Shown: positions 1-43,681, numbered from the stretch's first letter. The stretch is DNA of 43,681 nucleotides from an uncultured virus (IMG/VR IMGVR_UViG_3300050188_000002) (IMGVR_UViG_3300050188_000002); one strand, 5' to 3'. Translations and numbers: made by a program. Notes: generated by a model not told the origin, from the sequence alone.

Positions 1-1
1 G

Positions 2-265
2 GGGCTTCCTAGGCTTGTAGGTGAAGGCACTATGGCTGCGTTTGCTCCCAATGTTTATATCGCCAAACTCGGCGTCGAGGGAGTCAAGAAGCTTATGGAT
101 GGTTCTCTGTGGTCTTCCGTTGGTGAGGCTGAATATAGTGGGGTTACTTATGTTGCTAAGGATTTCCGAAACCCAAAGATCGGTGAACTCTTTGTCAACA
201 AAAGCGGCGTCGTCGAGAAGGCCGACAAGGATGCTGAGATCGGACCACGTCTGATCGTTGGCTAA
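2..265 (+). CDS. 5'-truncated hypothetical protein with a C-terminal family A domain
   Basis: Frame is open from the window edge; ends ...FRNPKIGELF...GPRLIVG, matching the RxPKxGE...GxR(F/L)I pattern of other ORFs here. Confidence 0.65.
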   Translation, partial: GLPRLVGEGTMAAFAPNVYIAKLGVEGVKKLMDGSLWSSVGEAEYSGVTYVAKDFRNPKIGELFVNKSGVVEKADKDAEIGPRLIVG

Positions 266-309
266 ATCAAATCTTACAATCCATCTCGGAAACGGGTTGG
301 ATTGATTTT

Positions 310-588
310 ATGCATATCAACATTAACATTGGGGTTTTCCATCCTTCCCTTTGGAATAAGTTTGATGAGATAGTTGAGTTGTATTGGAATTCAACGTTTG
401 ATGACATTAAGAAGAAGTTTAACGTAGAGTTCGACGCCGATGGTTTTATTCCTAATGGTTGGAATGAGATCAAGTTAACATCAACTGAAGGTATACTTTT
501 CATATGGAAAGAGATTGAGTGGGACTTGAAGATTGATCTTGGAAACCATTTGACTAAACTCTTGGGTGGAATTAGGATAACAACATGA
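310..588 (+). CDS. hypothetical protein
   Basis: 92 aa ORF with an ATGA overlap into tilS. Confidence 0.6.
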   Translation: MHININIGVFHPSLWNKFDEIVELYWNSTFDDIKKKFNVEFDADGFIPNGWNEIKLTSTEGILFIWKEIEWDLKIDLGNHLTKLLGGIRITT

Positions 589-1250
589 ACAAGTACGAAC
601 GCGATATGATTCCCAGCGGATTGGGATATACGGTGGCTGTGTCTGGTGGCATTGACAGTATCGGCATCGCGCATTACTTGGCCACTGGAAAGAAATTACC
701 TATCAATGTTTGGCATTTCAATCACAAACTTCGACCACAGAATGATTTGATGGAAGACGCCGTTAGGAGGTTTTGTGTTGAGTTTAACATTCCATTGATT
801 GTAAATCGAAGAAAAGAAAGCGACACCAAGCCTGATGGTGAATCTTGTGAATCATTTTATAGAGATCTACGCTTGAAAGAGATGTATAAGATTACAAATC
901 ATATCATCTTGGGACACCATTTGAATGATTGTGTTGAGAGTCATATTTTAAACTTCTTGAATGGCAAAGAGATGTATGCTCCTATGCCTGTGTATACTCC
1001 ATTGAGTGAGCATGGAAGTATCATAAGACCATTCCTATTGGTGACTAAGCGTGATATCTTGGATCATTGTCGTAGGTTTGATTTGGAACGTTTTGTAGTT
1101 GCGGATGAAACGAACGCATGTGTAGATATGCGTCGAAATTGGGTTAGACATGATTTAATTCCGACGATTGAGACGAAGTATCCTGGGTTGGAAACCATTG
1201 TGAAAAAGAAAGTCAGACAAGCTTACGACAACCATTACTTAAGGATATAA
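585..1250 (+). CDS. tilS: tRNA(Ile)-lysidine synthetase, minimal catalytic domain
   Basis: PP-loop AVSGGIDS, HFNHKLR, GHHLNDCVE, IIRPFL, DETN, RNWVRHDLIP; AGGA RBS. Confidence 0.92.
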   Translation: MNKYERDMIPSGLGYTVAVSGGIDSIGIAHYLATGKKLPINVWHFNHKLRPQNDLMEDAVRRFCVEFNIPLIVNRRKESDTKPDGESCESFYRDLRLKEMYKITNHIILGHHLNDCVESHILNFLNGKEMYAPMPVYTPLSEHGSIIRPFLLVTKRDILDHCRRFDLERFVVADETNACVDMRRNWVRHDLIPTIETKYPGLETIVKKKVRQAYDNHYLRI

Positions 1251-1251
1251 C

Positions 1252-1479
1252 ATGTTTCTAGAGATGCTTAATAGTGTGGTTGGACTTTTCGGGTATAAGG
1301 TGATTCCGAATTTTGTTCCAACTGTCACTCCGGAAACGCTTGAATTCGAGATGGTTACCTACGCAGCCAATCGCAATCAAGTCAAGCCTGTGTCAGAGAT
1401 CCAAGAGTATGATGATAGAAGAATTGCATATCAATGCTCAATGCCGGAGTTAGGTCATTACATTGTATCAATCGTGTAA
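1252..1479 (+). CDS. hypothetical protein, possibly continuing in the -1 frame to 1559
   Basis: Starts 1 nt after the tilS stop with an AAGGA RBS; the -1 frame stays open to TAA at 1557-1559. Confidence 0.55.
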   Translation: MFLEMLNSVVGLFGYKVIPNFVPTVTPETLEFEMVTYAANRNQVKPVSEIQEYDDRRIAYQCSMPELGHYIVSIV

Positions 1480-1638
1480 TAACTTTAACAGAGAGAGTAA
1501 AATCACCAGAAGTACAAGCGGTTAAGTCAATCAAGTTCGACATTCCAATGTTTTGGTAATCATCATTCATTTGTGATGTTTAAAAGAAATCCACCCAAAG
1601 TCCAAGGTGGTGTATTTGGCGAAGAGGATTAGTAGTTT

Positions 1639-1933
1639 AAGGTCATTCCGTATACAATCCCGTAATACCCAATACATACTCATACTTCGGTATGAGTATG
1701 TAACTAAGTAATCCGGTACGTGTCGGTCATACTTCAACGAAAATCCTTGTCGGTGAGAATAGCCGACATTGTGGTTCCAGCCGGATAAGGATGGATGTAA
1801 GTGGTTGCTATTCTGCAACCTTCCACGTGGAGTCATTGGTATAAGTACCGTGTGAGGAGGCGCCTCTTAACATGGGAAGGTGTGCATACAGTTCTAAAGA
1901 CTGTAGAACCGGTTCGAATCCGGTATGACTTTA
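1639..1933 (+). ncRNA. candidate ~295 nt structured RNA with a tRNA-like 3' end
   Basis: T-arm ACCGG-TTCGAAT-CCGGT (1908-1924) next to ATGACTTT (1925-1932), which pairs with AAGGTCAT (1639-1646); 13-bp cUUCGg hairpin at 1673-1702; several more helices; no convincing ORF. Confidence 0.55.
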
Positions 1934-1948
1934 TTAGAAAGGTTCAAT

Positions 1949-2243
1949 ATGTCGAGAGTAATAATTCAAAACAATCAATCTAGAAATCGTCGCATAACTC
2001 TTCTGATTCCAAACGGTTATAAACTGTTTTCTAAGAAGCCTTTTAGTTTATCTGAGTTTGATGGATTAGACCAACCAGGTAAAGCACTTCTTAGTTCAAG
2101 AACAATTACAATAGGGCCCGGGTTCTTTGGTGACGAAAAACCATGTCATCCGCGCTGTTCTAACACCTAGGGAACTGGTATCATGTGAACTGTCAACGCA
2201 TGATATAATTGGACGTAAGAGATTTGTAATCATTCCTACTTAA
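1949..2243 (+). pseudogene. family A paralog with a +1 frameshift
   Basis: MSRVIIQNNQSRN..IPNGYKL; the family C-terminus (IIGRKRFVI) is in the +1 frame, probably after the A5 run at 2136-2140. Confidence 0.65.
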
Positions 2244-2253
2244 GGAGAACCAT

Positions 2254-2610
2254 ATGTTATACACTTACGATGAATCTAAGCTCATGTTGCAAAACGCGTA
2301 TCTGACTCAGATCGGACGCCTTGCTGAAGGTACTTCTCCTAAGAAGGAAGACATCGAATCCTGTCAGAAACTTGGTTGCATGTTCCTACAAAAGCAGATG
2401 GAGATGATGACAAAGCGTCAGCAAATTGCCGCTTTGAGTTCAGTTTTACAACGGCTCCATGAAGAACTCAAATCTGATGCCGGGTATGTTGCCGCGGTGT
2501 TTGTTGATCTGGGGGTTACAGGTTGTTCTACTGCGAACAACATGGAGTATTTGGAAGCTCTCAAAGACAAGAATGAAATCCTCCTCGAAGCCTATAAGGA
2601 ATTCCTATGA
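2254..2610 (+). CDS. hypothetical protein
   Basis: AAGGAG RBS, 118 aa. Confidence 0.75.
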   Translation: MLYTYDESKLMLQNAYLTQIGRLAEGTSPKKEDIESCQKLGCMFLQKQMEMMTKRQQIAALSSVLQRLHEELKSDAGYVAAVFVDLGVTGCSTANNMEYLEALKDKNEILLEAYKEFL

Positions 2611-2888
2611 AAATCGAAATCGCTGGTAAGAAAATAAGTTTCTGTCGCAAGTTGGCCTCAGAATTTTCTGGTGAAAATCGTGGTGATATGATCGGAACCG
2701 CAAGGTCTGATTTGATTGTGGGTCAGAGATTCTTTACTTCTGGTCCTTCTTTGACTCCGGGTATGGATGAGAGACAGATTTTGACGTCCATTGTCACAGC
2801 CATTAAAGAGATGGAAACCGAAGGACACTATCAAGCCGTGACCGAGTCTGGATCTCTTTATGAGATTAAAGTCATAAAGGAGTCATAA
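2607..2888 (+). CDS. hypothetical phage protein
   Basis: ATGA overlap and AAGGA RBS; C-terminal TS.V...TESGSLY motif. Confidence 0.7.
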   Translation: MKIEIAGKKISFCRKLASEFSGENRGDMIGTARSDLIVGQRFFTSGPSLTPGMDERQILTSIVTAIKEMETEGHYQAVTESGSLYEIKVIKES

Positions 2889-3311
2889 ATGGAACTTCTG
2901 ATTGATTACAAGGTTTGGACTAAAAATGATTATTTGACCATTGAAATTAAAAGAATGAGTCAGCATTTTGCTGGTGTTACATCGGTTGTTATGAATGAGA
3001 TGTTAGCTAATACTTTTGATGTTACTGAAAGAGCGGAGCGTACTAGAGTGATGTGAACCGGTGTATGTTCTGTCACATATTTTGCTCTGGTATGTAAAAA
3101 TGAAGCGAAGTATCAAATGCTTTACTTGCCTGGTATAAGTGATTGTTTACGTCCTCTATCAACAATGAGTCAAAAAAGAGTACTGTCGTATACGGTACAA
3201 GAATATCGTGATGGTATTTTTGAATTCTTTAATAGATACAATAACGGTAGATACAAGTATATCACTCAAAGAATCACAAACAAGGGTGTCCAAATTTTCG
3301 GATACAACTAA
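2889..3311 (+). pseudogene. family B paralog with an in-frame TGA
   Basis: AAGGAG RBS; MELLIDYKVW...RVM*TGVC...ITNKGVQIFGYN in one frame with TGA at 3054-3056; termini match family B. Confidence 0.65.
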
Positions 3312-3345
3312 AATAAACTTCTTCCCTCCTGTTCCAAGGAATATC

Positions 3346-4452
3346 ATGAACTTCATTCAGACCGGTAACGTTTTCTCTCCAGCTTCCGAAGGTTCTGTGC
3401 AAGTGCATAAGAAACTTCCTGTCGCCAACTACAAGGCGATTATGACTATGGCTGGGCCAATCCTCCAACAGGCGGAATTGGAATACAAGATTCCCAAGAA
3501 GTTGTACGGAAATGTAATTGCTCGTGCTGAACGTGTCATCACTGCCTATATGGCTGATGAAACGAAGAATCTTGGAGCCGCATTCGTCGGCCTCAAGGGT
3601 CAAGGCAAGACCATGCTGATTGCTTACATCGGCGCCAAGTGCCTCGAACTTGGTATTCCGGTAGTCAACGTCATCTCTGCTGATGATGTGACTCCTACCA
3701 TCAAACTCATCACCAGCATCAGAGGTCGCTGTGTTGTGGTGTTTGATGAGTTTGAAAAGACTGTCAATGAGAAGAATCAGGTTGAACTCCTGTCTCTTCT
3801 AGATGGCATTGGTGTCCAGAACAAGTTGTATTTGTTCTCTGCGAACAACGAAGGTAACATCAACGACTTCATCAAGTCGCGTCCAGGTCGAGTTCGTTAC
3901 TGGTTCCGTTACGCGAAGATCGATGAAGATGTGGTCAGAGAGTATCTTACCGACCACGTGGATGAGAAATTTGTTGATGAACTTTCTCCCAAGGTTTCTC
4001 AGATTACCGATCTGAGTTTTGATATCTTGAAGGCAATATGTGAGGAGGTTAAGATGTTTGGAGATTCTGGAATCCCAATGTCCGAACTCTTGGAATGTCT
4101 GAACATTGCACAGGAACGCACCAGGGATTACTATACCGTCAATGTGTACAACCTTGAAGGTACTCTTATTGCTTCTAGAGACTTGTGGTCTGAGCCTTTC
4201 CACTTCTGTGATAGTATTGAAGTTAAGCCTGAGTTTGTGAAGAAGTATACAATCCAATGGATCAATATTGATACTAACAGGACTGGTAAGTCCACACACA
4301 TCAGAACTTCTGGTATCAAGAATCCTGCTTTCAATTCGAAGATTGTATATACCAATAAGCAGGAATCTAAAACCTTTACCGAAGATGTTATTGTCCGCTT
4401 TGAGCCAAAGATTTTTGGTGAGCGCGCGAAGTGGTCTGATGACGTTGTCTGA
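3346..4452 (+). CDS. AAA+ ATPase
   Basis: Walker A GLKGQGKT, Walker B VVFDEFEK, LLSLLDG, SRPGR arginine finger; start moved to ATG 3346 behind AAGGA. Confidence 0.9.
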   Translation: MNFIQTGNVFSPASEGSVQVHKKLPVANYKAIMTMAGPILQQAELEYKIPKKLYGNVIARAERVITAYMADETKNLGAAFVGLKGQGKTMLIAYIGAKCLELGIPVVNVISADDVTPTIKLITSIRGRCVVVFDEFEKTVNEKNQVELLSLLDGIGVQNKLYLFSANNEGNINDFIKSRPGRVRYWFRYAKIDEDVVREYLTDHVDEKFVDELSPKVSQITDLSFDILKAICEEVKMFGDSGIPMSELLECLNIAQERTRDYYTVNVYNLEGTLIASRDLWSEPFHFCDSIEVKPEFVKKYTIQWINIDTNRTGKSTHIRTSGIKNPAFNSKIVYTNKQESKTFTEDVIVRFEPKIFGERAKWSDDVV

Positions 4453-4458
4453 AATAAG

Positions 4459-4642
4459 TCACTAAAGGGTAACCCCTGAGTGATACGTTCAGATCCGATC
4501 CGTTCCACCCCTCAAGGTGGTGTGTCCAAAATCTCTGACGCGTAAACCCGAGTAATGTATGACACCTTACCGACCGGTACCTACCGGCATGGAACCCGCA
4601 AGGGCGAACGTGTCTAAATAATATTATACATTATTTTAGACA
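4459..4642 (+). ncRNA. candidate structured intergenic RNA or cis-element
   Basis: Nested helices TACGTTC/GAACGTG, GTTCCA/TGGAAC, AAGGTG/CACCTT, CCGGT/ACCGG, CCC-GCAA-GGG, with flanking hairpins. Confidence 0.45.
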
Positions 4643-4691
4643 TGGTAATTTGGGTACAAATAAAAACGTTATACAGCACATGGAACTTGTG

Positions 4692-4720
4692 TTGACACAA
4701 ACTATTCATCGTTGTAAAAT
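4692..4720 (+). promoter_or_regulatory. sigma70-type promoter upstream of tRNA-Leu
   Basis: TTGACA (4692-4697), 17 nt spacer, TAAAAT (4715-4720). Confidence 0.8.
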
Positions 4721-4783
4721 AGTTAAGACCTCTCTATCCTACTGAGTGTCACAATGTAGACAAAACATGTTGGAGAGGTTGAT

Positions 4784-4865
4784 GCTCCTCTGGCGTAATT
4801 GGCAGCCGCGGCAGATTCAAAATCTGCTCCCGCAAGGGGTCCCGGTTCAAGTCCGGGGAGGAGCA
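4784..4865 (+). tRNA. tRNA-Leu(CAA), CCA not encoded
   Basis: Acceptor GCTCCTC/GAGGAGC, anticodon arm GCAGA-TTCAAAA-TCTGC, long variable arm, T-arm CCCGG-TTCAAGT-CCGGG, discriminator A followed by CTA. Confidence 0.95.
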
Positions 4866-4888
4866 CTACATCACTTATAAGGGATGAT

Positions 4889-5176
4889 ATGAAAGAAATT
4901 TTAGTAAACAATAACAGCACGAAGAATGTTTTGTTCATGATTAGACTTATGGATGATTATGAATTGGTTTCTACAACACCACGTGTTCCTAACGTCGAAG
5001 AAGAATTCGCGCAAAGTAATAATCATAAATCAAAAATCTTTGGTATAATTGACAGGCAGTGGGCCAACCCGATCTGTAATGGTATTACTCATATTCCGAA
5101 TGAATTATCTCCAGAAGAGTTTTTAGAAAAGCATGACATAATTGGCTTAAAACGCTGGATTGTGAGGCGCGTATGA
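4889..5176 (+). CDS. family A paralog
   Basis: MKEILVNNNSTKN...PRVPNVEE...IIGLKRWIV; start reset to the ATG after the tRNA. Confidence 0.75.
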   Translation: MKEILVNNNSTKNVLFMIRLMDDYELVSTTPRVPNVEEEFAQSNNHKSKIFGIIDRQWANPICNGITHIPNELSPEEFLEKHDIIGLKRWIVRRV

Positions 5177-5424
5177 AAACTGTCATAGTAAAGAATAACC
5201 ATACAAGAAATAAAACGTGTAGTATCGTATATGAAGAAAGTAAGTTTGACTTGTGCTTGATTCCCAGGAAACCAAAGTATATGGATTTCTACGTCATGGC
5301 CGGTGGTATTACAGGGAAGGGCGAAAAAGCAGTATGTTTGTTTGGTGGGGTAGGAAGGTTCGATGACCAATTCCTAAGTTCCAGCGCATTGGGGTCGAAG
5401 AGATTCATTCTTAAACCAAAATAA
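5173..5424 (+). CDS. family A paralog
   Basis: MKTVIVKNNHTRN...PRKPK...LGSKRFIL. Confidence 0.75.
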   Translation: MKTVIVKNNHTRNKTCSIVYEESKFDLCLIPRKPKYMDFYVMAGGITGKGEKAVCLFGGVGRFDDQFLSSSALGSKRFILKPK

Positions 5425-5426
5425 TT

Positions 5427-5723
5427 ATGGAATTATATAACCCTGATACGGATTACACAGTTGTAACCGTGTGTAACAACTACACTAAAAACAAAAAGAT
5501 CACAATTCGTATTCCAAAAGGGGATGAGTTAGTGTCCACTATACCAACCAAATTCGTAGCTGGTAGGCTGTTTTTGAAAGCGTCTAGTATTGATACGATG
5601 GGGGTTCCTTCTTATAGAACATCTACATACGATGTATTATTTTCATCCCCACCTATGTTTCCAAATAAGTATCTCGGGTTTAACCGTTTTGAAATAAGGG
5701 CGATAAAATGTACATCGAAATAA
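5427..5723 (+). CDS. family A paralog
   Basis: VCNNYTKNKKITIRIPKGDEL...LGFNRFEI. Confidence 0.72.
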   Translation: MELYNPDTDYTVVTVCNNYTKNKKITIRIPKGDELVSTIPTKFVAGRLFLKASSIDTMGVPSYRTSTYDVLFSSPPMFPNKYLGFNRFEIRAIKCTSK

Positions 5724-5732
5724 TACGAATAA

Positions 5733-6182
5733 TTGACTGGCCTAATCCAGTTGTCCCAAAAGAAAACTTCAACCAAACTTGTGGAATCTGATAAAATGAG
5801 AATGTATAACAATAATTTTAATGATGTTAATGTGCAAAACGATGACGCTTGGTTGTTCCAAACAAAGATCGGAGACTACGGATTCTGCTTCGCAACCAAT
5901 GATGGCCGCATAAGTGTTGCTCGTTGCATCCAACCTGACCAAGTTGTACATGACTATGGTCACTACGTAATGTCTGACGCAGAGATCGCACTCTTCGGTC
6001 AACACCCGAAAGCCCGTGTTACCGATGATATTGAACCTGAGTTGCAGAAGATTGCAAAAGGGTTCAAAGAACTATGCATCAAGATTCTTGTTGAAAGTCG
6101 TGTGATATGGCTCCGTAAAGACGGTATTATTATCAATAAGATTCCAATTGCTAAAACCTTTCATAAAGGAAAATGGCAATGA
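5733..6182 (+). CDS. hypothetical protein, start uncertain
   Basis: 149 aa ORF filling the gap; TTG start without a clear RBS. Confidence 0.6.
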   Translation: MTGLIQLSQKKTSTKLVESDKMRMYNNNFNDVNVQNDDAWLFQTKIGDYGFCFATNDGRISVARCIQPDQVVHDYGHYVMSDAEIALFGQHPKARVTDDIEPELQKIAKGFKELCIKILVESRVIWLRKDGIIINKIPIAKTFHKGKWQ

Positions 6183-6532
6183 TTACCCCAGGTACTATAG
6201 GGATAGGGGTTTTATCAGTCCCCCTTTTAGGATACCAGTATAAAGGAAATGGTAGTCGTGGGGCTCTGGTTGGATTTAGAATTCCACGGTTTTATGTTCT
6301 AGATTGCCATCACCCTAGGATTCCTAAGGTCGGAGAATTATACCTCGCTGCTTATTATTCTGAGGTTAGTGGGGTTGATAACAACGGTAAGACTATAGCC
6401 CAAGTTATTTTTAGTATCGACACCGAAGGCCAAACTTCAGAAAAACCTTTCCTAGGACGTCGTCGCTTCATTGTGAAGTTGGACAAAACAGGAATGATAC
6501 CTCCTGTCCCATCCAATTGGATGAAAGGCTAA
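6173..6532 (+). CDS. family A paralog
   Basis: RIPRFYVL...PRIPKVGELYL...FLGRRRFIV; AAAGGA RBS. Confidence 0.75.
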   Translation: MAMITPGTIGIGVLSVPLLGYQYKGNGSRGALVGFRIPRFYVLDCHHPRIPKVGELYLAAYYSEVSGVDNNGKTIAQVIFSIDTEGQTSEKPFLGRRRFIVKLDKTGMIPPVPSNWMKG

Positions 6533-6533
6533 G

Positions 6534-7397
6534 ATGACTTATAACTTTATCAATCTTCGTGATACGTATAAAATCGCCTCGTGGCAATATCCTGGTGGTG
6601 AACGCGGTGTCAGAATCAATCCTGCACTTCAGTTCAAAAATGATGGGTGTGATGTTCTGGTTGCCAGACTTCAAAAATCTGATGATGTGATGGATCTGCT
6701 TCTGACAGTCGATGCTCTGAAGCGCGGTGTTGGATTCTGTCCGAGAACTGCTGGTCTCATCATTCCATATTTGCCTTACGCGCGTCAAGATCGCGTTGCA
6801 GATGGTGGAGATCCACATGCTCTCAAAGTGTTTGCAAACCTGATTGACAGTCTCGGCTTCGGGTCTGTCATGTGTGTTGATGCACACTCCAGCGTTGGAC
6901 AAGGATGTTTCAATAATTCAGTGTTGAACAACTACGTTCCAGAAAAGGAAATAAGTCAGTTTTTCGACAAGGTTGGAGCCAGTGGTCGCAATAAAGTTGT
7001 ACTCGTCAGTCCAGACCAAGGGGCAACTAAGAAGGTTGAATACTATGCATCCAAGTGGCATATGCCTATGATTCATGCGTACAAGAAACGCGATCCTGCG
7101 ACCGGCAAACTTGGAGGCTTTGGTCTCATGCCCGGCAGTGAGATAGAAAAGTTCGACGCCAATGCCCATTACATCATCGTTGACGACATTTGTGATGGTG
7201 GTGGTACGTTCATTGGTCTTGCGGATGTGATGCGTCCTTTGATGCCTGCCACAGCGAAGTTGAGTTTGTTTACAACTCACGGCATCTACAGCAAGGGTTT
7301 GGATGCATTGAACGCTAAGTTCAACCATATTGGATGTACTAACTCTTACAACAGCGTTCGTGACTCCAATCTGATCGAAGTCAAACTTCCATTCTGA
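6534..7397 (+). CDS. prs: ribose-phosphate pyrophosphokinase-like protein, probable ADPR-PP synthetase (Adps) of NARP1
   Basis: YPGGE, IPYLPYARQDR, DAHS, SPDQGA, VDDICDGGGTF, THGIYS motifs; adjacent to nadV. Confidence 0.92.
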   Translation: MTYNFINLRDTYKIASWQYPGGERGVRINPALQFKNDGCDVLVARLQKSDDVMDLLLTVDALKRGVGFCPRTAGLIIPYLPYARQDRVADGGDPHALKVFANLIDSLGFGSVMCVDAHSSVGQGCFNNSVLNNYVPEKEISQFFDKVGASGRNKVVLVSPDQGATKKVEYYASKWHMPMIHAYKKRDPATGKLGGFGLMPGSEIEKFDANAHYIIVDDICDGGGTFIGLADVMRPLMPATAKLSLFTTHGIYSKGLDALNAKFNHIGCTNSYNSVRDSNLIEVKLPF

Positions 7398-7445
7398 TTT
7401 ACTGTTCAACAAACTTTCCATTTTTCGCTCTTCAAAAGGTTTCTC

Positions 7446-8921
7446 ATGTTTCCTTCTCTCTTTGCTGCTACTCTCACTGATGGTTACAAAACCGGTCACC
7501 GTGAACAATATCCAGATGGTACTACTATGATTCATTCCAATATGACTCCAAGGATGTCTCGCACTGGAATTGAACATGTTGTAGTGTTTGGCCTTCAATA
7601 TGCAGCAAAGCAATATCTGATCAACACTTTTAACAAGACGTTCTTTGAGATTTCTGAAGATGTGGTTGTTGCAAAGTACAAGAGACGCCTTGATAATTAT
7701 CTTGGAGTTGATGTCAGCGCTGATCATATTCGTGCTTTGCATAAACTTGGGTTCTTGCCTGTGAGGATCAAAGCAATGCCTGAAGGCTCGATTGTTCCTC
7801 TTCAGTGTCCGATTTTCACAATTGAAAATACGCTTCCTGATTTTTTCTGGGTGACCAATTTCTTGGAAACTCTGCTTTCTACAACTATTTGGAATATGTG
7901 TACCGCCGCTACTACGGCACATGAATATCGCAAGGTATTTGATGCATATGCTAAAATGACCGGTTCGCCTCTAGAGTTCTGCCCTTGGCAAGGCCACAAT
8001 TTCTCCTATAGAGGGTGTAGTGGTGTTGAATCTGCGATGATGGTGGATGCCGGCCATTTGCTCAGTTTCACTGGAACTGACACCATTCCAGGGATTGACT
8101 TTGTGGAAGAATTTTACAAAGCAGACTGCACCAAAGAATTGATTGGTGGTTCGGTTTATGCAACTGAACACGCAGTGATGGCTGCTGGTGGTGAAAAGGA
8201 TGAACGATCAACGTATCATCGCCTGATTACCAAGGTGTACCCGAAGGGTATTGTGTCAATTGTTTCTGATACTTGGGACTTCTGGAATACTGTTACTAGT
8301 ATTATTCCTTCCCTTAAAAAGGAAATTATTGAGCGTGATGGTAAGGTTGTGATTCGTCCTGATTCTGGAGATCCTGTACTGATAGTTGTTGGAGACCATT
8401 CGGCTCCTGAAGGATCTCCAGAACACAAGGGGTTGATTGAGTGCTTGTGGGAAACGTTTGGTGGCACTGTGAATGAAAAGGGATTCAAAGTCCTTGACCC
8501 GCATATCGGTGCTATCTATGGTGACTCTATCACTCTTGACCGGCAAGAAAGTATCCTTTGCGGCCTTGCTGAAAAAGGATTTGCTTCGTGCAATATCGTT
8601 CTTGGTATCGGTTCGTACACATATCAGTATGTTACTCGCGATACTTACGGTTTTGCTGTGAAGGCCACGTATGCCGAAGTTGCTGGTGAAGGTCGCGAGA
8701 TCTACAAGAATCCGAAGACTGACAGCAAAAAGAAGTCGCATCGCGGTCTCTTGATGGTTGTCAAGAATGGCAACTCGTATGCTCCTAAATTCCCTGTTAC
8801 CAGAGCAGAAGAACAGAGTTCAGACAATTGCCTTGAAGTGGTGTTTGAAAATGGCAAGTTGATCAAGGATCAATCCCTTGCTGAAATTCGAGCCCATCTT
8901 GAGGAGCACAGAAACAGATGA
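7446..8921 (+). CDS. nadV: nicotinamide phosphoribosyltransferase-like protein, probable Namat of NARP1
   Basis: TDGYKTGH, HNFSYRG, ATEHAVM, SIVSDTWDF, VIRPDSGDP, IYGDSIT, GIGSYTYQ, TRDTYGFAVKAT. Confidence 0.95.
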   Translation: MFPSLFAATLTDGYKTGHREQYPDGTTMIHSNMTPRMSRTGIEHVVVFGLQYAAKQYLINTFNKTFFEISEDVVVAKYKRRLDNYLGVDVSADHIRALHKLGFLPVRIKAMPEGSIVPLQCPIFTIENTLPDFFWVTNFLETLLSTTIWNMCTAATTAHEYRKVFDAYAKMTGSPLEFCPWQGHNFSYRGCSGVESAMMVDAGHLLSFTGTDTIPGIDFVEEFYKADCTKELIGGSVYATEHAVMAAGGEKDERSTYHRLITKVYPKGIVSIVSDTWDFWNTVTSIIPSLKKEIIERDGKVVIRPDSGDPVLIVVGDHSAPEGSPEHKGLIECLWETFGGTVNEKGFKVLDPHIGAIYGDSITLDRQESILCGLAEKGFASCNIVLGIGSYTYQYVTRDTYGFAVKATYAEVAGEGREIYKNPKTDSKKKSHRGLLMVVKNGNSYAPKFPVTRAEEQSSDNCLEVVFENGKLIKDQSLAEIRAHLEEHRNR

Positions 8922-9133
8922 TAGACAACTTCAAGCCTCACTTTCCAGACGCGATTGAAATCGGGGTGGATTTGATTCGTCTCAAATACTCTCCGAAAAA
9001 CTTCCATCGAGCCTGTTATGTGGTCAAAGAGATCATTGGAATACCTCCGTTTAAGGATAGAGTTGACATCTGTGAGTGGGAAAAGGTGCTCGTTCATCAC
9101 CATGACGGAGTAGTGTGTATTCACTTCAAATAA
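8918..9133 (+). CDS. hypothetical protein
   Basis: GAGGAG RBS and ATGA overlap with nadV. Confidence 0.6.
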   Translation: MIDNFKPHFPDAIEIGVDLIRLKYSPKNFHRACYVVKEIIGIPPFKDRVDICEWEKVLVHHHDGVVCIHFK

Positions 9134-9138
9134 CTTTT

Positions 9139-9168
9139 GGGACACGCAGTTGAAAGATTGTGTGTTCT
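9139..9168 (+). terminator. GAAA-tetraloop hairpin, possible terminator
   Basis: GGGACACGCAGTT-GAAA-GATTGTGTGTTCT, many G-U pairs and a weak U tail. Confidence 0.4.
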
Positions 9169-9183
9169 ATTCTAGGAGATTAT

Positions 9184-9570
9184 ATGAGTTCTATTCCATC
9201 AATTCTTCTATTGGAATCTCGGATACTTAGACGTAAAAATACGTTTACCATTTTTACACTGCGTCAATCTGACTTGGTATTTGAAAATATGAAGAACCCA
9301 GCAGAGTTGAACACACCTGACGGATTAAGTTGGACGCTTTATGTGAACAATAATTCTGAATTAGTATTTAAGACTGCCGGGTTGATAGCGAAAATCCACA
9401 TAGGAGCCCCTGCTAGTTCCTATCAATTGATAGGAAATGATCTGACGGCAGACTACCAGATGGTAAAACAAAATTTTATAACAGTTCTTTCAATGTTCTT
9501 GAATAATAATTGCATGAAAGGGTTTGTAAAAGTATCCAATAAATCGATACAGTTACATCGATATCTTTAA
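9184..9570 (+). CDS. divergent family B paralog
   Basis: AGGAG RBS; LLLESRI..FTLRQ..PAEL...VSNKSIQL. Confidence 0.65.
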   Translation: MSSIPSILLLESRILRRKNTFTIFTLRQSDLVFENMKNPAELNTPDGLSWTLYVNNNSELVFKTAGLIAKIHIGAPASSYQLIGNDLTADYQMVKQNFITVLSMFLNNNCMKGFVKVSNKSIQLHRYL

Positions 9571-9580
9571 AGGAGATGCC

Positions 9581-9967
9581 ATGAAGCTTCTGTTTGAAAT
9601 TGTTATGCGTGTTAAGAGACATGGGGGCCAAAATGATAAAACATTTAACTTCATGCGATTGTTTTATAGTACGAAGGCCTTCTATAGAATAGTAGAATGT
9701 AATACCGATAAAGTTTATTGGTGGGCTGACAGAGATACCATACGCTACACACATGATGGAATTACACTTAATTTTCAGACTGTTTTAGAACCACTTAATT
9801 CAAATGGGTACGAGTTTGCCATTAGAGAAGATTGTATTCAACAAGATGTAAATGACACAATGAAAAGCATCAAAGGTGCATTGATTGAATTTTGCCGAGC
9901 AAACGGAATCCCAAATTTGCTTGTAAAAGATAACAATTACTCTTTCAGAATTTATACCAATGATTAA
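9581..9967 (+). CDS. divergent family B paralog
   Basis: AAGGAG RBS; MKLLFEIVMR...KDNNYSFRIY. Confidence 0.65.
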   Translation: MKLLFEIVMRVKRHGGQNDKTFNFMRLFYSTKAFYRIVECNTDKVYWWADRDTIRYTHDGITLNFQTVLEPLNSNGYEFAIREDCIQQDVNDTMKSIKGALIEFCRANGIPNLLVKDNNYSFRIYTND

Positions 9968-10391
9968 GACAACTTTGATTAGGTTTGTGTTAAAAAGTAA
10001 TGTTAAGAAATTTGACCGATTATATGTGATGTTTAATGTAGAGTTTCAGGACGAATGCTTAACCAAAAGTCGTGGAGGTGAATTTAAGGAATTCTTGCCT
10101 TCAACCGGCGTTAACGTATGTTCTAGCAGTGTTGTTGAACTGAGAGCTTGGATTGTTAACCCACCTTATAGAATTGCCAAGGATTGTCAAGTGTTCTTGA
10201 AAGGAGATTGTAGCGGTGATATAGCGTATACTGATCATGAATTCATAATGCATCCTAGTATTGGGTTCAAAAGCATTTCTGTTTACAGAACAATCGTCAT
10301 AGAGAGTATCAGACAATATGCTGAACACTTTTCACGCAAACCTTGTAAGGTTAGATACACAAACGCTTTCATAGAGATTTACCATGATTAG
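9960..10391 (+). CDS. divergent family B paralog
   Basis: LIRFVL..VEFQ..SSVVEL..QVFLKGD...YTNAFIEIY. Confidence 0.65.
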   Translation: MIKTTLIRFVLKSNVKKFDRLYVMFNVEFQDECLTKSRGGEFKEFLPSTGVNVCSSSVVELRAWIVNPPYRIAKDCQVFLKGDCSGDIAYTDHEFIMHPSIGFKSISVYRTIVIESIRQYAEHFSRKPCKVRYTNAFIEIYHD

Positions 10392-11288
10392 ATCAAAGAA
10401 CATCCTACTCGGCTCAGGTGCAGCGTTCATCCACGCTGAAAGAGAGTTTCCTAGATTACCGAAAGATAGAGATGCAATCTATCATAAGGACGCCATTCCA
10501 CTTTTTATGGAAAGCCCTGTCGTCAAAACTTTCATAATGACCAGGCCTTCTAAATACAAAGCTAAGAGCAACTTTGGAATGTTCTGGGAAGTAGAACTTG
10601 CCGAAGTCGAAGACAACTCTTCCACTGAGTTGTGGAAGTTGTATGACACTTTGCGAGTAGTGGATGAGTACTGTAGAATCCCCTGTCTTGATCTCCTTCG
10701 TGAAATCAAGATGTGTCATAGATTCAAGTACTCTCCTCACTTTGAAAAGACAAGAGGTGACATCCTTTGGTTCAGACAACATACCAAAGGCATCGTCAAA
10801 GATGAGTGGAAACCGTTCCTTGCAAAACGGCTTGCAGAATCAAATCGTAAGACTCCCAGATTGAAAGGGCATCTAAGGAGGAATTCTTCAAGGACACGTA
10901 TGGAGATGTTCCTCAATTGGTTCATGATACCATCCACGAGGCTATGGCATTCGATGACAAACCTGCATATTCGCACTTCTCTAATGGGCCGGTTGAATGT
11001 TGTATGAAGACGTTCTTCGCCTGCGATGAGAGAATCAAGTTGAATAGTGTGTTTGAAGAGGCTGCGGTGTTGGCCTGTGAGCGTGTCATATGGCCGACTC
11101 AATTCAAGTGCGATGAATTGGCTGCTTTCAAGAGTAGCCTTCAACGCATGTGTTGTCATATTACCAGTGGTAAGTACAGAGAATACTGCTGGGAGAATTA
11201 TGATAATGTTCTCAAAATGTTTGTACCGGGATTAATCACTACCAAGTTCAAGAAAGGACTAGACAATGGCAAGATCAGGCGCTCCTAA
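10384..11288 (+). pseudogene. nucleotidyltransferase-like phage protein split by a -1 frameshift
   Basis: N-terminal GS..PKDRD (GS/DxD-like); at 10861-10871 TTG AAA GGG CA continues in the -1 frame as ASKEEFF..HDTIHEAMA..EEAAVLACER. Confidence 0.6.
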
Positions 11289-11559
11289 GAAACCAATGAC
11301 CAAAGATGTATTCAAGAAGACCGAATGGGTCGGTCAGATGTATGATTGGATCAATGCAAATCTTTCCGGCATGGAACGCCGTGGAGAATTGCTTGAACTG
11401 GCATCTTACGTCACCCGTTATAACTTGACCGTAAAGATTGACGTGCCTACTGAAGAACAGGCATCTCAGGAAGACGGTACGCAGGAAGAATGGGATGCAT
11501 CATCGTCCTCGGAAGAGTATTACGAGTCTTCCGAAGAATTCATTGACTCCGAAGAATAA
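11266..11559 (+). CDS. hypothetical protein with an acidic, Ser-rich tail
   Basis: AAAGGA RBS; ends EEWDASSSSEEYYESSEEFIDSEE. Confidence 0.75.
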   Translation: MARSGAPKKPMTKDVFKKTEWVGQMYDWINANLSGMERRGELLELASYVTRYNLTVKIDVPTEEQASQEDGTQEEWDASSSSEEYYESSEEFIDSEE

Positions 11560-11570
11560 GGAATACAACC

Positions 11571-11744
11571 GTGGGTAAAACTTTCCGCAAAGACGACTTC
11601 CGTAGTTACGACATGGCAAAACGTATATTGGACCGCAATAAGAAGGGTAAAACCATCGAAGAAGGTCCGGATAGACGCAGTATGAAACTGAACAAGAAGT
11701 TTAGACAGAGGTTTGGTTTCACAGAAAAAAGTTTCGATCAGTAA
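11571..11744 (+). CDS. small basic protein (57 aa, not in the ORF track)
   Basis: AAGGA RBS, GTG start, MGKTFRKDDFRSYDMAKRIL...KSFDQ. Confidence 0.65.
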   Translation: MGKTFRKDDFRSYDMAKRILDRNKKGKTIEEGPDRRSMKLNKKFRQRFGFTEKSFDQ

Positions 11745-11782
11745 GATTCATTTATCATCCTCCCTTTTGAAAGGTCTCCCAA

Positions 11783-12160
11783 ATGAAGAAGTTTTCCACT
11801 CCTATCGATCGCAACACCCTTGTACATGTCGTGCGTGATACCAAGGGTCACAAGATCGGTCTGTTCGTTGCCGAACGCGAACATTCTAAGTCTCCTGCGT
11901 TCAAGGTCGGTTTCTCGAAGGTCAACCGCAGTCTGGTGGTAGTTGACAAGATTATTATCCCAAAGACAGGAAAGACTGTTGAAAAGGTTCAACCTATCGA
12001 TTCGTACGATTTCGAAGCCGGGCTTGATGTTGCTCGCGCTCGTATGAAGGAAGATTACTTCGCCACTGGTGTTGAAGTTCGGAAGTTGTTCAATGCTGAT
12101 TGTAAGAAACAGTTTGACAGTTTCTTGTGTCGCGTGATCAGTTACTTCAACGAACGTTGA
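11783..12160 (+). CDS. hypothetical phage protein
   Basis: GAAAGG RBS; VGFSK..D.YDFEAGLDVARAR motif; strong codon bias. Confidence 0.75.
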   Translation: MKKFSTPIDRNTLVHVVRDTKGHKIGLFVAEREHSKSPAFKVGFSKVNRSLVVVDKIIIPKTGKTVEKVQPIDSYDFEAGLDVARARMKEDYFATGVEVRKLFNADCKKQFDSFLCRVISYFNER

Positions 12161-12162
12161 TT

Positions 12163-12438
12163 ATGAAAACGTTTCACTCATCCAATACTACAAACAATAG
12201 ACCGTTTGACATGAGTACGATTCCTCTGGGTTGGAAGTTGAAAGAGCCATATCCAAGGCGTCCCAAAGTTGGCGATTATTTCCTTGAATATTCTGGACAT
12301 GATTTACAAGGTCAGGTTCCTAGTACATTTCGTTATCACTACTCGCCAACGCTGTGTGATAAGAGAACCGAAATGATGCTCAGTGGACGTAAAGATATAT
12401 TCAATAGCAATCGTAGGTTCATAGTCGAACGCGAATAA
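12163..12438 (+). CDS. family A paralog
   Basis: SNTTNNRP..IPLGWKL..PRRPKVGDYFL...NRRFIV. Confidence 0.75.
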   Translation: MKTFHSSNTTNNRPFDMSTIPLGWKLKEPYPRRPKVGDYFLEYSGHDLQGQVPSTFRYHYSPTLCDKRTEMMLSGRKDIFNSNRRFIVERE

Positions 12439-12443
12439 TACAC

Positions 12444-12476
12444 AGAAAGTGTTACTTAGCGGTGACACTTTCTTTT
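12444..12476 (+). terminator. 12-bp hairpin with a UUAGCG loop
   Basis: AGAAAGTGTTAC-TTAGCG-GTGACACTTTCT followed by TTT. Confidence 0.6.
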
Positions 12477-12490
12477 AGAAAGGATTTAAC

Positions 12491-12952
12491 ATGTTTATGA
12501 CTTTAGCCGAAGTAGCAAAAAGCAATTCAGAAATAAGCCAAGCTTTCTATTGGTATGTGCCGTTTGCGCTTGTTGTTGGTTTTGCTATTGGATTATTCTT
12601 TACCTTTGTTGTTGTATCTCACACTAACAACAAAAAAATATTCTTAGGAATCTCTAGAAGAATTGCCTGTATGTTTGGTATTGTTAAAGTGTTTCCCTAC
12701 GGCTTTGTGATGTATTGTGATAATACAACTAATAATAAACCAATCATAGTCATCATCCCTAATGGGTATTAATTGGCTTGTAAGAAGCCGAAACGTCCAA
12801 AAGAAGGTGACACGTTTATTGTTTATAGTGAACGAGAGTATGTTTATTTGCGCGGTTCTAGCCATACAGTTTTAACCGGTGAAATATCATCTAAATGGAA
12901 TGAAGTAGGAGATAAAATGGGTGGAAGGCGCTTCATCATCAGAAAGGTTTGA
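12491..12952 (+). pseudogene. membrane-anchored family A paralog with an in-frame TAA
   Basis: Hydrophobic segment, then DNTTNNKP..IPNGY*LACKKPKRPKEGD...GGRRFIIRKV in one frame; TAA at 12770-12772. Confidence 0.65.
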
Positions 12953-12953
12953 T

Positions 12954-13253
12954 ATGATCATATGTAACAATTCGACGTGTAACATACCAGTATTCATTAA
13001 TGAAATACCAAAAGGATTCAACCTAAAATCAAATAACTTTTCTATCCCTAAAGAAGGAGATTATGAATTGTTGCTATGGTTTCAACCGACCCCTAACATT
13101 CCTGTATATACAGGAATAAAGAAGTATACCAAAGGCACTGTTATACAGTATTATACCAGAGGTAATGGAACCACCGCCCACTATCATAGTATTGTTCCTC
13201 AAATAGTAAAGGAACACTTCTTTGGTAGACGCCCAATCTTAGAAAAGATTTAA
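12954..13253 (+). CDS. family A paralog
   Basis: MIICNNSTCN..IPKGFNL..IPKEGD...GRRPIL; GAAAGG RBS. Confidence 0.75.
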   Translation: MIICNNSTCNIPVFINEIPKGFNLKSNNFSIPKEGDYELLLWFQPTPNIPVYTGIKKYTKGTVIQYYTRGNGTTAHYHSIVPQIVKEHFFGRRPILEKI

Positions 13254-13254
13254 C

Positions 13255-13518
13255 ATGATTGTAATATGTAACAACACAACGTGTAACAAAAGAATGGAAA
13301 TATATGAAAACCATATTCCAAAAGGTTATAAACTCGGATCCACAACTAGATTATGTATACCTAAAATAGACGAACATATGCTTGTTATTATTGGGCCTCA
13401 CAAAGATCATAAAGGATTCACATCATGCGATAGTTGTAAGTTTACTAGAACCTCTCATGAATGGGGACGTAAAAATACTGCAATGCGTGGGTATAGACCA
13501 ATCTTAGATCCTCTTTAA
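13255..13518 (+). CDS. family A paralog
   Basis: MIVICNNTTCN..IPKGYKL..IPKIDE...GYRPIL. Confidence 0.75.
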   Translation: MIVICNNTTCNKRMEIYENHIPKGYKLGSTTRLCIPKIDEHMLVIIGPHKDHKGFTSCDSCKFTRTSHEWGRKNTAMRGYRPILDPL

Positions 13519-13606
13519 CTAACACTTGTCTAACGATGTGTGTTAGTCTTATGTCTGGTATGTTGCCAGACATTTACCCTCTCAGTTCTTTTGAAAGGAA
13601 CTACGT

Positions 13607-13918
13607 ATGTCTCAGAATATCCGCCTCAACATCTCTGGTACCACCCCCATCCCCGTGCCCGCTGGCTACCGCGCTGTTCGCTTCGGAGAACCCGCAGTCA
13701 ATCGCTATTCCGGCGCTCGTGATGTGTACGTTGGTTGGTCCGACCGATTCCGCAAGTGGAAGGCCGAACCGGTGACCCACCAGATCACCGACACCATGAC
13801 CGTCCTGCCGGTCATTGGAAAGAGCCGCCTGATCATCGAGCGCATTCCCGTGGCTCCTCCTGCGCCCCCCTCTTGTGGTGGTCGTACGGACATCCGAGTT
13901 GATGTCCGTGTTGGCTGA
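13607..13918 (+). CDS. family A paralog, GC-rich subtype
   Basis: GAAAGGA RBS; SGT..VPAGYRAVRFGEP..YVGW..LPVIGKSRLII; close to 13985-14299. Confidence 0.75.
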   Translation: MSQNIRLNISGTTPIPVPAGYRAVRFGEPAVNRYSGARDVYVGWSDRFRKWKAEPVTHQITDTMTVLPVIGKSRLIIERIPVAPPAPPSCGGRTDIRVDVRVG

Positions 13919-13984
13919 GTCAACGGTGTCATGAATCAAGTATCAAATTCTTCTTCTTTTTCTTTTTCAGAAAGGTTTCGTTTT

Positions 13985-14299
13985 ATGTCTACCTACAATG
14001 CTTCTGTTTCCGGTACCGTCGAACTCGTCATCCCCAACGGCTTCGAGTTCGTAGCCTTCCGCAAGCCCACCCGTGGTGAATTCTATATCGGCTGGAACGC
14101 CACCGCGCATCGCTGGTGCCGACAGGTGGTCGCCCTCGGCTACGGTGACAAGATCACGCGCCTTCCGGTGGTTGACACCAAGCGCGTGGTTGTTCGCCGC
14201 CCCGTGGCTACCGCTTGGGCGTCTCCGACCCCCGCTGCTCAGGCCCGCCGGGTTGATGTGAATGTCGGTGTGTTCGTTAACGGCTGTCGCGTGAGCTAA
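13985..14299 (+). CDS. family A paralog, GC-rich subtype
   Basis: SGT..IPNGFEFVAFRKPTRGEFYIGW..LPVVDTKRVVV; start at the ATG after GAAAGG. Confidence 0.75.
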   Translation: MSTYNASVSGTVELVIPNGFEFVAFRKPTRGEFYIGWNATAHRWCRQVVALGYGDKITRLPVVDTKRVVVRRPVATAWASPTPAAQARRVDVNVGVFVNGCRVS

Positions 14300-14307
14300 G
14301 CCACATC

Positions 14308-14340
14308 GCAACACCTTGGAGAAATCCGAGGTGTTGTTTT
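14308..14340 (+). terminator. intrinsic terminator
   Basis: GCAACACCTTGGA-GAAA-TCCGAGGTGTTG followed by TTTT; close copy at 18972. Confidence 0.8.
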
Positions 14341-14374
14341 AATACTATTAGTTGTACTAACAATAATAAACAAC

Positions 14375-15234
14375 ATGTCTATAAAATCCATAATAACACA
14401 CGGCCCAGGAGGAACTCGTGCACATTTTGATGACTTCGTTTCATCCTGTATCGCTCTTTATCTCCACCCACTGGCAACCGTCTTTAGAGTTGATTCAGTT
14501 AGTGACGCCTGTCTAAACAATCCAAATGTAATTTCAGATATGAGCCTGAAAAGAACAACTTTGACCATCATCAAGATGGCGAATTAAGATCATCTTTGAT
14601 ACTGTATCTAAACCATCTCGGAATCCAAAAAGATGCACACAACGCATTTCCCTCGCTCGCAGTGTTAGACGCGAGTGATGTTGGTGGGAGATCAGCGGTT
14701 GTCAAGACCTTAGGCCTCAAGGATAACAGCGAGAATAGACAGTGTGCCGGTATCCTAATGAACAACCCAATCGCTACCTATGTGTTAAATGATTTTGGTA
14801 AATGTGATATGGTAACTCCCAATGATAGACTTCATACAATGATGGTCGGTATTGGAGACTTCTTCATGTCATCCATAAAAGAACTCAAAGAACGCAGAGG
14901 TATACTACGTAAGTATGTTGAGATTAAATCCTTCAACTCATCTAGTATATATGTAGATCTCACTAAATTACCACATGATATAGGTAATCCTGAACTTGGG
15001 GTGAAAGAGTTTCTCAATGAGAAACGCGTATCAGTCGACTTCTATGTCGTCAGAGATCCTAGATCAACAGGAACAAGAATCGTGCGCGGTAGTGGGTATT
15101 GCAACTTCTTGAAATATATAGAGTTGTATCCGGATGAAATAGAGTTTGGACACAAGTCTGGATTCTTGATGGTGTTGAAGAAAGACGTCAAAGTTGACAT
15201 ATCAAAGATCTACTCCTCTTTTATAAAGGAATAA
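14375..15234 (+). pseudogene. MYG1-like (DHH-type) nuclease, frameshifted
   Basis: ITH..AHFDD in one frame; YEPEKNNFDHHQ and FGHKSGF in the -1 frame after about 14533; the usual D(V/I)G segment is absent at the junction. Confidence 0.7.
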
Positions 15235-15235
15235 C

Positions 15236-15700
15236 ATGTCAGAAGAAGAAGCAGCAGCAGCACCAGAGTTCTCCCTACCAATGATGGAGACTAAGATAAG
15301 GAATGATGAAAAACTGACATTGTTTGAAGCAGTCGAGCTGTTCAAACGGATGTATCCGGTTGGTCAAGAGAGTGTTGAACTCTTCATCAAAGAAGTGGTT
15401 AACATGCAGGAAGATCATCCCCATCTATTTCCTGTGTGGAAGGGATTATTCATATCCTTCGTTAACCCGATATTCTCTAAGGATTATGTTTTCAGAGGAT
15501 CTTATCAGGATGTAAAAGTTCTGACCATGAAGACAGGGTTGGAGAAGCCTGGGTATGGAGATCAGAAATACAGGGTTACATTCAACTCAATGGATAACTC
15601 CATTATCATCAGTAAGATAGAAGAAAAGCCTGTCGCAAACCAGACCTGTGTCGCGGGTCATGTTGGTAATGTTCGTCGCATCAGGCATTACGATTATTGA
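15236..15700 (+). CDS. hypothetical protein
   Basis: AAGGA RBS, 154 aa. Confidence 0.7.
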   Translation: MSEEEAAAAPEFSLPMMETKIRNDEKLTLFEAVELFKRMYPVGQESVELFIKEVVNMQEDHPHLFPVWKGLFISFVNPIFSKDYVFRGSYQDVKVLTMKTGLEKPGYGDQKYRVTFNSMDNSIIISKIEEKPVANQTCVAGHVGNVRRIRHYDY

Positions 15701-15746
15701 GACCCAATATCCCTCTCCTCTTTCCTCCTTTTAGAAAGGTTTTTGT

Positions 15747-16079
15747 ATGAGTGCTCATCACAAGTATCACGGCTGGTTTAGTGGCAAGAAGTCTGTTCCC
15801 ATCGTCAATGAAAAGAATCCAACTGAAATAGTGATCAGCATCAAAGCCGACGGTTCTCCTCCAGAGAAGTTGATGTACAAGTTGATGTCCGGCAACTATA
15901 AGAGCTGGGCCAATCCAGAGACCGGTTGGGCGGTCACAACTGACCCGAAGTATTGGAGATATGACGATGGTAAGGAGATTGCTCCTCCTCCGCCAGATCC
16001 AGTTTACACACGTGAACAGGCCATAAGTCTTAAGAAGCCTGCCTTTTGGGTAAACGGCGCCCCTATTGCTAAGATGTAA
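15747..16079 (+). CDS. hypothetical protein
   Basis: GAAAGG RBS, 110 aa, Trp/Pro rich. Confidence 0.7.
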   Translation: MSAHHKYHGWFSGKKSVPIVNEKNPTEIVISIKADGSPPEKLMYKLMSGNYKSWANPETGWAVTTDPKYWRYDDGKEIAPPPPDPVYTREQAISLKKPAFWVNGAPIAKM

Positions 16080-16088
16080 TACAACTTA

Positions 16089-16118
16089 ACCAATGTCATC
16101 TTAGCGGGTGACATTGGT
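16089..16118 (+). terminator. 12-bp hairpin with a UUAGCG loop
   Basis: ACCAATGTCATC-TTAGCG-GGTGACATTGGT; same loop as the hairpin at 12444. Confidence 0.55.
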
Positions 16119-16145
16119 CTTCCCTCTTTCAAAAGGAATAACACA

Positions 16146-16442
16146 ATGGGTATATATAGGTTAGATATTAGTGTAGACTCTGGTTCTGGTAGAACAAAGG
16201 CATTGGAAATGATTCAAGATTTCCAATCCGAAGATGAGGTAAAAGAGTTTGTAGAACTGATTACTACCAACTTCTCCAAAAACAATAAAGTATCAGTTGC
16301 ATTCGACATACAATTTGTGTCAAATATATGGACCGGTCCATTGGATTTTGAAAGTTTCAATCTCGGTATCAAGTATTCGAAAGCCACCGGCACAGTTATA
16401 AACTCCCTCTATGCCTTCCGCAAAAGGAATCCTAAAAAATGA
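16146..16442 (+). CDS. family C small protein
   Basis: AAAGGA RBS; N-terminal IYRLDI strand shared with its neighbours. Confidence 0.65.
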   Translation: MGIYRLDISVDSGSGRTKALEMIQDFQSEDEVKEFVELITTNFSKNNKVSVAFDIQFVSNIWTGPLDFESFNLGIKYSKATGTVINSLYAFRKRNPKK

Positions 16443-16696
16443 TATTCGCATTAATCATTAAAGACGAAGAATCTGCTGTTGTTTTCAAGGCCATGTTTGA
16501 TTCCAAGACCGAAAAGAAGGCTAAGAAGCGCGTATTGCAGTTTAGCAAAGCCTTGTCCGCCAAGTACAAAACCGTGTTTGATATCGACATATACAAAGCC
16601 GGGGCATTTTTGAACCAGCCTTTGTTTGAACAGCAGAATGCTTGGAAGTCACAGTATCCACATCTATCTGGGTGTTTCATAAAGCAAAAGGTCTAA
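16439..16696 (+). CDS. family C small protein, basic
   Basis: IFALIIKD..VVF..F...P...YPHL. Confidence 0.65.
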   Translation: MIFALIIKDEESAVVFKAMFDSKTEKKAKKRVLQFSKALSAKYKTVFDIDIYKAGAFLNQPLFEQQNAWKSQYPHLSGCFIKQKV

Positions 16697-16700
16697 CATC

Positions 16701-17012
16701 ATGTCAAGTATCATCACCCAAATAGACCCACAACGCATATACAGCATTAAGATTCATGATGTGGAAGGATCTCTTCTGTTCAACAACTTATTTTATGCTG
16801 ATGATGATGTTGATGCTGCCATGGCTGGTGACATATTCGCCGCTTGGTATGCATCTGAAGAAGGCTACTCTGTTAGTGTCAAGATATGTCTCGAAGGGGT
16901 ATATGAAAGTTATCTTAAGATACCTGCGCATGTCAATGATGAGTATGCTAGTTTGTACGACTGGTACGTCGATCTCTCTGTCGAATTCACTCGGATATGG
17001 ACCATGCTATGA
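16701..17012 (+). CDS. family C small protein, acidic
   Basis: IYSIKIHD..LLF..F...P...YASL. Confidence 0.65.
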   Translation: MSSIITQIDPQRIYSIKIHDVEGSLLFNNLFYADDDVDAAMAGDIFAAWYASEEGYSVSVKICLEGVYESYLKIPAHVNDEYASLYDWYVDLSVEFTRIWTML

Positions 17013-17302
17013 TAATATACAGAATTACTGTTAAGAAGAAAGATGCCAAGATCTTTGAATGGCTTTTCATGCACGTTTGCCCTAATCGTGTCAAGATCAT
17101 GGTTGAGACTCTGATCAAGGATTGGGCTCTGGTTCATTGTTCTCCTTTAACGTTCACTCTTGAGGCCGAAGTAAATTCTGATTCTGCCTATGTGTTTCCA
17201 ATCCGTTATCGGATCGAGAGAGATATTTTGAAGGATCGATATCCCACTCTACAAAAACTTTTCGTTGGGCATCAACTGGATTGTTTAGAAAGGTTAAAAT
17301 AA
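17009..17302 (+). CDS. family C small protein
   Basis: ATGA overlap; IYRITV..IF..F...P...YPTL. Confidence 0.65.
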   Translation: MIIYRITVKKKDAKIFEWLFMHVCPNRVKIMVETLIKDWALVHCSPLTFTLEAEVNSDSAYVFPIRYRIERDILKDRYPTLQKLFVGHQLDCLERLK

Positions 17303-17836
17303 ATGGTAGACTATTTCTATAAATCAAACCTCACAGCAAATAGGCAATTCAGAGTTCGTATCGAAGATGAATCTTTTGAACTGGCAGAGCGTCATCCAAG
17401 GCGACCTGTTAAAGGCGATATGTTCTTAGGTTGGAGTAAGGATGGTAATTGCTTCCGTAGGATTGCTTTTGAGGCTGGTTCCGTAGTGAGAATGGACTTC
17501 ATAGGTCGTCGTAGATTTATTATCAACCGCAAGGATAACTCTAAAGTTTCTCTCCAGAAGAAGGAGTCTAAACCTACTTCTACTCGCGGTATAGATATGC
17601 CGTATGACCCGAACGACCTGCATGAGTATTACACTCCAACTTCTACGAGGAATGCATATGCCGTGGATCTCTCTAGAGAATTCGAACGATCGACTTTAGA
17701 AAGACGCCGCAGAGAGGAGCATCATAGGCTGGAATTTATAGCCATGCAAACACGGATGGAAAGAGAACGCCTTGCGATCACACGCGCAAACAGTGATCGT
17801 TTCTTCCTTGGTGAAGATAGAGTAAGCAATCAATAA
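17303..17836 (+). CDS. family A paralog with a charged C-terminal extension
   Basis: SNLTANRQF..HPRRPVKGDMFLGW..FIGRRRFII. Confidence 0.75.
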   Translation: MVDYFYKSNLTANRQFRVRIEDESFELAERHPRRPVKGDMFLGWSKDGNCFRRIAFEAGSVVRMDFIGRRRFIINRKDNSKVSLQKKESKPTSTRGIDMPYDPNDLHEYYTPTSTRNAYAVDLSREFERSTLERRRREEHHRLEFIAMQTRMERERLAITRANSDRFFLGEDRVSNQ

Positions 17837-17907
17837 ACAATAAGATATCCCTACTATTCTGGTAGAATATCTAATCTAATTCAACCCTCCTTTTAATAAG
17901 GATTTAT

Positions 17908-18651
17908 ATGTCTTACTCATTAATTACTCGGGATGTAAAACCCCGAGTCCTTAGGCAAGTATTAAATACACCTATTAGACCTAAGGTATCACTTGGGTTT
18001 CCATTTCTTGGCGATGACATCAGGTGTCAAAAAGAACTTGGTGTATTCTCGGATATTGAGAAATACATAATGTTCGAAAGAAATAATGAACAATCATTAA
18101 TTTCAGAACAAGTTGTGAAAGCCGAATTGCCAAATGTCGAGGTCCATAAAAAATGTGGTAAGCTGGCTCATAATTTTGAGCTGATAAAGTTTACAAGGAA
18201 ACACGGGAAAATTGATACCGCATTTTTTGACTTCTGTGGATTTCCATCTCTGGAGTTGATGACTTGGATTAAGGACTGTGTTATTGGAAATGTATTTTCA
18301 GATAAGTGTTATTTGGTTTTCACCCACTTGATTAAAGGTAGAAGTCGAGAAACGCCTAAGTTATATAAACTACCAGTAGACATGAAGATATGTCGTAGAA
18401 AAGATAAAAGAGGTAGAAACCAAATATTGACAGCAACCACTAAAGTTGATATTGTTACTTCCACTGATCACATTGATGATATAAACGATGTTGATTCGGA
18501 AGTAACTCAAAGAATTCAAAAAATACTTTATTACCTGAATAACATCACAGCCCAAGGGTATGATAAAGTTGTTCAAAACCATAGCACAGTGTATAAGGAA
18601 AAAAGATCTAATAGTATTATGCACGTATGTGCCTTTACTTGTTCTAAATAA
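17908..18651 (+). CDS. hypothetical protein, possibly a Rossmann methyltransferase-like fold
   Basis: AAGGA RBS; YIMFERN and IDTAFFDFCG strands; AT-rich. Confidence 0.6.
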   Translation: MSYSLITRDVKPRVLRQVLNTPIRPKVSLGFPFLGDDIRCQKELGVFSDIEKYIMFERNNEQSLISEQVVKAELPNVEVHKKCGKLAHNFELIKFTRKHGKIDTAFFDFCGFPSLELMTWIKDCVIGNVFSDKCYLVFTHLIKGRSRETPKLYKLPVDMKICRRKDKRGRNQILTATTKVDIVTSTDHIDDINDVDSEVTQRIQKILYYLNNITAQGYDKVVQNHSTVYKEKRSNSIMHVCAFTCSK

Positions 18652-18718
18652 TCAGACACCGTTGTCTGATATTTTCAAAGAGGAGGAGTCCTCATAACCC
18701 TTTCAAAGGAAAATACTC

Positions 18719-18961
18719 ATGCCTACTCGTACCACGACCACGACCTCTCCGTTCAAGACCCTCAAGACCCGCCCGACCGGCCTCAATGCCGCTCAGTGGG
18801 CTTGGGATATTCGGAATGCCAAGTCCATTCTGAATACCAGCACCAAGACCTCCATCCGTCAGAAACGGGCTGCGATGATCGCCGCTCGTCAGACCTGTAC
18901 TCCCCAACAGTGGGCGTGGCATCCCTTGAATGCTACCGGCATCCGCACCACCCGCGCCTGA
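18719..18961 (+). CDS. small basic Thr-rich protein with two QWAW motifs
   Basis: AAAGGA RBS, strong C-ending codon bias, followed by its own terminator. Confidence 0.75.
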   Translation: MPTRTTTTTSPFKTLKTRPTGLNAAQWAWDIRNAKSILNTSTKTSIRQKRAAMIAARQTCTPQQWAWHPLNATGIRTTRA

Positions 18962-18971
18962 GTCGGGTCTC

Positions 18972-19005
18972 ACAACACCATAGAGAAATCTGTGGTGTTG
19001 TTTTT
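18972..19005 (+). terminator. intrinsic terminator
   Basis: ACAACACCATAGA-GAAA-TCTGTGGTGTTG followed by TTTTT. Confidence 0.8.
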
Positions 19006-19038
19006 GTGTTAGCCCCCTTCTTACCTCTAAGGAGTTAT

Positions 19039-19368
19039 ATGTCTGTCCCCCCTCCCACTGACACCAGTGAGAAACTTCCTACTATGTTTAGTTACACCAT
19101 TGTTGAAGACTTCATCGAAGACTACAACGGTAAGTGCAACCAAGCTACAACCAGGAACTATCTTACCGGGACCATTCGAGACATTCGAGTCTTGTACAAT
19201 TGTATGACGAAAGTCGTAACCTTGTTTCATGAATCTCTTCCTTATAGCATTCCAAAGACTCGTAAGTGCTTTACTATGGAGCACTTGAAGGAAGACGTTG
19301 ATCTAATCATCAATGCTCTGGATAATAATCTGGAGTTGTATTATGACTATTCTCCACCTCCTAAATAA
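19039..19368 (+). CDS. hypothetical protein
   Basis: Start reset to the ATG behind AAGGAG (MSVPPPTD...). Confidence 0.7.
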   Translation: MSVPPPTDTSEKLPTMFSYTIVEDFIEDYNGKCNQATTRNYLTGTIRDIRVLYNCMTKVVTLFHESLPYSIPKTRKCFTMEHLKEDVDLIINALDNNLELYYDYSPPPK

Positions 19369-19376
19369 GGAACTAT

Positions 19377-19649
19377 ATGGGAAAGCGACCTTGGAAAACA
19401 ATTGTAGCAAGACTCAAGCGTATAGGTAAAGCAATCACAGCAGACGTGAACGCTGTGTTATATGTTGACACTGAAAGTAATGAGGTACTCATTGTGAAAG
19501 AAGTCAACTACTCGGATGACAAGTTGAGTGTTGAAGTCATCTTCTCTGACGGAGCATCTATCGAGTATGACTCCGAACAAGATAAGGATGACATGGAAGA
19601 TGAACTCGATAAATATCGCCTGTTTGAAGATTCGTATACTTCGTTCTAA
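19377..19649 (+). CDS. hypothetical protein with a basic N-terminus and acidic C-terminus
   Basis: AAGGA RBS, 90 aa. Confidence 0.7.
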   Translation: MGKRPWKTIVARLKRIGKAITADVNAVLYVDTESNEVLIVKEVNYSDDKLSVEVIFSDGASIEYDSEQDKDDMEDELDKYRLFEDSYTSF

Positions 19650-19685
19650 CCTTTTGCAACTTCTTTTATAGAAAGAGAGCCTTTT

Positions 19686-20150
19686 ATGGATATCAAAAAA
19701 ACCGCCGCCCTTCTGACCACCACCCTCTATGCCACCGGTGCTGACTTCAAGTTCAATGAATCGGACTTCAAGTCCAACGTTGAAAACAACATCAAGTCGG
19801 CGAACAATGAAACCACTGTTACTGTGATTGCCAAGGTGGCCGAATGGCCAGGTGAAAACCTCGGTGAATGTTGGGTTGAGGAAATGGATGCCGCTATCGG
19901 TAAGACCTTCAAGGTCACTGAGACCAAGACCGATGGTACCAATACTGTCTACGTCCTCAATGACGATGACATGAGCCAGTACTACTTCCCTGCTGCTGCT
20001 GTCCGTGTGAACCCGGTCATCTCGGATTACACGAAGATTGTGAACGCAATTTTCAAGGAAACTTATCGCACTGGTATCGCAACCGAGTTCGACCGCACGG
20101 ACTTCGAAGCCATCATGCGTGAATCCATCGAAACCGCTATGGCCGCTTGA
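19686..20150 (+). CDS. hypothetical protein with a putative SH3-like module
   Basis: WVEEMDAAIGKTFKV...YYFP pattern; strong codon bias; immediately upstream of the GATase. Confidence 0.75.
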   Translation: MDIKKTAALLTTTLYATGADFKFNESDFKSNVENNIKSANNETTVTVIAKVAEWPGENLGECWVEEMDAAIGKTFKVTETKTDGTNTVYVLNDDDMSQYYFPAAAVRVNPVISDYTKIVNAIFKETYRTGIATEFDRTDFEAIMRESIETAMAA

Positions 20151-20213
20151 ATTAGTTTCTAACATTCCCCTCGCCTGTTTCTCTTCCCCCTTAAAGAAAG
20201 GTTGGATAATCCA

Positions 20214-21281
20214 ATTTGCATTTTGCTTGTACACAGCCGCCCACTCAACGTTGAACATCAGACCAAAGCCAACACCTCCAACCCAGATGGTTGTGGGGTG
20301 GCCATGTCGTTTGACAATGGTATCTTGGTCACCAAGAACTACAAGGGTGCTACGGAATCTCACTTGGTTGGTGATTTGAGCGGTCTTTGTCGTATGGCCA
20401 TGACTCATTATCGCGTTGGTACCCACGGTGGCCGTACGCCAGCTCACATGCTGAGCAATGTTCACCCGTTCTTCCTGACTGACTGCGAAGGTCAACAGTT
20501 GATGATCGTCGGTGCTCACAACGGCATCTTCTCTGACTTTGGTGTTGACTCGATCAAGTCTGATACTGTCATGTTCTTCGAACAGATTAGTTCGATTATC
20601 CCTGCCGTCAAGGGTGATCTCAGGGCTCGTACGCTGGCCGCCCAGCGATTCCTTGAACATATCTTCAGCCCGACATCGCCTGAAGAGCCGTTCAAGACCA
20701 AGGAAGGCAACATTGCTGCTTACGTCAAGTCTTCTTATTCTAAGGTTGGTTTGCTTGGTATTGGGGGCTGGCACCTTATCGTCAACGCCGATGCTGGTTA
20801 CAAGGAGGAAGACGATAAGGGCTTCGTGTGGCGCTCCAACAATTCCTGTATGCCTTATGGAGCCATCGATGTTGGCGGGAGGTCGGTTCCTGCAACGACT
20901 AACTACTCCTCGGGGCACCGCTCTGGTCTCTATTCCAACGATGACTATGAGTATGAAGGATATGGCAACAACTATGGCACTGGGGCTGGTTCTGCTGCCT
21001 CTTCTACCGCTGCTTCTTCTACCAAGAGTGGCGCGACTGGTACGGGAAGCAATACTGCCGCCAGCACCGCCACCGGAAACTCGTCGGTCTACTCCGCCAC
21101 AGTCCATCCGGACGGCCGCGTGGATGTAATCTCTGGGACTCGTCCTACGATGAAGGCTCGTAAGCGTGTGGACGCCACTGCGTCGCCAGTGTCTGATTCC
21201 TCGCCTGCGACCGATACGACTGAAACCAAGCCGTCTGAAGACAGCCAAACAGCCAAGGACCATGCTCTGGCCCTTGCCTAA
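20214..21281 (+). CDS. class II (Ntn) glutamine amidotransferase-like protein with a low-complexity tail
   Basis: CILL, NPDGCG, HYRVGTHG, NVHPF, AHNGI, SDT motifs; Ser/Thr/Ala/Gly-rich C-terminus; probable ATT start just before the Cys. Confidence 0.85.
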   Translation: MCILLVHSRPLNVEHQTKANTSNPDGCGVAMSFDNGILVTKNYKGATESHLVGDLSGLCRMAMTHYRVGTHGGRTPAHMLSNVHPFFLTDCEGQQLMIVGAHNGIFSDFGVDSIKSDTVMFFEQISSIIPAVKGDLRARTLAAQRFLEHIFSPTSPEEPFKTKEGNIAAYVKSSYSKVGLLGIGGWHLIVNADAGYKEEDDKGFVWRSNNSCMPYGAIDVGGRSVPATTNYSSGHRSGLYSNDDYEYEGYGNNYGTGAGSAASSTAASSTKSGATGTGSNTAASTATGNSSVYSATVHPDGRVDVISGTRPTMKARKRVDATASPVSDSSPATDTTETKPSEDSQTAKDHALALA

Positions 21282-21293
21282 ACAAAGGGAACT

Positions 21294-21785
21294 ATGTCAA
21301 CGTTTACAGTAACCCATCCATCTAAGACGATTATCTTAGATGATTTTTCAAATGCACAGTCGGAAGTATCTTTCTTATGTCTACCTTCAACAAGCGTTAC
21401 AGCAGTTGAAGTAGATAATGATATGGACCCGATTTGGGAGATAGCTAAGTCCAAGTTCTTACCAATTGATGTTAAAGACTTCTTGTTTGTGGATAAGTTG
21501 TCTCAGATTGAGAAGGCAAGGGTTCTATTTCTTATGCAGCATTGTAAGATGAGTATTAACGAGGCTGTAGATGTGTTTGGAATGGTGCTCCTTTACCAAG
21601 GAGCATTGTTACCTGCGGCTACAATGCGATTCAACAATACCTTTATTGATCGCATTCCGAATTCTATTAAACCATATATTGCGTATGATAAGTACGCATC
21701 TGATATGAAGAATTCAAAAACGTTGATAGAGTTTCACTACCAGAGCATTGTATACACGTGTATGAATGCTAGAAAATTTTTGTAA
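21294..21785 (+). CDS. ArdA-like antirestriction-family protein, divergent
   Basis: EKA..FL...LYQG.L..AA...F.....IP..I..YIAYDKYASDM....EF......YTC.NA resembles the ArdA C-terminal YIDYE.FARD pattern. Confidence 0.6.
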   Translation: MSTFTVTHPSKTIILDDFSNAQSEVSFLCLPSTSVTAVEVDNDMDPIWEIAKSKFLPIDVKDFLFVDKLSQIEKARVLFLMQHCKMSINEAVDVFGMVLLYQGALLPAATMRFNNTFIDRIPNSIKPYIAYDKYASDMKNSKTLIEFHYQSIVYTCMNARKFL

Positions 21786-21809
21786 CCCACTTCCTTAAGG
21801 AGGACCTAT

Positions 21810-23768
21810 ATGCCTATCATGATGATTGATTCTGCCAAGATGTTCAAGCCTGCTCCTCGTGAGTACGTTCGATTCCTAACCGAAGACGAACTGATTGAGA
21901 TGGGAGCCAGACCGAACGAAGACGGCCTGTACAACTTCAAGCCGCTTGCTAACGCTTACCCTTTCACGCACGAGATGAAACACTTGTTTGGTTGCAAGGC
22001 TCGTGTGAACGAGATCGCTTCAGCGGAAGACGGTTCTGCAAATGTTTCTTTGTCCGAGGTCGAAACCGGAAGTTCGAGTCGGTTTGGCTTCTCCGCGTGG
22101 ATGCTTCGTAAGTATCACGATGTGTCTGATGGTACCTTCAGCCGTATTCTGAGCGAATACAAGTCCAGCCATGATACCACCAAAGATATCATCAGCAGGG
22201 TTGAACAGAACCCTACAAAGAAGGATCAGATGGCCAATGCCCTGCGTCAGGCTAAGCAGGTTGAAAACTCTTACATCACGGAAGTCTATCGTGCGTATGT
22301 GGCTGGCAATGTTACGGTCGAGAACTTTAACAAGTTCTTGGAGATGTCGTGCGAGAACCAAGCCGAGATGGATGTCGAAGCCGCCGTTGTGAACGCCAAG
22401 CGCACCGCCATTGAAGCAGCGAAGGCTCGGCGTATCGCACGTGAAGCGGCCTGTAGCGATGCCGCTGTTGCTATCGTGCAACGGTTCCGCAACTCGCAGG
22501 CCGAAGGTTCTCCAGCTTTGTTTGACCGCGAAGGTCGAGTGGAAACCTTGTACGCCCAGTTTGGGATTGATCTCCACCGCGATGACATGATCGAAGCCAT
22601 CAAGTCTAAGGTCCTGTCGTGCTTCGACTTCAGCGCTCGTTTCCCCGGCATTCCTCGTACACAGTATGAGGCAAAGCGCCTTGAGAATGCGATTCTGATG
22701 GCGACGGAGCAGTTGGAGTTCGATGAACGCGTCACTGTGTACTTGTCTTCGACCGTGCGCCACACGCTCTCGAAATTTGTGTACAACTTCGTGTCTGCCA
22801 ACTTCACCCATATGAACCATCCGACTGATGGTCGGGCTGGGCGAATCATCGCTCTGCGTCGGTCGGTGTGTAGCATCGATGGTGGCACCACCTTCAACGA
22901 TCTGGTTCACGAGTGTACTACCTGCGGCACTCGCCATGGGCGCGGTCCTGGTCAGATTTGCCGTGCATGTCAGGAACAGGCTGATCGTAACATCTTCCAT
23001 CGTTATCACTCTACTCCTCGCAACTATCCGTCTTCGCGGGTTGGTACGGTGTTGTTTGGTATCGAAAACGAGTTGCACTGTCCGACGGCACGTGATAACC
23101 ACGAGGCTTTCCGTATCATCCGTGATTCGGAAGGTATGGCAATTGGTGAGTTGGACGGTTCCCTTGGACGCTATGATGGCGAGGTGATTCTGAACCCTCT
23201 GCCGTATTCCAACAAGAATACTAAGAAGGTGACTGACTTCTTTGCTAAGTTGGGTACCAAGATGCGGGTTCCTCACATGGATGAGTCTACGGTGTCGTAT
23301 GGTTTGCACATCAACGTGTCCGGCTTTGCTACTTCGGTGGCCGAGCGGGCGCAGAGATTCCTCTATGCGAACAAGGCGGAAGTTGAACGCTTGGCTGGTC
23401 GTACTGAGAACTCCTATTGCTATTACAATAGGTTTGATTCCGGAGACAAGTATCGGGCCATTAACATCCGTGGTAATGGTGTGGCTGAGTTCCGTATCTT
23501 CCGGGCTACGACGAACCACACCGAGTTGATGTATCGGTTGCAGTTTGCGATGACGGTTTTGAAGTTCTGCTCTGTCACTCCGACAAGCAGTGAGAACTTT
23601 ACTTGGGAGAAGTACAAGCAGTATGTGAAGGCCCAGCGTCGTTCTAACGAACTGCGTCTGTACTTCTTTCCGACCCTGAAGGAAGACTTGAAGAAGAAGC
23701 GCGCCGAAGGTCGTATAAAGCGTGATGCTATCAAGAAAACTGAAGGGATGGCGTTGGAAGCCGCGTGA
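21810..23768 (+). CDS. amidoligase (COOH-NH2 ligase type 2) fused to SH3-like, helical and Zn-finger regions
   Basis: CTTC..CRAC, YHSTP, FGIENE, DGSL, E..P, GLHINVS, AGR, KYRAIN, EFRIFRAT. Confidence 0.85.
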   Translation: MPIMMIDSAKMFKPAPREYVRFLTEDELIEMGARPNEDGLYNFKPLANAYPFTHEMKHLFGCKARVNEIASAEDGSANVSLSEVETGSSSRFGFSAWMLRKYHDVSDGTFSRILSEYKSSHDTTKDIISRVEQNPTKKDQMANALRQAKQVENSYITEVYRAYVAGNVTVENFNKFLEMSCENQAEMDVEAAVVNAKRTAIEAAKARRIAREAACSDAAVAIVQRFRNSQAEGSPALFDREGRVETLYAQFGIDLHRDDMIEAIKSKVLSCFDFSARFPGIPRTQYEAKRLENAILMATEQLEFDERVTVYLSSTVRHTLSKFVYNFVSANFTHMNHPTDGRAGRIIALRRSVCSIDGGTTFNDLVHECTTCGTRHGRGPGQICRACQEQADRNIFHRYHSTPRNYPSSRVGTVLFGIENELHCPTARDNHEAFRIIRDSEGMAIGELDGSLGRYDGEVILNPLPYSNKNTKKVTDFFAKLGTKMRVPHMDESTVSYGLHINVSGFATSVAERAQRFLYANKAEVERLAGRTENSYCYYNRFDSGDKYRAINIRGNGVAEFRIFRATTNHTELMYRLQFAMTVLKFCSVTPTSSENFTWEKYKQYVKAQRRSNELRLYFFPTLKEDLKKKRAEGRIKRDAIKKTEGMALEAA

Positions 23769-23780
23769 GTTTCACTATTC

Positions 23781-23808
23781 TGGTACTGTCGTGAGACGGT
23801 ATCATTTT
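23781..23808 (+). terminator. intrinsic terminator
   Basis: TGGTACTGTC-GTGA-GACGGTATCA followed by TTTT. Confidence 0.65.
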
Positions 23809-23826
23809 CTCTTTGAAAGGACTAAA

Positions 23827-24219
23827 ATGGAAAAGGTTATCAATGATGCCTCTCAACATGCAAAGATTGCCCGCAAATATGCGGAATGTACGGCTGCTAT
23901 CCGTGATCTGGCTAAGCCTCGTGGTGCGATGGCAGAGCGACTTGCAACTGACGCTTACATCAAGTCGTTTGATTATGTCAAACAGGCTGATATGGCAGCA
24001 GCCAAGTTTTCGAATGCCACAACCAAGGCCCAGCAGGATGAACTAACCGTTCAATCTCACAACTGGGCCTTGGCTACCCACCGACTCTTGAATCGTGTTA
24101 TCGGTCACATCGTTGGGAATTACGATGCCAGAAAGCGCGAAGAGTATGTCTCAGAACAGGATGAGTTGTGGAATGATCATGAAACCCAGCCTATCAAGGC
24201 TGAGGCGATCATGGCCTGA
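23827..24219 (+). CDS. hypothetical helical protein
   Basis: GAAAGGA RBS before ATG 23827. Confidence 0.7.
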   Translation: MEKVINDASQHAKIARKYAECTAAIRDLAKPRGAMAERLATDAYIKSFDYVKQADMAAAKFSNATTKAQQDELTVQSHNWALATHRLLNRVIGHIVGNYDARKREEYVSEQDELWNDHETQPIKAEAIMA

Positions 24220-24264
24220 TACAACCTTCCTATTACCCCTCCTCTTCTTTTAAAGGATTCCCTT

Positions 24265-25008
24265 ATGCCTAATGAACAAGTTGAAACCCCTGCTCCTGTC
24301 GCTCCCCAGATCAAAACCATACGCACGAAGCCCAAAGTGTACAAGCCTTGGACAGACGCCAAACTTGGTAAAGTGATGGTAGGTATTGAAAATGAACTGA
24401 TGGTGGATACCACGCAACAACAGAACGAAGTCATTGCCAAGGCCAAATGTACTGACTTCGTCCGCGTTGGGTATGACTGTTCTCTCCGCGGTACTGATGT
24501 CGAGTGTCGTACTGCTGCCCGTCCGTTTACCAAGCGGACTCTGAACATAGTGTCTAACTACTTCGATTCCAACAAGGCCGTTGTGAAACAGCCTCCTCAG
24601 TTCCCAGCCAATAACGATCGTCATTACGGCCTGCACGTCAATGTGTCTGGTTTTGAAGACAAGACTTATCTGCGGGCTCAAAAGTTCTGTGTTGATAACA
24701 AGGACAATGTCAAGGAATTGGCTGGTCGTCGGTCAGACCGGTGGTGTCCATACGTGGTGTCTGGTATGCGGAACAAGAGCTGCTGTGTCAACGTTCGTGG
24801 TAATGGTGTGGCTGAGTTCCGTATCTTCTGTGCCACTACGGACAAGGTCATGCTCAAGTACCGAGTTCAGTTCAGTGTGGCTCTGTGTGCCATGTGCGTT
24901 CTCTGTGAAGATCAGCGCGCTGAACCTACATGGGACATCTTGAAGGAGTTCGTTGCTGCGAAGTCCAACAAGTATCCTGAGTTGCATACTTACATGCAGT
25001 CGATTTAA
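24265..25008 (+). CDS. amidoligase paralog 2, stand-alone domain
   Basis: VGIENEL, DCSL, GLHVNVSG, LAGR, CCVNVRGNGVAEFRIFCATT. Confidence 0.82.
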   Translation: MPNEQVETPAPVAPQIKTIRTKPKVYKPWTDAKLGKVMVGIENELMVDTTQQQNEVIAKAKCTDFVRVGYDCSLRGTDVECRTAARPFTKRTLNIVSNYFDSNKAVVKQPPQFPANNDRHYGLHVNVSGFEDKTYLRAQKFCVDNKDNVKELAGRRSDRWCPYVVSGMRNKSCCVNVRGNGVAEFRIFCATTDKVMLKYRVQFSVALCAMCVLCEDQRAEPTWDILKEFVAAKSNKYPELHTYMQSI

Positions 25009-25033
25009 CCTCCTATTTTAAAGGATTACAATT

Positions 25034-25714
25034 ATGCCGGTTCAATGTTACAAACCAAGTAAACTTGGGGATGTGATGGTTGGTATTGAGAATGAGTTGC
25101 GTGTTGGTAGTTTAGCTACTAGACGTAAGCTGTCTGAGACTGCCAGTAAGACTTCTTATGTCAGAGCCGGCTCTGATTGTTCTCTAAACCATAATGATAT
25201 TGAATTCAGAACCGAGCCCAGACCTTACAACAGGCGCAACATGGGAGTGTTTGCCAACTTCTTTGACAGACATAAAGAAAGAGCTATACAGGCACCTGAT
25301 ACGTGTCGTGATACGTGTCGTGGTACTTGGAATGGGGTTTCTTATGGGATGCATGTCAATGTCTCCTGGTTCAGAGATACTACGTATGACAGAGTTCAAG
25401 CGTTTGTTGTTAACAATAGACGAGTTATTGAACAATTGGCCGGTCGAGATAGCGTATATTATTGTCGCTATGAAATCCTCGGTAGAATACATAAGTACTG
25501 TTGCGTCCATATCCGTAGCAATGGAGTCTGTGAGTTCCGCATATTCAAAGCCACCACTGACAAGGTTGCGATGAAGATGAGAATCCAGTTTTGTGTTGCG
25601 GTGTGTAAGTTCTGCGACGAAGCCGATTTGGTATATAGTTGGGATAATTTCAAGACGTTCGTCGCTCGGTCTAAAAAGTCTCACCCTGAACTCGCCTCTT
25701 ATCTTGGAGTCTAA
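25034..25714 (+). CDS. amidoligase paralog 3
   Basis: VGIENEL, DCSL, GMHVNVS, LAGR, KYCCVHIRSNGVCEFRIFKATT. Confidence 0.82.
   Translation: MPVQCYKPSKLGDVMVGIENELRVGSLATRRKLSETASKTSYVRAGSDCSLNHNDIEFRTEPRPYNRRNMGVFANFFDRHKERAIQAPDTCRDTCRGTWNGVSYGMHVNVSWFRDTTYDRVQAFVVNNRRVIEQLAGRDSVYYCRYEILGRIHKYCCVHIRSNGVCEFRIFKATTDKVAMKMRIQFCVAVCKFCDEADLVYSWDNFKTFVARSKKSHPELASYLGV
25297..25322 (+). repeat. in-frame 12-nt tandem duplication (DTCR-DTCR)
   Basis: TGATACGTGTCG twice. Confidence 0.85.
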
Positions 25715-25716
25715 AC

Positions 25717-26448
25717 ATGCCCGATGTGTTCTATCCAAAACCCAAACTTGGTAAAGTGATGGTAGGTATCGAAAATGAACTTCATATTAAAGATGAAGAT
25801 GTCAGAACGAAGATGGATAAAATTGTCTCAAGCAAGAAGTACAAGGGACTTATCCAATGGCACGAAGACGGGTCCTTGGACGATGACGATATGGAGTTCA
25901 TCTCCAAGCCTATGACTTTTACCAAGTCCAACTTGAAGAAGGTTAGTTCGTTCTTCAACAAGCAATCTAAATTGGCGTATTGCCCGAGTAGGTCCGATAC
26001 GTCTTATGGTCTACACGTGAATGTGTCTGGATTCATAGATGGAGTGTTCTCCATGGCTCAAAGGTTCTTATGCCAGAACCAAAAGAATGTGGAGAAGTTG
26101 GCCGGTCGCCGGGCCAATGAATACTGTGAGTATGATGAACTGGACGGCGAAAAATATTGCTGTCTCCACATCCGTGGGGATGGCATCGGCGAATTCAGAA
26201 TCTTCCGTGCGACTACCAGACCTGAACGTCTGGCGTATCGCATTCAATTCTGTATCGCCCTGTGTCAGATGTTTAAGGACGGAAAGTATGTGTCTGGTAA
26301 TTGGAAGGACTTCGAGGCTTATGTCAAGAAGTGTAAGACCAAATATCCGGAACTTGCCGTCTTCTTGGACAACAACTTGGAATGGCCCGAGCCTCCGAAG
26401 GAAGTCGCACGTGATGTGCCGGCTCCTAAAGAAGTAGCCAAGGCCTGA
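25717..26448 (+). CDS. amidoligase paralog 4
   Basis: VGIENEL, EDGSL, GLHVNVSG, LAGR, KYCCLHIRGDGIGEFRIFRATT; tail repeats PKEVA. Confidence 0.82.
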   Translation: MPDVFYPKPKLGKVMVGIENELHIKDEDVRTKMDKIVSSKKYKGLIQWHEDGSLDDDDMEFISKPMTFTKSNLKKVSSFFNKQSKLAYCPSRSDTSYGLHVNVSGFIDGVFSMAQRFLCQNQKNVEKLAGRRANEYCEYDELDGEKYCCLHIRGDGIGEFRIFRATTRPERLAYRIQFCIALCQMFKDGKYVSGNWKDFEAYVKKCKTKYPELAVFLDNNLEWPEPPKEVARDVPAPKEVAKA

Positions 26449-26455
26449 CCTACTT

Positions 26456-26490
26456 CGATCCTAATATAGAAATGTATTAGGATCGGTTTC
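26456..26490 (+). terminator. intrinsic terminator closing the amidoligase array
   Basis: CGATCCTAATATA-GAAA-TGTATTAGGATCG followed by GTTTC. Confidence 0.7.
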
Positions 26491-26524
26491 TATCTTCCCA
26501 TTAACCTTTACAAAAGGATATGTT

Positions 26525-27019
26525 ATGCCTCTTCTCTCCCGCGCCGTTGCCACTCTCCGTACTGCTGGTCTCATCGTTGATGTTGACTCCCCTGAATACT
26601 GCAAACTCAGGCTTCCATCTGACACGGTTGCATCGGTGGTTCTGACTGCTGAAGACGACGAAATCACCGAGATCACCGCCTCGTCCAGTGAGATGGGCAG
26701 CGTGAAGTTGCCGATCGTCATCAAGAACATCGTTCCGGTCTTGACCAAGATGTCTGCCAAGATTACCTTGGACGAAGCGTCTACTGCCAATCGTGAGAAG
26801 ATTTTGAAGGTATTGGCTTTGGAAGATCAGATCGATGCCCTATACAAGGTTAGGTCGCAAGCCATGACTGATATGCTTAAGGATGTTCCTTTAAATGTTC
26901 AGGTTCAGATCAATCAGATTGAATCCGCATCTATACGTGATAAGTTTGCCGATAAGCATGTCGCGTTCAAGGCCACTGCCATGGAAAGATTTGAGATTAT
27001 CAAGAAACTAAACATCTAA
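26525..27019 (+). CDS. hypothetical protein
   Basis: AAAGGA RBS, strong codon bias. Confidence 0.75.
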   Translation: MPLLSRAVATLRTAGLIVDVDSPEYCKLRLPSDTVASVVLTAEDDEITEITASSSEMGSVKLPIVIKNIVPVLTKMSAKITLDEASTANREKILKVLALEDQIDALYKVRSQAMTDMLKDVPLNVQVQINQIESASIRDKFADKHVAFKATAMERFEIIKKLNI

Positions 27020-27029
27020 GGAGGATGAT

Positions 27030-27413
27030 ATGGAACGTGTGATACTTCGGTGTAGAGTTCATATTCATCTCGATTTAACTAATGTTACTTTCAGTGTTTA
27101 TGAGCAAGATTACAAATTGTTTCCTAGAAACAATAAAACAATAGTCGAACTTGGTGGCGATAGGATTGTGTCATTCGACCATCCTCAAATTGACATTCGG
27201 GTTGGATCTATTGTATTCTACATGAGAGGGGATCATGTCGAAATTGATAGAGATCCGTACACTTCCTATTTGGTACCCTCTCTCAGACACATTACAAGTC
27301 AGGAGGTTTATACAATCTTGTTTAGCCTATGTGCTGTACTGGTTGGAGATGTCAATAAGCTTAAGATGAATATTAACAATGCTGGTTGTACCATATATTT
27401 AATAGAGGAGTGA
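27030..27413 (+). CDS. family B paralog
   Basis: VYEQDYKLFPR..SFDHPQI..FYMRGD..INNAGCTIY; AAGGAGG RBS. Confidence 0.78.
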   Translation: MERVILRCRVHIHLDLTNVTFSVYEQDYKLFPRNNKTIVELGGDRIVSFDHPQIDIRVGSIVFYMRGDHVEIDRDPYTSYLVPSLRHITSQEVYTILFSLCAVLVGDVNKLKMNINNAGCTIYLIEE

Positions 27414-27414
27414 T

Positions 27415-27795
27415 ATGGAAAAGTTACTTGAGATCCGTATATGGAAACTTAACGATGAGTTGTTCTATCAGGTTAAGTATCAGAATTTTACTAAACTCCC
27501 CAGAGGTAGATCTGTTGCTAATAATAGGTTGTTACGTCCTCAGTGTAGTATCGATAGTTGTGCATATCCAGAACTATTGTGTGCATATAGTAATATAGAT
27601 GTATACCTTATGGGGTATGAATTGAACATGGATACCGTTCCAACTAAGGTAACTAGTTGGTGTGGAGCTAATTACGGAATCCAAGATATTTACACTAGTA
27701 TAGGACAAGCCTTAGAGGGTAAGTTTGGAATTAATGTACACAAGAAGATAACAAACGCTGGTTGCTCATACTGGATTAGAAAGGAGAATATATGA
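27415..27795 (+). CDS. family B paralog
   Basis: MEKLLEIRIW..ELFYQVKYQ..PR..YPEL..YLMG..ITNAGCSY. Confidence 0.78.
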   Translation: MEKLLEIRIWKLNDELFYQVKYQNFTKLPRGRSVANNRLLRPQCSIDSCAYPELLCAYSNIDVYLMGYELNMDTVPTKVTSWCGANYGIQDIYTSIGQALEGKFGINVHKKITNAGCSYWIRKENI

Positions 27796-28145
27796 CTGAG
27801 ATTCTTAAACTTAGGATATGGAGTGTTGGAGATAATGTTAAGTATCAAGTATTACGTCAGGATAAGAAATATTTTCCGTTAGGAACGTTTAAAGCGGTTG
27901 GATCTTCTGGAACAGTTGAATATGTATCGAGTGTTAATACTCCAGAGTTGCGGTTTGGTAGTAGAGTTGAAGTCTTCATTCGAGGTGACAGAGATGAAAC
28001 CAGCAAGGTTCAAAGTCATAGTTGTGGGTTGCGCGGGCACAAGATTTCGGACATATATGACGGTATAGCAACCTGTCTTAGTAATAGGTTTAAGAAAGAA
28101 GTTAATTACAACGCAACAATTGCCGGATGTTCTTTCTACATCTGA
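27792..28145 (+). CDS. family B paralog
   Basis: ILKLRIW..YQVLRQD..TPEL..VFIRGD..DIYDGI..AGCSFY. Confidence 0.78.
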   Translation: MTEILKLRIWSVGDNVKYQVLRQDKKYFPLGTFKAVGSSGTVEYVSSVNTPELRFGSRVEVFIRGDRDETSKVQSHSCGLRGHKISDIYDGIATCLSNRFKKEVNYNATIAGCSFYI

Positions 28146-28154
28146 GAGGATCAT

Positions 28155-28514
28155 ATGGAAAAGTTACTTGAGATAAAACTTAGGAAGGTTAGTGATGAAC
28201 TGGTTTTTATGGTTTTATACCAAAACCATAGATTTATTCCGAGAGATAATTTTAGTGTAGTTTTTGATGGGTGTTCCATGGTGACCAGTAGTCATCCGGC
28301 GCTGGCAATGTATCATGATTACTTTACTGTCTATCTTAGGGGTAGTAGTGAAGATAAAGATAACATTACGCACATGTCTATTATAAGACAAGCCTGGCAT
28401 GATTATCCAATTAATCCTGTATATTTACGAAATGCTATTATGATGACGCTTAAGACTAAGTTTCCAACTGTTACTATGAGAGAGTCAAACAAGACCATAA
28501 CATTTTACAAATAA
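28155..28514 (+). CDS. family B paralog
   Basis: MEKLLEIKL..VLYQ..IPR..HPAL..VYLRG..SNKTITFY. Confidence 0.78.
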   Translation: MEKLLEIKLRKVSDELVFMVLYQNHRFIPRDNFSVVFDGCSMVTSSHPALAMYHDYFTVYLRGSSEDKDNITHMSIIRQAWHDYPINPVYLRNAIMMTLKTKFPTVTMRESNKTITFYK

Positions 28515-28535
28515 CCCCTTTTAATAAGGATTTAA

Positions 28536-28970
28536 ATGAAGCCAATTCCTATACTCACGGTCAGACTTTGGAGGTGCGCGGATGAACTCTATTTTAGAGT
28601 ACTTGAACAGAGGGAGGATTGGCTCCCTAGAGGAAAGGTTGCCGGAAAGGCAGGGTGCAGAACTGGTTGTGGTATCAACCATACAGTTGTTGTATACAGT
28701 GTTTCATGCCCTTCTATTAGATCATCTAAAACCATTAGTACATTACGGCTTAGAGGCACTTACCGGAGAAGAGATATGGATATCGTAGAAGAATGTTCTG
28801 GTATAAAGACTGACATCAAATTAATATATGACGGTTTAGGACGAGCCTGTGAGAATTTCATAAACTCATATCATAGGACTAGGGATGAAACTTGGAAGGT
28901 AATACCTCCTTTAAAATTAATACCACGTATAACAAATAAAGGTTGTACGTATTACGTTGACCCCTTTTAA
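28536..28970 (+). CDS. family B paralog
   Basis: LTVRLW..ELYFRVLEQ..LPRG..CPSI..LRLRG..IYDGLG..ITNKGCTYY. Confidence 0.78.
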   Translation: MKPIPILTVRLWRCADELYFRVLEQREDWLPRGKVAGKAGCRTGCGINHTVVVYSVSCPSIRSSKTISTLRLRGTYRRRDMDIVEECSGIKTDIKLIYDGLGRACENFINSYHRTRDETWKVIPPLKLIPRITNKGCTYYVDPF

Positions 28971-28983
28971 GTAAAGGATTTAT

Positions 28984-29377
28984 ATGGTACCGGTCTTGAA
29001 AATCAGGATTTGGAATAGTGGGTTTCATGGAATGTTTACAACCTTAGAACAGGATTATAAGTATATTCCTAGAAAGTTAGACCCCCAATGAGGTTAGGTT
29101 TATAGGTAAAAATAAAAATATTTATACTGTTCGTAATAACACCGGCGGAGGGAATACATTGCTTATCTCTCCTTTTGAATGCCTCGTTATCTTTAGAGGT
29201 ATTGATAGGAGGTATGATACAGAAATATATAGTTTCAGACGTCAAATGTTTGATTTTATGTCTAAGGAACATTTGTATCATGGTATCAAATTGATTGTTC
29301 AATCTTTGGTATCTAAAAAAGATCCTAGAAAAGTAAAAGTGAAAATGGCGAATGACGGTTGTACCTACTATCTTTAA
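28984..29377 (+). pseudogene. family B paralog with a +1 frameshift at a C5 run
   Basis: MVPVLKIRIW..LEQDYKYIPR; GAC CCC CAA TGA at 29080-29091; the +1 frame continues to VIFRG...ANDGCTYYL. Confidence 0.7.
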
Positions 29378-29398
29378 CCCAATTCCTAAAGGAAACAT

Positions 29399-30736
29399 AT
29401 GAAACTTACTTCCCCAGCTAATTCCAACTATTGTGCTACGGTCGTCTCTATCGGTAATATAGTAGCACTCCCCAATCGGGATAGGGTAGTAGGAGCCATC
29501 GTATCAGGCTATCAGGTCATCGTCGGAAAGGATTACAAGCCTGGTGATAAAGGCATCTTCTTCCCTGTTGAAACCCGGTTGTCTGATAAGTTCTGCTCTG
29601 AGAACAACTTGAACGCAGATCATAAACTTAACAAAGACCAGACTAAAAAAGGCTATATTTATAACGGTCGTCTTAAGTGCGTGGCTTTCGCAGGCAACAA
29701 GTCTGAAGGGTTGTTCCTCCCCTTGTCCTGCCTGTCCTACGTCCTATCCAAGGCTGATACTGAAAGTCTTAAGGTCGGAGACGAGTTTGATGCTCTGAAT
29801 GGGGAACTGGTATGCGAGAAGTTTGCCCCTAAGGTTCTTCTCAGTAATAAGAATGAGAGAAACCTGTCGAAGTATAATCCGGCAGCCAAGAATTCGACTC
29901 CTCGTTTGATTGAGTCGCAGTTCAACTTCCACATTGATACCAACCAATTGAAGAAGAACATGTGGAAGATTAAGCCTAGCGATATAGTATCAATAACAGA
30001 CAAGTGGCACGGTCAGTCTTTCATCGTGTCCAAGCCTCTGGTTCTTAGGAAGTTGACTTTTACAGAACGACTCCTTAAGAAGTTTGGCGTGAAGATTCAG
30101 GAGACTATGAACGACTTGGTATACTCCAGTCGGGGGGTTATCAAGAACAAGACATATGGATCTGTAGTGTCTGAATCTGACAAGTGGAAGATTGCCGCCG
30201 ATCGTCTCAAGGATATCATACCTGATGGTATAACGATTTATGGTGAACTTGTTGGCTATGACAAGTTGAAGGCATTGCAGCCCAAGTATATGTATGGGTG
30301 TAAGGCTGGTGAGATGCGAACGATGGTATATCGCGTTACTCTGACTAACAACTCTGGACAAGTGTTTGAATTCACTTGGGACCAGATCAAGAACTTCTGT
30401 GGGAAGTATGGGATAGAACATGTTCCAGAGTTCTTCTATGGGAGGGCTAAGGATATCTTTCCGGATATCAGTCCAGACCCGACGAAGGATGAGTATGGAA
30501 ACATTACCTATCCCAAGTGGTCCGAGGCAGTGTTGGCTAGGCTCTGCAACTCCTTCAACATGGAGAAGGAATGCGCTTACAACCCTGGTCAACCTGCTGA
30601 GGGTGTTGTGTTCCGGGTTGACAACTTGTTCAAGTTTGATGCCTATAAGTTGAAATCGTACAATTTTCTGTTGGGTGAGTCAGCGGAATTGGACAAGGGT
30701 GTGGTAGATGAAGAGACAGCCCAGAAGGCTGGGTAA
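29399..30736 (+). CDS. RNA ligase, Rnl2/DRB0094-like, with an N-terminal OB domain
   Basis: N-terminal OB-like region ending SEGL; motif I TDKWHG, IYGEL, HVPEF, EGVVFR, YKLKS. Confidence 0.85.
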   Translation: MKLTSPANSNYCATVVSIGNIVALPNRDRVVGAIVSGYQVIVGKDYKPGDKGIFFPVETRLSDKFCSENNLNADHKLNKDQTKKGYIYNGRLKCVAFAGNKSEGLFLPLSCLSYVLSKADTESLKVGDEFDALNGELVCEKFAPKVLLSNKNERNLSKYNPAAKNSTPRLIESQFNFHIDTNQLKKNMWKIKPSDIVSITDKWHGQSFIVSKPLVLRKLTFTERLLKKFGVKIQETMNDLVYSSRGVIKNKTYGSVVSESDKWKIAADRLKDIIPDGITIYGELVGYDKLKALQPKYMYGCKAGEMRTMVYRVTLTNNSGQVFEFTWDQIKNFCGKYGIEHVPEFFYGRAKDIFPDISPDPTKDEYGNITYPKWSEAVLARLCNSFNMEKECAYNPGQPAEGVVFRVDNLFKFDAYKLKSYNFLLGESAELDKGVVDEETAQKAG

Positions 30737-30743
30737 CATTCTT

Positions 30744-30778
30744 GTACACTGGCTCCTAACCGGGTTGGTGTACCTTTT
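30744..30778 (+). terminator. intrinsic terminator
   Basis: GTACACTGGCTC-CTAACC-GGGTTGGTGTAC followed by CTTTT. Confidence 0.6.
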
Positions 30779-30792
30779 AAGAAAGAGAGTAA

Positions 30793-31266
30793 ATGGCAAT
30801 GATTATAGTGGATTTCAACATCTTTGTTAAGAATAAGGTACGATATACTAGATTTGATTATATTTGTCCGGAAATATTTCTGCTTGGTGAAAAGAACCAT
30901 CTCGAATTTCATGGTACCCCATTTGAAATTAAAACTTGGAATTTAAGAAGTAATCAACAGTTTGTAATCCAAGCTCATAGTAGATTTTGTGCTTGTATGG
31001 GATCTGTTTCTGATAAAACATATTTCTATATTGGTAATAATTCAATAGGCAATCAATACGATATAGATGAAGTTGCTGATATCGTTCAGCCATATTGCAA
31101 CGTAATGCAGTTCAAACAAGACACGGCCGATTGTATTAAGATTGGTATGGGGGCCTATCTCGGACAATTTGTTAATTGTAAAATCACTAATAGTAGAATA
31201 TTGGTGTACTGCCATAACTTGGCAGTGGCGTTAGAAGTAGCCGGTATTAAACGTTCTACCTTTTAA
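30793..31266 (+). CDS. divergent family B paralog
   Basis: IIVDFNIF...CKITNSRILVY. Confidence 0.6.
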   Translation: MAMIIVDFNIFVKNKVRYTRFDYICPEIFLLGEKNHLEFHGTPFEIKTWNLRSNQQFVIQAHSRFCACMGSVSDKTYFYIGNNSIGNQYDIDEVADIVQPYCNVMQFKQDTADCIKIGMGAYLGQFVNCKITNSRILVYCHNLAVALEVAGIKRSTF

Positions 31267-31279
31267 AAGGAACCCAAAT

Positions 31280-31783
31280 ATGCAATACACTCTTTCGATA
31301 AAATCTCCGGTACACTGTACAGAACAGGAGATCAGGACCTTCACCGAATTCATGCTACATTCCAACCGAGTTATGAGATCCGGTTTGGATGGCAGGATCA
31401 AAGCAGCCAAAGCTTTGGCATTCTACAAACATGAAGACAACGTTATAGGCGTAGGGGCTTTAAAGATGGTTGATAGAGAACGCGTTGATCGCGTGTTTTC
31501 TATGGCTGGTGTTAGACCTCCCGGGAGATCCATGCTCGAATATGGCTGGGTTTACATCGACGAAAACCATCGCGGGAACAAGTTATTCAAGGTTATGACC
31601 CAACAGATGCTTGGTCTGATAGGTCGGTCTCTCCCATCTCAGCCTGTATTTGCTACAGCCAATGCATCTTCTACGCAGATTGCAACTGTCAATCGCCAAG
31701 TCGGGTTGAACCCCGTGGGGTGCCCGTACGAGTCCGCAAGGGCTGAATGTTTGGAACTACAACTGTTTGTGAAAGGAGTCTGA
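31280..31783 (+). CDS. GNAT family acetyltransferase
   Basis: VIGVGALK...EYGWVYIDENHRGNKLF (motif A-like), VFATAN, GLNPVG.PY.S. Confidence 0.75.
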   Translation: MQYTLSIKSPVHCTEQEIRTFTEFMLHSNRVMRSGLDGRIKAAKALAFYKHEDNVIGVGALKMVDRERVDRVFSMAGVRPPGRSMLEYGWVYIDENHRGNKLFKVMTQQMLGLIGRSLPSQPVFATANASSTQIATVNRQVGLNPVGCPYESARAECLELQLFVKGV

Positions 31784-32113
31784 ATGTTTCTACAAGAACC
31801 ATATAAACAAAATACAAAGATAGAGATTACACCACGTAGAGATGTCAACCGCCTTTATCAGTTCATGGAATTGATGACAGTTGAAGATCATATGGAGATG
31901 GAAACCATCTTTGAAAAGATTAAGCCTGTCATTGATACCTCTGAGGGTCCTATGATAGACGGTAAACCGTTCTCCATAGCCGAATGGGTATCTGATAGGT
32001 GTAAAAAGAGACTAAATGAATTGTCAAATGAGGAACGTAATAAGTTTTTCAACGATTCTGTATGTGACAAGACGTATTTTACAGGACATGAACCCGAACC
32101 CGAGGGCTGGTAA
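31784..32113 (+). CDS. hypothetical protein
   Basis: AAAGGAG RBS, 109 aa. Confidence 0.7.
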   Translation: MFLQEPYKQNTKIEITPRRDVNRLYQFMELMTVEDHMEMETIFEKIKPVIDTSEGPMIDGKPFSIAEWVSDRCKKRLNELSNEERNKFFNDSVCDKTYFTGHEPEPEGW

Positions 32114-32114
32114 A

Positions 32115-32345
32115 ATGAAACAAGAAGACCTTCTCCATGTTATTAAAACCCTTACAACCTGTTATGACGATCTTGTTATTGGTTTGATGCCGGAAAACAA
32201 ATGTTATATCAGGTATAACATAGTTGATGAGATGACTGGCAAGGAATTCTTGGTTGATTGCCATATGTTGTGTAAGGAGTTCCAAGGTCAGGCGATGGTG
32301 GCTGAACTTGCGGACAGTTATTCCATAATAATACAGAGGGATTGA
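32115..32345 (+). CDS. hypothetical protein
   Basis: ATG 32115 just after the upstream stop (MKQEDLL...). Confidence 0.6.
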   Translation: MKQEDLLHVIKTLTTCYDDLVIGLMPENKCYIRYNIVDEMTGKEFLVDCHMLCKEFQGQAMVAELADSYSIIIQRD

Positions 32346-32349
32346 TAAA

Positions 32350-32829
32350 ATGAGTGAAGTCTTATTCGAATATAGAATTCATTATGTGAAAACTGCTTTG
32401 AAGTTTCGCATTTTAAAACAGACACAACTATTTGAGGATCTGTTACTTGGAATTTGTAGTAGACCAAGGTATAACCCGACTTACGTTATCGAAAATCTTT
32501 ACTTTGGTTATTGGTTTGGTGGAGAGTTTCCTGGTATTTCATTCTATAAAGGGTATTATCCAGCACTGTGTTTAAATAGGATACAAGTTGATCATGATAC
32601 ATATTCCTGTTTAATGCCTACTGTATACCTCAGAGACTCTAAGAACCAGCATAGAGATGAGTGTGAGTACACATTTGAAACCGATCAGTATGGCCCTGTT
32701 AAGCCATACAGCGTTAAAACTCATGTAGAGAAAACGTTTTCTGCGTTTGTCAAGATAATTTCTAAGAAAACCGGCGAAAACATCATTCATAGCATAACAA
32801 ATAACACAAACCTCATATTAAAACGGTAA
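32350..32829 (+). CDS. family B paralog
   Basis: VLFEYRI..FRILKQ..YYPAL..VYLRD..ITNNTNLI. Confidence 0.72.
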   Translation: MSEVLFEYRIHYVKTALKFRILKQTQLFEDLLLGICSRPRYNPTYVIENLYFGYWFGGEFPGISFYKGYYPALCLNRIQVDHDTYSCLMPTVYLRDSKNQHRDECEYTFETDQYGPVKPYSVKTHVEKTFSAFVKIISKKTGENIIHSITNNTNLILKR

Positions 32830-32834
32830 TATTC

Positions 32835-33320
32835 ATGATAGAATTGTTTACTTACTCCCTTAATTTTAAGGGAAGTGATATATATTTCGGGGTATCACAT
32901 CAAGATTCTAGTTTTATCGGTGATATTATTACCCCTCTTTGTAGAAAAGTTAGAAATGATTTGTATAAATTGGATGTGTCTGCTAGAATTGGGCATAAGT
33001 TTGTTGGAATGTACTTTTGTACTTCGTTTTATCCTGCACTGAGAACTCATTGGGTAGAAAAATCCGATAACACGCCTTGCATCTTTGTTGTACCTACTCA
33101 TGGAGTGGTTCGTGGTAGAAATATAGTGGAGGATCGTTGGACCCATCCAAAAATGAGAATTAATACCGATATAACAAAGAATTTAGATTATACATGGTTA
33201 GATGTAAAGAACCACGTATATGATATGTTTGATCTACTAGCTGCGAGGTACAGCATCAATTCTGGTGTTTGTTGTAAGCATGTAAAAACTAATAAGTTGA
33301 ATACTATTTTCATAGTTTAA
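32835..33320 (+). CDS. family B paralog
   Basis: LFTYSL..FGVSHQ..FYPAL..VVRG..KTNKLNTI. Confidence 0.72.
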   Translation: MIELFTYSLNFKGSDIYFGVSHQDSSFIGDIITPLCRKVRNDLYKLDVSARIGHKFVGMYFCTSFYPALRTHWVEKSDNTPCIFVVPTHGVVRGRNIVEDRWTHPKMRINTDITKNLDYTWLDVKNHVYDMFDLLAARYSINSGVCCKHVKTNKLNTIFIV

Positions 33321-33332
33321 CAAGGATTAACA

Positions 33333-33809
33333 ATGGTTCTAACTCCCCTGTACAAATTTAGGTTGTTTAAAAAGAATAAAAAGGCGTGGTATCAGACCAC
33401 ATTCATTCATCCAGACTTTGTTCACATTTGCGAACTCAATGGAGTGAGTGGCCGGCCTGGTTTTTTTGGTAATGACCGCAAGATAGGGTATACCACTCTT
33501 GAGTTCGCAAATGTGTTTTACATGTGCATCACCAAGTCTGATATACAATTTAAAAATGGGTTATCTGTATATGGTAGACGGCTATATCGGGATAAAGCAA
33601 CAATTGCAGTAACAGTTCGCGAACAACATCCAGCAATGAACGAGCCTAACGTCATTGGAAACTTTGGTGTTCTTAGCGAAGAACGAATTGATTGTACTAG
33701 AACATATGCTACAAAAACTATTGCAACCGCAATGCAAATCGAGTTTAGATCACTTCCTATCATAGTACAGGCGAACAATAAGGAGTTTAGTATATGTACT
33801 CGAATGTAA
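33333..33809 (+). CDS. divergent family B paralog
   Basis: LYKFRLF..WYQ...ANNKEFSI; AAGGA RBS. Confidence 0.65.
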   Translation: MVLTPLYKFRLFKKNKKAWYQTTFIHPDFVHICELNGVSGRPGFFGNDRKIGYTTLEFANVFYMCITKSDIQFKNGLSVYGRRLYRDKATIAVTVREQHPAMNEPNVIGNFGVLSEERIDCTRTYATKTIATAMQIEFRSLPIIVQANNKEFSICTRM

Positions 33810-34210
33810 TACTCGCGTATAAGTTACGCTATAGCGACAAGTTTGACCACGGCAGCCAAGATACAATTCAAAAGACTATCACGTTTGGTATCACATATCA
33901 ACATACGGACTTGTTAAGACATCTAGTCAATGGACGACGCATTGAGTATAACGGTAGGTATTGCCACTTTCACACCGTTTATTATCCAGCAATAGTTTTA
34001 TATCCTAAAAGTATCGAGCTATATACTCGCAATGACGGCCGAACCGACCACGACTTACAAAGTAAAACGTTTGGGGTTAAACTTGAACAGTTGCGCGGGA
34101 ATGTCAAACTAACCATGAATGATATTCACAATGGGTTTGAGGCTCTTGCCGTTTCACTAAATTGGAAGTTTAAACGAACTAATGATCTCTGTTACATTTT
34201 AAGGAAGTAA
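33794..34210 (+). CDS. family B paralog
   Basis: LAYKLR..FGITYQ..YYPAI..LYTR..DIHNG..RTNDLCYI. Confidence 0.7.
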   Translation: MYSNVILAYKLRYSDKFDHGSQDTIQKTITFGITYQHTDLLRHLVNGRRIEYNGRYCHFHTVYYPAIVLYPKSIELYTRNDGRTDHDLQSKTFGVKLEQLRGNVKLTMNDIHNGFEALAVSLNWKFKRTNDLCYILRK

Positions 34211-34213
34211 AAT

Positions 34214-35383
34214 ATGATATCTAAACCACTATTCAATAAGACGTCTAAAGGTCAGATTCAAACTTGGGCTGTAGAAGTTCTAGACAATAAATTTAGAACC
34301 ATCGAAGGCCTTAAAGGCGGAACTCTAACCACATCCGAATGGACTATTTGCGAGGGTAAAAGTCTCGGTAAAAAGAATGAGACTTCTCCAAATGTTCAGG
34401 CTACCAAAGAAGCCCAAGCTAGATTCGATAAGAAATTAAAGAAGGGGTACAATGAGGATGAAGATAAAGCCGGTGATATTGACTTTATAAAGCCTATGTT
34501 AGCCACTCCTTGGAAGGATGCATATCACAAGATTGTCTATCCATGTATGGTAGACGAGAAGCTAAATGGCGTTCGTGTCATAGTCTCAAAGGAAGGCATG
34601 ACTTCCAGAACCGGAGAACGATTCTTCAATATCAGTTGCCCTCATATCAATGAACAATTGGCGCCTGTATTCGAAAAATATCCAGACGCTGTTTTGGACG
34701 GTGAACTGTTCAATGATGATCTTAAAGAGAATTTGAATCTTCTTATGGAGATCCTAGGAGCAAAGTCTGAGGAAACTTGTGATACTGCTTTCTTAACCAA
34801 TTCCAGAACAGTTGTACAACTTCACCTGTATGATGGGTATGGATTCCTTGGTTTGGCTCCGCATTCGACCCAAGTAGAGCGCCGTGGTAAACTTTGTGAT
34901 TTGTACACAGAGTTTAAAAGCATCAAATGCCTCCGCAAGGTTCACCATAAGTTGGTAGGTTCTATTGAAGAAATAACATCATTCTATGAAGCCTATATCA
35001 ATAAGGGTGGAGAAGGCGTTATAATCCGTAACTTGGAGGCACCTTATGTTAATAAGCGGTCTAAGGATTTGATCAAGATGAAGCCTTTGGATGATGCTGA
35101 GTTTGAAATCATTGGCATCGAGGAAGGTACGGCCGACTGGTATGGCGCTGCTAGAAAGTTTGAAATGAAGCATACCGGCGACTGTAATGACGATAGAATC
35201 CAAGCTGGTACTACTTTCACAGCAGATTTCAAGGGTGGTACCATAGCGGATGCCAAGATGATCCTTGAAAACAAGGAAAAGTACATCGGTAAAATTGTCA
35301 GGATATTCTACAATGGTGTAACCGGTACGGCTGTCCCGAAGCCCAATTATGCCAAGTTCGACTTTAAAAACTCGGTGGTGTAA
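34214..35383 (+). CDS. ATP-dependent DNA ligase
   Basis: KPMLA, EKLNGVR, SRTG, LDGELF, YDG, EGVIIR, KRS, K.K..DDAEF. Confidence 0.92.
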   Translation: MISKPLFNKTSKGQIQTWAVEVLDNKFRTIEGLKGGTLTTSEWTICEGKSLGKKNETSPNVQATKEAQARFDKKLKKGYNEDEDKAGDIDFIKPMLATPWKDAYHKIVYPCMVDEKLNGVRVIVSKEGMTSRTGERFFNISCPHINEQLAPVFEKYPDAVLDGELFNDDLKENLNLLMEILGAKSEETCDTAFLTNSRTVVQLHLYDGYGFLGLAPHSTQVERRGKLCDLYTEFKSIKCLRKVHHKLVGSIEEITSFYEAYINKGGEGVIIRNLEAPYVNKRSKDLIKMKPLDDAEFEIIGIEEGTADWYGAARKFEMKHTGDCNDDRIQAGTTFTADFKGGTIADAKMILENKEKYIGKIVRIFYNGVTGTAVPKPNYAKFDFKNSVV

Positions 35384-35472
35384 ACACCGATTGATTTCTC
35401 CCCTCTCAACCCTTTTTATAAGGAGGTGTTATATGATAAGTTTCTAAACTCTATGTTGGAAAGGTTTCAAAA

Positions 35473-35741
35473 ATGGCTAAGAAGAAGTCAGGAAATACAT
35501 CGGCGGCTATCATTAAAATCTCGTCAATTGTTAGAAAGTGAGTGTGAAAATGGTTATATGCAATCGAGTCAAAGAACAAGGGAAGCCAGACAAACTACGG
35601 TTCGGAGTACCACTTCATAGATGTACTAACGGCGGCATTAGGTTCGCATCTCCACACTATGTCAATGTGAAGGATATGACTGAATGCTCTAAGGCTTGGA
35701 AAACATCTTGGATCGGTTTCCCTCTCACAAAAGGTTACTAA
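35473..35741 (+). CDS. small basic protein requiring a -1 frameshift at AGA AAG TGA
   Basis: GAAAGG RBS, MAKKKSGNTSAAIIKISSIVRK*; the -1 frame from 35538 continues VSVKMVICNR...KGY. Confidence 0.5.
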
Positions 35742-35744
35742 AAC

Positions 35745-36044
35745 ATGCTGAAACTAAACGAACTTCCGCCCAAAAAAATCTGTGAATTTTTGAAAAGAAA
35801 TGCAGCTCAAGAACTCAAGACTTTAAAGTTCGATTGCTTTATACCATACGCAGACCATTTCTTTGTAGGAAGAGGTGACCTTAAAGGTATGCCTTATAAA
35901 GGGTTTATGGTGTATATCAACCCTGACAATTACATCATCTATCCTACTGAGTACGACAGAGGTACTAGTGAATATACCGAGGGTCGGAAGATGATTTACA
36001 TGAGTCTGAAAAATTGGCTTCAAAAAGAATGTGAAAGTATATGA
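35745..36044 (+). CDS. hypothetical protein
   Basis: AAAGG RBS, 99 aa. Confidence 0.65.
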   Translation: MLKLNELPPKKICEFLKRNAAQELKTLKFDCFIPYADHFFVGRGDLKGMPYKGFMVYINPDNYIIYPTEYDRGTSEYTEGRKMIYMSLKNWLQKECESI

Positions 36045-36436
36045 TCTCGAAACTTGAACACAGGCTGATAAAGATAGCGTATGAGTACGCCGAAGACTTG
36101 GAACATACTCACCAACACGTTTCCTTCTTTTGCAAGCGTAATGCTATACTGTCGGTTGGTGTCAATCGGCCTTATACGACTCATCCTATATCAAAGAGAT
36201 TTGGTCATAGGTACGATTCTATACACTCTGAATTGGACGCTTTTATGTCGTTCAAGCATAGATATCATGACCCTGATTGGGGAAGCATAATTTTGTTTAA
36301 TGTCAAAACAGGACCTAATAAAATGATAAAGTTGGCAGAGCCATGTGATTGTTGTAAGAATTGGCTTCGGACTGTAGGGGTTAAAAATATCAAATACACC
36401 ACCCATGAAGGAGAGTTTCAGAACCTGAGACTTTAA
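36041..36436 (+). CDS. cytidine/dCMP deaminase-fold protein
   Basis: H..H, SVGVN, IHSELDA, EPCDCC zinc motifs. Confidence 0.82.
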   Translation: MISKLEHRLIKIAYEYAEDLEHTHQHVSFFCKRNAILSVGVNRPYTTHPISKRFGHRYDSIHSELDAFMSFKHRYHDPDWGSIILFNVKTGPNKMIKLAEPCDCCKNWLRTVGVKNIKYTTHEGEFQNLRL

Positions 36437-36524
36437 TAATGGATACCCCTAATCAAAGAACAATCTTTTATACGACGTTTGGAATAATACTCCTAGCGTC
36501 GGTTTTATTTCTATGGAGAATCTC

Positions 36525-37085
36525 ATGAGAGTTTTCTTTACGTCGGACACCCACTTCTCTCATCGCACCCTTGCAAAGGTTAGGAACTTCGCATCCATTG
36601 AAGAAATGGATGAGGTCTTAATCGCCAATTGGAATCGGACTGTGAAGGTGGATGATACAGTGTACCACCTAGGAGATTGGTTTGGTAAGCACATTCATAA
36701 TGATGCTGCACATGCAGTTATTCATAGGTTGAATGGTAGATTTAAGACCCTTATGGGAAACCATGATCAGAATGGATTCGGCGGACATACTCAGCCTAAT
36801 AACATCGCAGTATCGTCCAGTCTGGTGTCTCAGAACCTTGGGTCTTATCACGAGTTCAAAATTGGCGATAGAGAGTTTGTTCTAAGTCATTACCCAATGT
36901 TGAGATGGAACAAAAGCCACTACGGGGCAATTATGCTCCACGGACATTGCCACGGCGGAATAAATGAATTAGGCATTCCTAGACTTTTAGATGTTGGTGT
37001 TGATTCTATATGCAAGTTATTTGGTGGAGATAAAATACATCTTAGACCAATATCATTAAATGAAGTATTAGCAATAATTAGATAA
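36525..37085 (+). CDS. calcineurin-like metallophosphoesterase
   Basis: SDTHF, HLGD, GNHD, SHYP, HGHCH, DVGVD; start at the ATG behind GGAG. Confidence 0.9.
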   Translation: MRVFFTSDTHFSHRTLAKVRNFASIEEMDEVLIANWNRTVKVDDTVYHLGDWFGKHIHNDAAHAVIHRLNGRFKTLMGNHDQNGFGGHTQPNNIAVSSSLVSQNLGSYHEFKIGDREFVLSHYPMLRWNKSHYGAIMLHGHCHGGINELGIPRLLDVGVDSICKLFGGDKIHLRPISLNEVLAIIR

Positions 37086-37880
37086 TGATTTAAGTTTTTC
37101 ATGTTTTCTAGTTAACCCGAACTGATATCCATAAAGCATGTAATCACTAAACTTTATGATTTTACTTTTATTGGTTATCCTCAATTGTGAGCTCTTGTTT
37201 CCGGTTTTTCCTATTTGTTTACGGATAGAAAACTTAATATTGAGATCGGTTAAAACTTTTGCAAGTGAAGACCAGTCTTGATCATAACAAGATGCAAAAC
37301 ATAGTTGATAACAATAATTTTTTTTATTAATATAAATGCAACCGTCTCCATCAAATAAACCTCTCCAAAAGTAATGTTTTAAGTTTTCGGGTATATGATC
37401 TAAAACAGTATCATGACAGTTTTCCTTATTAAGAAAACCATAATTTACCAATATGGAGTGTAGTGGCTTCTGTCCAGTTATATAGGAAGTCTGAGGTCTT
37501 CTATTTGGTCTAGTTCTAGTGTATACATTCCACTCACCACATGAGTTTATAATTTCAGAAATTTGATTAGCGTCGTCTTGTAATATCTCCAAAGATATTC
37601 TAAAGTACGTTTTAGAATTTAGTACATTACAATCAGCCCACATGAATCCTAGTAAATATGCGATTTGTGGAGTTTGTATATTAGAGAATAGTCGATGATC
37701 AATTTTATAATTATCCCTTGGTTTGTATGTATAATTTCGTTTTAGTAATTTAAGTTTTAGTCTTCCAACCATTTTAATAACTGGTCTATTTAAATATTCT
37801 TTACATCTGTCTGCGCCTAAGACTGGATAGTTTTCTTTTAGCCAATTTAGTTCGTTTTCGGTCCAATGTTTTGCACCCAT
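37068..37880 (-). mobile_element. free-standing LAGLIDADG homing endonuclease-like gene
   Basis: AYLLGFMWAD and FWRGLFDGDG motifs, N-terminal WTENEL..L..NY; the only convincing minus-strand gene; AT-rich. Confidence 0.82.
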
Positions 37881-37906
37881 AATATTTCCATGTATAAAGC
37901 CGAATA

Positions 37907-37914
37907 TATTTATC
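37907..37914 (-). promoter_or_regulatory. possible T4-type late promoter for the endonuclease
   Basis: GATAAATA on the minus strand about 27 nt upstream of the ATG; T4 late consensus is TATAAATA. Confidence 0.4.
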
Positions 37915-37941
37915 CCGCCATATTTTAAAAAGGAGACTTTA

Positions 37942-38166
37942 ATGTCACTACCTGAAAATTACTTTTGGAATATAAAAGACAGAGCCTATGAGTGTCATCC
38001 TAGGATGTACTCTTTTGTAACAGAGATAGAAGCCATATGTAAGAAGTATGGTTATTCTATAGGTCATGAGGACAACCACGGATCATTCGTAATATATAAT
38101 TACGATAAGGACATGGCTTCTCACTTTATGAAGCCTACCCTTTTTATCGATGTAAAGCATGAGTGA
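37942..38166 (+). CDS. hypothetical phage protein
   Basis: AAGGAG RBS; EIEAICKKYG.SIGHED.HG.F motif. Confidence 0.72.
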   Translation: MSLPENYFWNIKDRAYECHPRMYSFVTEIEAICKKYGYSIGHEDNHGSFVIYNYDKDMASHFMKPTLFIDVKHE

Positions 38167-38602
38167 TATTTACAGATTATACACAGACGGATCTTGTAGA
38201 GGTACTCCAGGTAAGGGGGCTTGGGCAGCTATCATAGTTGACTCAGACGGAAATGAGAAGTCATTATACGGTGCTTCCTCATGTACGACTAATAACCGTA
38301 TGGAACTTCGTGCTATCATAAAAGGTATAGCAGCCATACCTAAAGGTAGTAAGATAGAGATCATATCAGACTCTAAGTATTGCTTGGACGGTATTCAAAA
38401 AGCGTTAGCCGGAACTAACAAATACAAGATCAACGTTGACATGTGGGAAGAGATTTATGCCCTTATTCAAGATAGACTATTTAAGCTTCATTGGGTTAGA
38501 GGGCATGACGGTCATGAGATGAACGAGAGATTAAATGAAATGGCACAGGCTACTTCTTTGGACGCTAAGGAATCAGACCCTATTGACTTGGAGACAAAAT
38601 GA
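38159..38602 (+). CDS. rnhA: ribonuclease HI
   Basis: YTDGSC..PG.G.WA, TTNNRMEL, SDSKY, NVDMW, WVRGH.G.E.NE. Confidence 0.93.
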   Translation: MSDIYRLYTDGSCRGTPGKGAWAAIIVDSDGNEKSLYGASSCTTNNRMELRAIIKGIAAIPKGSKIEIISDSKYCLDGIQKALAGTNKYKINVDMWEEIYALIQDRLFKLHWVRGHDGHEMNERLNEMAQATSLDAKESDPIDLETK

Positions 38603-38808
38603 AACCATACACTCTTATATTGAATGCCATAGTTTACAACTTCGAAAATGCACCAAAGTTAGTTAGAATTCAAACCGATGATCTGAATAAATGCTTAAAT
38701 GAGAATTTTCATACCATAACACATGTTATAGTAGGTCATCCGCCAGTAGAATATTGTGCAGTTGGAGATCCTGAAGAAATACAAGAATTCAAATACAATG
38801 GAGACTAA
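38599..38808 (+). CDS. hypothetical protein
   Basis: GGAG RBS and ATGA overlap. Confidence 0.6.
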   Translation: MKPYTLILNAIVYNFENAPKLVRIQTDDLNKCLNENFHTITHVIVGHPPVEYCAVGDPEEIQEFKYNGD

Positions 38809-38809
38809 A

Positions 38810-39301
38810 ATGAAAACCAGTACCGAATATGTTTTTGTGATCGATACAGATAGTTATAGCGGAAATTTCGAACGCCAATTATGTGGATACATCACTGGCG
38901 TTGTTGGAGATTGTGAGGTAGGCGAAAAAGAATCAAACTGTTTCACCAAAGAAGTAGATCCAGACAGTGATGCCCTTTTTGATCATGTAACGCAGAAGGC
39001 AGATGAACACTGCTGTTATAGACCTTGTTCAATTTGGATTACTCCAAATAGGTTTACCATCGGTAAGTTTACCTACAGTTCTACTAAAGAAGCAAACATG
39101 ATATATCCAGTGTATGAATCTGTTGCTATTTTCTTTGAGGAGAAGCCCCCAGAAGCAGCAATTGAATTGATGAAGTCTAGAACAGAGAAGTTCATCAAGG
39201 ATGTTATGAACTATAATGATAAACCTTATTTTAATAGAGTTGTAAGGTATCGTCTGATAGAGATTGTAAAAGCGTGTACCGAAACTGAAACAATAGTTTA
39301 A
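38810..39301 (+). CDS. hypothetical phage protein
   Basis: GGAG RBS; FVIDTDSYSGNFERQLCGYITG. Confidence 0.72.
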   Translation: MKTSTEYVFVIDTDSYSGNFERQLCGYITGVVGDCEVGEKESNCFTKEVDPDSDALFDHVTQKADEHCCYRPCSIWITPNRFTIGKFTYSSTKEANMIYPVYESVAIFFEEKPPEAAIELMKSRTEKFIKDVMNYNDKPYFNRVVRYRLIEIVKACTETETIV

Positions 39302-39312
39302 AAGGAAATGAA

Positions 39313-40473
39313 ATGAACCAGATCCATCCCCTATTCCAAATGTATGGTTCGGAACCGAACATTCCTCAACTCTTATTGGACATCTATGATGCCGTAAAGG
39401 CCGGAGCAGTTCGTATCCATAGACATACTAACCCTGAGATGTCTTATCTGATGGGTCTCGATTACACAGAGGCTTGCCAATATGACAAGATGTGGAGCAA
39501 GTATCCGGTGGCCCGCCTTTGTAGAGGATTGGTCATAGATACCGACTCTAACAAGATTGTCGCCCTTCCATTTCCCAAGTTCATGAATTTGGGGGAAGCC
39601 TGGTGCGACGTGTCTGAGTCTGAGTTGATTGCTTGTAAGGGGATTGTCTCGGAAATTAAAATGGACGGTTCGATGGGTATAATTTTTTGGAATAATAAGT
39701 CGGCCCAATGGCTGGTTAAGACCCGCGGAGGGTTTACTTCGCCTCAGGCTTTGGTTGCTCAGTCTTGGATCAACCCTATGGGGTGTGCTTATTATGATTG
39801 GACTATATTAGCCGAGATCATATATCCTGAGAACCGGGTGGTTGTAGACTATGGAGATTACCGTGGGTTTGTGGTATTTGGATCTTACTCAACCAAAGAC
39901 GGACGCTATAGAGAACATACCACATCGTCTTTCTGTGGAGGTGATATGCCATTGATTGTCCAACCTTCGCCTCCGAAGAACTTATCAAAGATGATATCTG
40001 ATTTCGATTCGTTGAAGCAAGTTGTAGATAAATTGTCTTCAAATGAGGAAGGGTTTGTGGTTGTGATGGACGATGGGCGGCGATGTAAGATTAAGGGTGA
40101 AAAGTATTTGGAGTTACATAAGGCGAAGTTCAACACTTCGTTGATCTCTGTTTGGGAGAACATGTGTAATGGTACTGTGGAAGCTGCTAGAAAGCTTATT
40201 CCAGAAGAGTTACATCCGATGTATGATGGGTATTTGGAAGCATTGGAAAATAAGTATAACGTTACATATGCTCTGCTTTGGGCCGATGTAAAGGCTATTA
40301 AGGCGCTTCTACCGTATGAGTATACCCAAAAGGATTTGGCTTTGAAGATGGCGGAGTGTAAGATGAATCCTAAATCTAAGACCTTTGCGTTCTTGGACTA
40401 CAAGACTGATCCGGAAAAATGTAAGAAGGAATTTGTGTTATCGTTAATCAGACCCGATGGAAATAAACTTTAA
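39313..40473 (+). CDS. RNA ligase, T4 Rnl1-like
   Basis: CRGLV, PFPKFMN, KMDGS, TRGGF, EIIYPENRVVV.Y, EEGFVV, KIKGEKY. Confidence 0.9.
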   Translation: MNQIHPLFQMYGSEPNIPQLLLDIYDAVKAGAVRIHRHTNPEMSYLMGLDYTEACQYDKMWSKYPVARLCRGLVIDTDSNKIVALPFPKFMNLGEAWCDVSESELIACKGIVSEIKMDGSMGIIFWNNKSAQWLVKTRGGFTSPQALVAQSWINPMGCAYYDWTILAEIIYPENRVVVDYGDYRGFVVFGSYSTKDGRYREHTTSSFCGGDMPLIVQPSPPKNLSKMISDFDSLKQVVDKLSSNEEGFVVVMDDGRRCKIKGEKYLELHKAKFNTSLISVWENMCNGTVEAARKLIPEELHPMYDGYLEALENKYNVTYALLWADVKAIKALLPYEYTQKDLALKMAECKMNPKSKTFAFLDYKTDPEKCKKEFVLSLIRPDGNKL

Positions 40474-40487
40474 ATAAAGGATAAATT

Positions 40488-40763
40488 ATGAACAGAGAAT
40501 CTGACATATCCCCTAATGGAACTATTGCGAGGCATTGCTTTGAGATAGGAGATGGTCCTGGTGGAGAGTCTCTGACTTTAAAATCAGAGTTAATCCATAA
40601 TGGTGAGGGAGAGAAGCCAATTCTAAACCAAGAATTGACTCTTCAGTCTTATTGTAATTCAGCATCTTTTACGTTATGTGGGACGCCGTTTACACCAAGC
40701 ATCCTAAGAGACCTTGCAAATCAATTAGAATATTTTATGAACAAACATCCTATAGGAGAATAA
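40488..40763 (+). CDS. hypothetical phage protein
   Basis: AAAGGA RBS; GGESLTL..QELTLQSYCNSASF. Confidence 0.72.
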   Translation: MNRESDISPNGTIARHCFEIGDGPGGESLTLKSELIHNGEGEKPILNQELTLQSYCNSASFTLCGTPFTPSILRDLANQLEYFMNKHPIGE

Positions 40764-40765
40764 TT

Positions 40766-41074
40766 ATGTGGCCATTTAAAAAGAAAAAGACTAGAGACGA
40801 TTTAATTTTGGATGTTAGAAGATTGATTGTAGAAATCAATAATCATAGGGATAACATCATATATGACCCTATGGGGAGTGGGCGGCCAATGGTAAGAGTT
40901 CTTGATAAAGTTGGTCTATTCGCAATTGCTTTGGAATGTGGTGGACCTGATTATAAATTGAGTTACACTGCCGACTTAGTATTTGCTTCATCTGGTCACT
41001 GTTTGAAAGATAGGTTTGGTGTTATTAAAAAATTACCAGTAAAGGTAGACATTAAAGTCTCTTATAAGGATTAA
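40766..41074 (+). CDS. hypothetical protein
   Basis: AGGAG RBS; MWPFKKKK start. Confidence 0.68.
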   Translation: MWPFKKKKTRDDLILDVRRLIVEINNHRDNIIYDPMGSGRPMVRVLDKVGLFAIALECGGPDYKLSYTADLVFASSGHCLKDRFGVIKKLPVKVDIKVSYKD

Positions 41075-41075
41075 A

Positions 41076-41369
41076 ATGAAATACACGTTAACGGAAGTTC
41101 AAGAAATAGCTAGTGCATCAAGTGTTATATCCTTATATTGTGAATTACTAAGACAATATAATTCTGGCGAGTATGTTGATGATTTTGATCCAGATAAGGA
41201 CGGAGTGTATAACATTCGCAAAGAATTGGATGTCTTAGCGAAGCATGGGATAGACTCTAGTAACATTAGATGTTTCTATCTAGAAGCATATTTTGAGTAC
41301 TTACAGAGTAAGAATGGTGGCAGTAGTTATACCCCATCCTTTGAACAAAAGTGTCTAACTGAGGTTTAA
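41076..41369 (+). CDS. hypothetical protein
   Basis: AAGGA RBS, 97 aa. Confidence 0.68.
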   Translation: MKYTLTEVQEIASASSVISLYCELLRQYNSGEYVDDFDPDKDGVYNIRKELDVLAKHGIDSSNIRCFYLEAYFEYLQSKNGGSSYTPSFEQKCLTEV

Positions 41370-41372
41370 TCT

Positions 41373-41990
41373 ATGAGACCATTGAATGTGTTAGTAGCAT
41401 GTGAAAGTTCGGGTGTTGTTCGAGAGGCGTTCAGACGCCTAGGACATGATGCTTGGAGTTGTGATTTACAACAAGCTGATGATGGTAGTCCGCATCATTA
41501 CCATTGTGATGTGATGTCTATTATTAGAGATAGAAAGTTTGATCTAATGATAGCGCATCCGACTTGTACCTATCTGTGCTCTTCTGGGTTACATTGGAAT
41601 AAAAGAAGACCAGAGAGAGCGGCACAGACAGAAGAATCATTGGATTTCGTTAGAGCCTTAATGTCAGCCGATATTCCATATATAGCAATTGAAAACCCTG
41701 TAGGCTGTATTTCAACTAGGATTCGGAAACCAGATGATATTATTCAGCCTTGGATGTTTGGTCATCCAGAGTCTAAGAAAACTTGTCTTTGGTTGAAGAA
41801 TCTTCCTAGGCTTGTTCCGACTAATCTTTTAGAATTACCTGCATCCGGAAGATGGAATAATCAGACTCCGACTGGACAGAATAAGTTGGGGCCGTCTAAA
41901 GATAGGTGGAAGATCCGTAGTAAGACTTATGAAGGAATCGGAGCCGCAATAGCAGCCCAATACGCCTCACATATTTTGAAAGGAATGTAA
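41373..41990 (+). CDS. short DNA cytosine methyltransferase-like protein
   Basis: VLVACE.SG.V, WSCD, AHPTCTYL, IENP, KKTCLWL, RSKTY.GI..A.A.Q. Confidence 0.8.
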   Translation: MRPLNVLVACESSGVVREAFRRLGHDAWSCDLQQADDGSPHHYHCDVMSIIRDRKFDLMIAHPTCTYLCSSGLHWNKRRPERAAQTEESLDFVRALMSADIPYIAIENPVGCISTRIRKPDDIIQPWMFGHPESKKTCLWLKNLPRLVPTNLLELPASGRWNNQTPTGQNKLGPSKDRWKIRSKTYEGIGAAIAAQYASHILKGM

Positions 41991-41991
41991 C

Positions 41992-42192
41992 ATGAAATGG
42001 GTAAAAATTATACAAGAACCTATATCAGATGTAAAAGATGAATATAGATATTTCGTATACAAACGACAGTTTCCATCTATTTGGTGTTGGGGGATGGTAT
42101 CGCCAGTTAAAGGGTTTTATGATTTGAAAACAGCAGAATGGTGTGCATTGGCTGCTTCTGGTAAGTTAGACAAACCGCCTATGTACTTTTAA
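41992..42192 (+). CDS. hypothetical protein
   Basis: AAAGGA RBS, 66 aa. Confidence 0.6.
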   Translation: MKWVKIIQEPISDVKDEYRYFVYKRQFPSIWCWGMVSPVKGFYDLKTAEWCALAASGKLDKPPMYF

Positions 42193-42205
42193 GAAAGGTT
42201 AATAT

Positions 42206-42427
42206 ATGAAAGTTAAAGAACTTATAGAGAAACTATCGAATATAGATCCAGAAAGAGAAGTATTATTTCCTGGTTATGAAGGAGGTTATACTAATTTAAA
42301 TAATATTGAACCCGATGTATTGATGGCTCTTTATGTGAATAAAGCATGGTACTATGGGGAACATGAACGGTGCAAGGATAATGAATATAAAGATTTCGAG
42401 AAAGCCTCTTGTGTAATTGTTCATTAA
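42206..42427 (+). CDS. hypothetical phage protein
   Basis: MKVKELIEKL..DPE.EV...GYEGG..WYYGEH. Confidence 0.72.
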   Translation: MKVKELIEKLSNIDPEREVLFPGYEGGYTNLNNIEPDVLMALYVNKAWYYGEHERCKDNEYKDFEKASCVIVH

Positions 42428-42442
42428 AAATATAATAACCAT

Positions 42443-43681
42443 ATGCAATTGACACTAGAAAAAATCCGTATCAAAAACTTCTATTCGTATGGGAACACTC
42501 CTACTGAAATAGTGTTAGATCAGCATCAATGCACCGTTGTAAGTGGGGCTAATGGATGTGGTAAAACTACCGTATTTGTACCTGCCGTCATATATGCTTT
42601 ATATGGAACGGCTTATGCCGATATTAAGTTGGCTCAATTAGTTAATAGCGTTAATAGAAAAGATTGCTTGGTTGAACTTTGGTTCTCTGTAAACAAAGTT
42701 CAATTCCTCGTAAGACGTGGTATGAAACCAGGAGTGTTTGAAATCTTTAAGGAAGACTCGCTTATACCTCAGCCAGCCACTCAAAAGGAATATCAAACTG
42801 TATTGGATTCCATTATAGGAATTCCTCAGAAATCCTTTGAACAGGTAGTTATACTAGGGGCAAACTTCACTCCTTTTTTAACTTTATCAGCCGCTGATCG
42901 TAGAGCATTCATAGAACACATATTGGATATCGAAGTGTTTTCCATTATGAGAGATTTGCTTAAGCTCAAGCTCAAGAAGAATGATGGGGAAATTGAAAGG
43001 CTAGAAGCATTGAAAGCCTCTAAGACTCAACTCTTAGAACAAAATGAATCAACCCTACAACAGATTGTAAGATCGTGTGAGACAAAACTGGAACAATCTC
43101 GGACAACTCTCGCTACACATTCCGATAGTATGTCTACTTGGAATAATTCATTGTCTACTATGTCTATCAGACTCGCAGAGTTTTCCGCTAAAATTTCCAA
43201 AGAAAGTTTGGAAAATGTTCGCCAGACTTTATCTGATACGGTTGATAGTATCAATGAGTATAAGAATGCAATAACGATCATAGAAGGAAACTTACGTAAC
43301 TCTGTAAATCTTAAGCAGTCTAAGATGGACGGTATTACTAAGCTTCAAGCCAAGGTAGATGCAGATTTGGCTATGTTTAGATTATCATTAGATAATATTG
43401 TAAAGGAGATTGGCACAACCAAGGCAGATTTAGATGCACTTACAAACCTAACATTAGATGATGCTATGACAAAGGTGTCTCAGTCGATTTCTACCTTGAA
43501 TGAATACAAGGCTGGAATCATTTCCAATAAGGAAAAGGCACTGATGAAAAAGGACTTTTATGAAAAGAATGATACATGCCCTACATGTAAACAGGCTTTA
43601 GACTCTGGGTTCAAGACAGATGTTCTATGTGAAACACATAAGAGTTTAACATTGTATGATTCTGCTATGAATAAACTTGTT
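42443..43681 (+). CDS. gp46/SbcC-like recombination ATPase, 3'-truncated and absent from the ORF track
   Basis: KNFYSYGN, Walker A GANGCGKT, YALYG, QLVNSVN, RGMKP..FEI, coiled coil, Zn-hook CPTCKQ near 43577. Confidence 0.92.
   Translation, partial: MQLTLEKIRIKNFYSYGNTPTEIVLDQHQCTVVSGANGCGKTTVFVPAVIYALYGTAYADIKLAQLVNSVNRKDCLVELWFSVNKVQFLVRRGMKPGVFEIFKEDSLIPQPATQKEYQTVLDSIIGIPQKSFEQVVILGANFTPFLTLSAADRRAFIEHILDIEVFSIMRDLLKLKLKKNDGEIERLEALKASKTQLLEQNESTLQQIVRSCETKLEQSRTTLATHSDSMSTWNNSLSTMSIRLAEFSAKISKESLENVRQTLSDTVDSINEYKNAITIIEGNLRNSVNLKQSKMDGITKLQAKVDADLAMFRLSLDNIVKEIGTTKADLDALTNLTLDDAMTKVSQSISTLNEYKAGIISNKEKALMKKDFYEKNDTCPTCKQALDSGFKTDVLCETHKSLTLYDSAMNKLV

Follow-up and report, generated by a model that had tools for sequence, protein, structure and literature searches.

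What kind of RNA does a large phage place between its tilS-like gene and the next reading frame, in a gap that carries an excellent T arm and is accepted as a tRNA by neither ARAGORN nor Rfam? The window, by which we mean the whole stretch of 43,681 nt that was analysed, belongs to a contig of 167,681 bp from a large phage that had not been sampled before, and nearly all of the window's genes are on the plus strand. It encodes a nicotinamide phosphoribosyltransferase and a ribose-phosphate pyrophosphokinase, two ATP-dependent RNA ligases (PF09414 and the Rnl1-type PF09511 in Pfam), a DNA ligase and an RNase H (Pfam), and an SbcC-like nuclease subunit. The RNA locus is a stretch of 470 nt without genes (1480-1948) in a genome that is tightly packed and has overlapping genes. 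Its tRNA-related company in the window consists of the tilS-like gene upstream, a tRNA-Leu(CAA) at 4784-4866, which has no encoded CCA, and the two RNA ligases. A sequence-only reading of the region at 1639-1933 had described a tmRNA-sized structured RNA near tilS with a tRNA-like acceptor and T arm. The Pfam assignment of the upstream gene bears out the position near tilS.

The helices proposed for the whole region of 295 nt are real complementarities, as every one of them was found at its position by sequence inspection and a pairing check (Table 1). Some of the interior helices are mutually exclusive; pairing of 1743-1751 with 1784-1792 rivals both 1748/1768 and 1711/1786. There is also a loop-loop complementarity of 6-8 bp between 1756-1763 and 1807-1814. 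A 311-nt stretch over the region folded beyond its shuffles (z -4.86), and so did the minus strand (z -5.24). Since both strands fold well, the folding energy is no guide to the strand, which is given by the T-loop motif alone. For the interior (1703-1886) alone there was no advantage over shuffles (z -0.97; 39 of 200 did equally well). In these models, the fold signal of the 311-nt stretch is that of a few strong local elements. Besides the T arm at 1908-1924, the window has one T arm with a closing acceptor stem, that of the tRNA-Leu(CAA). The reported absence of a CCA and of an ssrA tag reading frame was also confirmed: no CCA is encoded after 1932, ARAGORN found no tag, and inspection by eye found no frame of the ...LAA type.

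The size of the unit was evaluated from pair probabilities, calculated with thermodynamic models in four transcript contexts with assumed ends. With the ends at 1636-1936, the long closure (1638-1646/1925-1933) had a pair probability of 0.95 and the MFE was -103.7. When the transcript started at 1600, the long closure had 0.17 versus 0.72 for the short closure (1828-1836/1925-1933), and with the start at 1480 the values were 0.02 versus 0.60. In the transcript 1252-2170 both closures were weak (0.008 for the long and 0.16 for the short). The 295-nt, tmRNA-sized unit was therefore not robust, because the long closure is dominant only if the RNA starts at about 1636 and the near partner at 1827-1836 is otherwise preferred. 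The tRNA-like fold of ~105 nt, which had been mentioned as an alternative, proved to be the better-supported unit, its near partner being preferred once the flanks are included.

Folded alone, 1826-1935 forms a four-way junction in which the MFE and centroid structures are the same (-38.8 kcal/mol, z -3.65). The D stem of this core aligned onto the D stems of ordinary tRNAs in cmsearch. The D loop is 37 nt long, begins with A-G resembling A14/R15, ends with G-G abutting the stem, and lacks A21; the hairpin inserted into it carries AGGAGG in its 5' arm. A single nucleotide, A1886, lies between the D stem and the hairpin at the anticodon position. The latter has an alternative form of 5 bp with a 7-nt loop, UCUAAAG, which places C at position 33 and UAA at positions 34-36. 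The T arm matches all 17 canonical positions, including G53, T54, T55, C56, R57, A58, and C61. The statement that the element has no canonical anticodon arm has to be qualified, as the hairpin at 1887-1905 occupies the exact site of an anticodon arm, and in silico deletion of the D-loop insert leads ARAGORN to take it for such an arm (UAA).

Table 1. Features of the RNA locus and its flanks (positions counted from the first letter of the window)
Feature	Position	Strand	Remarks
tilS-like PP-loop gene, short, 221 aa	585..1250	+	Pfam PF01171, E 1.2e-30
75-codon ORF between tilS-like gene and RNA locus	1252..1479	+	
Weaker third copy of the 5' segment, AGGTCATT...	1452..1482	+	within the last codons of ORF 1252-1479
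Far copy of three 5' strands	1638..1663	+	acceptor UAAGGUCAU, UCC, GUAUAC, AA, UCCCGU
9-bp terminal helix	1638-1646 with 1925-1933	+	8 Watson-Crick pairs and 1 G-U
Perfect 13-bp hairpin, cUUCGg loop	1673..1702	+	pair probability 0.99 in all four contexts
Interior helix	1711-1717 with 1780-1786	+	
Interior helix	1748-1754 with 1762-1768	+	
Interior helix	1803-1808 with 1815-1820	+	
Interior helix	1818-1824 with 1875-1881	+	
Acceptor-stem 5' strand	1827..1836	+	canonical 7 bp at 1830-1836, extendable to 10; pairs with 1925-1934 (MFE/centroid)
Alternative 5' partner GGAGTCAT	1829-1836	+	sequence
U8-G9-like linker, acceptor to D stem	1837..1838	+	sequence and fold
D arm, GUAUA (1839-1843) with UGUGC (1881-1885), 5 bp	1839..1885	+	fold
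28-nt hairpin inside D loop	1848..1875	+	6 bp, 1x1 internal loop, 5 bp, GCGC loop
Anticodon-position hairpin	1887..1905	+	7 bp, CUAAA loop; pair probability 0.95, four contexts
Variable region, GA (AGA if the stem is 5-6 bp)	1906..1907	+	sequence and fold
T arm ACCGG/TTCGAAT/CCGGT, canonical	1908..1924	+	pair probability 0.96-0.98 in all four contexts
Acceptor-stem 3' strand	1925..1934	+	canonical part 1925-1931; discriminator-position U1932; CCA not encoded
Next ORF downstream of the RNA	1949..2170	+	AGAAAGG ribosome-binding site starts 4 nt past position 1932

The native sequence was called neither tRNA nor tmRNA by ARAGORN with default settings; at -ps80 the program returned no tmRNA and one weak tRNA-Phe model with a 395-nt "intron" from 1452. 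Searches of 1001 nt and 316 nt with Rfam release 15 at E<=10 matched no RNA family at all, which covers tRNAs, tmRNAs, group I introns, and Y-RNA-like species. In this E-value mode, the group I introns of two control loci were both recovered (L013, 68.6 bits; L049, 26.4 bits). The whole-window Rfam search at gathering thresholds was empty, yet it also missed the tRNA-Leu of the window (49.1 bits) and is not taken as evidence. Among the features of a canonical tRNA, the 7-bp acceptor stem, the 5-bp T stem, and the T54-A58 loop are present, while a D loop of 7-11 nt with G18/G19/A21, U33, and a variable loop of 4-5 nt are not. The sequence-only reading had proposed a tRNA-mimic non-coding RNA, with a divergent tmRNA and a Y-RNA-like species among its possible types. 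The general claim stands in that the element is tRNA-derived, probably non-decoding, and without a match in Rfam release 15. These two types are not supported: ARAGORN returned no tmRNA even at -ps80 and Rfam none at E<=10, and for the Y-RNA-like type there was no Rfam match, while a Pfam scan of 50 ORFs of the window gave no Ro/TROVE protein.

A tRNA gene split by a group I intron was rejected as well, as there was no RF00028 match at E<=10 and no pair of exons joining into a cloverleaf. The intron mode of ARAGORN (-i0,400, default) found nothing at the locus while it recovered two intron-split tRNAs of other tilS loci (L040 and L041). Threading onto group I introns, by eye and with MAFFT against six intron-split tRNAs, left the conserved core blocks unaligned. 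The hairpin with CTCAT contains Watson-Crick pairs throughout; the alternative with a U-G pair, 1679-1685 with 1850-1856, has the wrong topology for a group I P1.

The relation to tRNAs was seen with a covariance model built from 1827-1934, which was searched against 94 loci and five whole IMG/VR records. The matches were ordinary tRNAs or nothing. Ordinary tRNAs of unrelated phage loci were aligned end to end, with only the D-loop hairpin deleted; the best match was a tRNA(UCU) (L072, 676-754, 30.4 bits, E 1e-5), and others were found in L114 (24.6 bits) and L046 (21.6 bits). When 1841-1876 was deleted in silico, ARAGORN at default called a tRNA-Leu(UAA) with a score of 107.2 in the batch and 111.1 in a single run, the comparison range from 95 tRNAs of 73 loci being 100.5-126.3 (median 115.4). 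Many nearby cut points score similarly, so the deletion reveals a near-tRNA body and no splice site. From U1892 to the 3' end the spacing is canonical: U33 is followed by UCU, AA, a stem strand of 5 nt, a variable loop of 5 nt, the T arm, and finally the acceptor strand. The register of the present stem at 1887-1905 is shifted by 2 nt, which puts C33 in the 7-nt loop and leaves a variable region of 2-3 nt. These alignments and spacings indicate that the element is tRNA-derived and descends from a phage tRNA. The exact spacing from U1892 suggests that the ancestral 3' half was of the tRNA-Arg(UCU) type.

The RNA probably cannot read codons, because its sequence has C33, a variable region of 2-3 nt, a 37-nt D loop, and no A21, and it receives no tRNA call in its native form. 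To our knowledge, C33, a variable region of 2-3 nt, and U73 fit no bacterial identity set for Leu or Arg. The top half (acceptor stem, U8, and T arm) would have been kept, whereas the lower half would have been rebuilt by the 28-nt D-loop hairpin and the 2-nt shift of the anticodon stem. The re-registered 7-bp hairpin is free of mismatches. The intact top half, together with a lower half made of new perfect helices, argues against simple decay; judged by their sequences, neither the re-registered hairpin of 7 bp nor the insert hairpin of 11 bp is what uniform decay would produce.

We then consider the relatives of the locus. Among 5.8 billion proteins, the tilS-like protein has 72 homologues besides itself (170-348 aa), and since the best of them is 45% identical, the phage has no close public relative. 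Scanning IMG/VR with the single tilS protein found no relative, and an alignment of 40 TilS homologues led to 73 IMG/VR loci, 52 of them non-redundant by the downstream 400 nt. According to ARAGORN, tilS is followed by a tRNA(CAU) on its own strand, at most 1 kb downstream, in 12 of the 52 loci. A 13th such locus is L048, whose tRNA(CAU) was mislabelled by ARAGORN and matches L040 in sequence. In four of the 52, a tRNA(CAU) lies upstream at a distance of at most 1 kb. A group I intron of 191 nt (59.2 bits in L040) interrupts a gene of the tRNA-Ile(CAU) type after CTCAT in L040, L041, and L048, and L040 and L041 were called by the ARAGORN intron mode. Another split tRNA(CAU) lies 1015 nt downstream of tilS in L049 (intron 26.4 bits), a split tRNA(GUU) is present in L013 and L024, and L072 holds a further intron-bearing tRNA. 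The split tRNA genes of the tilS loci are 263-326 nt long, and by this measure the 292-nt form of our element resembled one of them. A tRNA-Leu(UAA) follows tilS in three of the 52 loci (L013, L018, and L024), and genuine tmRNA genes occur near tilS in L033/L034/L073 and in L051.

The RNA itself had no homologue in a blastn search of 1400-2300 against 50,697 phage records, in exact and degenerate pattern searches of IMG/VR, or in an nhmmer search of the 73 tilS loci. Closures of an acceptor stem with a T arm in 125 loci belonged only to intron-split tRNAs, tmRNAs, and tRNA arrays. A 32-mer from the beginning of the window was absent from the JGI metagenomes. Among sequencing runs, a single DNA run, possibly the source, and no RNA run contained the region; the DNA run had no variants, and two sister runs gave no coverage. 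The literature on phage tRNAs, group I introns, and tilS gave matches on chloroplasts or recoding only.

The upstream flank contains additional copies of the 5' strands. The far copy at 1638-1663 has the strands in the same order as the core, and they pair without mismatch with 1925-1933, 1880-1885, and 1872-1877 (9+6+6 = 21). The 292-nt form would arise when this upstream copy of the three strands replaces the near copy. The 43.7 kb contain three sites that can pair with the acceptor and the D-stem 3' strands alike, against a shuffle mean of 2.96. Two of the three fall less than 300 nt upstream of the T arm, where ~0.02 would be expected, and the second copy is thus not due to chance. It may be a duplicate that has diverged or an alternative kept by selection. 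Local alignment of the far copy with the core gave only a 9-mer, which was reached by 86 of 500 shuffles. The third copy at 1452-1482 had an alignment score of 25 (200 shuffles: mean 17.7, sd 2.2, maximum 26). Words of the 5' strand recur as AGGTCATT at 1452 and 1640 and GAGTCATT at 1830. There are 3'-end repeats as well, namely 1688-1708 and 1921-1941 (direct, 71% identity) and AATCCGGTA at 1710 and 1917. The arms of the 13-bp hairpin are acceptor-like, being aligned to the acceptor stem by the core model (8.7 bits). A tandem-repeat origin was dismissed, as TRF returned nothing and a three-unit alignment was unconvincing. A mobile-element origin was dismissed since no part of the element is duplicated elsewhere in the window. 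The motif RGGTCATW showed no enrichment across the window.

We regard the locus as a real candidate for an orphan tRNA-derived RNA gene that is neither a tmRNA nor a group I intron-split tRNA. The folding models make the ~105-nt cloverleaf at ~1828-1933 the most likely working unit. We give about even chances to the interpretation, modelled on its fold, that it is a non-decoding tRNA look-alike which is cut from its transcript by the tRNA-processing enzymes of the host. The acceptor/T-arm helix would serve as a substrate for host RNase P, 3' trimming, and CCA addition, and the processing would divide the polycistronic transcript, parting the tilS operon from the gene that follows. The 3' cut would fall 4 nt ahead of the ribosome-binding site of that gene, and a stable tRNA-shaped RNA would be released. 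The released RNA may work as a tRNA mimic, a decoy or sponge that for instance occupies a tRNA-binding enzyme or a defence nuclease, or it may do nothing. Both the processing-signal role and the decoy role are proposed by analogy. The perfect 21-bp complementarity of the far copy has no role in the 105-nt reading, and the long form could therefore matter.

A recently disabled tRNA gene could look identical to this candidate. The chief rival reading, unlikely though worth serious thought, is that the locus is evolutionary debris, that is, a disabled tRNA gene with fragments of earlier copies (1452, 1638, and 1673-1702) that lie functionless in a tRNA cluster of high turnover. The recurrence of the 5'-strand words and of the 3'-end repeats is in line with such a history, and so are the interior that folds no better than shuffles (z -0.97) and the lack of any relative that kept the element; paralogy by itself accounts for the pairing of the far copy with the 3' strands. 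However, decay should hit all helices, and mismatches are absent from the T arm, the acceptor stem, the 7-bp hairpin, and the insert hairpin. The re-registered stem requires a newly matched 5' strand, and 470 nt of junk would be unusual amid overlapping genes. A working decoder tRNA (UAA or similar) is distinctly improbable. Its insert would have to be tolerated, or removed other than by group I self-splicing, for example by cleavage and a phage RNA ligase; both Rnl1-type and PF09414-type ligases are encoded in the window, ARAGORN calls a tRNA once the insert is removed, and the relatives keep near tilS intron-split tRNAs (CAU in L040/L041/L048/L049 and GUU in L013/L024) as well as tRNA-Leu(UAA) in 3 of 52 loci. 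Against the decoder, no ribozyme core was found (no Intron_gpI at E<=10 in 316 nt, with both controls found), and the ARAGORN intron mode that recovers L040 and L041 is empty here at default. The insert lies in the D loop, and we know of no D-loop introns in bacteria or phages. C33, the variable region of 2-3 nt, and U73 fall outside the Leu/Arg identity sets, and the Pfam scan of ORFs of the window revealed no splicing endonuclease.

The functional RNA could also be the 292-nt form (1638/1640-1932), alone or switching with the 105-nt form, which we consider quite doubtful. The closure probability of 0.95 and the MFE of -103.7 with ends 1636-1936 speak for it, as do the 9+6+6 perfect pairs of the far copy to the same three 3' strands, the clustering of two of the three dual-pairing sites within 300 nt upstream of the T arm in a window whose total of three is that of shuffles, and the loop-loop complementarity between 1756-1763 and 1807-1814. 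On the other side, the closure falls to 0.17 and 0.02 with 36 and 156 extra upstream bases, co-transcriptional folding should favour the near partner, the interior shows no significant structure, and no homologue supports the long form. Still less probable is a specific two-state, tRNA-shaped switch, in which 1638-1663 and 1827-1853 compete for one 3' half. RNase P would then free an RNA of either ~105 nt or ~292 nt as set by the leader fold or a bound factor, and the processing of the tilS transcript and the downstream genes would be coupled to that choice. It is very improbable that the element works at the DNA level, for instance as a phage attachment site carrying the 3' part of a host tRNA gene. 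The canonical 3' half from U1892, which has no matching canonical 5' half, and the short direct repeats around the element speak for such a site. However, the 21-mer across the T arm and the acceptor strand was absent from 185,579 species genomes and from IMG/VR, no integrase was detected among 50 ORFs of the window by Pfam or 53 by PHROGs, and the matching 5' strand, the D stem, and U8 are all present. An A/U-rich acceptor stem is typical of phage tRNAs, which also counts against the attachment-site reading. A divergent tmRNA is scarcely credible, even though a size of ~290 nt, an acceptor stem and T arm without anticodon function, and genuine copies near tilS in L033/L034/L073 and L051 would agree with it. 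ARAGORN (-ps80) and Rfam (E<=10) are empty for this class, and the G-U pair is at 2:71 (long form) or 1:72 (short form), not at 3:70. Just UCC (long form) or UG (short form) follows the acceptor strand, and the distance of 3 nt to the next helix contrasts with the ~13-nt D-loop analogue of phage tmRNAs. There is an additional hairpin before the T arm, and none of the tag-like frames inspected by eye ends in ...AA, the best candidate being ADIVVPAG.

The proposed look-alike can be compared with several known systems. It shares with a canonical phage tRNA (RF00005) the 7-bp acceptor stem, U8, the D stem starting at G10, the A14/R15-like start of the D loop, the T arm, and the lack of an encoded CCA; it differs by the 37-nt, hairpin-bearing D loop, the 2-nt-shifted stem with C33, and the variable region of 2-3 nt. 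The classic tRNA split by a group I intron is the tRNA-Ile of Azoarcus. The split tRNA-Ile(CAU) genes of L040, L041, L048, and L049 occupy the same slot after tilS, and in them an acceptor and T arm close a long insert; they are 263-281 nt in length versus 292 nt for the long form of the element, which, however, lacks their intron core and their clean cloverleaf exons at CTCAT. A tmRNA likewise has an acceptor and T arm around a large non-tRNA domain, and the long form is of similar size, but the GGGGG-type acceptor, the ~13-nt D-loop analogue, and the ...LAA tag of the phage tmRNAs in L033/L051 are all missing. Plant-mitochondrial t-elements, or tRNA punctuation, are tRNA-like top halves that recruit RNase P and RNase Z and set the ends of mRNAs. 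Their working principle is like the one proposed here, although they belong to another kingdom. The tRNA top half is generally read by RNase P, 3'-trimming enzymes, the CCA-adding enzyme, elongation factor Tu, and elbow-binding proteins. Small stable RNAs with tRNA-like ends, RNAC and RNAD, are found in phage T4. The tRNA region of T4 contains these two RNAs, whose role is described as unknown (PMC3014915). Both that region and our locus would hold small non-tRNA RNAs among phage tRNA genes, a likeness drawn from the published description. Lak megaphages have tRNAs with "enigmatic" conserved introns, as reported by Devoto et al. (2019, PMC6784885). From that description, these are also oversized, tRNA-shaped phage genes which bacterial tRNA finders fail to handle; their introns were modelled in the anticodon loop and are conserved across cohorts, whereas the insert of our element is in the D loop and has no known relative.

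Large phages keep turning up with tRNA-shaped genes of unexplained role that tRNA finders overlook. The element described here, a single orphan sequence, has its value as a lead. It displays which half of a tRNA may be kept, the one read by enzymes, and which may be rebuilt, the decoding one, and it sits in the slot that in relatives is taken by tRNA-Ile(CAU), the partner of tilS. If the RNA is made and stable, it would be a candidate for phage tRNA mimics that occupy host tRNA enzymes or tRNA-cutting defences, or alternatively for signals that cut phage transcripts.

In the tRNA-like core, a predicted cloverleaf of about 105 nt, the D-loop hairpin has as its 5' arm the sequence GAGGAGG, a strong match to a Shine-Dalgarno motif. 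Its pairing partner, CCUCUU, is similar to the 3' terminus of 16S rRNA. At a distance of 11 nt downstream of GAGGAGG, an AUG begins a reading frame of 18 codons, which extends across the anticodon-like hairpin and the T arm. The ribosome-binding-site likeness and the frame (together spanning window positions 1854-1928) are probably due to chance. The 5' border of the core is marked by the 8-base palindrome CCACGTGG (1823-1830). In the upstream domain, the hairpin loops at 1756-1763 and 1807-1814 are complementary over 6-8 bases, and from this complementarity a kissing interaction is possible.

A second long stretch without genes lies at window 4453-4783, in which no Rfam match was found. The part of it that was folded (4453-4700) contains G+C-rich hairpins with a z-score of -3.47, and a near-consensus promoter, TTGACA-17-TAAAAT (4692-4720), lies directly upstream of tRNA-Leu(CAA). 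Each long intergenic region has one of two similar CCACC...GGTGGTGT hairpins (1591-1613 and 4504-4523). They come after the preceding genes and may be terminators or processing sites. The Rfam search of the whole window at gathering thresholds returned zero matches, although the window encodes a detectable tRNA-Leu; in the search of a short stretch, this tRNA (4784-4865) scored 49.1 bits against a gathering threshold of 29. Likewise, the multi-locus Rfam run missed group I introns which were recovered by single-locus runs. The only sizeable minus-strand gene found in the window encodes a LAGLIDADG homing endonuclease (37068-37880), and it overlaps the end of a metallophosphoesterase gene (36513-37085).

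Among the IMG/VR loci retrieved through TilS homologues (L001-L073), some phages encode tmRNA genes close to tilS. The tags of these tmRNAs (L033/L034/L073 and L051) are GETQLALAA and ANDDVEIFEDFALAA. In the tRNA-Ile(CAU)-type genes that adjoin tilS in L040, L041, L048 and L049, a group I intron of about 190-210 nt interrupts the anticodon loop, a layout similar to that of the Azoarcus tRNA-Ile intron.

Intron-split tRNA genes and tmRNA genes in the IMG/VR phage loci (RF00028, Rfam group I intron model)
Feature	Position	Setting	Score
Split tRNA-Ile(CAU)-type gene	L040:3123-3387	adjoins tilS	RF00028, 59.2 bits
Split tRNA-Ile(CAU)-type gene	L041:3123-3387	adjoins tilS	
Split tRNA-Ile(CAU)-type gene	L048:3798-4062	adjoins tilS	
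Split tRNA-Ile(CAU)-type gene	L049:4127-4407	adjoins tilS	RF00028, only 26.4 bits
tRNA(GUU) gene split by group I intron	L013:1153-1422		68.6 bits
tRNA(GUU) gene split by group I intron	L024:194-462		
Another tRNA gene split by group I intron	L072:231-556		62.4 bits
Phage tmRNA gene	L033:3686-4041 (also in L034 and L073)	close to tilS	
Phage tmRNA gene	L051:588-893	close to tilS	

The phage tilS genes of these loci are short (about 200-240 aa), and are located at about 2501-3100 in most of them. A tRNA(CAU) gene lies within 1 kb downstream of tilS in 13 of the 52 non-redundant loci and within 1 kb upstream in 4 of the 52. This linkage of the short tilS to tRNA(CAU) suggests that the phages supply both the enzyme, TilS, and its substrate tRNA.
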